Positions 1 through 64,000 are shown, counted from the stretch's first letter. The stretch is DNA of 64,000 nucleotides from Mycobacteriales bacterium (GCA_036558285.1 DATBFW010000135.1:21364-85363), one strand, 5' to 3'. The notes: generated from the letters alone by a model not told the origin. Numbers and translations are program-made.

Positions 1-1
1 G

Positions 2-652
2 GCCACCCAGGCCTCGGACCTCGCGGTCCGCTGGAACTGCAAGGCCGGCAAGTGCGGCTCCTGCAGCGCCGAGGTCAACGGCAAGCCGCGGCTGATGTGC
101 ATGACCCGGATGTCGACCTTCCACCGGGACGATCCGGTGACGGTGACGCCGCTGCGCAGCTTCCCGGTGATCCGCGACCTGGTCGCCAACGTCGACTACA
201 ACTACCAGAAGGCCCGCGAGGTGCAGGCGTTCTCGCCGCCGACCGACCTCGCCCCGGGCGAATACCGGATGCAGCAGGTCGACGTCGAGCGCTCGCAGGA
301 GTTCCGCAAGTGCATCGAGTGCTTCCTGTGCAACAACACCTGCCACGTCGTGCGTGACCACGACGAGAACAAGCAGGCGTTCGCCGGCCCGCGCTACCTC
401 ATGCGGGTCGCCGAGCTCGACATGCACCCGCTCGACCAGGCCGACCGCAAGGACGTGGCCCAGGAGGAGCACGGGCTCGGGTTCTGCAACATCACCAAGT
501 GCTGCACCGAGGTCTGCCCCGAGCACATCAAGATCACCGACAACGCACTCATCCCGATGAAGGAACGCGTCGTCGACCGCAAGTACGACCCGCTGGTCTG
601 GCTCGGCAACAAGATCCGCCGCCGGCCGGAACGCTCCTCCACCACGGACTGA
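2..652 (+). CDS. sdhB: succinate dehydrogenase/fumarate reductase iron-sulfur subunit (5' end lies outside window)
   Basis: Frame is open from the window edge (ATQASDLAVRWNCKAGKCGSCSAEVNGKPRLMCMT...). Cys clusters CKAGKCGSC, CIECFLCNNTC and CCTEVCP match SdhB/FrdB Fe-S ligands. Stop at 650-652. Confidence 0.9.
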   Translation, partial: ATQASDLAVRWNCKAGKCGSCSAEVNGKPRLMCMTRMSTFHRDDPVTVTPLRSFPVIRDLVANVDYNYQKAREVQAFSPPTDLAPGEYRMQQVDVERSQEFRKCIECFLCNNTCHVVRDHDENKQAFAGPRYLMRVAELDMHPLDQADRKDVAQEEHGLGFCNITKCCTEVCPEHIKITDNALIPMKERVVDRKYDPLVWLGNKIRRRPERSSTTD

Positions 653-827
653 GTAGCCGTCGGGGGCGGCCCCCGTAACCCCCGGGCGTCGGCTCGTCTG
701 CTCTGGCGGCAGTCGACCGACCTCGTCCAACGAGCCCCGCCGATGGCGGAGGACCCCGTCACCTTTCACACTTCCCGGCCCCGGCCGGTTGGTGCCTGGG
801 GCCGTCGGCTGGTTAGGGTTGCTAACC

Positions 828-2264
828 GTGTTTGAGGTGGCAGAGGCGGCGGTCGAGGCGGCGCTCGCGGCCGGGGCGCGGTACGCGGACGCGCGCGGCA
901 TGTACCAGCGCAACGAGTCGATGGCCGCCCGCAACGGCGACGTCGAGGACCTGGCCCAGCGCGAGTCGGTCGGTGTCGGCGTGCGGGCCCTGGTCGGGTC
1001 GTCGTGGGGATTCGTGGCGGTGCCGGACCCGACCGACGCCGAGGCGCGCCGGGCCGGCGAGCGGGCGGCCGCCGTCGCCCGGGCGTCGGCGCAGGTGCCC
1101 GGGCCGGACGTGACCCTGGTGCCGATCGAGGTACGCCAGGACAGCTGGGCCAGCCCGTGCGAGGAGGACCCGCTCTCGGTCCCGCTGACCGAGAAGGGCG
1201 ACCTCGTCGCCGGTGTCACCGCGACCATGCGGGCCGCCGGCGCGTCCCTGGCCGAAGCGTCCTACCAGGTCTGGGACACCACGAAGTGGTTCGTCTCCAG
1301 CGAGGGATCCCGGATCGACCAGCGGGTGCGGGAGTGCGGCGCGGCGATGAGCGCGACCGCGATCGGCGAGGGCGAGACCCAGCGCCGGTCGTACCCGGGG
1401 ATCCGCGGACAGTACGGCACCCGCGGCTGGGAGCTGGTCCGCGAGCTCGACCTGCCCGCGCACGCTGCCCGCATCGCCGAGGAGGCGCAGGCGCTGCTGA
1501 CCGCGCCGGAGTGCCCGGCCGGCGAGACCACGCTGATCCTCGGCAGCGAGCAGATGGCGCTGCAGATCCACGAGTCGGTCGGGCACGCCACCGAGCTGGA
1601 CCGGATCCTCGGCTGGGAGGCCGCGTACGCCGGGACGTCCTGGCTGGACCTGGCCAAGCTCGGGCAGCTGCGGTTCGGCTCCGACCTCATGACGATCACC
1701 GCGGACGCGACGCTGCCCGGCGCGCTCGGCTCGTTCGGGTACGACGACGAGGGCACCCCGGCGGCGCCGCAGGACATCGTCCGGGACGGGATCTGGACCG
1801 GCGTGCTGTCCGGCCGCGACTCGGCCTCGGTGGCCGGCCTCTCGTACGGCGGGATGGTCCGGGCGGACGGCTGGGCCCGGCTGCCGATGGTGCGGATGAC
1901 CAACGTCGGGCTGCTGCCCGGCGACTCGTCGCTGGCGGAGATGGTCGCCGCCACCGAGGACGGGATCCTGATGGACACCAACCGGTCCTGGTCGATCGAC
2001 GACCGCCGGCTGAACTTCCAGTTCGGCTGCGAGGTCGGCTGGGAGATCCGCAACGGGCGGCGCGGGCGGATGCTGCGCAACCCCACCTACACCGGGATCA
2101 GCCCACGGTTCTGGGGGTCGATGGACATGATCGGCAACCGGTCGGAGTGGACGTTCTGGGGCACGCCCAACTGCGGCAAGGGCCAGCCCTCGCAGGTCGG
2201 CCACACGGGCCACCCGTCGGTGCCGGCCCGCTTCCAGGGCGTGCGAGTGGGGGTGCGCGGATGA
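828..2264 (+). CDS. tldD: TldD-family zinc metalloprotease
   Basis: Long ORF (opens at 789) with the HESVGHATELDR HExxxH motif and TldD-like sequence throughout. GTG 828 is the preferred start, but the start is uncertain. Confidence 0.85.
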   Translation: MFEVAEAAVEAALAAGARYADARGMYQRNESMAARNGDVEDLAQRESVGVGVRALVGSSWGFVAVPDPTDAEARRAGERAAAVARASAQVPGPDVTLVPIEVRQDSWASPCEEDPLSVPLTEKGDLVAGVTATMRAAGASLAEASYQVWDTTKWFVSSEGSRIDQRVRECGAAMSATAIGEGETQRRSYPGIRGQYGTRGWELVRELDLPAHAARIAEEAQALLTAPECPAGETTLILGSEQMALQIHESVGHATELDRILGWEAAYAGTSWLDLAKLGQLRFGSDLMTITADATLPGALGSFGYDDEGTPAAPQDIVRDGIWTGVLSGRDSASVAGLSYGGMVRADGWARLPMVRMTNVGLLPGDSSLAEMVAATEDGILMDTNRSWSIDDRRLNFQFGCEVGWEIRNGRRGRMLRNPTYTGISPRFWGSMDMIGNRSEWTFWGTPNCGKGQPSQVGHTGHPSVPARFQGVRVGVRG

Positions 2265-3613
2265 CCGGGAACGCTCGCGAGCAGCTCGCCGCGCGGGTGC
2301 TCGACCTGGCCCGGTCGGTGGCCGGGCCGTCGGCGCAGGCGGAGGTCACGGTCAGCTCCACCGTGCGCGGGCTGACCAGGTTCGCCCGCTCGTTCGTGCA
2401 CCAGAACGTCGTCGACACCAGCGAGCGGATCCGGCTGCGGGTGGTGGTCGACGGCTCCTGGGCCGCGGTCAGCACCGACCGCGCCGACTCTGACTCGCTG
2501 CTGGCGACCGTGGAGTCCGCGGTGGCCGCGGCCCGGGTGCGCCGGCCGGACGCCGCGTTCCCGGGCCTGGCCCCGCCGGCCCCGCTCGCCGGCGGCGGCA
2601 ACTGGGACGACGCGACCGCGGACGCGACGCCGGACCAGCGGGCCGCGGTCGTGCGCGAGTTCGTCGCGGCGGCCGACGGCCTGGAGACGGCCGGTTACGT
2701 CGAGTCGACGCGGACCGAGTCCGTGTACGCCAACACCGCCGGGCAGACGGTGTCCGGCCGGGTCACCGGCGCGGCCGCGGACGGGATCGCAAGGGTGCCG
2801 GGCGCGGACGGCGTCGCCCGGCGGGGCTCGGTGCGGCTGGACGAGCTCGGCGGCGCCGGCCTCGGCCGGATCGCCGCGGCGAAGGCCAGGGCCGGCGCGT
2901 CGCCGGTCGACCTGCCGCCGGGCGACTACGAGGTCGTGCTCGAGCCCGCCTGCGTTGCCGACATCGTGCACTTCCTGCTCGTGCACGGATTCAACGGCCG
3001 GCCGGTCGGCGAGGGGCGGTCGTTCGTCCGGCCCGGCGAGCAGCAATTCGACGCCGCGCTGCGGATCTGGGACGGGCCGCTGGACGAGCTGTCCACCGCG
3101 CTGCCGTACGACGTCGAGGGCACGCCGCGGCAGCGGCTCGACCTGGTCGTGGACGGGGTCAGCGCCGCGATCGCGCACGACCGCCGGACCGCGGCGGCGG
3201 CCGGGGCGAGCTCCACCGGCAACGCGATCGACGGCGGCGAGCGGTGGGGTGCGGTGCCGGACCAGCCGCGGGTGGGTGCCGGCGGCGGCGGGTCGTCGGC
3301 CGACCTTGCCGCGACGATGCGGCGGGGGCTGCTGGTCAGCGACTTCTGGTACACCCGGATCCTCGACCCGCGCACGGTCGTCATCACCGGGCTGACCCGC
3401 AACGGGGTCTGGCTGATCGAGGACGGCGAGATCGCGGCGCCGGTGAGCACGTTGCGGTTCACCCAGTCGTACCCGAAGGCGCTGGCGCCCGGGGCGGTCC
3501 TCGGCGTCGGCTCGGACGCCAGCGCGGTGCCGGTCCGCAGCGCGAGCGAGCTGGTGCACGCGCCGAGCCTGCACCTGGCCGGTTGGCACATCACCGGCGG
3601 CGCCGCCGGCTAG
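2261..3613 (+). CDS. pmbA: PmbA/TldE-family protein (TldD partner)
   Basis: ATG 2261 overlaps the tldD stop (ATGA). The sequence MTGNAREQLAARVLDLAR... is TldD/PmbA-family without HExxxH, as expected for the partner subunit. Confidence 0.8.
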   Translation: MTGNAREQLAARVLDLARSVAGPSAQAEVTVSSTVRGLTRFARSFVHQNVVDTSERIRLRVVVDGSWAAVSTDRADSDSLLATVESAVAAARVRRPDAAFPGLAPPAPLAGGGNWDDATADATPDQRAAVVREFVAAADGLETAGYVESTRTESVYANTAGQTVSGRVTGAAADGIARVPGADGVARRGSVRLDELGGAGLGRIAAAKARAGASPVDLPPGDYEVVLEPACVADIVHFLLVHGFNGRPVGEGRSFVRPGEQQFDAALRIWDGPLDELSTALPYDVEGTPRQRLDLVVDGVSAAIAHDRRTAAAAGASSTGNAIDGGERWGAVPDQPRVGAGGGGSSADLAATMRRGLLVSDFWYTRILDPRTVVITGLTRNGVWLIEDGEIAAPVSTLRFTQSYPKALAPGAVLGVGSDASAVPVRSASELVHAPSLHLAGWHITGGAAG

Positions 3614-3651
3614 CGATCGTTAGCTAGCGCGGCCGCTGCACCCGCTCGGCG

Positions 3652-4041
<390 letters not shown>

Positions 4042-4281
4042 CCCGCCACCCTCCCACCCCGAACCAACGCCGGCCGCGCGTGCGTGGGCGCCACGACCCG
4101 ACCGACGACGGGGCTGCACGCGCCGTGCCGGCACAGCGCCAGGACCCCACCGACCTTCGCGCTCTGCGCGCCGGGCGCGGGTCGTGGCGGAATGGTGCCA
4201 CGAGCCGACCGGCCCGCCGGGTGGCGTCAGGACGGCGGGTGGGATGTGCGTCGCGGATGGGGATGGTGGTGGGATGGGGGT

Positions 4282-4572
4282 ATGAGCGAGCTCCTGGATC
4301 AGGCTGCGATCGACTCCGCGCTGGCGAAGCTCGACGGGTGGACCGGCGGTCCGGACGGGATCACCCGGACCGCCGAGCTGTCCAGCTTCCCGGCCGCGAT
4401 CGCGGTGGTCGACCGCGTCGCCGAGGCCGCGGAGGCGGCCGACCACCATCCGGACATCGACATCCGCTGGCGGACGCTGACCTTCACCCTCGCCACCCAC
4501 TCGGCCGGCGGCGTCACCGCCAAGGACGTCGACCTCGCCGGCACGATCGACGACATCGTCCGCGCCGGCTAG
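4282..4572 (+). CDS. 4a-hydroxytetrahydrobiopterin (pterin-4-alpha-carbinolamine) dehydratase
   Basis: 96 aa, MSELLDQAAIDSALAKLDGWTG...ADHHPDIDIRWRTLTFTLATH. PCD/DCoH-family signature around DHHPD. Confidence 0.85.
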   Translation: MSELLDQAAIDSALAKLDGWTGGPDGITRTAELSSFPAAIAVVDRVAEAAEAADHHPDIDIRWRTLTFTLATHSAGGVTAKDVDLAGTIDDIVRAG

Positions 4573-4610
4573 ACACGCCGAACCGGCCGGACGAGAGCAG
4601 CGGCCCGGGG

Positions 4611-5123
4611 CTACTCGTCGACCAGGGCCTCGAGGGCGGGCAGCGCCGCTTCCAGCGCGGCCCGCTGCTCCGGCGGCAGCGCGGCCAGCTTCTCGATGAG
4701 GATGTTGTTGCGCTCCCGGCGCAGTGCCCGCAGCGCCGCCGCCCCGCCCGGTGCCAGCGACACCAGCGAGCCGCGCGCGTCGGACGGGTCGGCCCCGCGG
4801 CTGACCAGGCCGGCCTCCTCCATCGCGCCGACCATCCTGGTCATCGTCGGCGCGGCGACGTTCTCCCGCGCGGCCAGGTCCCCGTTGCGTATCGGCCCGG
4901 CCGCCTCGATCGTCACGAGCGCGGACAGCTGGGCGGGGGACAGGTGCCCGGGATCCCGTTGCCGCAGCCGCCGTACCAGGAGGCCGACCGCGACCCGCAA
5001 CCGGCCGGCCAGCTCCGCGTCGGACACACCGGCCGCGGACACACCGGCCGCGGACACACCGGCGGCCGGCGCGCCGGCCCGGGCGCGGGACTCGGCCACC
5101 ACCGGGCCACCGGAGCTCGTCAT
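4611..5123 (-). CDS. MarR-family transcriptional regulator
   Basis: Winged-helix region LSPAQLSALVTIEAAGPIRNGDLAARENVAAPTMTRMVGAMEEAGLVSRGADPSDARG. ATG at 5123 lies 4 nt after the stop of the upstream MFS gene. The N-terminus carries a 15-bp x3 in-frame repeat (5021-5065). Confidence 0.85.
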   Translation of the reverse strand: MTSSGGPVVAESRARAGAPAAGVSAAGVSAAGVSDAELAGRLRVAVGLLVRRLRQRDPGHLSPAQLSALVTIEAAGPIRNGDLAARENVAAPTMTRMVGAMEEAGLVSRGADPSDARGSLVSLAPGGAAALRALRRERNNILIEKLAALPPEQRAALEAALPALEALVDE

Positions 5124-5127
5124 CTGT

Positions 5128-6933
5128 TCAGGGTGCCAGTCGGGCGGACACCGACGCACCCGCCGGCCGCTGCGGGTCTTCCGAGCCGGCGGATCCCGGC
5201 TCCGCCTCGGCGGACTCCGGCTCGGCCGCGACCGGCGGCACCGGCACCTCACCCACCGCACCGTCGTCCACCACTACCGGCTCCTCGTCCGCGTGCACGT
5301 ACCGGCTCCCGCGCAGCGCCGACGCCACCGCCGCCACCACCGCGAGCCCGGCCGCCGCCAGGAACACGACCACCAGCCCGGAGTGCACCGGGTCGGAGAT
5401 CAGCTGCGGGAAGAACTCCTGCCCGGTGATCCGGGCGGCCTGGTCGGGCGGCAGCTGCGCCAGCACCGACGGCCCGAGCAGCGCCTGGACCGGGTTGAAG
5501 CCGAGGAATGCCGCGAACACGCTGCCCACCGGCGGCAGCTCGGCCGCCCGCTGAGCCGCGTCGGCGGGCACCCCGGCCGCCTGCAGGCCGGAGCCGAGCG
5601 TCGACGGGAGCGAGTTGGCCAGCCCGGCGATGAGCAGCGAGAAGAACACGCCGATCGACAACACCGTGCCCGCGGTCATGAACGTCGCTCCCATGCCGGC
5701 GGCGGCGCCCCGCTCCGAGGCGGGCACGCTGCTCATCACCGAGGCGGTGTTCGGCGCCGCGAACAGCCCGGACCCGGCGCCGTTCAGCGCGATCAACACC
5801 GCGAACTGCCAGTATGTGAAGTCGATCGGCAGCAGCAATAGCCCGAGGAACGTCACCGCGACCAGCAGCAGCCCGGCCGTGGACAGGATCCGCGCGCCGT
5901 GCCGGTCCGACAGCCGCCCGGCCAGCGGCCCGGCGGCCAGGAAGCCGACCGTCAGCGGCAGCAGGTAGATGCCGGCCCACAGCGGCGTCTGCTCGAAGTC
6001 GTACCCGTGCAGCGGCAGCCAGATCCCCTGCAGCCAGATGATCAGCATGAACTGCATGCCGCCACGGGCGATCGAGGACAGCAGCGTGGCGATGTTGCCG
6101 GTCGCGAACGCGCGGATCTTGAACAGGCCGAGCGAGAACATCGGGTTCCGCACCCGCGACTCGATGAGTACGAACAGCCCCAGCAGCGCGAACCCCCCGA
6201 GCAGCCCGGTCAGCACCCACGGGTTGGTCCAGCCTTCCGTGTGCCGGCCGTACGGCTGGATCCCGTACGTGATCGCGGCGAGCACCGCGGTCAGCCCGAC
6301 CGCGAACGTCAGGTTGCCCCACCAGTCGATGCTGACCACGCGCCGGACCACGACCTCGTGCAGCGACCGGTACGCCCAGACCGTGCCGAGGATCCCGAGC
6401 GGGACGCTGACCAGGAACACCGACCGCCAGTGCCATTCGGAGAGCAGGCCGCCGGCAACCAGCCCGATGAACGAGCCGGCCAGCGCCGCGACCTGGTTGA
6501 TCCCCAGCGCCATCCCCCGCTCGGACGGCGAGAACGCGTCGGTGAGGATCGCGGTCGAGTTCGCCATCAGCATCGCCCCGCCGATGCCTTGCACGATCCG
6601 GAAGCCGATCAGCCAGATTGCGCCCGCGCTACCGGTGAACGGCACCGCGGACAGCAGGATCGAGGCCACGGTGAACACCACGAAGCCGAGGTTGTAGATC
6701 CTGACCCGGCCGAGCATGTCCCCGAGCCGGCCGAGCGTGACCACCAGCACCGCCGAGACGAGCAGGTAGCCCATCAGCATCCACAGCAGGTAGCTGGTGT
6801 TGCCCGGAGCCAGCGGGTCCAGCCCGATGCCGCGGAAGATCGCCGGCAGCGAGATGATCACGATCGACTGGTTGACCGTGGCGAGCAGGATGCCCAGTGT
6901 CGTGTTGGACAGGGCGATCCACTTGTACGGCAT
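5128..6933 (-). CDS. MFS transporter, DHA2 (EmrB/QacA-like) drug:H+ antiporter, copy 1
   Basis: MPYKWIALSNTTLGILLATVNQSIVIISLPAIFRG..., many predicted TM segments with a DHA2-like N-terminus. Paralog of 7047-8744. Confidence 0.9.
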   Translation of the reverse strand: MPYKWIALSNTTLGILLATVNQSIVIISLPAIFRGIGLDPLAPGNTSYLLWMLMGYLLVSAVLVVTLGRLGDMLGRVRIYNLGFVVFTVASILLSAVPFTGSAGAIWLIGFRIVQGIGGAMLMANSTAILTDAFSPSERGMALGINQVAALAGSFIGLVAGGLLSEWHWRSVFLVSVPLGILGTVWAYRSLHEVVVRRVVSIDWWGNLTFAVGLTAVLAAITYGIQPYGRHTEGWTNPWVLTGLLGGFALLGLFVLIESRVRNPMFSLGLFKIRAFATGNIATLLSSIARGGMQFMLIIWLQGIWLPLHGYDFEQTPLWAGIYLLPLTVGFLAAGPLAGRLSDRHGARILSTAGLLLVAVTFLGLLLLPIDFTYWQFAVLIALNGAGSGLFAAPNTASVMSSVPASERGAAAGMGATFMTAGTVLSIGVFFSLLIAGLANSLPSTLGSGLQAAGVPADAAQRAAELPPVGSVFAAFLGFNPVQALLGPSVLAQLPPDQAARITGQEFFPQLISDPVHSGLVVVFLAAAGLAVVAAVASALRGSRYVHADEEPVVVDDGAVGEVPVPPVAAEPESAEAEPGSAGSEDPQRPAGASVSARLAP

Positions 6934-6970
6934 TCCGTGCCTTTCCAACGATCGTCGAGCGGAGCAAAAC

Positions 6971-6988
6971 GCTTAGCCAATGCTAAGC
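6971..6988. promoter_or_regulatory. palindrome GCTTAGC-CAAT-GCTAAGC upstream of MFS copy 1 (candidate MarR operator)
   Basis: Perfect 7-bp inverted repeat with a 4-bp spacer, 38 bp upstream of the 6933 start. A near-identical palindrome sits upstream of copy 2. Confidence 0.4.
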
Positions 6989-7046
6989 AGTCGGCGGTCC
7001 CGGCGCTGTCGGTTCTGTCACCGGCGCCGTGAACAGCCGGGAAACC

Positions 7047-8744
7047 TCAGCGCGCGGACGCGGCGGCCACCTCCGGCGCCTGCGGTTCGGGCACCTCGTC
7101 GGTGTGGACGTACCGCTTGCCGCGGGCGAGCGAGACCGCCGCGGCGACGACCGACATCAGCACCGCCGCGGTGAAGACCACGACCAGCCCGGAGTGGAAC
7201 GGACCGGAGATCAGCCCGGGGAAGAACGACTGGCCGGTCAGCTCGGCCGCCTTGTCCGCGGGCAGCTTCCCGATCACGTCCGGACCGAGCAGCTGCTGGA
7301 TCGGGTTCACGCCGAGGAACGCGGCGAACACGCTGCCGACCGGCGGCAGCGCGGTGGCCCGGGCGACCGCGTCGGCCGGCACCCCGGCCGCGGCCAGCCC
7401 GGAACCGAGCGCCGAAGGCAGCGACCGGGCCAGCCCGGCGATGAGCAGCGAGAAGAACACGCCGATCGACAGCACCGTGCCCGCGTTCATCGCGGTCGCC
7501 CGCATGCCGGAGGCAACACCGCGCTGGTCGGCCGGCACGCTGCTCATCACCGCCGAGGTGTTCGGCGCGGAGAAGAGCCCGGAGCCGATCCCGTTCAGCG
7601 CGACCAGCGTCGCGAACGCCCAGTACGAGAAGTCGACCGGAAGCAGCAGCAGCCCGAGGAACGTCGCAGCGACGAGCAGCAGCCCGCCGGTGGCCAGCAG
7701 CCGGGCGCCGTGCCGGTCGGACAGCCGCCCGGACAGCGGCCCGGCGGCGAGGAAGCCCGCGGTCAGCGGCAGCAGGTAGATGCCGGCCCACAACGGCGTG
7801 TCTTCGTACGCGTAGCCGTGCAGCGGGAGCCAGATCCCCTGCAGCCAGATGATCAGCATGAACTGCATCCCGCCGCGGGCGATGGACGACAGCAGCGCGG
7901 CGAAGTTGCCGGCCGCGAACGCCCGGATCCGGAACAGCCCGAGGTGGAACAGCGGGTCCGCGACCTTGGTCTCCACGATCACGAACGCGACCAGCAGCAG
8001 CGCGCCGCCGATCAGGCCGGCGAGCACCAGCGGGTTGGTCCACCCCTCGGTCCGGCCCCCGTACGGCTGGATCCCGTACGTGATTGCGGCGAGCAGCGCG
8101 GTCAGCCCGACTGCGAACGTGATGTTGCCCCACCAGTCGATCCGCACGCGCTGCCGTCGGGCGGTCTCCTTGAGCGAGGCGTACGACCAGATCGTGCCGG
8201 CGATGCCGATCGGCACGCTGACCAGGAACACCGCGCGCCAGTCCCACTCGGACAGCAGCCCGCCGGCCACCAGACCGATGAACGAGCCGGCCAGCGCGGC
8301 GACCTGGTTGATCCCCAGTGCCATGCCGCGCTCGTTCGCGCCGAACGCGTCGGTGAGGATCGCGGTCGAGTTGGCCATCAGCATCGCGCCGCCGACGCCC
8401 TGCACGATCCGCCACACGATGAGCCAGAGCGCGCCGGCCTGTCCGTGGAACGGATCGACCGAGAGCAGGACCGCGGCGATCGAGAAGACCAGGAAGCCCA
8501 GGTTGTAGATGCGGACCCGGCCGAGCATGTCGCCGAACCGGCCGAGCGTGACCACCAGCACCGCCGAGACGAGCAGGTAGCCCATCAGCATCCACAGCAG
8601 GTAGCTGGTGTTGCCCGGGGCCAGCGGGTCGAGGCCGACCCCGCGGAAGATCGCCGGCAGCGAGATGATCACGATCGACTGGTTGATCGTCGCCAGCAGC
8701 ACGCCCAGCGTGGTGTTGGACAGCGCGATCCACTTGTACGCCAT
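7047..8744 (-). CDS. MFS transporter, DHA2 (EmrB/QacA-like) drug:H+ antiporter, copy 2
   Basis: MAYKWIALSNTTLGVLLATINQSIVIISLPAIFRG... is nearly identical to copy 1 over long stretches. Same strand, directly upstream of copy 1. Confidence 0.9.
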   Translation of the reverse strand: MAYKWIALSNTTLGVLLATINQSIVIISLPAIFRGVGLDPLAPGNTSYLLWMLMGYLLVSAVLVVTLGRFGDMLGRVRIYNLGFLVFSIAAVLLSVDPFHGQAGALWLIVWRIVQGVGGAMLMANSTAILTDAFGANERGMALGINQVAALAGSFIGLVAGGLLSEWDWRAVFLVSVPIGIAGTIWSYASLKETARRQRVRIDWWGNITFAVGLTALLAAITYGIQPYGGRTEGWTNPLVLAGLIGGALLLVAFVIVETKVADPLFHLGLFRIRAFAAGNFAALLSSIARGGMQFMLIIWLQGIWLPLHGYAYEDTPLWAGIYLLPLTAGFLAAGPLSGRLSDRHGARLLATGGLLLVAATFLGLLLLPVDFSYWAFATLVALNGIGSGLFSAPNTSAVMSSVPADQRGVASGMRATAMNAGTVLSIGVFFSLLIAGLARSLPSALGSGLAAAGVPADAVARATALPPVGSVFAAFLGVNPIQQLLGPDVIGKLPADKAAELTGQSFFPGLISGPFHSGLVVVFTAAVLMSVVAAAVSLARGKRYVHTDEVPEPQAPEVAAASAR

Positions 8745-8761
8745 GCGCGACCTTCCGAGTT

Positions 8762-8779
8762 GCTTAGCTACGGCTAAGT
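8762..8779. promoter_or_regulatory. palindrome GCTTAGC-TACG-GCTAAGT upstream of MFS copy 2 (candidate MarR operator)
   Basis: Same half-sites as 6971-6988, 18 bp upstream of the 8744 start. Confidence 0.4.
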
Positions 8780-8896
8780 AAATCATCTCGGTACCAGAGG
8801 TATTCCGGCCGGGACGGCGGACCGGGCGGCCGGGCGCTGCGTCTCGGGTGGACGGGGCGCCCGCGCAGGTCGCTCGGGTGGTACGCCGTAGGGTCT

Positions 8897-10582
8897 GTGC
8901 GCGTGGCCGAGCCCTGGTGGAAGAGCGCCGTCGTCTACCAGATCTACCCGCGCAGCTTCGCCGACGCGAACGGCGACGGGATCGGCGACCTGGCCGGGAT
9001 CGAGTCGAAGCTGGACTACCTGGTCGAGCTCGGCGTCGACGTGGTCTGGCTGTCCCCCGTCTACCGCTCGCCGTGGGCCGACGGCGGCTACGACATCAGC
9101 GACTACGAGGACGTCGACCCGAGCTTCGGCACGTTCGCCGACTTCGACCGGCTGCTGGCGAACCTGCACGAGCGCGGCCTCAAGCTGATCATGGACGTGG
9201 TCGTCAACCACACCTCGGACGAGCACCCGTGGTTCGTCGAGTCACGCTCGTCCCGGGACAACCCGCGCCGGAACTGGTACTGGTGGCGGCCGCCGCGGTT
9301 CGGCATGCAACCCGGCATGCCGGGGGCGGAGCCGACCAACTGGGCCTCGTTCTTCTCCGGCCCGGTCTGGGAGCTGGACGAGCGGACCGCCGAGTATTAC
9401 CTGCACCTGTTCGGCCGCAAGCAGCCCGACCTCAACTGGGAGAACCCCGAGGTCCGCCAGGCGGCGTACGCGATGATGCGCTGGTGGCTCGACCGGGGCG
9501 TCGACGGCTTCCGGATGGACGTCATCAACATGATCTCCAAGGACACCGCGCTGCCGGACGGCCCCGCGCTCGGCACCGCCCCGTACGGCGACGGGTCGGC
9601 GTACTTCATCGACGGCCCGCGGATCCACGAGTTCCTGCACGAGATGCACCAGGCCGTGCTGACCGACCCTGAGCTGCTCTCGGTCGGCGAGATGCCCGGG
9701 GTGACCGTCGACGAGGCCCGGCTGTTCACCGACCCGGCCCGGGCCGAGGTGGACATGGTGTTCCAGTTCGAGCACGTCGGGCTGGACCACACCGCGTCCA
9801 AGTGGGACATGCACCCGCTGGACCTGCGTGACCTGAAGACCAACTTCGGCCGGTGGCAGGCCGGCCTCGCCGACGTCGGCTGGAACAGCCTCTACTGGGA
9901 CAACCACGACCAGCCGCGGATCGTCTCCCGCTGGGGCGACGGCAGCCCGGTGTCGGCCAAAACGCTCGGCACGCTGCTGCACCTGCACCGCGGCACGCCG
10001 TACGTGTACCAGGGCGAGGAACTCGGCATGACGAACTACCCGTGGTCCGGGATCGGCCAGTTCCGCGACATCGAGTCGATCAATCACTACGCCGACGCGA
10101 TCGCCCGTGGCGCCGACCCGGACCTGGTGCTGGCCGGGCTACGCGAGGCCAGCCGCGACAACGCGCGCACGCCGATGCAGTGGGACACCTCGGCCAACGC
10201 CGGGTTCACGGCCGGCACGCCGTGGCTGCCCATCAACCCGAACTACACCGAGATCAACGCGGCCGCCCAGCGCGACGCCGCGGACTCGGTGCTCGCGCAC
10301 TACAAGCGGCTGATCGCGCTGCGGCGCGAGGAGCCGGCGGTCGCGCTCGGCGACTTCACCATGCTGCTGCCCGAGGACCGCCAGGTGTATGGGTTCACCC
10401 GCCGGCTGGAGTCGACCGAGCTGTTGGTGCTGTGCAACGTGTCCGGCTCGCCGGCCGACGTGGCGCTGCCCGAGCCGGCGCCGTGGGCTTCGGCCGAGCT
10501 GCTGCTCGGTACGCACGGCACGCCGGGGACGGGCACCCTGCAGCCGTGGGAGTCACGGGTGCTGCGGCGCGTCGTCGTCTGA
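8897..10582 (+). CDS. GH13 alpha-glucosidase / oligo-1,6-glucosidase family
   Basis: WWKSAVVYQIYPRSFADANGDGIGDLAGIESKLDYLVELGVDVVWLSPVY...IMDVVVNHTSDEHPWF...GFRMDVI...EMPG...YWDNHDQPR: the conserved GH13 regions. Confidence 0.9.
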   Translation: MRVAEPWWKSAVVYQIYPRSFADANGDGIGDLAGIESKLDYLVELGVDVVWLSPVYRSPWADGGYDISDYEDVDPSFGTFADFDRLLANLHERGLKLIMDVVVNHTSDEHPWFVESRSSRDNPRRNWYWWRPPRFGMQPGMPGAEPTNWASFFSGPVWELDERTAEYYLHLFGRKQPDLNWENPEVRQAAYAMMRWWLDRGVDGFRMDVINMISKDTALPDGPALGTAPYGDGSAYFIDGPRIHEFLHEMHQAVLTDPELLSVGEMPGVTVDEARLFTDPARAEVDMVFQFEHVGLDHTASKWDMHPLDLRDLKTNFGRWQAGLADVGWNSLYWDNHDQPRIVSRWGDGSPVSAKTLGTLLHLHRGTPYVYQGEELGMTNYPWSGIGQFRDIESINHYADAIARGADPDLVLAGLREASRDNARTPMQWDTSANAGFTAGTPWLPINPNYTEINAAAQRDAADSVLAHYKRLIALRREEPAVALGDFTMLLPEDRQVYGFTRRLESTELLVLCNVSGSPADVALPEPAPWASAELLLGTHGTPGTGTLQPWESRVLRRVVV

Positions 10583-11719
10583 CCGCAGGTCGCCGCGCGA
10601 CGGCAGGCCGCCGCGCGAGGGCAGGTCGCCGCCCGGCGGCAGGTCGTCGTCGGACTCCAGGTCGTCGTCCTCGTCCCGGGTCCGCTTGACCAGCTGCTGC
10701 CAGCTGTCCGGCAGCCGCAACGACTCCGCCCGCAGCGACAGGTACGCCAGCCCGGCGGCCGGGATCGGCATCCAGAAGTTCACCAGCCGGTACGACACGA
10801 CGCCAAGCAGCGCAACGCTGCGGGGGGCGCCGAACCCGACGATCGTCGGCACCAGCACGCCCTCGACCAGGCCGAGCCCGCCCGGCGTCACCGGCAGCGC
10901 GGCGACCACGTTGGCCAGCCCGAACGAGACGATCAGCCCGTCCAACCCGAGCCGGTAGCCGTACGCGGCGATGAACACCCACAGCGCCGCCGCGTCGAGC
11001 AGCCAGTTCAGCGTGGCCCAGAGCACGGCCTGGACGAGCATCCGGCGGTCCTTGGCCAGCTCGCGCAGCCGGGCGGCCGCGGTGCGGACGTACCGCTCCA
11101 CCGTGTCCTCGGTGACGTACGGGATCCGCCGGGCAACCGCTCGGACGAAGCGCACCGACGACTCCTGGCCGCGGGTGAGCAGGATGACCGCGATCACCCC
11201 GCTCGCGACCAGGAACGCACCGACGATCGCCGCGGTCGTATACAGCGGGTCGAACCCGCGCGCCGGGATCGACGCGACCAGGCCGATCCAGAGCAGCACG
11301 TTGAGCACGATCGCCGACCCGACGCCCTGCACCGCCGCGCCGAGCGCCGCGTCCGGCCCGGCCACTCCGTGGACGTGCAGCAGCCGGAACCGGACGGCGC
11401 TGGCCGTGGCCGCGCCGCCCGGCACGATGTGGCTGACCCCGAGCGTCGTGGTGTCGATCCGCAGCAGCGTCCAGAGGCCCGGGCGCCCTTTGGCTGGCAG
11501 CACCGACCGGGTCAGCGCCGCGTACGCGACCACCGAGAGGATCTCCAGCGCCGTACCGATGACCAGGTACGCCGGCTTCACGTCGCTGAGCGTGTGCAGC
11601 GCGTTGCGGGCACCGGCGATCTGCGGGATCACCAGGTATTCGATCGCGAACACGAAGGCGGCAAGGCCTGCGCCCCACCGCAGCCAGCGAGGGAGCCGGA
11701 ACCGCCGCGCCCCGCTCAC
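10553..11719 (-). CDS. lysylphosphatidylglycerol-synthase-TM-like (UPF0104) integral membrane protein
   Basis: Multi-pass membrane protein (LRWGAGLAAFVFAIEYLVIPQI...LGVSHIVPGGAATASAVRFRLL...) resembling the flippase-like LPG_synthase_TM family. The acidic C-terminus is encoded by an 18-bp x4 repeat. Its 3' end overlaps the glucosidase 3' end by 30 bp. Confidence 0.65.
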   Translation of the reverse strand: MSGARRFRLPRWLRWGAGLAAFVFAIEYLVIPQIAGARNALHTLSDVKPAYLVIGTALEILSVVAYAALTRSVLPAKGRPGLWTLLRIDTTTLGVSHIVPGGAATASAVRFRLLHVHGVAGPDAALGAAVQGVGSAIVLNVLLWIGLVASIPARGFDPLYTTAAIVGAFLVASGVIAVILLTRGQESSVRFVRAVARRIPYVTEDTVERYVRTAAARLRELAKDRRMLVQAVLWATLNWLLDAAALWVFIAAYGYRLGLDGLIVSFGLANVVAALPVTPGGLGLVEGVLVPTIVGFGAPRSVALLGVVSYRLVNFWMPIPAAGLAYLSLRAESLRLPDSWQQLVKRTRDEDDDLESDDDLPPGGDLPSRGGLPSRGDLRSDDDAPQHP

Positions 11720-11794
11720 CCCTGGATCGTAGGCACTCCCCCGCGCGTGCTACGGGTCGTAGTCTGGTGATCCCTTCTCGGTCAGGAGGTCGGC

Positions 11795-12229
11795 GTGCTC
11801 GTCAGTGACCTGATCAAGCGCAAGGGCGACGCGGTGACCAAAGCATCGCCCGAGACCACCGTCGCCACGCTGCTCGACCTGCTGGCCGAGCACCGCATCG
11901 GCGCGGTCGTCGTCTCGGCCGATGGCGGGGTCGACGGGATCGTCTCCGAGCGGGACGTGGTCCGGGCCCTGCGCACCGCCGGGGCCGCCCTGCTCGATGC
12001 GCCGATCTCGACCGTGATGACCTCGGACGTCGTGGTCACCGGCCCTGGCGACACGGTCGAGGACATGATGCGGCTGATGACCGACCGGCGGATCCGGCAC
12101 GTGCCGGTGGTCACCCACGACGGCCGACTGGCCGGGATCATCAGCATCGGCGACGTCGTGAAGAGCCGCATCGACGAGCTCGAGGCCGACCGGGACCAGT
12201 TGATCGGCTACATCCAGTCCGGTCGCTGA
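11795..12229 (+). CDS. CBS-pair domain protein
   Basis: 144 aa with two CBS motifs (HRIGAVVVSADGGVDGIVSERDVVRAL ; RRIRHVPVVTHDGRLAGIISIGDVVK). AGGAGG lies upstream of GTG 11795. Confidence 0.85.
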   Translation: MLVSDLIKRKGDAVTKASPETTVATLLDLLAEHRIGAVVVSADGGVDGIVSERDVVRALRTAGAALLDAPISTVMTSDVVVTGPGDTVEDMMRLMTDRRIRHVPVVTHDGRLAGIISIGDVVKSRIDELEADRDQLIGYIQSGR

Positions 12230-12263
12230 CGGCTCCGGCCGGTGGCCGGGTTACGGTCGCGCC

Positions 12264-13001
12264 GTGATCGGGATCGTGCATCCGGGGTCGATGGGCGCGG
12301 CGATCGGGAGCGTGCTGCTGGCGCGCGGGATCGAGGTCGGCTGGGCCTCGGCGGGGCGCAGCGACGCGACCAGGGCCCGGGCGGAGGAGTTCACCGACCT
12401 CGGCACGGTGGACCGACTGCGGGACGCCTGCGAGGTGGTCGTGTCGGTCTGCCCGCCGCACGCTGCGCTCGACGTCGCGTCCGCGTTCGCCGGCTACCGG
12501 GGCCTGTACGTGGACGCGAACGCGGTGAGCCCGGCGACGGCGGCGCGAGTGCGGGAGATCGTCGGCGAGCGGTTCGTGGACGGCGGCATCATCGGCCCGC
12601 CGCCGCACCGGGCCGACACGACCCGGCTCTACCTGTCCGGGTCGGACGCGGCGGTGGTGGCGGCGCTGTTCGCCGGCACGGACCTGTCGGCACGGATCGT
12701 GCCGGACGCGTCCGCGCTGAAGATGACGTACGCGGCCTGGACCAAGGGCACCACCGCGCTGCTGGTCGCCATCCGCGCCACCGCGCGCGAGCTCGGGGTC
12801 GAGGACGAGCTGCTCACCGAGTGGACGCTGAGCCTGCCCGGGTTGCCGACCCGGTCGCAGCAGGCGGCCCGCATCGGGGCCGAGCGGGGCTGGCGTTGGT
12901 CGTACGAGCTGGAGGAGGTCGGCCGGACGTTCGCGGCTGCCGGGCAGCCGGACGGGTTCGGCGCGGCCGCCGCGGAGGTGTTCGGGCGGATGGCGCGGTG
13001 A
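12264..13001 (+). CDS. NAD(P)-binding oxidoreductase-like protein (DUF1932-type)
   Basis: N-terminal Rossmann-like IGIVHPGSMGAAIGSVLLARG. Overall resemblance to the 6-phosphogluconate-dehydrogenase-like NAD-binding/DUF1932 family. Confidence 0.6.
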   Translation: MIGIVHPGSMGAAIGSVLLARGIEVGWASAGRSDATRARAEEFTDLGTVDRLRDACEVVVSVCPPHAALDVASAFAGYRGLYVDANAVSPATAARVREIVGERFVDGGIIGPPPHRADTTRLYLSGSDAAVVAALFAGTDLSARIVPDASALKMTYAAWTKGTTALLVAIRATARELGVEDELLTEWTLSLPGLPTRSQQAARIGAERGWRWSYELEEVGRTFAAAGQPDGFGAAAAEVFGRMAR

Positions 13002-13030
13002 GGCGGTCTGCGCCGATTTCAGGCTGATTA

Positions 13031-13074
13031 CCAGCGCGGTCGCCGGTGGTGGGTCGGCACGGCGACCGCGCTGG
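13031..13074 (+). terminator. GC-rich hairpin downstream of 12264-13001
   Basis: Perfect 14-bp inverted repeat CCAGCGCGGTCGCC / GGCGACCGCGCTGG with a 16-nt loop, 30 nt after the stop. No U-tract. Confidence 0.45.
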
Positions 13075-13131
13075 CGTTGGGGACCCGCAGAGGGTCACGC
13101 TGTGAACGATCCGTCCGGAGCGTGAGCAGTC

Positions 13132-13197
13132 GATGAGAGCCCGCTGGGCGAACGATGAGAGTCCGCTGAGTAATTGATGGGAGCGCGCTGAGCGATC
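13132..13197. repeat. 22-bp direct repeat x3 upstream of VOC gene
   Basis: GATGAGAGCCCGCTGGGCGAAC / GATGAGAGTCCGCTGAGTAATT / GATGGGAGCGCGCTGAGCGATC, head to tail, 16/22 identity between neighbours. Lower-GC intergenic DNA ending 39 bp before ATG 13236. Confidence 0.6.
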
Positions 13198-13235
13198 GCT
13201 GTGAGGCCGCGGCTGGGATGCCCTAGCCTCCCGAG

Positions 13236-13643
13236 ATGGACTGGACGCTCGAAGTGGTGTGCGTGCCGGTGTCCGATGTGGACCGGGCCATCGGGTTCTA
13301 CGGGCAGAAGATGGGGTTCGCGCTCGACCACGACACCGCGGTCGGGTCGGCCCGGATCGCGCAGCTGACCCCGCGCGGGTCGGGCTGCTCGATCGTGCTC
13401 GGCACTGCCGACATGGCGCCGGGCTCGCTGCGCGGGCTGCAGCTGGTGGTGCGGGACGTCCGCGCCGCCCGGGCCGAGCTGGCCGGCCGCGGCGTCGAGA
13501 TCAGCGAGGTGCAGGTCTACGGCCGCGACGGGACGCTCCGGCCGGCCCGCGACGACGACGCCCTCAACAACGTCGGCTTCGCCTTCTTCGCCGACCCCGA
13601 CGGCAACACCTGGTCCCTCCAACAAATAGACGCCCGCTCCTAG
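13236..13643 (+). CDS. VOC-family (glyoxalase/bleomycin-resistance/dioxygenase fold) protein
   Basis: 135 aa, MDWTLEVVCVPVSDVDRAIGFYGQKMGF...FFADPDGNTWSLQQ, a typical VOC pattern. Confidence 0.85.
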   Translation: MDWTLEVVCVPVSDVDRAIGFYGQKMGFALDHDTAVGSARIAQLTPRGSGCSIVLGTADMAPGSLRGLQLVVRDVRAARAELAGRGVEISEVQVYGRDGTLRPARDDDALNNVGFAFFADPDGNTWSLQQIDARS

Positions 13644-13722
13644 GGGCCGAGGTCAGCTCAGGCGGTGGAAGAGATGTTGCCGGCGCGGAAGCCGATCGGA
13701 CGGCCCAGGTCCGCATACCCCC

Positions 13723-15327
13723 ATGATCCCGACCGCCGGCCCGGGCCGGTTCGGCCGGGCCCCACTCGGGCGGCGGATGTGTCACGGTGATGCGGTGTTC
13801 CGCACGCTCGCTGTGCTCGCCGGCCTGTCGCTCGCCACCGATCTCGGCACGGGTGCCCCGCTCGAGGAGTCGCTCAAGCGGTGCGTGGTGGCGACCCGGC
13901 TCGCGCGGGCTGCGGGTTGCGCGGACGCCGAGGTCGGCGACGTCCTCTACACCGCACTTCTCCAGCACCTCGGATGCACGGCATACTCGCACGAGGCCGC
14001 CCGCGCCTGGGGCGACGACGTGGTCGCGACGCGGCTGGCGTTCCTGACCGACTTCTCGGACCCGAAGGACGTGTTGCGCACGTTCGTTTCGGGGGTCGCG
14101 GCCGCGACCGGGAGGTCCAGGCCTGGGGTGCTGGCGACCACCGTCACGACGGGCAGGCACTTCTCCACCGAGGGACCCGGGGCGACGTGCGAGGTGGCCC
14201 GTGACGCGGCCCGGCAGCTCGGCCTGCCCGCGTCCGTGCAGAACGGCCTGTTCCACGGGATGGCGATGTGGAACGGCAAGGGTGTGCCTGCCGCGGCCGG
14301 ACCGGCCATCCCGTTGAGCTGTCGGATCATGCATGTCGCGGCCACTGCCGTGCTGTTCGCCGGCCACGCAGGCTCGGACGCGGCCGTCTCCGAGGTACGC
14401 CGGCGCGCGGGCAGCTACCTCGACCCCGACCTTGCCGGCGCCTTCGCGGATCGGGCCGGGGAGCTCCTGGCGGACCTCGACCACATCGACGCCTACGAGT
14501 GCGTGCTCGGATCGGAACCCGACCCGGTACGGCTCGTCGACGACGCGGAGTCCGAGGCGTTGGCCCGCACGTTCGGCCACCTCGTCGACCTGAAGAGCCC
14601 TTTCCTGCACGGCCACTCCGCCGGTGTGGGTGACCTAGCCGCCGCGGGCGCACAGAAGCTGGGGCTGCACGAGCAGATCCGGACCGTACGCATCGCAGGC
14701 TACCTGCACGACATCGGACGGGTCGGCGTCTCCAGCCGTATCTGGGACAAGCCGGCGCCGCTGAGCGTCGCCGAGCGCGACCAAGCCCGGCTGCATCCGT
14801 ACTACAGCGAGCGGGTCCTCTCCCGGATCCCCCAGCTGACCGAGGTGGCGATGCTTGCCGGGCAGCATCACGAACGCTGCGACGGCAGCGGCTACCATCG
14901 CGGAGCGATGGCCGCGCAGCTGTCCATCGCCTCGCGCGTACTCGCCGCCGCCGACGCCTACCGGACTCTGGTCGAGGGCCGACCGCACCGGCCGGCGCTG
15001 TCGACGGAGCAGGCGGCCGGACGGCTGCAGGCCGAGGCCAGGGCCGGCCGCCTCGACGGGGAGGCGATCGCGGGCGTGCTGCGCGCAGCCGGCCACGCGA
15101 GCGGAACACGGGGTCGCCGTCCGTCCGGCCTGACGCGGCGGCAGGTCCAGGTGCTGCGCCTGATGGCGGAAGGCCTGTCGAACCGAGACATCGCGCGGCG
15201 GCTGGTGATCTCGCCCCGTACGGCTGAGCACCACGTCCAGGACATCTACCTGAAGATCGGTGCCACCTCCCGCGCCGCGGCCGCGCTCTACGGGATGGAG
15301 CATGGGCTGCTCGACAAACCTGGGTAG
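13723..15327 (+). CDS. HD/HD-GYP-type phosphohydrolase domains fused to LuxR-type HTH
   Basis: C-terminal half has HSAGV...YLHDIGRVGV...HHERCDGSGYHRG (HD-GYP-like, GYP replaced by GYH). The N-terminal half looks like a degenerate second HD domain. The last ~65 aa, LTRRQVQVLRLMAEGLSNRDIARRLVISPRTAEHHVQDIYLKIG, are a LuxR/GerE HTH. Start uncertain (13723 or ATG 13777). Confidence 0.8.
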   Translation: MIPTAGPGRFGRAPLGRRMCHGDAVFRTLAVLAGLSLATDLGTGAPLEESLKRCVVATRLARAAGCADAEVGDVLYTALLQHLGCTAYSHEAARAWGDDVVATRLAFLTDFSDPKDVLRTFVSGVAAATGRSRPGVLATTVTTGRHFSTEGPGATCEVARDAARQLGLPASVQNGLFHGMAMWNGKGVPAAAGPAIPLSCRIMHVAATAVLFAGHAGSDAAVSEVRRRAGSYLDPDLAGAFADRAGELLADLDHIDAYECVLGSEPDPVRLVDDAESEALARTFGHLVDLKSPFLHGHSAGVGDLAAAGAQKLGLHEQIRTVRIAGYLHDIGRVGVSSRIWDKPAPLSVAERDQARLHPYYSERVLSRIPQLTEVAMLAGQHHERCDGSGYHRGAMAAQLSIASRVLAAADAYRTLVEGRPHRPALSTEQAAGRLQAEARAGRLDGEAIAGVLRAAGHASGTRGRRPSGLTRRQVQVLRLMAEGLSNRDIARRLVISPRTAEHHVQDIYLKIGATSRAAAALYGMEHGLLDKPG

Positions 15328-15370
15328 GTCAACCCATGTCCCGGCGCCGGCGGAAGCCGACGCTCGCGGC

Positions 15371-16594
15371 ATGACCAGACAGACGGCACCCGCCTCCCCG
15401 ACCGGCTCCGCACCCGAGCGGCTCGTCACTCCCGCGTTCGTGCGGCTGGCGATGGCCGATCTCGCCTACTTCACTGCGGCGGGGGTCGCGGTCTACACGC
15501 TCCCGTTCTACGTCACCGGTCCGGTGGGATCGGATGTGTCGGGCGCCGGACTGGCGTTCGGGGCATTCGCGGTCACCGCGCTGGTGCTGCGCCCGTTCGC
15601 CGGGCGGCTGTCCGACACCGTGGGACGCCGGCCGCTGCTTCTCGGTGGCGCCCTGCTGTGCGCGGTTGCCCTGCTCATCACCGCCGTCGTGCAGTCCTTT
15701 GCCCTGGTCGTCGTGCTCCGGCTCACGCTCGGTATCGCTGAGGCCGCGTTCTTCGTCGCGTCCTTCGCCGCCGTCGCCGACCTCGCGCCCGCCAGCCGCC
15801 TGGGCGAGGCGCTCAGCTACAACTCGCTCGGCCTGTACCTCGGCCTCTCGTTGGGCCCGCCTCTCGGAGAGCTCCTGGTCCGGACCGTTGGCTTCACCGC
15901 CGCCTGGTCGGCCGCGGCGACCCTGGCGTCGCTCGCCGCCGTGGTCGTGTGGGGCATGGGCGAGACCGGGATCCGCCGGTCGGAAGCGCACCCGCCGGCC
16001 CGCCTCATCCACCGGAAGGCGCTGCCGGCCTCGCTCGGGTTCTTCACGTCGGTGCTGGCCATGGGCGGATTCCTCGCCTTCGCAGCGCTCCGGGCCGACG
16101 CCGTGGGCCTGGCAAGCACGAGCATGCCGCTGTTCGCTTACGGCAGCATCGTCGTGGTCGGCCGCATCGTGTTCGCCAAGATCCCGGACCGGCTGCCGTC
16201 CCTTCCGTTGGGCGCCGCGGCTCTGGCAGTCATCGCCTCCGGCATGACTGTCATCGCTGTCTGCGGCACCGCGGCCGGACTGATCACCGGGACGGCGTTG
16301 CTGGCCCTCGGCGTCACGTTCAGCACCCCGGCGTTCTTCGCCGCGGTCTTCGCGACGGCGGCCCCCGGGGAGTACGGAGCCGCGTCCGGGACCGTCAGTG
16401 CCTTCCTCGACCTTGGCCTCGGTGGTGGTCCCATCCTGCTGGGTCTGATCGCCGCGAGCGCCGGACTCCCGTGGACCTTCACCGTGGCCGCCGCGGTCGC
16501 GCTCGCCGGCAGCCTCTGGACCCTCTCCCTCGCCCGGCCCACGGTTGCGTGCTCTAGCCGTGCCCCGAGGGCGCCCTGGCGTCGGTGGCGTTGA
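15371..16594 (+). CDS. MFS transporter
   Basis: About 12 predicted TM segments. MFS loop motif FAGRLSDTVGRRPLLL between TM2 and TM3. ATG 15371 chosen. Confidence 0.8.
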   Translation: MTRQTAPASPTGSAPERLVTPAFVRLAMADLAYFTAAGVAVYTLPFYVTGPVGSDVSGAGLAFGAFAVTALVLRPFAGRLSDTVGRRPLLLGGALLCAVALLITAVVQSFALVVVLRLTLGIAEAAFFVASFAAVADLAPASRLGEALSYNSLGLYLGLSLGPPLGELLVRTVGFTAAWSAAATLASLAAVVVWGMGETGIRRSEAHPPARLIHRKALPASLGFFTSVLAMGGFLAFAALRADAVGLASTSMPLFAYGSIVVVGRIVFAKIPDRLPSLPLGAAALAVIASGMTVIAVCGTAAGLITGTALLALGVTFSTPAFFAAVFATAAPGEYGAASGTVSAFLDLGLGGGPILLGLIAASAGLPWTFTVAAAVALAGSLWTLSLARPTVACSSRAPRAPWRRWR

Positions 16595-16944
16595 GTGCGC
16601 ACCGGCGGCCGCGCTGCTGCGTCCCCCTGACAACCAACCAGCGGGTGGTCGGCGTCGACGGGTCAAGAGCGAGCGGAACGCAGTTCGGGCAGCCACGCCG
16701 CGATCTCGTCCTGGAACGGCAGGGTGACGCCCCAGAAGGCAGAGCACGCCAGCGTTGGGAGGTCATCCATGACCAGCATCGTCACACTCGCACCTGCGTG
16801 GGACGGCAGACCATCGGCAAGTACTGTCCTGGCCGCCGGCTTCGTCGGTGGGTGTCCTCCCGGACCCGACGAGGCGAGCTGGTGAACCAGGTGCACCGTC
16901 GGGCGGGGCTTCTGCCCGGGTGGCTCGTGGGCAACACTGAGGGC

Positions 16945-17535
16945 ATGTACATAGATGCGGTGCCCGAGGATGCGGCCACGGGCTCGCTGGCTGAGTACTA
17001 CGTGCAGCAACGATCGGCGTGGGGATTCCTGCCCAACTATGCGGCTGCGTTCTCCACCCGCCCGGACGTCGCGCAGGCCTGGAGCACGCTCAACAGCACG
17101 ATCCGCGACGGCATGGACCGGCGCCGGTTCGAGATCGCGACGATCGCCGCGGCCCGTGTGCTGCGTTCGTCGTACTGCACTGCCGCGCATTCGAAGTTCC
17201 TGCGCGACGTATGCGGTGACGAGGAGGCGATGCGCTCGATCGCGCAGGACCCGAGCGGCGCGGGGCTGGATCGGCAGGACCGCGCGGTGTTCGAGTTCGC
17301 CGGCAAGATCGCCGCGGACGCGGCAGCGGTCGAGCAGTCGGACATCGATCGGCTGCGATCCGTCGGTCTGTCCGACGCCGACATCGCCGACGTCGTGTTC
17401 GCCGTCGCCGCCCGCTCGTTCTTCACGCGGGTGTTGGACGGTCTCGGTGCTCAGCTCGACTCGCAGACCGCCGATGCGTTCCCGCCCGACCTGCGCCCGT
17501 CGATGATCGTGGGGCGCGAAGCCGCCGGACCGTAG
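16945..17535 (+). CDS. carboxymuconolactone decarboxylase (AhpD-like) family / peroxidase-related protein
   Basis: MYIDAVPEDAATGSLAEYYVQQRSAWGFLPNYAAAFSTRPDV...SSYCTAAHSKFL, typical of CMD-family peroxidase-related enzymes. Confidence 0.75.
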   Translation: MYIDAVPEDAATGSLAEYYVQQRSAWGFLPNYAAAFSTRPDVAQAWSTLNSTIRDGMDRRRFEIATIAAARVLRSSYCTAAHSKFLRDVCGDEEAMRSIAQDPSGAGLDRQDRAVFEFAGKIAADAAAVEQSDIDRLRSVGLSDADIADVVFAVAARSFFTRVLDGLGAQLDSQTADAFPPDLRPSMIVGREAAGP

Positions 17536-17536
17536 C

Positions 17537-17557
17537 GGTCCCGGCGGGCCCGGGACC
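17537..17557. terminator. hairpin between convergent CMD-like gene and ychF
   Basis: GGTCCCGG-CGGGC-CCGGGACC, an 8-bp GC-rich stem immediately after the 17535 stop. Confidence 0.4.
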
Positions 17558-17605
17558 GACCACGCAGGCCGATGGCTCGTCCGCGGTGGAGCAAGCCGGC
17601 CAAGG

Positions 17606-18679
17606 TCAGACGTTGAAGCGGAACTCGACCACGTCGCCGTCGTGCATGGTGTAGTCCTTGCCTTCGATGCGAACCTTGCCGGCGGCGCGGGCGGCCTGCA
17701 TGGAGCCGGCGGCGATGAGGTCGTCGTAGGAGACGATCTCGGCCTTGATGAAGCCTCGCTGGAAGTCGGTGTGGATCACGCCGGCCGCCTCGGGGGCGGT
17801 CGCGCCGATCGGGATGGTCCAGGCGCGGGCCTCCTTCGGCCCGGCGGTGAGGAAGGTCTGCAGCCCGAGGGTGCGGAAGCCGACCCGGACGAGCTGGTCG
17901 AGGCCCGGCTCGTCCTGGCCGATCGAGGCGAGCAGTTCCGCAGCGTCCGCGGCGGGCAGGTCGATCAGCTCGGCCTCCACCTTCGCGTCCAGCAACACCG
18001 CCTCGGCCGGCGCGACCAGCGCCCGCAGCGAGTCCAGTGTGGACGGATCGGCCAGCGCCTCCTCGTCGACGTTGAAGACGTACAGGAACGGCTTGACGGT
18101 GAGCAGGGACAGCTCGCGCAGCGGCTCGAGGTCGACGCCGGCCGACGATAGCGTCTGCCCGCTGTCCAAGATGGACCGTGCACTCTGGACGGCCGCGAGC
18201 ACCGGCGCGCGGTCCTTGCGCAGCCTGGCCTCCTTCTCCAGCCGGGGCAACGCCCTGTCCACGGTCTGCAGGTCGGCCAGGATCAGCTCGGTGTTGACCG
18301 TCTCGATGTCGTCCTTCGGCGAGACCTGGCCCTCGACGTGCACCACGTCCGGGTCGCCGAAGGCGCGGATCACCTGGCAGATCGCGTTGGACTCGCGGAT
18401 GTTGGCGAGGAACTTGTTGCCGAGCCCCTGGCCCTCGCTCGCGCCGCGCACCAGCCCGGCGATGTCCACGAACGACACCGTCGCCGGGACCGTACGGGCG
18501 CTGTCGAACAGGGTCGCCAGCTCGCCGAGCCGGGGATCGGGCACGCCCACCACGCCGACGTTGGGCTCGATCGTCGCGAACGGGTAGTTCGCGGCGAGCA
18601 CGGAGTTCTTGGTCAGCGCGTTGAACAGGGTCGACTTCCCGACGTTCGGAAGGCCGACGATGCCGATCGTGAGTGCCAC
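17606..18679 (-). CDS. ychF: ribosome-binding / redox-regulated ATPase YchF
   Basis: VALTIGIVGLPNVGKSTLFNALT...YPFATIEPNVGVV...C-terminal TGS-like DYTMHDGDVVEFRFNV. 357 aa from GTG 18679. Confidence 0.95.
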   Translation of the reverse strand: MALTIGIVGLPNVGKSTLFNALTKNSVLAANYPFATIEPNVGVVGVPDPRLGELATLFDSARTVPATVSFVDIAGLVRGASEGQGLGNKFLANIRESNAICQVIRAFGDPDVVHVEGQVSPKDDIETVNTELILADLQTVDRALPRLEKEARLRKDRAPVLAAVQSARSILDSGQTLSSAGVDLEPLRELSLLTVKPFLYVFNVDEEALADPSTLDSLRALVAPAEAVLLDAKVEAELIDLPAADAAELLASIGQDEPGLDQLVRVGFRTLGLQTFLTAGPKEARAWTIPIGATAPEAAGVIHTDFQRGFIKAEIVSYDDLIAAGSMQAARAAGKVRIEGKDYTMHDGDVVEFRFNV

Positions 18680-18845
18680 GACAGTCCAGTCTACGGATCC
18701 GGCGGGTCCGGCCCCGGCCCGGCGACGGGCCGCCGACGCATCGGCCGACGCGGCGGCGGACCCGCGAACGGCTGACCGCGGCCGAACGGCGACGCGCCGG
18801 GCGGCTTGCCGGGGATCGGACCGGCCGCAGTGTGACCATGCTGCG

Positions 18846-20234
18846 GTGGACGTCACCACGCTGATCCTGGCTGCACTGACCGCGGTGGTCGGGCTGGTCG
18901 CCGGCCTGGCGCTGGGGCGGGGCGGTGCGGCCCGGGCGGTGGCCCAGCGGGACGCGTTGCGCGCCGACGCCGACCGGATGCGGGCCGAGAAGGATCGCGC
19001 CGAGGACCGGGCCCGGATGGCCGAGGCGGAGGCCGCGGCGTCGGCCGCAGCGCTGGACGCCGAGCGGACCGGCGAGCGGCGGCTGCGGGACGCGTTCGCC
19101 GCGCTGTCCGGCGAGGCGCTCGCCCGCAACAGCGAGGCGTTCGTCCGGCTCGCCGAGGCGAGGCTCAAGCAGGCGACCACCGAGGCCGGCGGCGATCTCG
19201 ACCGCCGCCAGCAGGCCATCGAGGGCCTGGTCGGGCCGATCAAGGAGACGCTGGGCAAGGTCGAGGCGCAGATCCGGGACGTCGAGCGCGGCCGGGAGGG
19301 TGCGTACGCGTCCCTGCTGCAACAGGTCGCCACCATGCGCCAGACGTCCGAGCAGCTGCGCACCGAGACAGCGCAGCTCGTCACCGCCCTGCGCGCGCCG
19401 CAGGTCCGCGGCCGCTGGGGCGAGCTGCAGCTGCGCCGGGTGGTCGAAGCCGCCGGCATGCTGGAGCACTGCGATTTCACCGAGCAGCCGACCAGCAGTA
19501 CCGTCGACGGCCTGCTCCGACCCGACCTGGTCGTGCACCTGGCCGGCGGCAAGAACGTGGTGGTCGACTCGAAGGTCGCGTTCTCCGGCTTCCTGGAGGC
19601 GTCCGAGGCCAGGGACGAGCCGACCCGGGAGGCCAGGCTCAAGGCACACGCGCGGCACCTGCGTACGCACGTCGACCAGCTGGCGGCCAAGGCGTACTGG
19701 GAGCGGTTCGACCCGAGCCCGGAGTTCGTCGTCTGCTTCGTACCGGCGGACGTGTTCCTCGACGCCGCGTTGCAGCAGGAGCCCGGCCTGCTCGAGCACG
19801 CCTTCGAGCGGAACGTGGTGATCGCGACGCCGTCCACGCTGGTCGCGCTGCTGCGGACGGTCGGCTACGCGTGGCGGCAGGAGGCGCTGGCGCGCAACGC
19901 GCGCGAGGTGCAGGAGCTGGCCCGGGAGTTCTACACCCGGCTGGCCACGATGGGCAGCCACGTGGACGCGGTCGGTACGGCGTTGAACTCGGCCGTCAAC
20001 CGCTACAACAAGGCGGTCAGCTCGCTGGAGAGCCGGGTGCTGGTGAGTGCACGGAAGCTGCGCGAGCTGCGGGTCACCGACGAAGAACTGCCCGCGCCGC
20101 GGCAGGTCGAGTCCGCCGCGCGCTCGGTGGAGAAGGAGGTGCTGGTGTCCGGCGACACCATCGTGCCGCTGTCCGGCACCCGCCGCCCCACCCAGGGTGA
20201 CCTGCTCGGCGGCCGCGAGGCGTCCAACAGCTGA
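18846..20234 (+). CDS. rmuC: DNA recombination protein RmuC
   Basis: N-terminal TM helix, long coiled-coil, then the RmuC nuclease-like core (LRPDLVVHLAGGKNVVVDSKV...FVVCFVPADVFL...VVIATPSTLVALLRTV). GTG 18846 start. Confidence 0.9.
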   Translation: MDVTTLILAALTAVVGLVAGLALGRGGAARAVAQRDALRADADRMRAEKDRAEDRARMAEAEAAASAAALDAERTGERRLRDAFAALSGEALARNSEAFVRLAEARLKQATTEAGGDLDRRQQAIEGLVGPIKETLGKVEAQIRDVERGREGAYASLLQQVATMRQTSEQLRTETAQLVTALRAPQVRGRWGELQLRRVVEAAGMLEHCDFTEQPTSSTVDGLLRPDLVVHLAGGKNVVVDSKVAFSGFLEASEARDEPTREARLKAHARHLRTHVDQLAAKAYWERFDPSPEFVVCFVPADVFLDAALQQEPGLLEHAFERNVVIATPSTLVALLRTVGYAWRQEALARNAREVQELAREFYTRLATMGSHVDAVGTALNSAVNRYNKAVSSLESRVLVSARKLRELRVTDEELPAPRQVESAARSVEKEVLVSGDTIVPLSGTRRPTQGDLLGGREASNS

Positions 20235-20291
20235 CGAGACGGCGAGCAACAGTCACCGGGAGTGGAGCGTCAGCGCAAGTAGAGTGCGCGC

Positions 20292-20756
20292 GTGCCGCGC
20301 CGCAACCGAGCCGAACAGGAGCGAGGCGTGTACGTCGATCAGAGGCGTGACGATGTGCGAGACCGCCGGGACGAGCCGTCGCCGTCCGGTCGGGTGGGCA
20401 CGACGCTCACCGGCGTCGGCGCCGTGGCGCTGCTCGCCGGGGTCAGCGCGGTCGCCGGCCTGCTCGACGTGCTCGCCGGCTCGGCGCTGCGGCTGATCTT
20501 CGCGGCCGGGCTGGTGCTCGGCACGCTCATCGCGTCGCTGCTGGTCGTCAGGCGTGACCTGCTGACCGTGGTGTTCGCGCCGCCGCTGGTGTTCGTGGCC
20601 GCGTCCGCGGTCGCGGTGCTGCTCGGCCGCGGCGAGTCCGGCGGCGGGCTGATCGACCTGGCCACCAGCTGGCTGGTGTACGGGTTCCCGGCGATGGCGT
20701 CGGCGACCGCCGTCGCGGTCGTGGTCTGGCTGATCCGCCGGGACCGCGGTCGTTAG
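20292..20756 (+). CDS. small integral membrane protein of unknown function
   Basis: 154 aa with a charged N-terminus followed by about 4 hydrophobic segments. Convergent 4-bp overlap with the ispH stop. Confidence 0.6.
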
Positions 20757-21739
20757 GCGCCGGCCGAGAGGCGGCGCAGCTCGCGGGGCAGCGCGAACGA
20801 CTGCTTCTCGTCGGCCGCGTTGACCTCGTCGACCTCGCCGTACCCGCGCTCGGCCAGCCACGCCAGCACGTCGGTGACCAGGATCTCCGGCACCGAGGCG
20901 CCGCTGGACAGGCCGACCGTGGCGACGCCGTCGAGCCACGCCTCGTCGATCGCGCTCGCGTCCTCCACCAGGTATGCGGCGCGGGCGCCGTGGTCGCGGG
21001 CGACCTCGACCATCCGCACCGAGTTGGACGAGTTGGCCGAGCCGACCACCAGGAACAGGTCGGCGCGGGCGCCGATCGCCTTGACCGCGGCCTGCCGGTT
21101 CTGGGTGGCGTAGCAGATGTCGTCGCTGGGCGGCGAGTTCAGCGTGGGGAACCGCTCGCCCAACGCCCGGACCGTCTCCAGCGTCTCGTCCACCGACAGC
21201 GTGGTCTGGGACAGCCAGACGACCTTGTCCGGGTCCTTGACCTGCACGGTCGCCGCGTCCGCGGGTCCGTCGACGAGGGTGGTCGCCGCCGGCGCCTCGC
21301 CCGCGGTGCCCACGACCTCCTCGTGGCCGTGGTGGCCGATCAGCAGGATCTCGTAACCCTCGCGGGCGAACCGCTTGGCCTCGTTGTGCACCTTCGTCAC
21401 GAGCGGGCAGGTCGCGTCGATCGTGCGCAGGTTGCGGGCAGCGGCCTGTTCGTGCACCACGGGCGCGACACCGTGCGCGGAGAAGACCACCGTGGCGCCC
21501 TCGGGGACCTCGTCGGTCTCGTCGACGAAGATCGCCCCGCGCGCCTCCAGCGCCCGCACGACGTGCAGGTTGTGCACGATCTGCTTCCGTACGTAGATCG
21601 GAGGGCCCTCGAGCTCGAGGATCCGTTCGACGGTCTGGACGGCCCGGTCGACACCGGCGCAGTAGCCGCGCGGGGTGGCGAGCAGGACCTTCTTCGGACC
21701 GGTCGGGATCATGCCCACGATGGTACGTGCGGGGGTCAC
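20753..21739 (-). CDS. ispH: 4-hydroxy-3-methylbut-2-enyl diphosphate reductase
   Basis: [27 protein letters not shown]...FSAHGVAP...[10 protein letters not shown]...SANSSNS: IspH/LytB signatures. Start at 21739 or ATG 21712. Confidence 0.95.
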
Positions 21740-21774
21740 GAGCGTCCGGCCGGCACATGCGGCAGGCTGTGAGC

Positions 21775-22686
21775 ATGAGCACGCCGATCCCGCCGCCGCT
21801 GCGCGCCGCCGCCGGGCTGGCCGCGCTGACCATCGACGCCGCCCGCAAGGTGCCGCAGCAGCTCGTCGGCCTGCCGGTGCTGGCCGTCAGCACCGCGCTG
21901 CAGGCGTCCCTCAAGGCGCAGCAGACGTACGCCGGCCTGATCGCCCGCGGTGACGAGGTCCTCGGCCAGCTGCGCCGGCGCGAGGACGCGCCGTGGGCCC
22001 GGTTCGACGACGAGGAGCCGGCCGGCGCCCGACCGCCGTCGGCGTTCGATGCCGTTCCGGAGCCGGCCGAGGCCGCCGACGGGGTGGCCGACGCGCTGGC
22101 CGCCGAGGACCTGGCCGACGCGCTCACCGCGGAGGCGACCGAGGAGGCGGCCCTGGTCGAGGAGGTCGAGCGCGACCTCGACCCGGACCGGGACGCCGAC
22201 GTGGTGCAGCTGGCCGAGGCCAGGGCCGAGCAGGCTGAGCAGGCCGAGCAGGCCGAGGCCGACACCGAGAACGTGCTCGGCGAGATCGAGGAGGACGAGG
22301 TGGCCGCCGCCGACGCCGCGTTCGCCGACGCCGGGCTCACCGTGGTCGATCTCGACGTCGACCCGGCCGCCGCGGACCGTGCGAACGGGCGACCCGAGGG
22401 CTCGGGCACCGAACCGGGCACCGACATGCCGGCCGACGGCATGGCACTGGCCGCCGACGCCGCCGCGACCGGAGCGGCGCTGGCCGCGGACATCGCGGTC
22501 GGCGGGCCGGGCGGGCCGCCGGTCGCCGGCTACGACGACCTGTCCATCCCGCAGCTGCGCGGCCGGCTGCGTGGGCTGTCGGTGGAACAGGTCGAGGCGC
22601 TGCTCGCGTACGAGCGGGCGACCCGGGTCCGGCCGCCGTACCTGACGATGCTGGAGAACCGGCTCACCACGCTGCGCTCCAGGTGA
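21775..22686 (+). CDS. conserved hypothetical protein with acidic Ala/Asp/Glu-rich centre
   Basis: [36 protein letters not shown]... has a well-behaved C-terminal domain ([41 protein letters not shown]). Its stop overlaps the xseA start. It occupies the Rv1109c-like position. Confidence 0.6.
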
Positions 22687-23960
22687 CCAACCCGACCAGT
22701 CCCGAATCCCCGTGGCCGGTCCGCACGGTGGCGATGAAGATCGCCGACTGGGTGGCCCGGCTCGGCGAGGTCTGGGTGGAGGGCCAGGTCACCCAGCTCA
22801 ACCGGCGCGGCAACGCGACCGCGTTCCTCACCCTGCGCGACCCGGCCGCGGACGTGTCGGTGTCGGTGACCTGCCGCGGCGACGTGCTCGACGGGATCGT
22901 GCTGACCGAGGGCGCCCGGGTGGTGATCCGGGCCCGGCCGGACTACTACGTCGGCCGGGGCACGCTGACGCTGCGGGCCACCGAGGTGCGCCCGGTCGGC
23001 GTCGGCGAGCTGCTGGCCCGGCTGGAGCGGCTCAAGCGGATCCTGTACGCGGAGGGCCTGTTCGCGCCGGAGCGCAAGCGGCCGCTGCCGTTCCTGCCGA
23101 CCAAGGTCGGCCTGGTAACCGGGCGGGCGTCGGCGGCCGAGCGGGACGTGCTGGAGAACGCGCGACGGCGCTGGCCGGCCGTCGCGTTCCGGGTGGAGGC
23201 GGTGCCGGTGCAGGGGCCGACCGCGGTGCCGGCGATCGTCGACGCACTGCACCGGCTGGACCACGACCGGGACGTCGACGTGATCGTGGTCGCCCGCGGC
23301 GGCGGTTCGGTCGAGGACCTGCTGCCGTTCAGCGACGAGGCGCTGATCCGGGCGGTGGCGGCGCTGCGGACGCCGGTGGTGAGCGCGATCGGGCACGAGC
23401 CGGACTCGCCGCTGCTCGACCTGGTCGCGGACGTCCGGTGCTCGACGCCGACGGACGCGGGCAAGCGGGTCGTGCCGGACGTCGCCGAGGAGCTGTCGCG
23501 TGTGGACACCCTGCGACAGCGGGGCCGCCGGGTGCTCGGCGCCAGGGTGGACCGCGGCCTGGCGGAGCTGGACGCGCTGCGCCGGTCCGGGCGGCGCTGC
23601 GTGACGCACGCGCTGGACGTGTCGCTGTCCACAGTGGACGGGCTGCGGACCAGGGCCCGGCGGTCGGTACGGGACCGGCTGGCCGCGGCCGAGGCGGACC
23701 TCGAGCACTCCCGGGCGCGGGTGGCGGCGCTGTCGCCGGCGGCGACACTGCAGCGCGGGTACGCGGTGGTGCAGAAGGCGGCCGACGAGACGGTCGTCCG
23801 GGAGCCGGCCGACGCGCCGGACGGCACGGCGCTGCGGGTGCGGGTCGCCGGCGGCTCCCTCGACGCGGTCGCCGGGCCGGCCGGATCGACCGCGCCAGCC
23901 GGATCGGTCCGGTCGACCGGGCCCGCGGGGCCGACCGGGCCGGCCGGGCCGACCGGGTAG
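22683..23960 (+). CDS. xseA: exodeoxyribonuclease VII large subunit
   Basis: [32 protein letters not shown]... (OB fold), then [24 protein letters not shown] overlap with the upstream gene. The C-terminal tail is PAG/PTG-repetitive. Confidence 0.9.
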
Positions 23961-23961
23961 C

Positions 23962-24171
23962 GTGCCGGCCGTGAGCGAGCCGTCGCTGGGGTACGAGCAG
24001 GCCCGGGAGGAGCTGGCCGAGGTGGTCCGCCGGCTGGAGGCGGGCGGGCTGAGCCTGGAGGAGTCGCTGGCGCTGTGGGAGCGCGGCGAGAAGCTCGCCG
24101 ACATCTGCCAGCAGTGGCTGGACGGCGCCCGCAAGCGGCTCGACGCAGCCCTCGGCGAGCCCGAGGAGTAG
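23962..24171 (+). CDS. xseB: exodeoxyribonuclease VII small subunit
   Basis: 69 aa, [43 protein letters not shown]. Starts 2 nt after the xseA stop. Confidence 0.9.
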
Positions 24172-24214
24172 CCAATCCGGTGACACGGACACCCGGGTCG
24201 CGGTGGAATGTGGC

Positions 24215-25840
24215 ATGGACCGGGAGCTCGACCGGGCGCGGGCGGCGCACCGGCAGCAGGCGTGGGCGGACGCGTACGCCCGGTTCAGCGCGGTCGACGA
24301 GGTCGAGCCGCTCGACCCGGCCGACCTCGAGCTGGCCGCCGAGGCCGCGGACCTGTCCGGCCGCAGCGACGACGCCGTCCGGCTGCTGCGGCGCGCCTAC
24401 CCCGCCTACGCGGAGGCGGACGCGGTCGGTCCGGCACTGCGCTGCGCCTACTGGCTGGGCAAGACGCTCGCCTGGGGCGGCGAGTTCGCCCAGGCCGGCG
24501 CGTGGCTGGCCCGGGCCCGGCGGCTGGCCGAGGCGAACCCGGACTGCCCGGAGCGGGCATACCTGCTGGCTTACGAGGCTGAGCAGCTGCTGCGGGCCGG
24601 CGCCTCCGCCGAGCTGGTGCCGACCGCGCAGGCCCTGGTCGAGGCGGCCGTCCCCGGCACCGACGCCGACCTGACCGCGGTCGCACTCATGACGTCCGGC
24701 TGGGCGCTGGTCTCCACCGGCCGGGTGGCGCCCGGCCTCGCGCGCCTGGACGAGGCGATGGTCCCGGTCGCCGGCGGCGACCTGTCCGCCCGGGCGACCG
24801 GGATGATCTACTGCGTCGTCATCGGCATCTGCCAGCGCCTGCACGAGCTGCACCGGGCGCGGGAGTGGTCCCAGGCGCTGGCGGACTGGTGCGCGGTCCA
24901 GCCGGAGTTCACCGGCGCGTACCGGGGACTGTGCCGGGTGCACCGGGTCGTGCTGCTGCGGCTGAGCGGGGGCTGGCCGACCGCGCTGAGCGAGGCACGG
25001 CTCGCCTGCACCCAGCTCACCGGCCGGTACGGCGAGGTGGTCGCCGGGGCCGCGTTCTACGAGCTGGCCGAGCTGCACCGGCTGCGCGGCGAGTCCGCCG
25101 AGGCCGAGGCGGCGTACCGGGACGCGCTGCGCTACGGCGGCGACATCCAGCCCGGGATGGCGCTGCTCTGGCTGGCGCAGGGCCGCACCGACGCGGCCGC
25201 CGCCGCGGTCCGGCGGGCCCTGGCCGAGGCCGCCGACCTGGCCCAGCGCGCGCCGCTGCTGCCGGCGGCGGCCGAGGTGCTGGCTGCGGCCGGCGACCTG
25301 ACCGGCGCGGCGCAGGCGGCGGCCGAGCTGGCCGCGGTCGCCGAGGAGCTGGGCACCACCGCGCTGGTGGCGATGTCCGGACAGGCGACCGGGACGGTGC
25401 ACCTGGCCGAGGGCGCGGCGGAGAAGGCGCTGCCGGCGCTGCGGACCGCGTGCCGGCAGTGGCACGAGCTGGACGTCCCGTACGAGGCGGCCCGGACCAG
25501 GGTGCTGATCGCGCAGGCGTGCCGGACTCTCGGCGACCGGGAGTCGGCCGATCTCGAGCTGGAGACGGCCCGCCGGGTGTTCGCCGAGCTCGGCGCGGTC
25601 ACCGACCTGTCCACAGTGGACGGCATGGCCAGGTCCGGTGTGGACACTGCCGGGCTGTCGCCGCGGGAGCTCGAGGTGGTCCGGCTGGTGGCGGCCGGCC
25701 GGAGCAACCAGGCGATCGCCGCGGAGCTGGTGCTGTCCGAGAAGACCGTCGCCCGGCACCTGAGCAACATCTTCGGCAAGCTCGGGGTCACGTCGCGGAC
25801 CGCGGCGGCCGCGTACGCGTACGAGCACGGGCTGGTCTGA
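24215..25840 (+). CDS. LuxR-family transcriptional regulator with long helical (TPR-like) N-terminal region
   Basis: C-terminal LSPRELEVVRLVAAGRSNQAIAAELVLSEKTVARHLSNIFGKLGV. No Walker A was seen in the N-terminal ~470 aa, which is Ala/Leu-rich and helical-repeat-like. Confidence 0.8.
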   Translation: MDRELDRARAAHRQQAWADAYARFSAVDEVEPLDPADLELAAEAADLSGRSDDAVRLLRRAYPAYAEADAVGPALRCAYWLGKTLAWGGEFAQAGAWLARARRLAEANPDCPERAYLLAYEAEQLLRAGASAELVPTAQALVEAAVPGTDADLTAVALMTSGWALVSTGRVAPGLARLDEAMVPVAGGDLSARATGMIYCVVIGICQRLHELHRAREWSQALADWCAVQPEFTGAYRGLCRVHRVVLLRLSGGWPTALSEARLACTQLTGRYGEVVAGAAFYELAELHRLRGESAEAEAAYRDALRYGGDIQPGMALLWLAQGRTDAAAAAVRRALAEAADLAQRAPLLPAAAEVLAAAGDLTGAAQAAAELAAVAEELGTTALVAMSGQATGTVHLAEGAAEKALPALRTACRQWHELDVPYEAARTRVLIAQACRTLGDRESADLELETARRVFAELGAVTDLSTVDGMARSGVDTAGLSPRELEVVRLVAAGRSNQAIAAELVLSEKTVARHLSNIFGKLGVTSRTAAAAYAYEHGLV

Positions 25841-25953
25841 GCCGGGTACGCAGAACTACCCATGCCCTTCCGGCACGAATGGGCAGTGCTTCCGAAGCGG
25901 GCGGACCGCCGTCCTGGCGAGCATCTCCTCACGACGACCGAGAGGAGAAAGTC

Positions 25954-27057
25954 ATGATCGTCGAACGGTTCGAGACCGTGATCGTGGGCGGCGGACAGGC
26001 CGGGCTGGCGATGGGATACCAGCTGGCCCGCCGGCACCGCCCGTTCGTCATCCTGGAAGCCGCCGACCAGGTCGGCGACTCCTGGCGGAACCGCTGGGAC
26101 TCGCTGCGGCTGTTCAGCCCGGCGAAGTACGACGGGCTGCCGGGCACGCCGTACCCGGGGCCGGACTGGTCCTTCCCGACGCACCAGGAGTTCGCCGACT
26201 ACCTGGTCGACTACGCGGCCCGGTGGGAGCTGCCGGTGCGGACCGGCGTCACCGTGCGGCGGCTCTGGCACGACGGGGAGCGCTACGTGCTCGACGCGGG
26301 CGACCACCGGTACGAGGCGGACAACGTGGTGGTCGCGGCCGGGTACGACCGGGTCCCGACGGTCCCGCAGTTCGCCGCCGAGCTGGACCGGCGGATCGTC
26401 CAGCTCACCCCGCGCGACTACCGCAACCCGGCGCAGCTGGCCGACGGCGACGTGCTCGTGGTCGGCGCCGGCAACTCCGGCGCGGACATCGCGCTGGACC
26501 TGGCCGGGACGCACCGGGTGCTGCTGTCCGGCCGGCACCCCGGCCAGCTGCCGTGGCACATCGACCGGTGGACGGCGCGGCTGTTCACCCCGCTGGTGAT
26601 GTTCGTGTTCCGGCACGTGCTGACCGTGCGCACGCCGATGGGCCGGGCGATGCGCCGCCGTGCCCTGGCGCACAGCGGACCGCTGATCCGGATCAAGTCG
26701 GCCGACCTGGCCGCGGCCGGGATCGAGCGGACGGCCCGGACGGTCGGCGTGACCGACGGGCGGCCAGCGCTCGCCGACGGTCGGCAGCTCGACGTGGCCA
26801 ACGTCGTGTGGGCCACCGGGTTCCGCCCGGACGCCGGCTGGATCGACCTGCCCGGCCTGGACGCCGGCGGCGACCCGGAGCAGCGCCGCGGCGCGGTGGC
26901 CGGCCGACCCGGCCTGTACTTCCTCGGCCGGCTGTTCCAGGACTCGCTGTCCTCCTCGATGATCCAGGGCGTCGGACAGGACGCCGGCCACATCGCGGCG
27001 GACATCGCCCGGCAGGCCCGGACCGGGCGCCCGGCGGCCGAGCCGCTGGCCGCGTGA
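25954..27057 (+). CDS. FAD/NAD(P)-dependent flavin-containing monooxygenase-like oxidoreductase
   Basis: VIVGGGQAGLAMG (FAD GxGxxG) and VVGAGNSGADIA (NADPH GxGxxG). GAGAGGAGAAA RBS before ATG 25954. Confidence 0.85.
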   Translation: MIVERFETVIVGGGQAGLAMGYQLARRHRPFVILEAADQVGDSWRNRWDSLRLFSPAKYDGLPGTPYPGPDWSFPTHQEFADYLVDYAARWELPVRTGVTVRRLWHDGERYVLDAGDHRYEADNVVVAAGYDRVPTVPQFAAELDRRIVQLTPRDYRNPAQLADGDVLVVGAGNSGADIALDLAGTHRVLLSGRHPGQLPWHIDRWTARLFTPLVMFVFRHVLTVRTPMGRAMRRRALAHSGPLIRIKSADLAAAGIERTARTVGVTDGRPALADGRQLDVANVVWATGFRPDAGWIDLPGLDAGGDPEQRRGAVAGRPGLYFLGRLFQDSLSSSMIQGVGQDAGHIAADIARQARTGRPAAEPLAA

Positions 27058-27061
27058 GGCG

Positions 27062-27619
27062 TCAGCGCACCGAGGCGGCCAGCTCGGCCAGGTCCGTACC
27101 GGACGCATCGCCGGTCACCAGCACGCCCGCCTTCCCGATCGTGGTGGCGAGCAGCTGCTCACCGCGCTGCGTCCGGTACGCCTGCCAGCGGGTCGCGCCG
27201 ACCGGCACGGTGCCGTCCGCGGTCGCGCCGGGCTGGGTGGCGGTGACCAGCAGGTCGACCGGCCGGTCGCCGATGACGACCTCGGCGAACCGGTTCTCGT
27301 CGGTCAGGTAGCCGATCGTCAGCGTCACCGGCGACCGCTTCTCCCCCGCCGGCGCGTCCACGCGCGAGCTGGTCGCCCGCCAGTCTCCGGGCAGCGGGCC
27401 GGGCGCCGGCAGCGGCACCGGCGAGATCCGCTGCGCGTCCGTCACGTCGGGGCGGGGGTCGACCGAGGGCACCGGCGTCGGCGCGCCGCGCTGCCAGAGC
27501 ACCAGCACCACGATGACGATCACGATCGGCACCAGCGACCAGAGCAGCCCGGTGAACGACCGCCCGGGTCGCCGGCGGCGCTCGGTCGGCACCGGCGTCT
27601 GCGTACTCACACCGACCAT
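27062..27619 (-). CDS. DUF4245-like membrane-anchored protein (Rv1100-like position)
   Basis: 185 aa with a single N-terminal TM ([18 protein letters not shown]). Divergent from glpX, as in other actinobacteria. Confidence 0.65.
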
Positions 27620-27692
27620 TGTGGCGCGGCCGTCCGGGTGCGGCGTCTGGGAGGATGCGGTCGTTGCCCGCAACGCGCCACGGGAGGCCGCT

Positions 27693-28733
27693 GTGACCGA
27701 TGTCCCTCCGGAGCTCGCCGTCCGCCGCGAGGCGCCGGACCGCAACCTCGCGCTGGAGCTGGTGCGGGTGACCGAGGCCGCGGCGATGGCCGCCGGCCGC
27801 TGGGTCGGCCGCGGCGACAAGAACGGCGGTGACGGCGCCGCCGTCGACGCGATGCGCACGCTGATCAGCACGGTCTCGATGCGCGGTGTCGTCGTCATCG
27901 GCGAGGGCGAGAAGGACGAGGCGCCGATGCTGTTCAACGGCGAGGAGGTCGGCGCCGGCGAGGGACCGGAGTGCGACGTCGCCGTCGACCCGGTGGACGG
28001 CACCACGCTGATGGCCAAGGGCATGCCCAACGCGATCGCCGTGCTCGCCGTCGCCGAGCGCGGCACCATGTACGACCCGTCCGCGGTGTTCTACATGGAC
28101 AAGCTGGCCACCGGCGCCGAGGCCGCGGACGTCGTGGACATCACCGTGCCGCCGAAAGAGAACATCGCCCGGGTGGCCAAGGCCAAGGGCGCCGCGCGCG
28201 AGGACGTCACCGTCTGCATCCTCGACCGGCCGCGGCACGAGGACCTGGTGCGCCAGGTGCGGGAGGCGGGCGCCCGGATCAAGTTCATCTCCGACGGCGA
28301 CGTGGCCGGCGCGATCATGGCCGCTCGCGAGGGCACCGGAGTCGACCTGCTGCTCGGCGTCGGCGGCACGCCCGAGGCGATCATCGCCGCCTGCGCGCTG
28401 ACCTGCATGGGCGGCGTCCTGCAAGGCAAGCTGTGGCCGCGCGACGACGCCGAGCGGCAGAAGGCCCTCGCCGCCGGGCACGACCTCGACCAGGTGCTCA
28501 CCACCCGCGACCTGGTCAGCACCGACAACGTCTACTTCGCCGCGACCGGGGTGACCGACGGCGAGCTGATGCGCGGGGTGCGCTACCGGGCCGGCGGCGC
28601 GCAGACCCAGTCGATCGTCATGCGCGGCAAGAGCGGGACGATCCGGCTGGTGGACAGCTGGCACTCGCTGACCAAGCTCCGGGCCTACTCGTCGATCGAC
28701 TTCGACGGGCCCGGCACCGGGCTAGACGGTTGA
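27693..28733 (+). CDS. glpX: class II fructose-1,6-bisphosphatase
   Basis: [39 protein letters not shown]...[13 protein letters not shown]...VDPVDGTT: GlpX signatures. GGGAGG lies before GTG 27693. Confidence 0.95.
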
Positions 28734-29438
28734 CCGTGCGAGGCAGATGATCTCCGGGCTGTCCTCGGTGAGCGGGCCGCGGTCCCAGTCGCCGTAGTAG
28801 GTCTCGACCTGCAGCCCGGCCTCGGCCAGGAACCGGTCCAGCTCGATGCGGGGCAGGAACCGCAGCGTGCCGAGGTCGACGTGGTCGTGCCAGCGGGCGC
28901 CGTCGGTGATCTCGGCGAACGTCACGAACTCGCCCTCCACCTTGCGCACCTCGTACCGGACCGTCACGGCGTCGCCCTGGTACGGCAGCTCGAACGAGCT
29001 GCCGTCCCACGACTCCCAGGCCTTCGCGCCCGGGTTGCGGGTCTCGAACGCGACCCGGCCGGCTGGCCGGATCGCGTCCCGCATCCCCTGCAGCGTGGCC
29101 AGGACCTCCTCGTCGGTGCGCAGTTCCTGGAAGGCATGGCCGGTCATCGTGACCAGGTCGAACTCCCGGTCGTACGCGCCGGGCCGGAGCACCCCGGATA
29201 CCCACTCGATCGACGGCTCCTCGCGGGCGACGGCCAGCATGCCGGCGCCAGGGTCGAGCCCGACGAGCCGGCCGCGATGGCCGTCCCGCCGGGCCCGCTT
29301 GAGCAGCGTGCCGGTGCCGCAGCCGACGTCGAGCACGTCCCCGGCCGCGCGGACCAGCGACAGGTAGAACTCGTCGCCCGGCCCCCACGGGTTCTGCGCG
29401 TCGTACAGGCGGCCGTCCTCGACGTCGGCGTAACTCAC
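28722..29438 (-). CDS. class I SAM-dependent methyltransferase
   Basis: Motif [13 protein letters not shown], then post-[15 protein letters not shown] 29438 overlaps the stop of the upstream VOC gene (GTGA). Confidence 0.85.
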
Positions 29439-30679
29439 GCGTCGCCCAGGTAGAAGCGGACGCCCTGGTCGTCCGTGCACTCGCTGGTGGTCCCGTACGG
29501 CTGGCGCGCCGGGTCGGTGGCCGTCCCGCCCGCGGCGCGCACCCGCTCGACCGCGGCCGCCACGTCGGGCACCTTCCACATCGGCACCGCGGTGTCGGCC
29601 GCGTGGCCGCCGTGCATCCCGGTCATCGGGCTCACCCCCGGCACGTTCCATCCGTCGTCGACGGTGCCACCGGTGAAGGTCCACCCGAGCACCTGGCCGT
29701 AGAACCTACGGAACCGGGCGGAGTCGGCCACCTCCAGGGTCAGGTAGGACAGGTCGCCCTGGCCCCGGCCGTTCTCCGGCGAGCGCGGGGCCGTCCCGGC
29801 CGGGTGCAGCGCGAACGCGACGCCGTGGTCGTCCGCGCAGTCGGCGGCCGTCCCGTACGGACGCTCCTGCGGGTCGGTCGCGGTACCGCCGGCCGCGCGC
29901 ACCCGCTCGACCGCCGCGGCCACGTCCTCGACCGCGTATGACAGGTGGAAGCCGGGCTCGCCGGCACCGAGGCCCATCGGCAGCGCCTGGCCCTCGACGG
30001 TGCGACCGCCGGGCGCGTATCCCGGGCTGAACCGCCAGCCGAGCACCGCGCCGTAGAACGCGGCCGCCCGGTCCGGGTCGGGCACGGTCAGCCAGGCGTA
30101 GCCGACGTCCCCCGGCCGTTGGGTCTCCGGCAGCTCCGACAGCGGGGTGTGCAGCAGCCAGCGGTGCCCGAACGGGTCCACGATCGTGACGTTGCGGCTG
30201 CCGTAGTCGTCGTACATCGGCCGCGGCATCCGGCCGCCGCGGCCGATGGCCAGCCGCATGGTCTCGGCCACGTCCGGGACCTGCAGCGACAGGCTGACCG
30301 GGGTTCCGGCCGGGGACGGCGCGATCACGCCGATCTCCGGGAACTCCTCGGCCAGGTAGAGCGTCCCGCCGGACAACGCCAGCTCGGCATGCCCGACGCG
30401 CCCGTCATCCATCGTGATCGGCTCGCCGACCAGGTGGGCGCCCAGCACCTCCACGTACCAGTCCAGGGCGCGGCGGCCGGATCCGATGGCCACGGCCAGG
30501 TACGGGACGGCGGCGCCACGGGCGATGGTCGGCGGCTGTTCGGTGATCGTGCTCGTCACGGCGACTCCTCGGGGCAGGGCCAGTGCGCGCTCGATGCGGG
30601 CACGCAGGCTGGCAGCGAAGTCCGGGTCCGGGTCGGTCGGGACGACCGGCTCGCGCAGCGCGTCGAACGGGTCGGTCAT
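29435..30679 (-). CDS. three-domain VOC (glyoxalase-fold) protein
   Basis: 414 aa with three VOC-like modules. Modules 2 and 3 are an internal duplication (DVAAAVERVRAAGGTATDP occurs twice). The ~55-aa non-VOC N-terminus is MTDPFDALREPVVPTDPDPDFAASLRARIERAL. The ATG abuts the sigma-factor stop (TAGATG). Confidence 0.8.
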   Translation of the reverse strand: MTDPFDALREPVVPTDPDPDFAASLRARIERALALPRGVAVTSTITEQPPTIARGAAVPYLAVAIGSGRRALDWYVEVLGAHLVGEPITMDDGRVGHAELALSGGTLYLAEEFPEIGVIAPSPAGTPVSLSLQVPDVAETMRLAIGRGGRMPRPMYDDYGSRNVTIVDPFGHRWLLHTPLSELPETQRPGDVGYAWLTVPDPDRAAAFYGAVLGWRFSPGYAPGGRTVEGQALPMGLGAGEPGFHLSYAVEDVAAAVERVRAAGGTATDPQERPYGTAADCADDHGVAFALHPAGTAPRSPENGRGQGDLSYLTLEVADSARFRRFYGQVLGWTFTGGTVDDGWNVPGVSPMTGMHGGHAADTAVPMWKVPDVAAAVERVRAAGGTATDPARQPYGTTSECTDDQGVRFYLGDA

Positions 30680-31183
30680 CTACTCCACCTCCGTCCCCGG
30701 CGTGTCGTACGCGCGGCGGAACGCCGCGCGGGCCCGGACCAGCAACGCCTCGGTGGCGTGCAGGGTCCGGTCCAGCAGCCGCGCCACCTCGGGGACGGGC
30801 AGGCCGTCCAGGTAGCGCAGCGTGAGCGCGAGCCGGTGGTGCGGGCCGAGCCGCTCCAGCGCCGCCCGGGCGGTGACCGCGTCGAGCACACCGTCCTCCC
30901 AGGGCGGCTCCGGCTCGGCCGGCACGAGCGCGAGGCTGCGCTCCTCCCGGGCCAGCCGCCGCCAGTGGTCGACCAGCTTGTGCCGGGCGACACCGATCAG
31001 CCACGCGATGCTGACCGGCTGGTCCCGGCGGACCGTGTCCACCGCGGCCAGGAACGTCTCCGCGGTCAGGTCCTCGGCCAGCGCCTTCTGCCCGCACCGG
31101 GACAGCAGGTAGCCATAGACCTGCGGCAGCGCCTCGTCGTACAGCGCCAGCAGGTCGGCCCCCGCCGCCGGCTGCTCGCTCAC
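30680..31183 (-). CDS. ECF-type RNA polymerase sigma-70 factor
   Basis: 167 aa from GTG 31183. Sigma-2 (LAEDLTAETFLAAV...WLIGVARHKLVDHWRR) and sigma-4 (LRYLDGLPVPEVARLLDRTLHATEALLVRARAAFRRAY) are present; there is no C-terminal extension. Confidence 0.85.
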   Translation of the reverse strand: MSEQPAAGADLLALYDEALPQVYGYLLSRCGQKALAEDLTAETFLAAVDTVRRDQPVSIAWLIGVARHKLVDHWRRLAREERSLALVPAEPEPPWEDGVLDAVTARAALERLGPHHRLALTLRYLDGLPVPEVARLLDRTLHATEALLVRARAAFRRAYDTPGTEVE

Positions 31184-31325
31184 CGTGTCCGCTCCTCGGA
31201 CAGATCGGCAGGCGCAGGCGCCAGCCGATCGGCCCTCGTCGCTCTCCGCTCGCGCTGCGAGCCCTCGCGCTCGCTCACACACATCCTTCGCCCGGGAGCC
31301 CACTTCTCCGACGGGTCGGCGCGAA

Positions 31326-32405
31326 CTATTTCAGGTCGTAGACCGATTCGGCGTTGCGGTGCCCGATCAGCCGGGCGATCCGGGTCGCGTCCGCGGCCGA
31401 CCACTCGCCGGCCTCGACCCGCTCGGCGAGCAGCCCGCCGAGCGCGCGGCGGAAGGTGAGCGCGCCGAGGTAGTAGAGCTCCGGCAGCGCGTACGCGTCC
31501 GAGGAGTAGAGCAGCTTGCCGAACGGGGCCAGCTCCGCCGCCTCGGCCAGCACCGCCGCGGCCCGGGTCGGACCGACGTAGTGCAGGGCCAGGCCGACGT
31601 CGAGATGGACGTGCGGGTGCACCGAGGCCAGCCAGCCGGCCTGCCGCTGGTACGGCCAGCAGTGCAGCAGCATGACCGGGACCCGGTGCCGGTGCAGCCA
31701 GCCGGTGAGCAGCGTCGGATCGATCTTCGCCATCCGGATGTCGGAGTCGCCGAAGCCGATGTGGAACTGGATCGGCAGCCCCAGGTCGACCGCGGCGGCG
31801 AGCGTCATCCTGGTCAGCACCGGGTCGGCCAGCCGGGCGCCGTCCCAGCCCGCGGCGGCCGCGGCGACCTCGGCCGGGGTCGGCGGGACGGGGTCGAGAT
31901 CGAGCCCGACCCGGTACGCGGCGATCGACTTCACCCCGACCGCGCCGACGTCGGCGACGGCCCGCGCGAGCCGCTCCGGGTAGCGGCGGGCCAGCTCGTC
32001 CGGCTCGACGCCCTCGGCGGCCAGCGTCTCGGCCACGGTCTCCAGCCGCACCACGTGATATCCGCGGCCGCCGGCGAAGGCGGCCAGCTGCTCCGGCGTG
32101 GTCAGCCCGTCCGGCCGGAAGCCGGTGTCCACGCAGAACCGGGACGTGCCGGTCGGGGCCAGGAACCGCCGGCCCAGCTCGGCCGGGCCGAGCTCGCGCC
32201 GGCGGTCGAGGTAGTCACGCCGGGACGCGTGCGGGTCGAGGTCGAGCACCGGCGCGCAGTGCCGGCGTACGGCCAGCCCGACCGGGCTGTCGAAGTTGGT
32301 CCGGCCGGCCGGCGGCGGACCGCCCTCGCCGAGCCGCGCCTCCACGCCGTCGTCGTCCAGGTCGACCGTGCTGACCCCGTGGCAGTGGTGATCGACCAGG
32401 TCCAT
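31326..32405 (-). CDS. metal-dependent amidohydrolase family protein
   Basis: MDLVDHHCHG (HxH metal site), ...LLHCWPY..., ...LLYSSDAY.... Alternative GTG start at 32417. Lies 8-20 nt downstream of the GS-like gene. Confidence 0.8.
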   Translation of the reverse strand: MDLVDHHCHGVSTVDLDDDGVEARLGEGGPPPAGRTNFDSPVGLAVRRHCAPVLDLDPHASRRDYLDRRRELGPAELGRRFLAPTGTSRFCVDTGFRPDGLTTPEQLAAFAGGRGYHVVRLETVAETLAAEGVEPDELARRYPERLARAVADVGAVGVKSIAAYRVGLDLDPVPPTPAEVAAAAAGWDGARLADPVLTRMTLAAAVDLGLPIQFHIGFGDSDIRMAKIDPTLLTGWLHRHRVPVMLLHCWPYQRQAGWLASVHPHVHLDVGLALHYVGPTRAAAVLAEAAELAPFGKLLYSSDAYALPELYYLGALTFRRALGGLLAERVEAGEWSAADATRIARLIGHRNAESVYDLK

Positions 32406-32425
32406 CCGGTCGGTCACGTCGCGGA

Positions 32426-33820
32426 TCAGTACACCCACCGGTACGCCTCGGCGATCCCCTCCGGGGTCAGCTGCTCGGCCCTGGCCTGCTCGCCGCGGCG
32501 GACCGCGAGCACCGCGTCGGCCAGCACGTCGCCGAGCGCCTCCCGCAGCACGCCGGACTTCTCGAACGGCACCAGCGCGTCGGCCAGCGACTCGGGCAGC
32601 CGGCGGATCCCGCGCTCGGCCAGCTCGGCCGGGTCGAGACCGGCCGGGTCGCCGCTGACCGGCGGTCCGGGCCGCAGGCCGCGGCGCATCCCGTCCAGCC
32701 CGGCGGCCAGCACCCCGGTGAACGCCAGGTACGGGTTGGCGGCCAGGTCGACGCACTTCACCTCGAGGTTCGCGGCCCGGTCCCGGTGCCCGACCGAGCC
32801 GGTGATCGCGCGTACGCCGGCCTCCCGGTTTTCGTGCCCCCAGGCCGCGAACACGCCGGCCCAGTGCGACGGGTGCATCCGCAGGTAGCTGGACGGGCTC
32901 GGGGTCAGCAGCGCGGCCAGCGCCGGCAGCTGCTCGACGATCCCGGCCAGGAACCCCTCGGCGTCCGCGGTCATTCCGAGCCGGCCGTCGCCGCCGGCGT
33001 GCAGGTTGTGCCCGTCCCGCCAGGCCGACAGGTGCAGGTGACCGCCGTTGCCGACGCCGCCGGCCAGCACCGCCGGCGCGAACGACACCCGCAGCCCGTG
33101 CCGCTGCGCCACCGCCCGGATGGTCTGCCGGACCAGCACGCTGCGGTCGGCGGCGGCGACCGGGTTCACCGCGCCGACCGACACCTCGTACTGCCCGGCC
33201 GCGTACTCGGGGTGGAACTGGTCGACGTCGGCGCCTTCGGTGGCCAGCGCCCGCAGCAGCTCGGCGCTGAACTCGCTCTGCTCGACCAGCCGGGTCATCC
33301 CGTACGCGGGGCCGACGCAGGCCGGCTCGAACGCCGTGCCGCCGGGCAGCGCGAGGGCGAACTCGACTTCGATGCTGGCCTGGAACGTCACGCCGTCGGA
33401 CGCGGCGGCCGAGACCAGGTGCCGCAGCAGCGTCCGGGTGCAGGCCGGGTGGACCGCGCCGTCCTGGGTGATCCGGTCCACCGGCGCCCAGGCCCAGCCG
33501 GGCTGGCCGGCCAGCGGGACCAGCTCGTCCAGGTCCGGGTAGAGCCGCAGGTCGCCGTCCGGGCCGCCGAGCACGTCGGTCGCCACGATCGAGTCGTCGG
33601 CGAGGAACGTGTCGAACACCGGCGACATCCCGACGCCCCAGGCCGCCGCCCGGTCCAGCGCGGTGAGCGGGACGGTCTTGATCCGGTTGATCCCGGCGGT
33701 GTCCACCCAGGACAGCGCGACCGCGGTGACCCCGTGCCCGGCCAGGTCCGCGGCCCGCTCGGTGGCCCGGTCGTGATCGCCCGGGCGGCCGCCGGGGACG
33801 GGATCGGTGAGGGTCGTCAT
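32426..33820 (-). CDS. glutamine synthetase-like (gamma-glutamyl-amine ligase type) enzyme
   Basis: GlnA-fold sequence (ALSWVDTAGINRIKTVP..., EVEFAL..., GVGNGGHLHLSAW...). The ATG overlaps the permease stop (ATGA at 33817-33820). Confidence 0.85.
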   Translation of the reverse strand: MTTLTDPVPGGRPGDHDRATERAADLAGHGVTAVALSWVDTAGINRIKTVPLTALDRAAAWGVGMSPVFDTFLADDSIVATDVLGGPDGDLRLYPDLDELVPLAGQPGWAWAPVDRITQDGAVHPACTRTLLRHLVSAAASDGVTFQASIEVEFALALPGGTAFEPACVGPAYGMTRLVEQSEFSAELLRALATEGADVDQFHPEYAAGQYEVSVGAVNPVAAADRSVLVRQTIRAVAQRHGLRVSFAPAVLAGGVGNGGHLHLSAWRDGHNLHAGGDGRLGMTADAEGFLAGIVEQLPALAALLTPSPSSYLRMHPSHWAGVFAAWGHENREAGVRAITGSVGHRDRAANLEVKCVDLAANPYLAFTGVLAAGLDGMRRGLRPGPPVSGDPAGLDPAELAERGIRRLPESLADALVPFEKSGVLREALGDVLADAVLAVRRGEQARAEQLTPEGIAEAYRWVY

Positions 33821-35283
33821 GCGGGCTCCCGGGTCGGCGCGAGCCCCTGGTCGGCGGTCAGCCGCTCGCCGGCCCGGCGCGCGATCTCCGGCCGCGCCAG
33901 CACCAGCACCACGGCGAGCAGCAGCCAGACCGCGCAGATGGCCGGGTTCCACCCCGCCTCACCGGTCGGGTACGGGATGACGTTGCGGTAGATCGTGTAG
34001 CCGAGCACGACCAGGGCCAGCACCGGGATGACGATCTCCCAGCGGCGGGTCGTGGTGTCGCCGGAGAAGAACAGCAGCCGCACCGCGCCGATCGTCGCCA
34101 GCACGTACGCGACCAGCAGGATCAGCGTGCCGATCACGCCGGAGTTGGCGAACACGCTGAACGACGGCGACTCGTCGTGCCGGTAGGCGATGCCGAGGAT
34201 CACGACCAGCGCGGCCGCGCTGCCGACGACCACTCGGGCGGCCGCGGCTGGGGTGCGGTTCGGCTCCCGCACCCGGCCGAGGCCAGCCGGCGCCACGCCG
34301 TCCCGGCCGAGCGCGAACAGCAGCCGGGACGCGCCGACCGCACAGGCAAGCGCGCAGCCGAAGGCGCTCACGGCGGCGCCGAGGCTGATCAGGTGGCCGA
34401 CCCAGCTGCCGACGTACTCGCCGCCGAGGTCGCCGAGCAGCGAGCCGGATGCGGCGAACGCCTGCTGGCCGGCGGTGTCCGTGCCGAAGCCCATCACCTC
34501 GACCCAGGTGACGAAGATGAAGTAGAGGCCGCCGAAGATCGCAGTGCCGAGGATCGCCCGCGGGATGTCCCGGCGCGGCTGCCTCGCCTCCTCACCGAGG
34601 GTCGCGGCCGCCTCGAAGCCGGCGAACGACAGGAAGCCGAACACCACGCCGAGGAACAGCGCGCTGGTCTGCGTCCCGGGCTCGACCGAGAACGGGGTGA
34701 ACGTGACCTCCTTGCCGTTCGGCGCGCTGCCGGCGGCCAGCTTGGCCAGGATGATCACCGAGACCACGAGGATGAGCAGGACGGTCAGGCCCTCGACGGT
34801 GAGCAGGAACCGGGTGCCGCGGCGGACCGGCGACACGGTCAGCGCGTATACCCCGAGCAGGGACAGCAGGGCGAACAGGAACGGCGCCCACTGCGGCGGG
34901 TCGTTCCAGATCCCCAGCCCGTCGAGGAACGAGGTGAGGAACCGACCGGCGGCGGTCGAGGTGACCACCGCGTAGAAGGTGTACGTGCCGAGCAGGCCCC
35001 AGCCGGCGACCACGCCGGTCCTGGCGCCGAGTGTCGCCCCGACGAACCCGTACACGGACCCGGAGTGGTGATACTTCTGCGTCAGCCGTACGAACGTGTA
35101 CGACACGAGCAGCACGCCGACCGTCGCCAGCGCGAAGGTCAGCGGGACCGCCCGGCCGACGCTGCCGATCACCCCCTGCGGATTGATGTTGGCGGCCATC
35201 GACGGGGCCATCAGGGCCACCGAGATGCCGACCGCTTCCCAGATGTTGAGCTCGCGCCGGAACACCGACGTCCCACCGGCCAT
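33817..35283 (-). CDS. APC-family amino acid/polyamine/ethanolamine-type permease
   Basis: MAGGTSVFRRELNIWEAVGISVALMAPSMAANINPQG..., about 12 TM segments. First gene of a three-gene operon. Confidence 0.9.
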   Translation of the reverse strand: MAGGTSVFRRELNIWEAVGISVALMAPSMAANINPQGVIGSVGRAVPLTFALATVGVLLVSYTFVRLTQKYHHSGSVYGFVGATLGARTGVVAGWGLLGTYTFYAVVTSTAAGRFLTSFLDGLGIWNDPPQWAPFLFALLSLLGVYALTVSPVRRGTRFLLTVEGLTVLLILVVSVIILAKLAAGSAPNGKEVTFTPFSVEPGTQTSALFLGVVFGFLSFAGFEAAATLGEEARQPRRDIPRAILGTAIFGGLYFIFVTWVEVMGFGTDTAGQQAFAASGSLLGDLGGEYVGSWVGHLISLGAAVSAFGCALACAVGASRLLFALGRDGVAPAGLGRVREPNRTPAAAARVVVGSAAALVVILGIAYRHDESPSFSVFANSGVIGTLILLVAYVLATIGAVRLLFFSGDTTTRRWEIVIPVLALVVLGYTIYRNVIPYPTGEAGWNPAICAVWLLLAVVLVLARPEIARRAGERLTADQGLAPTREPA

Positions 35284-35448
35284 GCCGTCTCCTCGGGTGC
35301 GCGGTAAACCCACGGCGAGCGCCGCCCGTTGATGATCAGTATGGACCCGGCCGTCCGTCCCGGGACAGCCCGATGGTGTGGGGGCTCACGCGGTCGGGCG
35401 CGCGGCGGCTGCCTAGGATCATTCGTGAACAGCGTCGAAGGAGCCGGT

Positions 35449-36879
35449 GTGAGCGAGGCCAGGCCGCGCGGCGGTCATGAGGCAGAGGACTTCCGGGTCG
35501 AGCACGACTCGATGGGCGAGGTACGGGTGCCCGCCAGCGCCAAGTGGCGGGCGCAGACCCAGCGCGCGGTGGAGAACTTCCCGATCTCCGGCCGGCCGAT
35601 CGAGCGGGAGCTGATCCGCGGGCTCGCGCTGATCAAGGGCTTCGCGGCGCGCGTACGGGCCGAGCGCGGGCTGCTCGACCCGGACCGGGCGGCCGCGATC
35701 TCGGCGGTCGCCCTCGACGTGGCCCGCGGCGACTGGGACGCCGAGTTTCCGATCGACGTGTTCCAGACCGGCTCCGGCACGTCGTCGAACATGAACGCCA
35801 ACGAGGTCATCGCGACGCTCGCCTCGGAGCGGCTCGGTGGGGTCACCGTGCACCCGAACGACGAGGTCAACGACCCGCTGTCGAGCAACGACCAGTTCCC
35901 GTCGGCGATCCACATCGCGGCGACCAACGCGGTCGTCAACGACCTGATCCCGGCGCTGCGGGTGCTGCACGCGTCGCTGGCGGCGAAGGCCGGCGAGTTC
36001 GCCTCGGTGGTGAAGTCCGGGCGGACGCACCTGATGGACGCGACGCCGGTGACGCTCGGCCAGGAGTTCGGCGGCTACGCGGCCCAGGTCGAATACGGGA
36101 TCGACCGGCTGGAGTCGTCGCTGCCGCGGCTGGCCGAGCTGCCGCTCGGCGGGACCGCGGTCGGCACCGGGATCAACGCGCCGGCCGGGTTCGCGGCCGA
36201 GGTGATCGCGCTGATCGCGGCCGAGACGGGGCTGCCGCTGACCGAGGCCCGCAACCACTTCGAGGCGCAGGGCGCCAGGGACGCGCTGGTGGAGACCTCG
36301 GGGCAGCTGCGGACGATCGCGGTCGGGCTCATCAAGATCACCAACGACCTGCGCTGGATGGGCTCCGGTCCGCGTACCGGGCTCGGTGAGATCGCGCTGC
36401 CCGACCTGCAGCCGGGCTCGTCGATCATGCCGGGCAAGGTCAACCCGGTCATCCCCGAAGCCGTGCAGATGGTCGGCGCGCAGGTCATCGGCAACGACGC
36501 GACCGTCACGTTCGCCGGTGCGGCCGGCAACTTCGAGCTCAACGTGATGCTGCCGGTGCTGGCCCGCAACGTGCTGGAGTCGATCCGGCTGCTGGCCAAC
36601 GTGTCCCGGCTGCTGGCGACCCGCTGCGTCGACGGGATCACCGCGAACGTGGACCGGGCCCGCGAGCTGGCCGAGTCGTCGCCGTCCATCGTCACCCCGC
36701 TCAACCGCTTCATCGGCTACGACGAGGCGGCCAAGGTCGCGAAGCAGTCTCTGGCCGAGCGGAAGACGATCCGCGAGGTCGTGATCGAGCGCGGCTACGT
36801 CGCGTCCGGCAGGATCTCGGAGGCGGACCTCGACCGCGTGCTCGACGTCATGTCGATGACGCACCCGCACGACTCCTGA
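35449..36879 (+). CDS. fumC: class II fumarate hydratase
   Basis: [33 protein letters not shown]...[11 protein letters not shown] signature. GAAGGAG RBS 5 nt before GTG 35449. Confidence 0.95.
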
Positions 36880-36897
36880 CCCCCGGTCGCCGGGGTC
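36878..36897. terminator. hairpin between convergent fumC and the LysM-SARP gene
   Basis: GACCCC(C)GG-TCG-CCGGGGTC fills most of the 30-bp convergent gap. Confidence 0.4.
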
Positions 36898-36909
36898 GAC
36901 CGCGCGTGG

Positions 36910-39900
36910 CTAGGCGGTGAGGCGGGCGGGGACGCCGCGGGGATCCGTGGCCGGTGGGTTGATCGCGGCCGCCTTGTCGGCCAGCGCCCGGTTCGCCGCC
37001 GCCTCCCCGTCGCGCTCCCGGATCGCCTGCACCAGGTCGTCCCAGAGCACGCCGGAGGCCGGCTCGACCCGCAGCCCGGCCCGCGCGGCGGCGATCGCCC
37101 CGTCCAGCCGGCCCGCGGCCAGGTATCCGGCCGCTGCCCGGTGCGCCACGTCCGCCACGAACGTCGGCATCTCGTGCGCCACCCGGTCGCGCGCGACCCA
37201 GGTGTAGCGCCGCGGCAGGTGCGGCTCGAGCAGCGGCCCGCGGGCCAGCTCCAGCGCCCGCAGCACGTCCGACTCGTCACCGCGCTCGGCGAGCGCGACG
37301 AACAGGTGCCAGTCGAGCTGCACGTCCCCGGACAGCTGCAACCGCCCGTCCTCGTCCAGCCGCAGGCGGGCGGTGCCGTCGCCGTCGGCGCCGAGCCAGT
37401 CGCCCACCCGGGCCAGCGTCGCGTCCCGCTCGGCCACCGTCACCCCGTACGGCCAGACCGACGCGGCCAGCGCCCGCGGCGTCACCCCGCCGGACAGCGC
37501 GAGGAAGCCGGCGATCTCCAGCGCCAGCGGCGTGCCCGGCAGCAGCCGATCGGTCCCGTCGACGGCCGGCTCGCCGAAGATCCGCAGCAGCACCGCCGGC
37601 TCGCGGTCCGGGTCGACCGGCCGCGGCAGGTCCGGCACGACCAGCCCGTCCGCCGGCTCGTGCGCGGCCGCCGAGACCGGCGCCCACACCGGCGGGGGCG
37701 CCGCGGCCGGCTCCGGCTCGGCGGCGGCGGCCTCGGCCCGGATCAGCCTGGCGAGCGCCGCGTAGCTGCGGGCGGTCAGCAGCTGCGCGCCGACCGTCAC
37801 GCCGAGCACGCCGGTGTCGAGCATCCCGCGGTCGTCGATCTCGAACCGCCACCGTGCGGTCGGCACCTCGCCGGCGATGAGGATGCCCAGCGGCGCGCGC
37901 CGGGTCGAGCGGGCCCAGTCCTGCAGTTCGGACAGTTGCTCCGGTGCCGGCGGGCTGGCCAGCACCAGGAAGTCGGGGGTCACGCCGTCGCCGCGCAGGC
38001 CGCGGACCCGGCCGGTGAGCACCGAGTCGATCCCGGACGCGGACAGCTCCTGCCGGCCGGCCGACAGCCGGTCGGTGACGCCCTCGACCACCTCGTCGAG
38101 CGAGTCGACGCAGCGCAGCCGGTCCTCGCTGATCGGCGCCAGCGCGGAGCCGAAACCGACCAGCGTGACCCGCATGTCGTCGGACCACCGGTTGGTGACC
38201 AGCTCGACCGCGGCCGCGGCGACCACGCTGCGGGCCCGGTCGAGGTCGCCGGCCACGCAGATCGCGCCGCCCGAGCTCTCCAGGTCGACGAAGATCCGCC
38301 CGTGTCCGTCGCCGCCGACCGACACCAGCCCGGGCAGCGGCGCGGCGACGCCGTCCACCGCCGGCAGCGGGGTGGAGCGGTCGAGCACCCAGCGGGATCC
38401 GCCGTTCTCGGCCACGAACGGCGGCGGCGCCTGGTCCTGCGGGACGGCGAGCAGCAGCTCGAGTGCGTCGGTGGACAGCCGGGCCGCGTACACCTCGGGG
38501 GCCGGGCGGTCGTGCTCGGCCAGCGTGCGGGCGAGCGTGCGCAGGGCGCGGTCGAGGTAGTCGGCGCCGGCCTGGTCCGCGCCCAGCCGGACCGCGACCT
38601 CGGCCGCGGCCGCTTCGGCGTCCGGCAGCGGGGCCGTGCTCCCGGCGCGGCGCTGGGCAGCCCGCCGGCGGCGCAGCGCGACGAGCACCTCGAGCACGCC
38701 GGCGGCGAGCAGTTCCGCGCCGACCAGGTCCCACGGCAGTTCGGGCGACCGCTCCGGCCCGCGCGCCTGGCCGCCGATCGCGTGCCCGTCGGCCCCGGCC
38801 CGGCTCAGCGGCCCGCCGACCGCCGCCGGCGCCGGCAACGCCCCACTCCCCACCCCGTACGCCGAACCAGCGCCGCCCGAGTCTGTCGCCGACCCGGTCC
38901 CGCGCACCGCGCCCGAGCCGTAGCCGGCAGCCGGACTGCCGAGCGCCCCCGAGCCGGGACCGTACTGGCCGCCCGAGCCGGAGCCCGCGGCCGTGCCGGA
39001 GGTGTGCCCGGCGGCCGAGCCGGCGCCGGTGGCCGAGCCGGAGCCGGTGGAGCCAGCGGCCGAGCCGGAGCCGGTGGGCGAGCCGGAGCCGGCGGCCGAG
39101 TCGGAGCCGGCGGCCGAGCTGGAGCCGGTGGAGCCGGCGGCCGAGTTGGAGCCGGTGGTATGGCCGGTGCCGCTGATCGTGCTGGAGCCCGCGTGGCTGA
39201 GCGGGACGGAGCCGGCGGTCGAGCCCGATCCGCCCGCCGAGTGGGAGCCGGACAGCGAACCGGAGCCCGACAGGGAGCCGGAACCGGCGAGGGAGCCGGG
39301 GCCGGAAGGGGAGCCGGGGCCGGAAAGGGAGCCGGGGCCGGAAAGGGAGCCGGGGGCGGAAAGGGAGCCGGGGCCGGCGTGGGCGGTGGTCGACTGGGTG
39401 GTGCCGCTGTTGGCGACCGACCCGTGCGCGGCCGGCAGGTCGGGCGTGACCTCGATGAGGCCCTCACCGCGCGCGTCGGCCGGCATGATCAGCGTCCAGC
39501 CCGGCCGGATCAGGCTCTCCAGCGTCAGCTTCGACCCGTCCGGCTGCGGCCGACCCTTGTTGAGCTCGAACACCTCCCGGTAGCGGATCCCGGATCCCAG
39601 GTAGCGCTCGGAGATGTCCCAGAGACTGTCGTGGTGGCGGCCGTGCGGCGGCATCACCACGTACTGCTTCGTGCCGTGCGGGGTGGCCGCCGCCTGCCCC
39701 CGGGCCGGCGCGGTCCGGGCCTGGTCCGCCTGCCGGGCGGCCGCGTCCGCTTGCCCGACCGTGGTGACCGCGACCTGGTCCATCGCACCGGAGACCGAGG
39801 CGACCGCAGCAGGCGCCGCGGCCGGAGGGCCGGACGACGTGTGCGCGGTCTGCAGCCCGTGGCCGGCGGTGGCCAACAGCAGCACCGCGGTCACCAGCCG

Positions 39901-40248
39901 GCGAGCCAGGTCCTGCTGCGCGGCGGCCGCGAACGGCACCCGCCACGGCAGACCACTGCCCCTTACCCCAGCCACCAGCTCGACGATCAGGCAGGACACG
40001 AGCTGCGCCCAGGCCAGCCAGACGATGCAGACGATCACGTCGAGCACGAACTCGATCGGCACCTGCCCGCCCAGCGGATCGCGCGGGATCTCCGGGATGG
40101 GGTTGCCGACGACGACGACCAGCGCGGCCGGGATGCCGACCACGATGCCGAGCAGCAGCAGCGCGGAGAGCACTCCGCGCAGCACGTCGCCCGCTCGCCT
40201 CACCCGGCGCGCGCCCTCCAGTGGCGCCCTCGACATCGTCCTGCCCAC
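36910..40248 (-). CDS. 1112-aa multi-domain membrane protein: 3 N-terminal TM, LysM-like domain, Ser/Gly-rich spacer, 4th TM, large cytoplasmic region, SARP-like wHTH + BTAD C-terminus
   Basis: Hydrophobic segments at about aa 24-48, 66-95, 117-131 and 506-525 (the last followed by RRRRAAQRR). LysM-like segment YVVMPPHGRHHDSLWDISERYLGSGIRYREVFELNKG...IRPGWTLIMP (aa ~194-256). aa ~291-470 is almost only S/G/A/T. aa ~885-975, VLLRIFGEPAVDG...LALEIAGFLALSGGVTPRALAASVWP...ATLARVGDWLG, resembles an OmpR/SARP winged helix. aa ~976-1090, LDWHLFVALAERGD...LELARGPLL...AIAAARAGLRVEPASGVLWDDLVQAIRERDGEAAANRAL, resembles BTAD. Last gene of the Tad operon. Start at GTG 40248 or ATG 40236. Confidence 0.8.
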   Translation of the reverse strand: MGRTMSRAPLEGARRVRRAGDVLRGVLSALLLLGIVVGIPAALVVVVGNPIPEIPRDPLGGQVPIEFVLDVIVCIVWLAWAQLVSCLIVELVAGVRGSGLPWRVPFAAAAQQDLARRLVTAVLLLATAGHGLQTAHTSSGPPAAAPAAVASVSGAMDQVAVTTVGQADAAARQADQARTAPARGQAAATPHGTKQYVVMPPHGRHHDSLWDISERYLGSGIRYREVFELNKGRPQPDGSKLTLESLIRPGWTLIMPADARGEGLIEVTPDLPAAHGSVANSGTTQSTTAHAGPGSLSAPGSLSGPGSLSGPGSPSGPGSLAGSGSLSGSGSLSGSHSAGGSGSTAGSVPLSHAGSSTISGTGHTTGSNSAAGSTGSSSAAGSDSAAGSGSPTGSGSAAGSTGSGSATGAGSAAGHTSGTAAGSGSGGQYGPGSGALGSPAAGYGSGAVRGTGSATDSGGAGSAYGVGSGALPAPAAVGGPLSRAGADGHAIGGQARGPERSPELPWDLVGAELLAAGVLEVLVALRRRRAAQRRAGSTAPLPDAEAAAAEVAVRLGADQAGADYLDRALRTLARTLAEHDRPAPEVYAARLSTDALELLLAVPQDQAPPPFVAENGGSRWVLDRSTPLPAVDGVAAPLPGLVSVGGDGHGRIFVDLESSGGAICVAGDLDRARSVVAAAAVELVTNRWSDDMRVTLVGFGSALAPISEDRLRCVDSLDEVVEGVTDRLSAGRQELSASGIDSVLTGRVRGLRGDGVTPDFLVLASPPAPEQLSELQDWARSTRRAPLGILIAGEVPTARWRFEIDDRGMLDTGVLGVTVGAQLLTARSYAALARLIRAEAAAAEPEPAAAPPPVWAPVSAAAHEPADGLVVPDLPRPVDPDREPAVLLRIFGEPAVDGTDRLLPGTPLALEIAGFLALSGGVTPRALAASVWPYGVTVAERDATLARVGDWLGADGDGTARLRLDEDGRLQLSGDVQLDWHLFVALAERGDESDVLRALELARGPLLEPHLPRRYTWVARDRVAHEMPTFVADVAHRAAAGYLAAGRLDGAIAAARAGLRVEPASGVLWDDLVQAIRERDGEAAANRALADKAAAINPPATDPRGVPARLTA
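38839..39378 (-). repeat. in-frame degenerate tandem repeats encoding the Ser/Gly-rich spacer
   Basis: Plus-strand runs such as GGGAGCCGGGGCCGGAAA(G) repeated about 4 times (39.30-39.37 kb) and GCCGAGCCGGAGCCGGTGG-type 18-21 bp units (39.01-39.16 kb). They translate on the minus strand to GPGSLS / GSGSAAGST repeats. Confidence 0.8.
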
Positions 40249-40261
40249 CTGTGCCTGCCCC

Positions 40262-40711
40262 TCACAACCCGGTGACCGCGACCGCGTCGGCCCGCTCGGT
40301 GATCGTCAACGTCTTGAACTTCGGCATGATACCGAGCAAAGTCGTACGAAACGTCATAGTCACCGTAACTCGGACACCGTTGTCCTGCCCGGGGTGGTCC
40401 GGATCCGCCAGCGGCACCCAGTCGAAGTCGGTCACCCCGGGGCTGGTGCGGTACGGCGCGACCGCCGCCGGCACCAGGCCCTTGTCCACGAAGCAGATCC
40501 CCTGCGAACGCAGCAACGCCACGTCGCACTGCCCGGCACCGGCTCGCGCCGCCTGCTCGGCGATGTCCGACGCCCGCTGCTTGGCCTCCAGCGCCGCCCC
40601 GCCGTCGATGACCAGCCCGGCCATGAAGATCATCGCGGGGGCGAAGATCGCCACGAACAGCGCGGCCGACCCGCGCTCGGCCCGCCCCCGCAGCCGGCCC
40701 GGCCGGCCCAT
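40262..40711 (-). CDS. TadG-related / Tad pilus-assembly (pseudopilin-like) protein
   Basis: 149 aa, AERGSAALFVAIFAPAMIFMAGLVIDGGAALEAKQRASDIAEQAARAGA matches the TadG-like N-terminal pattern. Its start overlaps the upstream stop by 1 nt. Confidence 0.7.
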   Translation of the reverse strand: MGRPGRLRGRAERGSAALFVAIFAPAMIFMAGLVIDGGAALEAKQRASDIAEQAARAGAGQCDVALLRSQGICFVDKGLVPAAVAPYRTSPGVTDFDWVPLADPDHPGQDNGVRVTVTMTFRTTLLGIMPKFKTLTITERADAVAVTGL

Positions 40712-41109
40712 CAGTCCGTCCCCCGGTAGATGTCGACCGCGGACACCGACGTCCGCGTGATCGTCTGCTTGCCCCACAGCGTGGTCACCCGGCAGCTCGC
40801 CGTCGCGGTGACCGATCCGCCCGGCACCGGCACGCGCGGCGTGATCACCAGGTTGGTGCAGTCGTGCCCCTTGATCGCCGCGTCGTACGCCGCCCGCGCC
40901 GCCGACTCGGCGTTGCCGTTGTGGTTGATCGTCGCGGCCCTGGCCGCGTCCCGGGCGGCGCCCTCGGCCAGCGCCCGTCCCTCGGTCACCCGGCCGACCG
41001 AGATGATGAACGAGATCACCAGCAGCAACGCCGGCGCCAGCACCGCCAGCTCCAGCGAGAACGAGCCGCGGTCGCGACGCCTGCCGGTCGCGCCGAGCTG
41101 CCGGGTCAT
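40711..41109 (-). CDS. TadE-family pseudopilin
   Basis: 132 aa, RRDRGSFSLELAVLAPALLLVISFIISVGRV (TadE N-terminal motif with a G|SxxLE prepilin-type site). Confidence 0.7.
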   Translation of the reverse strand: MTRQLGATGRRRDRGSFSLELAVLAPALLLVISFIISVGRVTEGRALAEGAARDAARAATINHNGNAESAARAAYDAAIKGHDCTNLVITPRVPVPGGSVTATASCRVTTLWGKQTITRTSVSAVDIYRGTD

Positions 41110-41111
41110 GC

Positions 41112-41585
41112 TCAGTCCTCCCCCGAGCGCTTGAACACCTCGAACGGCCCACCGGCGGTCGCGGTGATCGTCAGCTTGCTCTTCCCGAAGATCCCCGGGA
41201 TCAGCATGATCGGATTGGCCGACACCGTGACCTGCACCTGGTTGAGGCCGGCGATCCGGCCGTCGACCACCGGCCGGCTGGTGGTGTCCCCGCTGTTGTC
41301 CAGCCGCTCCCACTGGTCGAGCGCAGCGGTGCGTGCCAGCGTCTGGACCTGCTGGGCGGACGGGACGGTGTCCTCCAGCTGCGCGTTCGTCGGGTATGCC
41401 CGGACGGCGCGGGCGGTGCCCTCGGCCTCGGCCTTGACCACGTTGCGGGCGTGGTAGTAGAGCGCGGCCTGCACGGTCATGAACACCAGCAGCAGGAACG
41501 CCAGCGACAGCACCGCGAACTCGAGGCTGCCCGAGCCGCGGTCACCCTCGGCGGGGTGCCGCCGCGAGGGCAGCCATCGGGTCAC
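41112..41585 (-). CDS. TadE-family pseudopilin
   Basis: 157 aa, GDRGSGSLEFAVLSLAFLLLVFMTVQAALYYHAR. GTGA overlap with the flp-like stop. Confidence 0.7.
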   Translation of the reverse strand: MTRWLPSRRHPAEGDRGSGSLEFAVLSLAFLLLVFMTVQAALYYHARNVVKAEAEGTARAVRAYPTNAQLEDTVPSAQQVQTLARTAALDQWERLDNSGDTTSRPVVDGRIAGLNQVQVTVSANPIMLIPGIFGKSKLTITATAGGPFEVFKRSGED

Positions 41586-41809
41586 GGCGCAGTGGGGATC
41601 TGCTCGTTCTTCACCGTGTCGCCGGCGCCGTTGACCTTGTCGATCACGATCTTGCCGATGAGCACGGCCGCGGCGATCAGCACCGCCGAGATGATCGCCG
41701 TCTCCAGCGCCGACGCCCCCCGCTCGTTGCGCTCCCGCAGCGGCTCCAGCCGGGTGCGCACGAAGGCCATCGTGAACGCGACCATCGGATGGTCGAAGAG
41801 ATTGAACAC
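41582..41809 (-). CDS. flp: Flp/Fap-type prepilin candidate
   Basis: 75 aa: leader ...RERNERG, then ASALETAIISAVLIAAAVLIGKIV (G|xxxxE with Glu at +5 and a hydrophobic helix), then a short polar tail. The only gene in the operon preceded by a real gap (76 nt). An internal Met could give a shorter leader. Confidence 0.6.
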   Translation of the reverse strand: MFNLFDHPMVAFTMAFVRTRLEPLRERNERGASALETAIISAVLIAAAVLIGKIVIDKVNGAGDTVKNEQIPTAP

Positions 41810-41885
41810 TGCTGCTCCCTCGTGATCATGGGCGAAGATCGCGGGCGGACCGACGAATGGTACCTGCGTGCGGTACCGCCCGAAC

Positions 41886-42809
41886 CTACAGAATCCGGAT
41901 TACTGCCGGGTAGGCCAGAAAAAGGAGATATCCGAGGACGATCAGCATCTGAGCCACCAGCATCGACTGAGATCGCTCACCGGCCCGGCCCTCCATCTCG
42001 GCCAGCTCGCGCCGCCGCAGCGTTGCCGCCCGCGCGGCCAGCGAGTCACGGATCTTGGCGCCGTCGTCGGCGACCAGTGCGAGCGCCGCGGCGAGGTCAC
42101 GCAGCTCGTTGATGCCGACCTCGTCCCCGAGCCGGCCGAGCGCCGCCCAGGGTGTGAGCCCCTGCAGCCGGGCGAACGCGAGCGTGTCGCGCAGCCGGGC
42201 GAACGGCCAGCCACCGCCGATCGAGGCCGCCGCGGTCAGCGCCTCAGGCACGCCGCGACCGCCGGCCAGGTTCATCGAGACCAGGTCCAGGAACGCGCCG
42301 ACCGCGTGCCGGAAGTCCTGCCGCCGGGCTGCCGCCTCCCGGCGCACCGACGCCAGTGGCAGCAGCGCCGCGAGCAGGGCGAACAGGATCGTGGCCCCGA
42401 CGGACACGGTGAAGCCGAGCTGGATCCCGGCGACGGTGGCCGCCGCGGCGAGCACCGGCCCGAACAGCAACCCGCCGACCGCGAACAGCACCGTGCTGGC
42501 CAGGAAGCCCTCCAGCGACCGGCCGAGCACGGCCAGGTCCGAGCGCAGCGAGGTGACCCGGAACCCGCGGGTCTCGAACGCCGTCGCCAGCCGGGAGCCG
42601 AGCCGCAGCTGCCAGCTCGACATGCCCTCGTTGGACAGCAGCGCCTCGGACACCGAGAACCGGGACGGCTGCCGGTCGGCGTCCAGCCGGGCTATTCCGG
42701 CGGCGATGCCGGTGCGCGCCGGCCGCAGCGCGACCACGAACATCAGCAGGCCGAGGCCGACGACCGCGCCCGCGACCAGCGCGTAGACCAGGTCCATGGA
42801 CAGGATCAC
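41886..42809 (-). CDS. tadC: type II secretion system F-family inner-membrane platform protein (TadC-like)
   Basis: 307 aa with N- and C-terminal TM clusters around a cytoplasmic T2SSF-like domain (FLDLVSMNLAGGRGVPEALTAAA...). GTGA overlap with tadB. Confidence 0.8.
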   Translation of the reverse strand: MILSMDLVYALVAGAVVGLGLLMFVVALRPARTGIAAGIARLDADRQPSRFSVSEALLSNEGMSSWQLRLGSRLATAFETRGFRVTSLRSDLAVLGRSLEGFLASTVLFAVGGLLFGPVLAAAATVAGIQLGFTVSVGATILFALLAALLPLASVRREAAARRQDFRHAVGAFLDLVSMNLAGGRGVPEALTAAASIGGGWPFARLRDTLAFARLQGLTPWAALGRLGDEVGINELRDLAAALALVADDGAKIRDSLAARAATLRRRELAEMEGRAGERSQSMLVAQMLIVLGYLLFLAYPAVIRIL

Positions 42810-43699
42810 GACGGCGCCCCCGTCCGGGTGGCGAGCCGCTCGGGCCGGCTGTCGAGGAACCGCCTGGCCGTGTCGTACCGGCTCAGGCGCCGCAGCCAGA
42901 GGAACCCGGCGGCGAAGATCGCGCAGACCACGGCGAGCGTGATCTGGCCGCCGACGGAGTCGTACGGCTCGACGTAGTCGGGGTTGAGGAACCGCAGCCC
43001 GAAGACCACGACCAGGGTCAGCACGGTGATGATCTGCACGCTGCGCCTGGTCGAGGCGCGGCTGGCCTCGATCCGGTTGCGCATGTCCATCTCCTCGCGG
43101 GCCGCCTGGGACAGCGCGGTGAGCACGTCGCGCAGGCCGGGCCCGCGCAGCCGGGCGTTGAGGATCAGCGCGGCGAGGATCAGGTCGGCACCCGGGTCGT
43201 TGAGCTCGTCGCCGAACTTGAGCAGCGCGTCCGGCAGCGGCTCGCGGGTGTGCAGCCGGTCGATGAGCAGCGCCAGCGGCGGCTTGAGGATCGGCGCGGC
43301 GGCGTTGTAGGACGCCGGGATCGCCTGCTCCAGCCCGACCGCGCCGGCGATCGTGTCCCGCAGCGACTCGGTCCAGGAGGCGAGCGCCTCCAGCCGCAGC
43401 ACCTCGGCCCGGCCGTGCGCGGCACCGCCGAACAGCTTCGTTGCGAAGAACCCGAGCAGCCCGACGCCGATCGCGACGACCAGCCAGCCGGAGGCGAGCA
43501 GCGCGACCAGCGCCAGCCCGCCGCCGAGCAGCAGCCGGCGGCCGAGGTCCGCGGGCGCGAGCCGGTCGGTGAGCGTCGGCCCGGCCGGCTCCCGCGGCGC
43601 CCAGCCGATCAGCGACGCGATGAGCAGCAGCAGCCCGCCGCCGGCGAGCGCGCCGCCGAGCAGTGCGAGCAGCAGATCGGAGGAGATCACCCGGACCAC
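42806..43699 (-). CDS. tadB: type II secretion system F-family inner-membrane platform protein (TadB-like)
   Basis: 297 aa, same architecture (WTESLRDTIAGAVGLEQAI...LILAALILNARLRGPGLRDVLTALS...). Overlaps the tadA 3' end by 13 nt. Confidence 0.8.
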   Translation of the reverse strand: MVRVISSDLLLALLGGALAGGGLLLLIASLIGWAPREPAGPTLTDRLAPADLGRRLLLGGGLALVALLASGWLVVAIGVGLLGFFATKLFGGAAHGRAEVLRLEALASWTESLRDTIAGAVGLEQAIPASYNAAAPILKPPLALLIDRLHTREPLPDALLKFGDELNDPGADLILAALILNARLRGPGLRDVLTALSQAAREEMDMRNRIEASRASTRRSVQIITVLTLVVVFGLRFLNPDYVEPYDSVGGQITLAVVCAIFAAGFLWLRRLSRYDTARRFLDSRPERLATRTGAPS

Positions 43700-44997
43700 C
43701 GCCCGAAGTCGTCCGGCCGGTAGCCGGCCGCCTCCAGGTCCTCGATCGCCTGGATCGGCGCTGCCGGCCGCGCCCGGCCGTCCGGACCCGGCGCCCAGAT
43801 CTCGCTCGACGTGACCCGGCCGTCGACGCCGTTGACCTCGCGCACGCTGGACACGAACCGGCGCAGCTGGCCGCCGGACCGGTAGTCGTTGCGCCGCTCG
43901 ACGAAGATCACGTAGTTGATCGCGCCGGCGATGAGCATGTGCGAGGCCTCGATCGGCAGGTGCTCGGCCGCCTGCAACGCGTACGTCGCGATGCGGTTGA
44001 ACACCTCCGACGAGCTGTTGGCGTGGATCGTGGACAGCGAGCCGTCATTGCCCTGGCTCATCGCGTTGAGCATGGTCACGATCTCGTCGCCGAGGACCTC
44101 ACCGACGATGACGCGGCTCGGGTTCATCCGCAGCGAGCGGCGGACGAGCTCGGCCATCGAGATCCGGCCCTGGCCCTCGGAGTTGGGCAGCCGCTCCTCG
44201 AACGCGACCACGTTGGGGTGCAGATCGGGGAACTCGTCCAGGCCGAGCTCCAGCGCCCGCTCCACGGTGATCAGCCGCTCGTGCGCCGGGATCTCGTTGG
44301 CCAGCGCCCGCAGCATCGTGGTCTTCCCGGCGTTGGTGGAGCCGGCGATCATGATGTTCTTGCGGGCCACCACCGCCGCTCGCATGAACGCGGCCAGCCC
44401 CTGGTCGAGCGTCCCGTTGCCGACCAGGTCGGACAGGAAGACCTTGGGCAGCCGGGCCCGCCGGATCGAGACCACCGGGCGCTTGGTGACCTCCATGACC
44501 GCCGAGAGCCGGGAACCGTCCGGTAGCCGCAGGTCCAGCTGTGGGTTGGCGGTGTCGAACGGCCGGCTGGACAGCCCCGAGTAGGCCGCGAGGGTCTGGA
44601 CGAGCTCGACCAGCTCCTCGTCGGTCTCCGCGACCGGGTCGAGCATGAGCTCGCGCCCGTCCGCGTAGCCGACGAAGACCCGGTCGCAGCCGTTGATGTC
44701 GACGTTCTCCACCATCGGGTCGTCGAGCAGTGGCTGCAGCCGGCCGACGCCGTAGAGCGCGGCGTGCACCGCGGCGGCGAGGTCTTCCTCCTCCTCCGCA
44801 GTCGGCGGCACCCGGCCGGACTCCAGCTCCAGCCGGGCGTGCGAGGCGAGCGCCCGAGCGATGAGCGACCGCGCGTACTGCCGCTCGTCCTCGGGGCTCA
44901 TCGCCAGCCCGAGAACCGCGTCGTCGCGGCGCTGGCCGGCGATCTGCTCGGCGACCTCGGTGCGCAGCCGGCGCACCAGCGCGTGGTCCATGGCCAT
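43687..44997 (-). CDS. tadA: CpaF/TadA-family secretion ATPase
   Basis: 436 aa. Walker A IAGSTNAGKTTMLRAL, Walker B/Asp box RVIVGEVLGDE, His box SLSTIHANS. N-terminal domain typical of the VirB11/CpaF class. Confidence 0.9.
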   Translation of the reverse strand: MAMDHALVRRLRTEVAEQIAGQRRDDAVLGLAMSPEDERQYARSLIARALASHARLELESGRVPPTAEEEEDLAAAVHAALYGVGRLQPLLDDPMVENVDINGCDRVFVGYADGRELMLDPVAETDEELVELVQTLAAYSGLSSRPFDTANPQLDLRLPDGSRLSAVMEVTKRPVVSIRRARLPKVFLSDLVGNGTLDQGLAAFMRAAVVARKNIMIAGSTNAGKTTMLRALANEIPAHERLITVERALELGLDEFPDLHPNVVAFEERLPNSEGQGRISMAELVRRSLRMNPSRVIVGEVLGDEIVTMLNAMSQGNDGSLSTIHANSSSEVFNRIATYALQAAEHLPIEASHMLIAGAINYVIFVERRNDYRSGGQLRRFVSSVREVNGVDGRVTSSEIWAPGPDGRARPAAPIQAIEDLEAAGYRPDDFGRWSG

Positions 44998-45770
44998 TAC
45001 CGCGTCACCGGAGCCCCGAGCCGGCTGGCCAGCTGGCCGGCGATCTCCCGGACGGACCGGACCAGCAGCGAGCGGTCGAGCCGGCCGACCCACTCGCCGG
45101 CCAGCAGCCCGGCGCCCTTCGGGTCGAGCGCGACCCGGCCCAGCACCGGGACCGGCAGGCCGGCCTGCCGCAGCACCTGGTCGATCTGCTTGGGCGAGGA
45201 GTCGTCCCGCGGGCTGGTCACCACGACCGTGTAGACCTGCGGCGGCCGGCCGGGGCGGCGGTCGAGCTCGCGCAGCACCGCGCCGGCCCTGGCCCGCAGG
45301 TGGGCGACCGCGTCGATGGACGGACGGGTCACCAACACCACGGCTGCCGTGTGGGCGAGCACGTCGGCGGCCGGGCTGCCGGTGTAGAGCCGGCCGCAGT
45401 CGGCGATGACGTCCACCCCGGGGGCCAGCTCGAGCAGCTCGCCGACCGGCCCCCACAGGCCGGACAGGCCGCTGCCCTGCTCGCCGGCCGACAGTCCGAC
45501 GACCACCTCGAGGCCGCCGTCGAGCCGCTGCACGTGCTCGAAGATCTGCTCCGGGCGCATCCCGCGCCGCGCGCCGACCGCAAGGCTGATCAGCCCGAGC
45601 TCCGGCGAGAGCGGCGCCCCCCGGGGGCCGCGCAGCCGCAGCGCGACGTCGCCGCCGGACGGGTCGAGCTCGGCGAGCAGGGCGCGCCGCGGCCACACCG
45701 CGGCCATGGTGATCGCGGTGGTGGTGACCCCGGGCGAGCCCTTGTCGGCCGCCAGCGCGATCAGGGCCAT
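44997..45770 (-). CDS. ParA/MinD-fold TadZ/CpaE-like (Ssd-like) protein with degenerate P-loop
   Basis: 257 aa. The N-terminus ALIALAADKGSPGVTTTAITMAA aligns with the deviant Walker A (KGGxGK[ST]) position but lacks both lysines. Coupled to the genes on either side (TGATG, TAATG). Confidence 0.6.
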   Translation of the reverse strand: MALIALAADKGSPGVTTTAITMAAVWPRRALLAELDPSGGDVALRLRGPRGAPLSPELGLISLAVGARRGMRPEQIFEHVQRLDGGLEVVVGLSAGEQGSGLSGLWGPVGELLELAPGVDVIADCGRLYTGSPAADVLAHTAAVVLVTRPSIDAVAHLRARAGAVLRELDRRPGRPPQVYTVVVTSPRDDSSPKQIDQVLRQAGLPVPVLGRVALDPKGAGLLAGEWVGRLDRSLLVRSVREIAGQLASRLGAPVTR

Positions 45771-46555
45771 CAGCCGTCGCCCTTGTCGTAGTCGTGGCCG
45801 GGGTCGAGGCGGGCGAGGGTGATCGCACCCTGGGCGTTGGCCGCGGTCACCGCGGACAGGCCGTCGGTCGGGGCGGCGCTGAGATCGCGGTTGCGCACCT
45901 CGATGCCGACGACGACCGCGTTCTGCCCGGAGGCGCTGGGGTCGACGTTGGTCACGAACGCCGAGCTGATCAACGTCGCGGCGTGCGGCACCTGCTTGGG
46001 GTCGGCGGTGCCGGAGTTGGCCGACCCCGAGTTCTGCCCGCTGTTGCCGCGCGGTGTGTAGAGCACCTTGACCACGTCGCCCGCGACGAGGGTGTGCGGG
46101 TATTGCCCGTCGGGGACGTTGAGCGAGATCTGCACGAGACCCTTGGCCGGGGTGACCGCGTCACCGAAGGTGCCCTCGGACAGCAGCGAGCCCTGCTTGA
46201 GCGCGATCAGCGCCTTCTTGCCCTGCACCCGGGTGAAGAAGTCGGTGACCGGCACCGGGGCGAACAGCGACGAGTTGGTGGCGGCCAGCGCCTGCTGCCG
46301 GAAGTCGTCCCGGGTCAGCGTCTGGCCGAGCGCGACGTCGTGGGCGACCACCAGGTATTCCTGCTTCTTGCCGCTGGTCAGCACCAGCGACGCGGCCAGC
46401 GCCGCGCCGCCGAGGATCAGCACCAGCGCGAGCAACGCCAGCAGCGGCCGGCGCTGCCGGGTCGGGACCGGGAGGCGGTCGCCGGTGACGGCGGCGCCGG
46501 CCGCGCGCCGGGCGGCGCGGGTGGGCAGCTCTCCATTGGTCGTCTGGGTGGTCAT
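45770..46555 (-). CDS. CpaB/RcpC-like SAF-domain pilus assembly protein
   Basis: 261 aa with an N-terminal TM (LLALLALVLILGGAALAASLVL) followed by a SAF-like YLVVAHDVALGQTLTRDDF... First gene of the operon. Confidence 0.65.
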   Translation of the reverse strand: MTTQTTNGELPTRAARRAAGAAVTGDRLPVPTRQRRPLLALLALVLILGGAALAASLVLTSGKKQEYLVVAHDVALGQTLTRDDFRQQALAATNSSLFAPVPVTDFFTRVQGKKALIALKQGSLLSEGTFGDAVTPAKGLVQISLNVPDGQYPHTLVAGDVVKVLYTPRGNSGQNSGSANSGTADPKQVPHAATLISSAFVTNVDPSASGQNAVVVGIEVRNRDLSAAPTDGLSAVTAANAQGAITLARLDPGHDYDKGDG

Positions 46556-46724
46556 GAGTGGTCGCTCCGGTCGGGGGCCGGTCGTGGTCGGGGGGCAGTC
46601 TAAGCACTTTCGGGCGATCCATCCCCATCGAGTGACCCGCTGTGGACGGGCGGTCCGCTTGTGGACAGCAAAACGCGCGAATGCGACGGAGTGGCCTAAG
46701 GTGCTCTGCCGGAGGTGAGCACCC

Positions 46725-56469: not shown

Positions 56470-56760
56470 ACCACGCCGGCGGCCGAGCCGCCACCGAGCC
56501 GCCGCCGAACCGCCACCGAACAGGCGCCGAGCCGCCGCCGGGCGGCCCAGCCGGCCGCTCAGGCGCCGCAGCCGCCGCCCGGTCAGGCGCCGAGCCGCCG
56601 CTCAGGCGCCGCAGCCGCCGCCGAGCCGCCGCCGAGCGGCCCAGCCGGCCGCTCAGGCGCGCAGCCGCCGCCCGGTCAGGCGCCGAGCCGCCGCTCAGGC
56701 GCCGCAGCCGCCGCGCTCAGGCGCCGCAGCCGCCGGTTGCTCAGGCGCCGAAGCGGCGGT
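56470..56760. repeat. intergenic tandem array built from copies of the uppS 3' end
   Basis: Nine copies of (C/G)TCAGGCGC(C)G(C/A)AGCCGCCG-type units (starts near 56519, 56569, 56583, 56601, 56653, 56675, 56693, 56715, 56740). A higher-order 94-bp period: 56544-56620 is almost identical to 56638-56713, with one 1-nt indel. The last unit is the real uppS stop region (HRRFGA*). Confidence 0.8.
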
Positions 56761-57508
56761 GCCGGTCCGCGTACGCGCGCAGCGCGCGCAGGAAGTCGAT
56801 CCGGCGGAAATCCGGCCAGTATGCCTCGCAGAAGTAGAACTCGGAGTGCGCGCTCTGCCAGAGCAGGAACCCGCTCATCCGCTGCTCGCCGCTGGTCCGG
56901 ATGACGAGGTCGGGGTCGGGCTGGCCGCGGGTGTAGAGGTGCTCGGCGATGTGGTCGACGTCGAGCAGCTCGGCCAGCTCCTCGATCGTCGTGCCCGCTT
57001 CCGCGTGCTCGTGCAGCAACGACCGTACGGCGTCGGCGATCTCCTGCCGGCCGCCGTAGCCGACCGCGATGTTCACCGCGAGCCCGCGCCGGTCGACCGT
57101 CCGCTCGGCCGCGGCCTTGAGCACGTGCGCGGTCTCCGGCGGCAGCAGGTCGAGCGAGCCGACCAGCTTGATCCGCCAGCCGGCCCGGTCGGCGGCCAGC
57201 TCGTCGACCAGCTCCTCGATGATCCGCAGCAGCGGCTGCAGCTCCGACTCCGGCCGGGACAGGTTGTCGGTGGACAGCAGCCAGAGGGTCACCACCTCGA
57301 CGCCGGCGTCCGCGCTCCAGCGCAGCACGTCCTCGATCTTGTCGGCGCCGGCCTGGTGGCCGAAGCTGACGTCGCCGGACCCCGCGGCGCGCGCCCAGCG
57401 CCGGTTGCCGTCGCACATGACCCCGACGTGGCGGGGCACGGGACGGCCGACCAGCTGGCGGCGCAACCGCCGTTCATACATCGCGTACAGCAGGTCACGC
57501 GCAGGCAC
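56741..57508 (-). CDS. uppS: cis-prenyltransferase (isoprenyl/undecaprenyl diphosphate synthase family; Rv1086-like position)
   Basis: RHVGVMCDGNRRWA...TLWLLSTDNLSR...IRTSGEQRMSGFLLWQSAHSEFYF: UPPS-family motifs. Confidence 0.9.
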   Translation of the reverse strand: MPARDLLYAMYERRLRRQLVGRPVPRHVGVMCDGNRRWARAAGSGDVSFGHQAGADKIEDVLRWSADAGVEVVTLWLLSTDNLSRPESELQPLLRIIEELVDELAADRAGWRIKLVGSLDLLPPETAHVLKAAAERTVDRRGLAVNIAVGYGGRQEIADAVRSLLHEHAEAGTTIEELAELLDVDHIAEHLYTRGQPDPDLVIRTSGEQRMSGFLLWQSAHSEFYFCEAYWPDFRRIDFLRALRAYADRHRRFGA

Positions 57509-57645
57509 CCGTGCACTCTACGCGGGCGAGGCCACCGGACCGGGACGTTCGGCCGGGCCGGGGTGATGAAAACCGCACCGTAAATCGGGGGTTCGCCCCA
57601 TGCCGGCGCACAGCGGTCGTCCGTAGCCTCGTCCTCGTGACGACC

Positions 57646-58308
57646 ATGACGGAGCACCTCGCCGCCCTGGCCGCCCGTCCACGGATGCGCGGCTGGCTGC
57701 ACGTGTGGGCGTTCATCGTCTCGATCCTCGCCGGCCTGGTGCTGGTCGCGGTCGCCGGCTCCACCCGCGGCGCGCAGGCCGCGCTGGCCACCTCGGTCTA
57801 CGCGCTGACCGTGATGCTGCTGTTCGGCACCTCGGCGGCCTACCACCGGGTGCGCTGGTCGACGCCGACCCGGCGGGAGCTGCTGGCCCGGCTCGACCAC
57901 TCGATGATCTTCGTGTTCATCGCCGGGACGTACACACCGTTCGCCCTGCTGGCGATGCCCGAGCGCACCGGGCGGGCGATCCTGGCCGTGGTCTGGTTCG
58001 GCGCGCTCGGCGGCGTGCTGCTCAAGACGAGCTGGATCACCGCGCCGCGCTGGCTGTCCGTGCCGCTCTACCTCGGTCTGGGCTGGGTGGCCGTGTTCGT
58101 GCTGCCGAGTCTGCTCCGGCACGGCGGTGTGGCCGCGTTCGTCCTGATCATCGCCGGCGGCCTGGTCTACACCCTCGGCGGGATCGTGTACGGGCTGAAG
58201 CGGCCCGACCCGTGGCCGCGCACCTTCGGCTACCACGAGGTGTTCCACCTGTGCACCGTGGTCGCCGCGACCTGTCACATGGTCGCGGTCTGGCTCGCCG
58301 TGTACTAG
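57646..58308 (+). CDS. hemolysin III / PAQR-family membrane protein
   Basis: 220 aa with 7 TM segments. RMRGWLHVWAF...AAYHRV...LDHSMIFVFIAGTYTPF...HEVFHL: conserved His motifs. Confidence 0.9.
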   Translation: MTEHLAALAARPRMRGWLHVWAFIVSILAGLVLVAVAGSTRGAQAALATSVYALTVMLLFGTSAAYHRVRWSTPTRRELLARLDHSMIFVFIAGTYTPFALLAMPERTGRAILAVVWFGALGGVLLKTSWITAPRWLSVPLYLGLGWVAVFVLPSLLRHGGVAAFVLIIAGGLVYTLGGIVYGLKRPDPWPRTFGYHEVFHLCTVVAATCHMVAVWLAVY

Positions 58309-59342
58309 ACGGTCGACACGTCCACCCGCACCTTGACCGCCTTGCGCCCGTCCATCGCGAGGTAGCCGTCCGGCACCCCGGCCAGATCGACCACCGCGTC
58401 GAAGACCGGGCTGGCGTCGAGGTTGCCGAGCGCGATGTCGGTCATCAGCTCCGGCAGGTACGTCCGGGCCGGGGTCACGCCGCCGGCCAGGTCGATGTTC
58501 CGGCCGAACAGCTGGGACAGGTCGAGCCCCTCGACGAGGTGCGGCACGCCGACGTAGCCGATGGTGGCGCCGTCCCGGGCGACTGCGACCGCGGTGGACA
58601 GCGCCGGCTGGGCGCCGACGCACTCGAGCACGGCGTGCGCACCGCCGGTCAGCGTGATGACCTCCTCGGCCACCCGCTCGCCGCGACCATGCACCACGTC
58701 GGTCGCGCCGAGCCGGCGGGCCACCTCCAGCCGCTGCTCGTGGTGGCCGATCACGGTGACGCTTTCGGCGCCGAGCCGGCGGGCGGCCAGCACCGCGCAC
58801 AGCCCGACCGCACCGTCGCCGACGACCACGACCCGGTGCCCGAACTTCACGCCGGCCGACAGTGCCGCATGGTGTCCGGTCGGCAGCACGTCGCACAGCG
58901 GCAGCAGCAGCTCCGGCGGGGCGTCCCGCAACGCGGGCGGCACCACGACCAGGGTGCCGTCCGCGTGCGGGACCCGCAGCGCCTCGCCCTGCGCCCCGTC
59001 ATGCCCGGGCTCGCCGAACACGCCGCCGTCCACGCAGGACGTGGTCAGCCCGGACAGGCAGTATTCGCAGGTCCCGTCCGACCAGGTGAAGGGGGAGATC
59101 ACCAGGTCGCCGGGCCGTACGGTCCGGACGTCGGGGCCGACGTCGGTGACAACGCCGAGGAACTCGTGGCCGATCCGCTCGCCGGGCTGCCGCTGCCCGT
59201 ATCCCCGGTACGACCAGAGGTCGGTGCCGCACAGGGCGGCCGACACGACCCGGACCACCGCGTCGGTGGACAGCTCCACCTCGGGGTCGGGCACGTGCTG
59301 GATCCGGATGTTGCCGGGACCCTCGAACACAGCGGCGCGCAT
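58305..59342 (-). CDS. zinc-dependent medium-chain alcohol dehydrogenase family
   Basis: CGTDLW, GHEFLGVV, structural-zinc Cys cluster (CEYCLSGLTTSC), Rossmann VVVVGDGAVGL. Confidence 0.9.
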   Translation of the reverse strand: MRAAVFEGPGNIRIQHVPDPEVELSTDAVVRVVSAALCGTDLWSYRGYGQRQPGERIGHEFLGVVTDVGPDVRTVRPGDLVISPFTWSDGTCEYCLSGLTTSCVDGGVFGEPGHDGAQGEALRVPHADGTLVVVPPALRDAPPELLLPLCDVLPTGHHAALSAGVKFGHRVVVVGDGAVGLCAVLAARRLGAESVTVIGHHEQRLEVARRLGATDVVHGRGERVAEEVITLTGGAHAVLECVGAQPALSTAVAVARDGATIGYVGVPHLVEGLDLSQLFGRNIDLAGGVTPARTYLPELMTDIALGNLDASPVFDAVVDLAGVPDGYLAMDGRKAVKVRVDVSTV

Positions 59343-59370
59343 ACCCCGGGACCCTAGTGGGCCCCGCCGG

Positions 59371-59988
59371 CTACGACTCGGTCGCCTCCGGCTCTCCCGC
59401 CGCCACGTCCGGGCCTTGCGCCCGCACCCGGTCGACCGCGCCCATCGCCTCGCGCAGCTCGGTCAGCCAGGTCTCGGCATGCTCGCCGACCAGCCGCACG
59501 CACCAGGCCAGCGCCTCCGACCGGGACCGGGCCACGCCCGCGTCGACGAGCGTGTCCAGCACCTGCCGCTCCGGCTGCCGCAGCCGGGTCATCACCGGCG
59601 CGGACAGGGTGGTGAACAGCTGCCGGGTGCCGCCGGCGACGGCGCCCCACGCGACCTTGCGGCCGTACCGGTGCTCGGCCTCCTGCGCGATCGCGATCCG
59701 CTCGTCCCGGGTGTCCTCCCGGAACCGGCTGATCCGGCCGGCCTCCGCCGCGCTCACCGCGACCGCCTCGCCACCCTCGACCACCGGCGGCTCCAGCGTG
59801 CCGACCACCAGGATCTCGTCCCGGTCCACGGTTACGCTGGGCGCGCCGGTGAACCAGCCGTCCGGCAGCCGGCCGGCGAACCAGCCCGCCGCGTCGTCGG
59901 CCGACGGCAGGTCGGCCTGCTGCCAGCCCCCGCGCCCGCCGAACCCGCGGCCGTGCCCGTGCCAGCCGCCGCGCCCTCGTCCCACCAT
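59371..59988 (-). CDS. conserved hypothetical protein (Gly/Arg-rich N-terminus, possible RHH-like C-terminal segment)
   Basis: 205 aa with good coding character. RLRQPERQVLDTLVDAGVARSRSEALAWCVRLVGEHAETWLTELREAM resembles a ribbon-helix-helix/CopG segment by eye only. Confidence 0.55.
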   Translation of the reverse strand: MVGRGRGGWHGHGRGFGGRGGWQQADLPSADDAAGWFAGRLPDGWFTGAPSVTVDRDEILVVGTLEPPVVEGGEAVAVSAAEAGRISRFREDTRDERIAIAQEAEHRYGRKVAWGAVAGGTRQLFTTLSAPVMTRLRQPERQVLDTLVDAGVARSRSEALAWCVRLVGEHAETWLTELREAMGAVDRVRAQGPDVAAGEPEATES

Positions 59989-60028
59989 CGTTCGCCTCCG
60001 CGCTGATTACACCGTTGCAGTGCAATCA

Positions 60029-62035
<2,007 letters not shown>

Positions 62036-62085
62036 GGGTTCCATCGTGCCCCGCGCCGGCGTCCGGACGTGCCTAACCTGGCCAC

Positions 62086-62507
<422 letters not shown>

Positions 62508-62514
<7 letters not shown>

Positions 62515-62729
62515 TCCTCCGGCTCGCCGGCCGGATTCCGCGCGGCGGGCGCGCCCGGCGGGCTCGGCGGCTGCTCCGAGCGGGAGAACGAGCCGGGCAC
62601 CCGGCGCAGGTGCTTGTTCATCGATCGGATCAGGAAGACCAGCGCGACCAGCAGCAGCAGGATGACGACCAGCGCGATCGGGCTGGCCTCCCGGTTCTCC
62701 GCGGCGGCGGCGAGCAGCGTCGTGCTCAT
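62508..62729 (-). CDS. small single-pass membrane protein
   Basis: 73 aa with TM PIALVVILLLLVALVFLI. The ATG overlaps the mca stop (ATGA). Confidence 0.5.
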
Positions 62730-63607
62730 GCGTTGATTGTCTCCCGGACGCCGGCGAACAGGTCGTCCTCCGGCAGTTCCGTGTCGACCAGCGACCGCGC
62801 CAGCTCGTAGTCCTCGGTAGGGCCGATCTGCTGGCGCAGCTGCAGCGGCACCGCGAACCAGCGGCTGGTCGGGTCGATCTGGGTGGCGTGCGCGAGCAGC
62901 GCCTCGTCCCGGCGCGGGAACCACTCGGCGCACTCGACCCGGGTAGTGATCCGGGGTGTGACGGTGTCCTCACCGTCCCACTCCTTGAGCCACTCCTCGT
63001 ACGGCGACTCGAGGCCGGCGGCGAGCAGCGCCTCGTGCATCTGCGCCATCCGGGCTCGGCCGAAGGTCATGTGGTAGTAGAGCTTGAGGGGCTGCCACGG
63101 CTCGCCGGCGTCCGGGTAGCGATCCGGGTCGCCGGCCGCATCGAACGCGACGACCGAGATCTTGTGGGTCATGACGTGGTCGGGGTGCGGGTAGCCCCCG
63201 TTCTCGTCGTAGGTGATCACGACGTGCGGGCGCTGCCGGCGGATCGCCGCGACCAGCCGCCCGGCCGCCTCGTCCACGTCGACCAGCCCGAAGCTGCCCT
63301 CCGGCAGCGGCGGCAGCGGGTCGCCCTCGGGCAGCCCGGAGTCGACGAACCCGAGCCACTCCTGCCGGACGCCGAGGATCTCCCGGGCCCTCGCCATCTC
63401 CGCCTTGCGGACCTCCGGCATGTGCTCGAGCACCTCCGGCCGGTCCATGGCCGGGTTGAGGATCGACCCGCGCTCGCCGCCGGTGGCGGTCACGACCAGC
63501 ACGTCGACGCCCTCGTCGACGTAGCGCGCCATCGTCGCGGCGCCCTTGCTCGACTCGTCGTCGGGATGGGCGTGCACCGCCATGAGACGCAGCTGCTCCT
63601 GGGTCAC
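62726..63607 (-). CDS. mca: mycothiol S-conjugate amidase (LmbE/MshB-family deacetylase)
   Basis: LRLMAVHAHPDDES...VVTATGGERG...HPDHV... and the long Mca-type C-terminal half (WFAVPLQLRQQIGPTEDYEL). Neighbour of greA, as in M. tuberculosis. GTG 63607 preferred. Confidence 0.85.
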   Translation of the reverse strand: MTQEQLRLMAVHAHPDDESSKGAATMARYVDEGVDVLVVTATGGERGSILNPAMDRPEVLEHMPEVRKAEMARAREILGVRQEWLGFVDSGLPEGDPLPPLPEGSFGLVDVDEAAGRLVAAIRRQRPHVVITYDENGGYPHPDHVMTHKISVVAFDAAGDPDRYPDAGEPWQPLKLYYHMTFGRARMAQMHEALLAAGLESPYEEWLKEWDGEDTVTPRITTRVECAEWFPRRDEALLAHATQIDPTSRWFAVPLQLRQQIGPTEDYELARSLVDTELPEDDLFAGVRETINA

Positions 63608-63856
63608 GCCCGCACTCCTACTCGCTGGTTCCGACATTCTCTGGTCAGCAACGAGCACCCGGTCGTCCGGATTCCGCCGGCCCGATCCGGTACGGCGGCC
63701 GTACTACCATCGGGCACGGAGGGTCCATCCGCCGGCCGATCGGCCGGGCGCCGGACCCCGGGTCGACGGCGGGACTGGGTGTCATCGCCGTGCGATGTTA
63801 GTTTCGACGTTCGTTCCTGATCCGTTTCCCCACACCTGCACCCCGAGGAGCACCCC

Positions 63857-64000
63857 GTGTCGATGACGGACAACACTGCCCCCGTCACCTGGCTCACGCG
63901 GGAGGCTTACGACCGCCTCAAGGCCGAGCTGGACCACCTGATCCACAACCGGACGACCATCAGCGCCGAGATCAGCGCGCGCCGCGAGGAGGGCGACCTC
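63857..64000 (+). CDS. greA: transcription elongation factor GreA (3' end outside window)
   Basis: [57 protein letters not shown] 6 nt upstream of GTG 63857. Confidence 0.85.

Follow-up and report, generated by a model that had tools for sequence, protein, structure and literature searches.

The last gene of the tad operon in the window (the whole stretch of Mycobacteriales DNA analysed, 64,000 nucleotides) raises the question of what a membrane protein with LysM-, FtsK/EssC- and SARP-type domains is doing at the end of a set of pilus genes. The first-pass annotation had placed an 1112-aa protein at this position without giving the strand; an ORF of this length is indeed found there, and it lies on the minus strand (36910..40248). 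It has a GTG start and a GAGGGG ribosome-binding site, begins 13 nt past the stop codon of the upstream Tad-like gene, and has a GC content of 0.77/0.61/0.95 at codon positions 1/2/3, as in real genes of this 74% GC window. Read from the N-terminus, the protein consists of three transmembrane (TM) segments, a LysM-type module and a Gly/Ser tether predicted to lie outside the membrane, a fourth TM segment with a stalk, a dead P-loop domain and a SARP module, a combination of domains that has so far been unstudied. Searches against Pfam and NCBIfam returned nothing significant for the target (0 matches at E ≤ 1 for the whole protein), and BTAD, Trans_reg_C and FtsK profiles did not match it directly; therefore, the domain calls rest on homologues, profile–profile comparison and structure prediction. 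The profile search proposed along with the annotation thus gave nothing significant for the target itself, while among 50 diverse family members it found LysM in 12, BTAD in 25, Trans_reg_C in one and FtsK_SpoIIIE in none. An AlphaFold (AF2) model with pLDDT >90 across aa 500–1100, compared by Foldseek as had also been suggested, pointed to TcpA/FtsK/EccC/EssC for the P-loop region and to AfsR/EmbR for the C-terminal region, and the architectural claims of the annotation all held, including the pseudo-FtsK assignment that it had ranked as its weakest.

The actinobacterial family to which the protein belongs is large and uncharacterised, with 3461 clusters at 50% identity (E ≤ 1e-30) and 243 homologues in a word-index search, and the target gene is the terminal one of the tadA-B-C operon in 60 of 61 loci. 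In the window, the upstream genes of the operon together span 40262..46555 on the minus strand and, based on Pfam and NCBIfam matches, encode CpaB-like (45770–46555), TadA (43687–44991), TadB (42806–43699), TadC (41886–42809), Flp (41582–41809), two TadE-like (41112–41585 and 40711–~41110) and, directly upstream of the target, Tad/TadG-like (40262–~40720) proteins, along with a 257-aa ParA/TadZ-like protein with a degenerate P-loop and a Soj/ParA match (44997–45770). The divergent neighbour on the plus strand (46725..51158) encodes a 1477-aa EssC/EccC-like protein, which has an FHA domain and three FtsK/SpoIIIE domains according to Pfam, and matches NCBIfam TIGR03928 at an E-value of 2e-166, below that model's cutoff. 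An EssC-like gene is usually adjacent and divergent, and is missing within 10 kb in 14 of 61 loci; at one homologous locus, a WXG100 gene is adjacent. Orthologues without LysM are intact and share 48–53% identity with the target in full-length alignment. Their loci have lost essC-like and tadA..G, and a ParA/Soj-like protein is the only operon partner kept beside them. Many invariant residues are found in every folded domain of the family.

Four hydrophobic segments had been described in the protein. Kyte–Doolittle windows above 1.5 outline three of them (about aa 18–54, 58–96 and 506–526); the segment at about aa 106–131 is weaker in hydropathy, yet the AF2 model predicts a helix there with confidence, next to the helices at aa 19–47, 65–95 and 506–532. 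TM1 (aa 19–47; 40108..40194, minus strand, as are all features of the protein below) is preceded on the cytoplasmic side by RRVRR (aa 14–18), TM2 (aa 65–95; 39964..40056) carries the nearly invariant W77, W80, C86 and E90, TM3 (aa 106–131; 39856..39933) comes after a +3 cytoplasmic loop, and TM4 with its cytoplasmic stalk helix (aa 506–532; 38653..38733) runs into RRRRAAQRR (aa 526–534). The TM bundle is conserved, and E90 and Q112 are its buried polar residues. The charge bias of the target equals the family median at the N-terminus (+4), in loop 2 (+3) and after TM4 (+4), with values of −1 and 0, respectively, in loop 1. This positive-inside pattern agrees across the family with the topology proposed earlier, and it supports a predicted N-in/C-in arrangement in which the LysM loop would face outwards and the 587-aa C-terminal part would be cytoplasmic.

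The LysM-type module (aa 193–267; 39448..39672) had likewise been recognised, and the call is borne out by structure and by homologues. The AF2 model shows the β-α-α-β fold of about 45–65 aa that is characteristic of LysM (E193–198, H209–217, H220–230 and E251–256; pLDDT 86–96). On the target, Pfam LysM scores 14.2 bits, below the cutoff of 20.9, and it is significant in 8 of 35 aligned members as well as in the 12 of 50 mentioned above (best E-value, 9e-11); matches from NCBIfam and PDB searches are weak. Binding of glycans (peptidoglycan or chitin) is the putative function of the module, which the positive-inside rule places outside the membrane. It is followed by a disordered spacer (aa 268–500; 38749..39447; pLDDT <50) rich in Gly, Ser and Ala (64, 54 and 39 residues), which is encoded by tandem DNA repeats with TRF periods of 18, 27, 45 and 81 nt. 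The presence of a Ser/Gly spacer had been noted correctly, whereas its length is about 233 aa instead of ~180 aa; none of the other spacers among the 35 aligned members is as long, and their median length is 88 aa.

Foldseek and BLASTP assign aa ~540–845 (37714..38631) to a P-loop domain of the FtsK/TcpA/EccC/EssC type. Its RecA-like fold matches, with probability 1.00, the structures 6o1w (E-value, 4.5e-6), 2ius (1.3e-5), 4nh0 (1e-4), 4n1a, 9jv8 and 8rin; viral FtsK-like proteins are also matched, and the EssC-like neighbour gives the best local BLASTP match, in its ATPase domain 3 (E-value, 0.002). The stretch previously aligned by eye with such domains (RIFVDLESSGGAICVAGDLDRARS...DFLVLASPP, aa 651–767) contains Walker motifs that are degenerate in 35 of 35 aligned members. 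The Walker A region (aa 661–674, GAICVAGDLDRARS; 38227..38268) follows the family pattern G-[DP]-x3-[AV]-R-[SA], which in the target reads G667-D-L-D-R-A-R673-S, instead of GxxGxGK[ST]; G667 is present in 35/35 members, and position 673 is Arg in 31/35, Gln in 4/35 and Lys in none of the 35. The Walker B region (aa 759–767, DFLVLASPP; 37948..37974) is a hydrophobic strand followed by two prolines (P766 in 32/35, P767 in 34/35), with the pattern hhhhASPP and no acidic residue. Since Walker A has no Lys, Walker B has no acid and Pfam FtsK_SpoIIIE (PF01580) matches 0/50 family members, the domain is a pseudo-ATPase and not a catalytic member of the FtsK/SpoIIIE group; judged from the alignment, both motifs are dead across the family. 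With FtsK, SpoIIIE, TcpA, EccC and EssC, and especially with the degenerate EccC DUF and EssC D3 domains, it shares the P-loop fold with an N-terminal β subdomain, the TM–stalk–ATPase arrangement and, for domain 3 of the neighbour, local sequence similarity. In contrast to these ATPases, the target has a single ATPase-type domain only, and its Walker A Lys and Gly are replaced by Arg/Gln and Ala/Val.

The C-terminal part had been interpreted as an OmpR-type winged helix followed by BTAD, and the comparisons agree. The winged helix (aa 885–985; 37294..37596) comprises strands within aa 886–898, helices at aa 907–919, 924–931 and 938–952 and a β-hairpin wing at aa 962–978, with the recognition helix at aa 937–953 (37390–37440); the TPR-like BTAD (aa 986–1096; 36961..37293) lies directly C-terminal to it. 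The hhalign comparison of the module with AfsR and EmbR (probability, 93%; E-value, 3.6e-7; 205 columns, spanning template columns 3–228 of 247) is in register over both domains. The isolated C-terminal domain was modelled with a pLDDT of 93.9, and the strong Foldseek matches of this model are AfsR and EmbR only (TMq 0.56–0.64 over ~230 columns; E-values, 8e-6 to 5e-5). For the last ~225 aa, which cover winged helix and BTAD, TMq is 0.62–0.64 at 18–22% identity. Pfam BTAD is found in 8/35 and 25/50 family members (best E-value, 1.1e-10), and in the target this region matches only TPR_14 (E-value, 0.008). The conserved residues of the AfsR recognition helix and its flanks that contact DNA are Q48, W74, P79, T88, R94 and K95 (PMC10936776). 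Two DNA-contacting residues of AfsR, W74 and R92, correspond to W932 (34/35) and R947 (30/35), R941 (34/35) adjoins the position of AfsR R87, and the R94 position is Arg in 11/35 aligned members and Gly in the target; the consensus of 50 diverse representatives is RxRxWLG, and the exposed residues of the recognition helix are among the most conserved of the domain. On the other hand, Q48 is replaced by Leu, P79 by a gap, T88 by Ala and K95 by Asp/Glu. The net charge of the winged helix is −6 in the target (family median, −3), compared with +1 in AfsR and +3 in EmbR, and that of the recognition helix is −1 (family median, 0), compared with +4 and +3. The evidence for DNA binding by the winged helix is mixed, with the AfsR contacts partly kept and the recognition helix not basic. 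Compared with SARPs of the AfsR, EmbR and ActII-ORF4/DnrI type, in which homologous domains stand in the same order and register, the module is C-terminal instead of N-terminal, is tethered to a 4-TM anchor via the pseudo-ATPase, and is encoded in a pilus/secretion operon rather than in a biosynthetic gene cluster. A membrane-bound architecture is absent from the listing in a 2024 review of SARPs (PMC10972967).

SARP/OmpR-type domains bind direct repeats (PMC10936776). The EssC-like gene and the cpaB-like gene, the first of the tad operon, are divergent, and the promoter region that separates them (46556..46724) has conserved −10-like hexamers, TAGACT towards tad and TAAGGT towards essC-like, and contains a direct repeat of TGTGGAC (46641–46647 and 46660–46666) with a 19-bp period. 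The heptamers are located at about −46/−65 from the predicted essC-like start and −54/−73 from the tad start. In a four-genome footprint both are invariant while the flanking sequence drifts; the pair is found in the same place at loci L002, L003 and L005, and is retained at L008. It is confined to the closest clade (4–5 related loci), whereas the recognition-helix residues are conserved far more widely. The pair is only a candidate site for the SARP module.

With slightly less than even confidence, we favour a reading in which this architecture is that of a membrane-tethered one-component regulator built into the Tad envelope machine, the regulatory part being what we infer. The LysM loop would anchor the protein to peptidoglycan or report on it, and the pseudo-ATPase may contact a P-loop partner, either the ParA/TadZ-like protein or the hexamer of the EssC-like ATPase. 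Direct repeats in the essC-like/tad promoter (candidate TGTGGAC-N12-TGTGGAC) would be the target of the SARP module, which would recruit RNA polymerase in the manner of AfsR. In this way, how far the apparatus is assembled, or the state of the cell wall, would be linked to its expression. Such a layout, which the annotation had likewise called ToxR-like, with cell-wall or pilus status putatively read outside, resembles that of ToxR, CadC and TcpP, where an OmpR-type winged helix at the cytoplasmic membrane face and an extracytoplasmic domain are also joined in one polypeptide, as in the predicted 4-TM N-in/C-in topology. However, the winged helix of those proteins is N-terminal and directly precedes a single TM helix, whereas in the target it is C-terminal and about 350 residues away from TM4, the P-loop domain and BTAD being placed between them, and the outside domain is LysM; the likeness is therefore an analogy and not family membership. 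The retained W932/R947, the conserved R941 and exposed helix residues, and the invariant repeat in the divergent promoter speak for regulation, and the persistence of LysM-less orthologues without essC-like and tadA..G argues against a purely structural pilus part. The acidic winged helix with its non-basic recognition helix, the replacement of Q48, P79, T88 and K95, the near-undetectable Trans_reg_C (1/50) and the restriction of the repeat to the closest clade speak against it. AfsR boxes have an 11-bp spacing and overlap the −35 region, and the period and positions of the TGTGGAC repeat, which are unlike these, count against regulation as well. As the last, co-transcribed gene of a structural operon, the gene would equally well encode a structural subunit.

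A serious rival, possible but less likely, is that the protein is anchored to peptidoglycan and serves the Tad machine as a scaffold or landmark, much as FimV/HubP/TspA or Caulobacter PodJ do. LysM would hold it in the wall. On the cytoplasmic side, its P-loop partners (the ParA/TadZ-like protein, TadA and the EssC-like ATPase) would be recruited and positioned by the pseudo-ATPase together with the TPR-like BTAD, and the SARP-derived winged helix would now be a protein-binding surface without a transcriptional role. The terminal place in a structural operon (60/61 loci), the acidic, non-basic recognition helix together with the loss of several canonical SARP DNA contacts, and the conserved TM bundle, whose buried E90 and Q112 suit contacts inside a membrane complex, fit this reading. 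FimV, HubP, TspA and PodJ resemble the target in layout, with a peptidoglycan-binding domain outside, TPR-like repeats inside, a TM segment and low-complexity linkers, and they have genetic and functional ties to pilus machines and to ParA/MinD/CpaE-type proteins. HubP or PodJ pair functionally with proteins of the latter type, and the ParA/Soj-like 257-aa protein, as the sole partner beside LysM-less orthologues, suggests a similar pair here. However, the landmark proteins belong to Proteobacteria, lack the winged helix and the P-loop domain, and have no detectable homology to the target beyond LysM. Strong conservation has kept the whole SARP fold, with its wing and the recognition-helix residues R941 and R947, and it would be strange for a protein that is purely a pilus scaffold to persist at loci where the pilus genes are lost.

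It is unlikely that the protein is an accessory subunit of a 'split FtsK', in which its pseudo-ATPase co-assembles with or stacks on the EssC-like/FtsK-like ring and its C-terminal winged helix acts on DNA, like FtsK gamma or the TraB winged helix, in Tad-pilus-dependent DNA uptake or transfer. FtsK, SpoIIIE and TraB have the order TM, linker, ATPase domain and C-terminal winged helix, which the target parallels with its four TM segments, low-complexity linker, FtsK-like domain and winged helix, and in sequence it is most similar to the neighbour's ATPase domain 3, which is itself K-to-R in Walker A (GGPARSGRST). In addition, the tad-1 cluster of Micrococcus luteus adjoins a divergent FtsK/SpoIIIE-family gene, a point mutation in which cuts transformability at least 1000-fold (PMC8467076, PMC4322843), although this cluster has no reported homologue of the target. 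The neighbour is EssC/EccC-like, with three ATPase domains and FHA, and together with the WXG100 gene it points to protein secretion, not DNA transport; moreover, the winged helix is of the SARP/OmpR type with BTAD, not of the gamma-domain type, and the EssC-like gene is missing within 10 kb in 14/61 loci and is also missing from LysM-less loci. Decay of a fusion into relic domains without a specific role could account for the dead ATPase motifs, the hypervariable repeat-encoded spacer and the loss of LysM in some lineages, but it is highly improbable given thousands of intact members with many invariant residues per folded domain, a GC3 of 0.95 and conserved synteny.

In a more far-reaching and improbable reading, the protein is a checkpoint that would couple assembly of the envelope machine to the machine's own transcription. 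When the Tad/T7-like apparatus assembles through peptidoglycan, as read by LysM, the TadZ-like protein or the ring of the EssC-like ATPase would capture the pseudo-ATPase, and this capture would switch the SARP module from one state to the other, bound to DNA or sequestered. If true, the protein would be the first SARP known to be tethered to the membrane and would provide the first mechanistic link of Tad pili to T7SS-type ATPases, the co-location of which has so far been without explanation (PMC11217815).

The 1112-aa membrane protein is encoded on the minus strand (36910..40248) by the last gene of a Flp/Tad pilus operon that runs in the order cpaB-like, ParA/Soj-like, tadA, tadB, tadC, flp, two TadE-like genes, a Tad/TadG-like gene and the gene of interest. 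The ORF has a GTG start codon with a GAGGGG ribosome-binding site and begins 13 nt past the stop codon of the Tad-like gene before it. Its codon-position G–C content of 0.77/0.61/0.95 is as expected of genuine genes in an actinobacterial window of ~74% G–C. Neither an intrinsic terminator nor a sigma-70 consensus promoter was found at its 3' end. The mechanically called 296-aa ORF at 40262-41152 (minus strand) is over-extended, with the Pfam Tad domain confined to its last ~150 aa, and hides the second TadE-like gene in another frame (40711-~41110, minus strand); thus, three pseudopilin genes lie between flp and the 1112-aa protein gene, as in the related locus L002. The flanks (51126-53130; 29435-31303) encode an ArsR-type HTH protein, PhoH/PIN, DhaK/DhaL, an ECF sigma factor with a glyoxalase-domain protein, a glutamine synthetase-like protein and a fumarase/aspartase-type lyase, whose gene is convergent with that of the 1112-aa protein. 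L002 has the same flanks, which indicates a fixed place in the chromosome and not a mobile island.

All of the motifs quoted in the first-pass annotation were found in the translation where it had placed them; its description, which left the strand unstated, holds except for the Ser/Gly spacer, which comprises ~233 aa (aa 268-500) instead of ~180 aa. The profile HMM comparison that it proposed gave nothing above threshold in Pfam and NCBIfam scans of the protein, whole and as three pieces. No Pfam family matched the whole protein at E ≤ 1. In the pieces, LysM reached 14.2 bits against a cutoff of 20.9, the sole C-terminal match was TPR_14 (E-value, 0.008), and BTAD, Trans_reg_C and FtsK_SpoIIIE gave no Pfam match, while NCBIfam returned a weak LysM match and nothing else. 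A simple HMM check on this protein alone would have wrongly dismissed the finding described below.

An AlphaFold2 model built on an alignment of 35 sequences contains three N-terminal TM helices (aa 19-47, 65-95 and 106-131), a beta-alpha-alpha-beta module of LysM type (aa 193-267; pLDDT 86-96), a disordered stretch (aa 270-495), a TM/stalk helix (aa 506-532) and a cytoplasmic region (aa 540-1100) with pLDDT mostly >90. The net charges of the protein and the family median (N-terminus, +4/+4; loop 1, -1/0; loop 2, +3/+3; post-TM4, +4/+4) predict both termini to be inside and the loop with LysM and the spacer to be outside. At 233 aa, the Gly/Ser spacer exceeds that of every other member of the 35-sequence alignment (median 88). 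The nested tandem repeats that encode it (38910-39377) have periods of 18, 27, 45 and 81 nt and up to 90% matches. This suggests recent repeat expansion. The TM bundle contains nearly invariant W77, W80, C86 and E90 in TM2 (39964-40056), as well as Q112. The conservation of an acidic residue buried in the bundle suggests that it touches other membrane subunits (TadB/C or the TM helices of the EssC-like protein) or has a signalling role.

Foldseek comparison of the model with the PDB recovered both an SARP group, comprising AfsR (8k60, 8hvr; ~245 columns) and EmbR (2fez, 2ff4), and a group of FtsK-type P-loop proteins, all at a probability of 1.00. Modelled by themselves, the C-terminal 223 aa (pLDDT 93.9, pTM 0.88) gave strong matches to AfsR and EmbR only (E-values, 8e-6 to 5e-5; TMq 0.56-0.64; ~230 aligned columns at 18-22% identity), and the next matches were TPR-only and ~1000-fold weaker. 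When the AfsR (25-266) and EmbR (13-257) sequences taken from the PDB alignments were compared with the family C-terminus by hhalign, 205 columns over the winged helix (wHTH) and BTAD were aligned with a probability of 92.9% (E-value, 3.6e-7). HMMER searches of PDB sequences with the family profiles missed AfsR and EmbR, and yielded designed TPR proteins and one weak LysM match only; profile-profile and structure comparison were therefore needed. Although plain HMMER misses this relationship, the agreement of the other two approaches supports well the SARP pattern of wHTH followed by BTAD that had been proposed for the C-terminus.

The pseudo-FtsK assignment, considered the weakest part of the first-pass annotation, was borne out. 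The P-loop group included TcpA (6o1w; E-value, 4.5e-6), FtsK (2ius; 1.3e-5), EccC (4nh0/4n1a; 1e-4), EccCb1-D2 (9jv8), the EccC5 DUF (8rin) and EssC. BLASTP against the neighbouring 1477-aa protein gave its best local match (38% identity over 58 aa; E-value, 0.002) at the P-loop region of the third ATPase domain, the Walker A motif of which (GGPARSGRST) likewise has a K-to-R replacement. A short, weak local hhalign match of the pseudo-ATPase sub-alignment to the same P-loop in an alignment of neighbouring EssC-like proteins (E-value, 0.0099; probability 4%) was used only in support of BLASTP. Among the 35 aligned members, the Walker A motif has the form G667-[DP]-x3-[AV]-R673-[SA], with residue 673 being R in 31/35 members, Q in 4/35 and K in none, and the Walker B strand ends in A/G-x-P-P without an acidic residue. 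Judged by these degenerate motifs, the domain cannot hydrolyse ATP canonically. The architecture of the protein is established with high confidence.

With the cytoplasmic 623 aa as a query, 243 actinobacterial homologues were retrieved, some with source names such as 'LysM domain', 'DNA-binding SARP family transcriptional activator' or 'bacterial transcriptional activator domain-containing protein'. A family profile derived from 35 full-length proteins matched the representatives of 11880, 7335 and 3461 clusters, formed at 50% identity, at E ≤ 1e-3, 1e-10 and 1e-30, respectively, and relatives are encoded in at least 589 species genomes. The family extends over Streptosporangiales, Frankia, Streptomyces, Jiangella, Pseudonocardiales and Mycobacteriales; carriers include Actinomadura, Actinoallomurus, Streptosporangium, Thermomonospora, Nocardiopsis and Jiangella, and MAGs of Pseudonocardiales and Mycobacteriales. 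Among the members, Pfam detected BTAD in 8/35 and 25/50 (best E-value, 1.1e-10), LysM in 8/35 and 12/50 (9e-11), Trans_reg_C in 1/50 and FtsK_SpoIIIE in 0/50. Database labels are generic ('LysM...', 'BTAD domain-containing putative transcriptional regulator'), the literature on LysM/BTAD/Tad, membrane SARPs and tad/Streptomyces/LysM yielded no paper that deals with these proteins, and the architectures listed in a recent SARP review (PMC10972967) include none that is membrane-bound.

Of 61 related loci in which the upstream DNA extends for 7 kb or more, 60 have tadA, tadB and tadC ahead of the homologue on the same strand; an EssC-like gene lies divergently upstream in 44 of the 61 and downstream in four. 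In the window, this divergent neighbour (46725-51158, plus strand) encodes an EssC/EccC-like triple ATPase that starts with an FHA (Yop-YscD_cpl) domain and matches TIGR03928 at 2e-166, below its cutoff; its layout is that of Firmicute EssC, here in an actinobacterium. No WXG100 gene adjoins it in the window; one lies beside the ATPase gene in the homologous locus L001 (3657-3953). The 257-aa ParA/Soj-like protein in the TadZ position (44997-45770, minus strand) has no Pfam or NCBIfam match, and its P-loop reads KGSPGVTTT versus KGGVGKTTT, the Lys being lost. Three homologues of 768-776 aa (P0058, P0059, P0060) lack LysM and retain the three N-terminal TMs, TM4, the pseudo-ATPase and the SARP module. 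The context of the first two was inspected: both lie in the same neighbourhood, from PhoH to the fumarase-type lyase, as in the window. These reduced loci, L083 (2081-5390) and L084 (the same as L008; 4251-7596), contain a ParA-like gene and the homologue only, essC-like and tadA to tadG being absent, and the spacer has been lost along with LysM. The core protein is thus maintained without pilus genes, paired with the ParA-like protein. An element, GGCATCCTCTACCGTGAC, upstream of the ParA-like gene is common to both loci.

The 169-bp divergent promoter (46556-46724) contains two TGTGGAC heptamers (46641 and 46660; 19-bp period), both invariant in an alignment of four genomes. Equally invariant are both ribosome-binding sites and two -10-like hexamers, TAGACT towards tad and TANNNT towards the essC-like gene (TAAGGT in the window), while the sequence between these elements drifts. 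Unlike the 11-bp AfsR boxes, which overlap the -35, the heptamers lie at about -46/-65 from the predicted essC-like start and -54/-73 from the tad start. The pair is kept in L008 and missing from the LysM-less L083, so that the copy kept in L008 may be vestigial instead of functional. TGTGGAC is absent from the divergent promoters of more distant clades, where a search for any common direct repeat gave scattered two-copy repeats with 18-19-bp spacing in loci L057 and L070, which could be due to chance. The pair is a candidate operator, a testable lead rather than evidence of binding. The cpaB-like 5' leader (46560-46600) has GGTCG-containing direct repeats, GGTCGGGGGCCGGTC and GGTCGGGGGGCAGTC, spaced by 17 bp just upstream of the ribosome-binding site. 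The region upstream of flp (41810-41885, minus strand) lacks TGTGGAC; GGTACC-N7-GGTACC and a TAGGTT -10-like hexamer there suggest a separate internal promoter/operator for this pilin gene.

We tentatively favour the reading of the protein as a regulator of SARP type, tethered to the membrane as part of the Tad/EssC-like apparatus. This is the ToxR-like idea of the first-pass annotation, although the likeness to ToxR is an analogy, not family membership. Nearly as likely, the protein may be held in the peptidoglycan as a FimV/HubP/PodJ-like scaffold whose SARP-derived module binds proteins. The DNA contacts of AfsR (S46, Q48, W74, P79, S80, Q81, R87, T88, S91, R92, R94, K95; PMC10936776), mapped through the hhalign alignment and counted in 35 members, bear on both readings. 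W74 corresponds to W932 (34/35) and R92 to R947 (30/35), R87 adjoins R941 (34/35), and R94 falls at position 949 (R in 11/35, G in the protein studied), where 50 diverse representatives have the consensus RxRxWLG. Lost are Q48 (L908), P79 (gap) and T88 (A943), and K95 is replaced by D/E at position 950. The net charge of the recognition helix is -1 (family median 0) versus +4 in AfsR and +3 in EmbR, and that of the whole wHTH is -6 (median -3) versus +1 and +3. The strong conservation of this exposed helix implies a conserved ligand, yet the helix is atypical of a basic DNA-reading helix, and the evidence for DNA reading is therefore mixed.

An accessory 'split-FtsK' role in DNA or protein translocation is conceivable, if rather unlikely. 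The degenerate domain would act there beside the related ATPase, and the Micrococcus luteus competence-essential tad-1 cluster adjoins a divergent FtsK/SpoIIIE-family gene, a point mutation in which lowers transformation at least 1000-fold (PMC8467076, PMC4322843). Firmicute T7SS variants g and h always adjoin Tad genes, for a reason left unexplained (PMC11217815).

The component domains are all known; new are their combination, the C-terminal membrane-tethered SARP placement, and the family size and synteny. SARPs are known as soluble activators that carry the SARP domain at the N-terminus and mostly serve antibiotic gene clusters, whereas in the present family the module is the C-terminal part of a membrane protein, anchored to the wall and encoded in a pilus operon. 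The protein can be tested directly, as the domains can be separated and a candidate operator is at hand. The family widens the known uses of the SARP fold and offers a concrete candidate for what connects Tad pili genetically with EssC/FtsK-type ATPases, an unexplained association seen in Firmicute T7SSg/h and the M. luteus competence locus.
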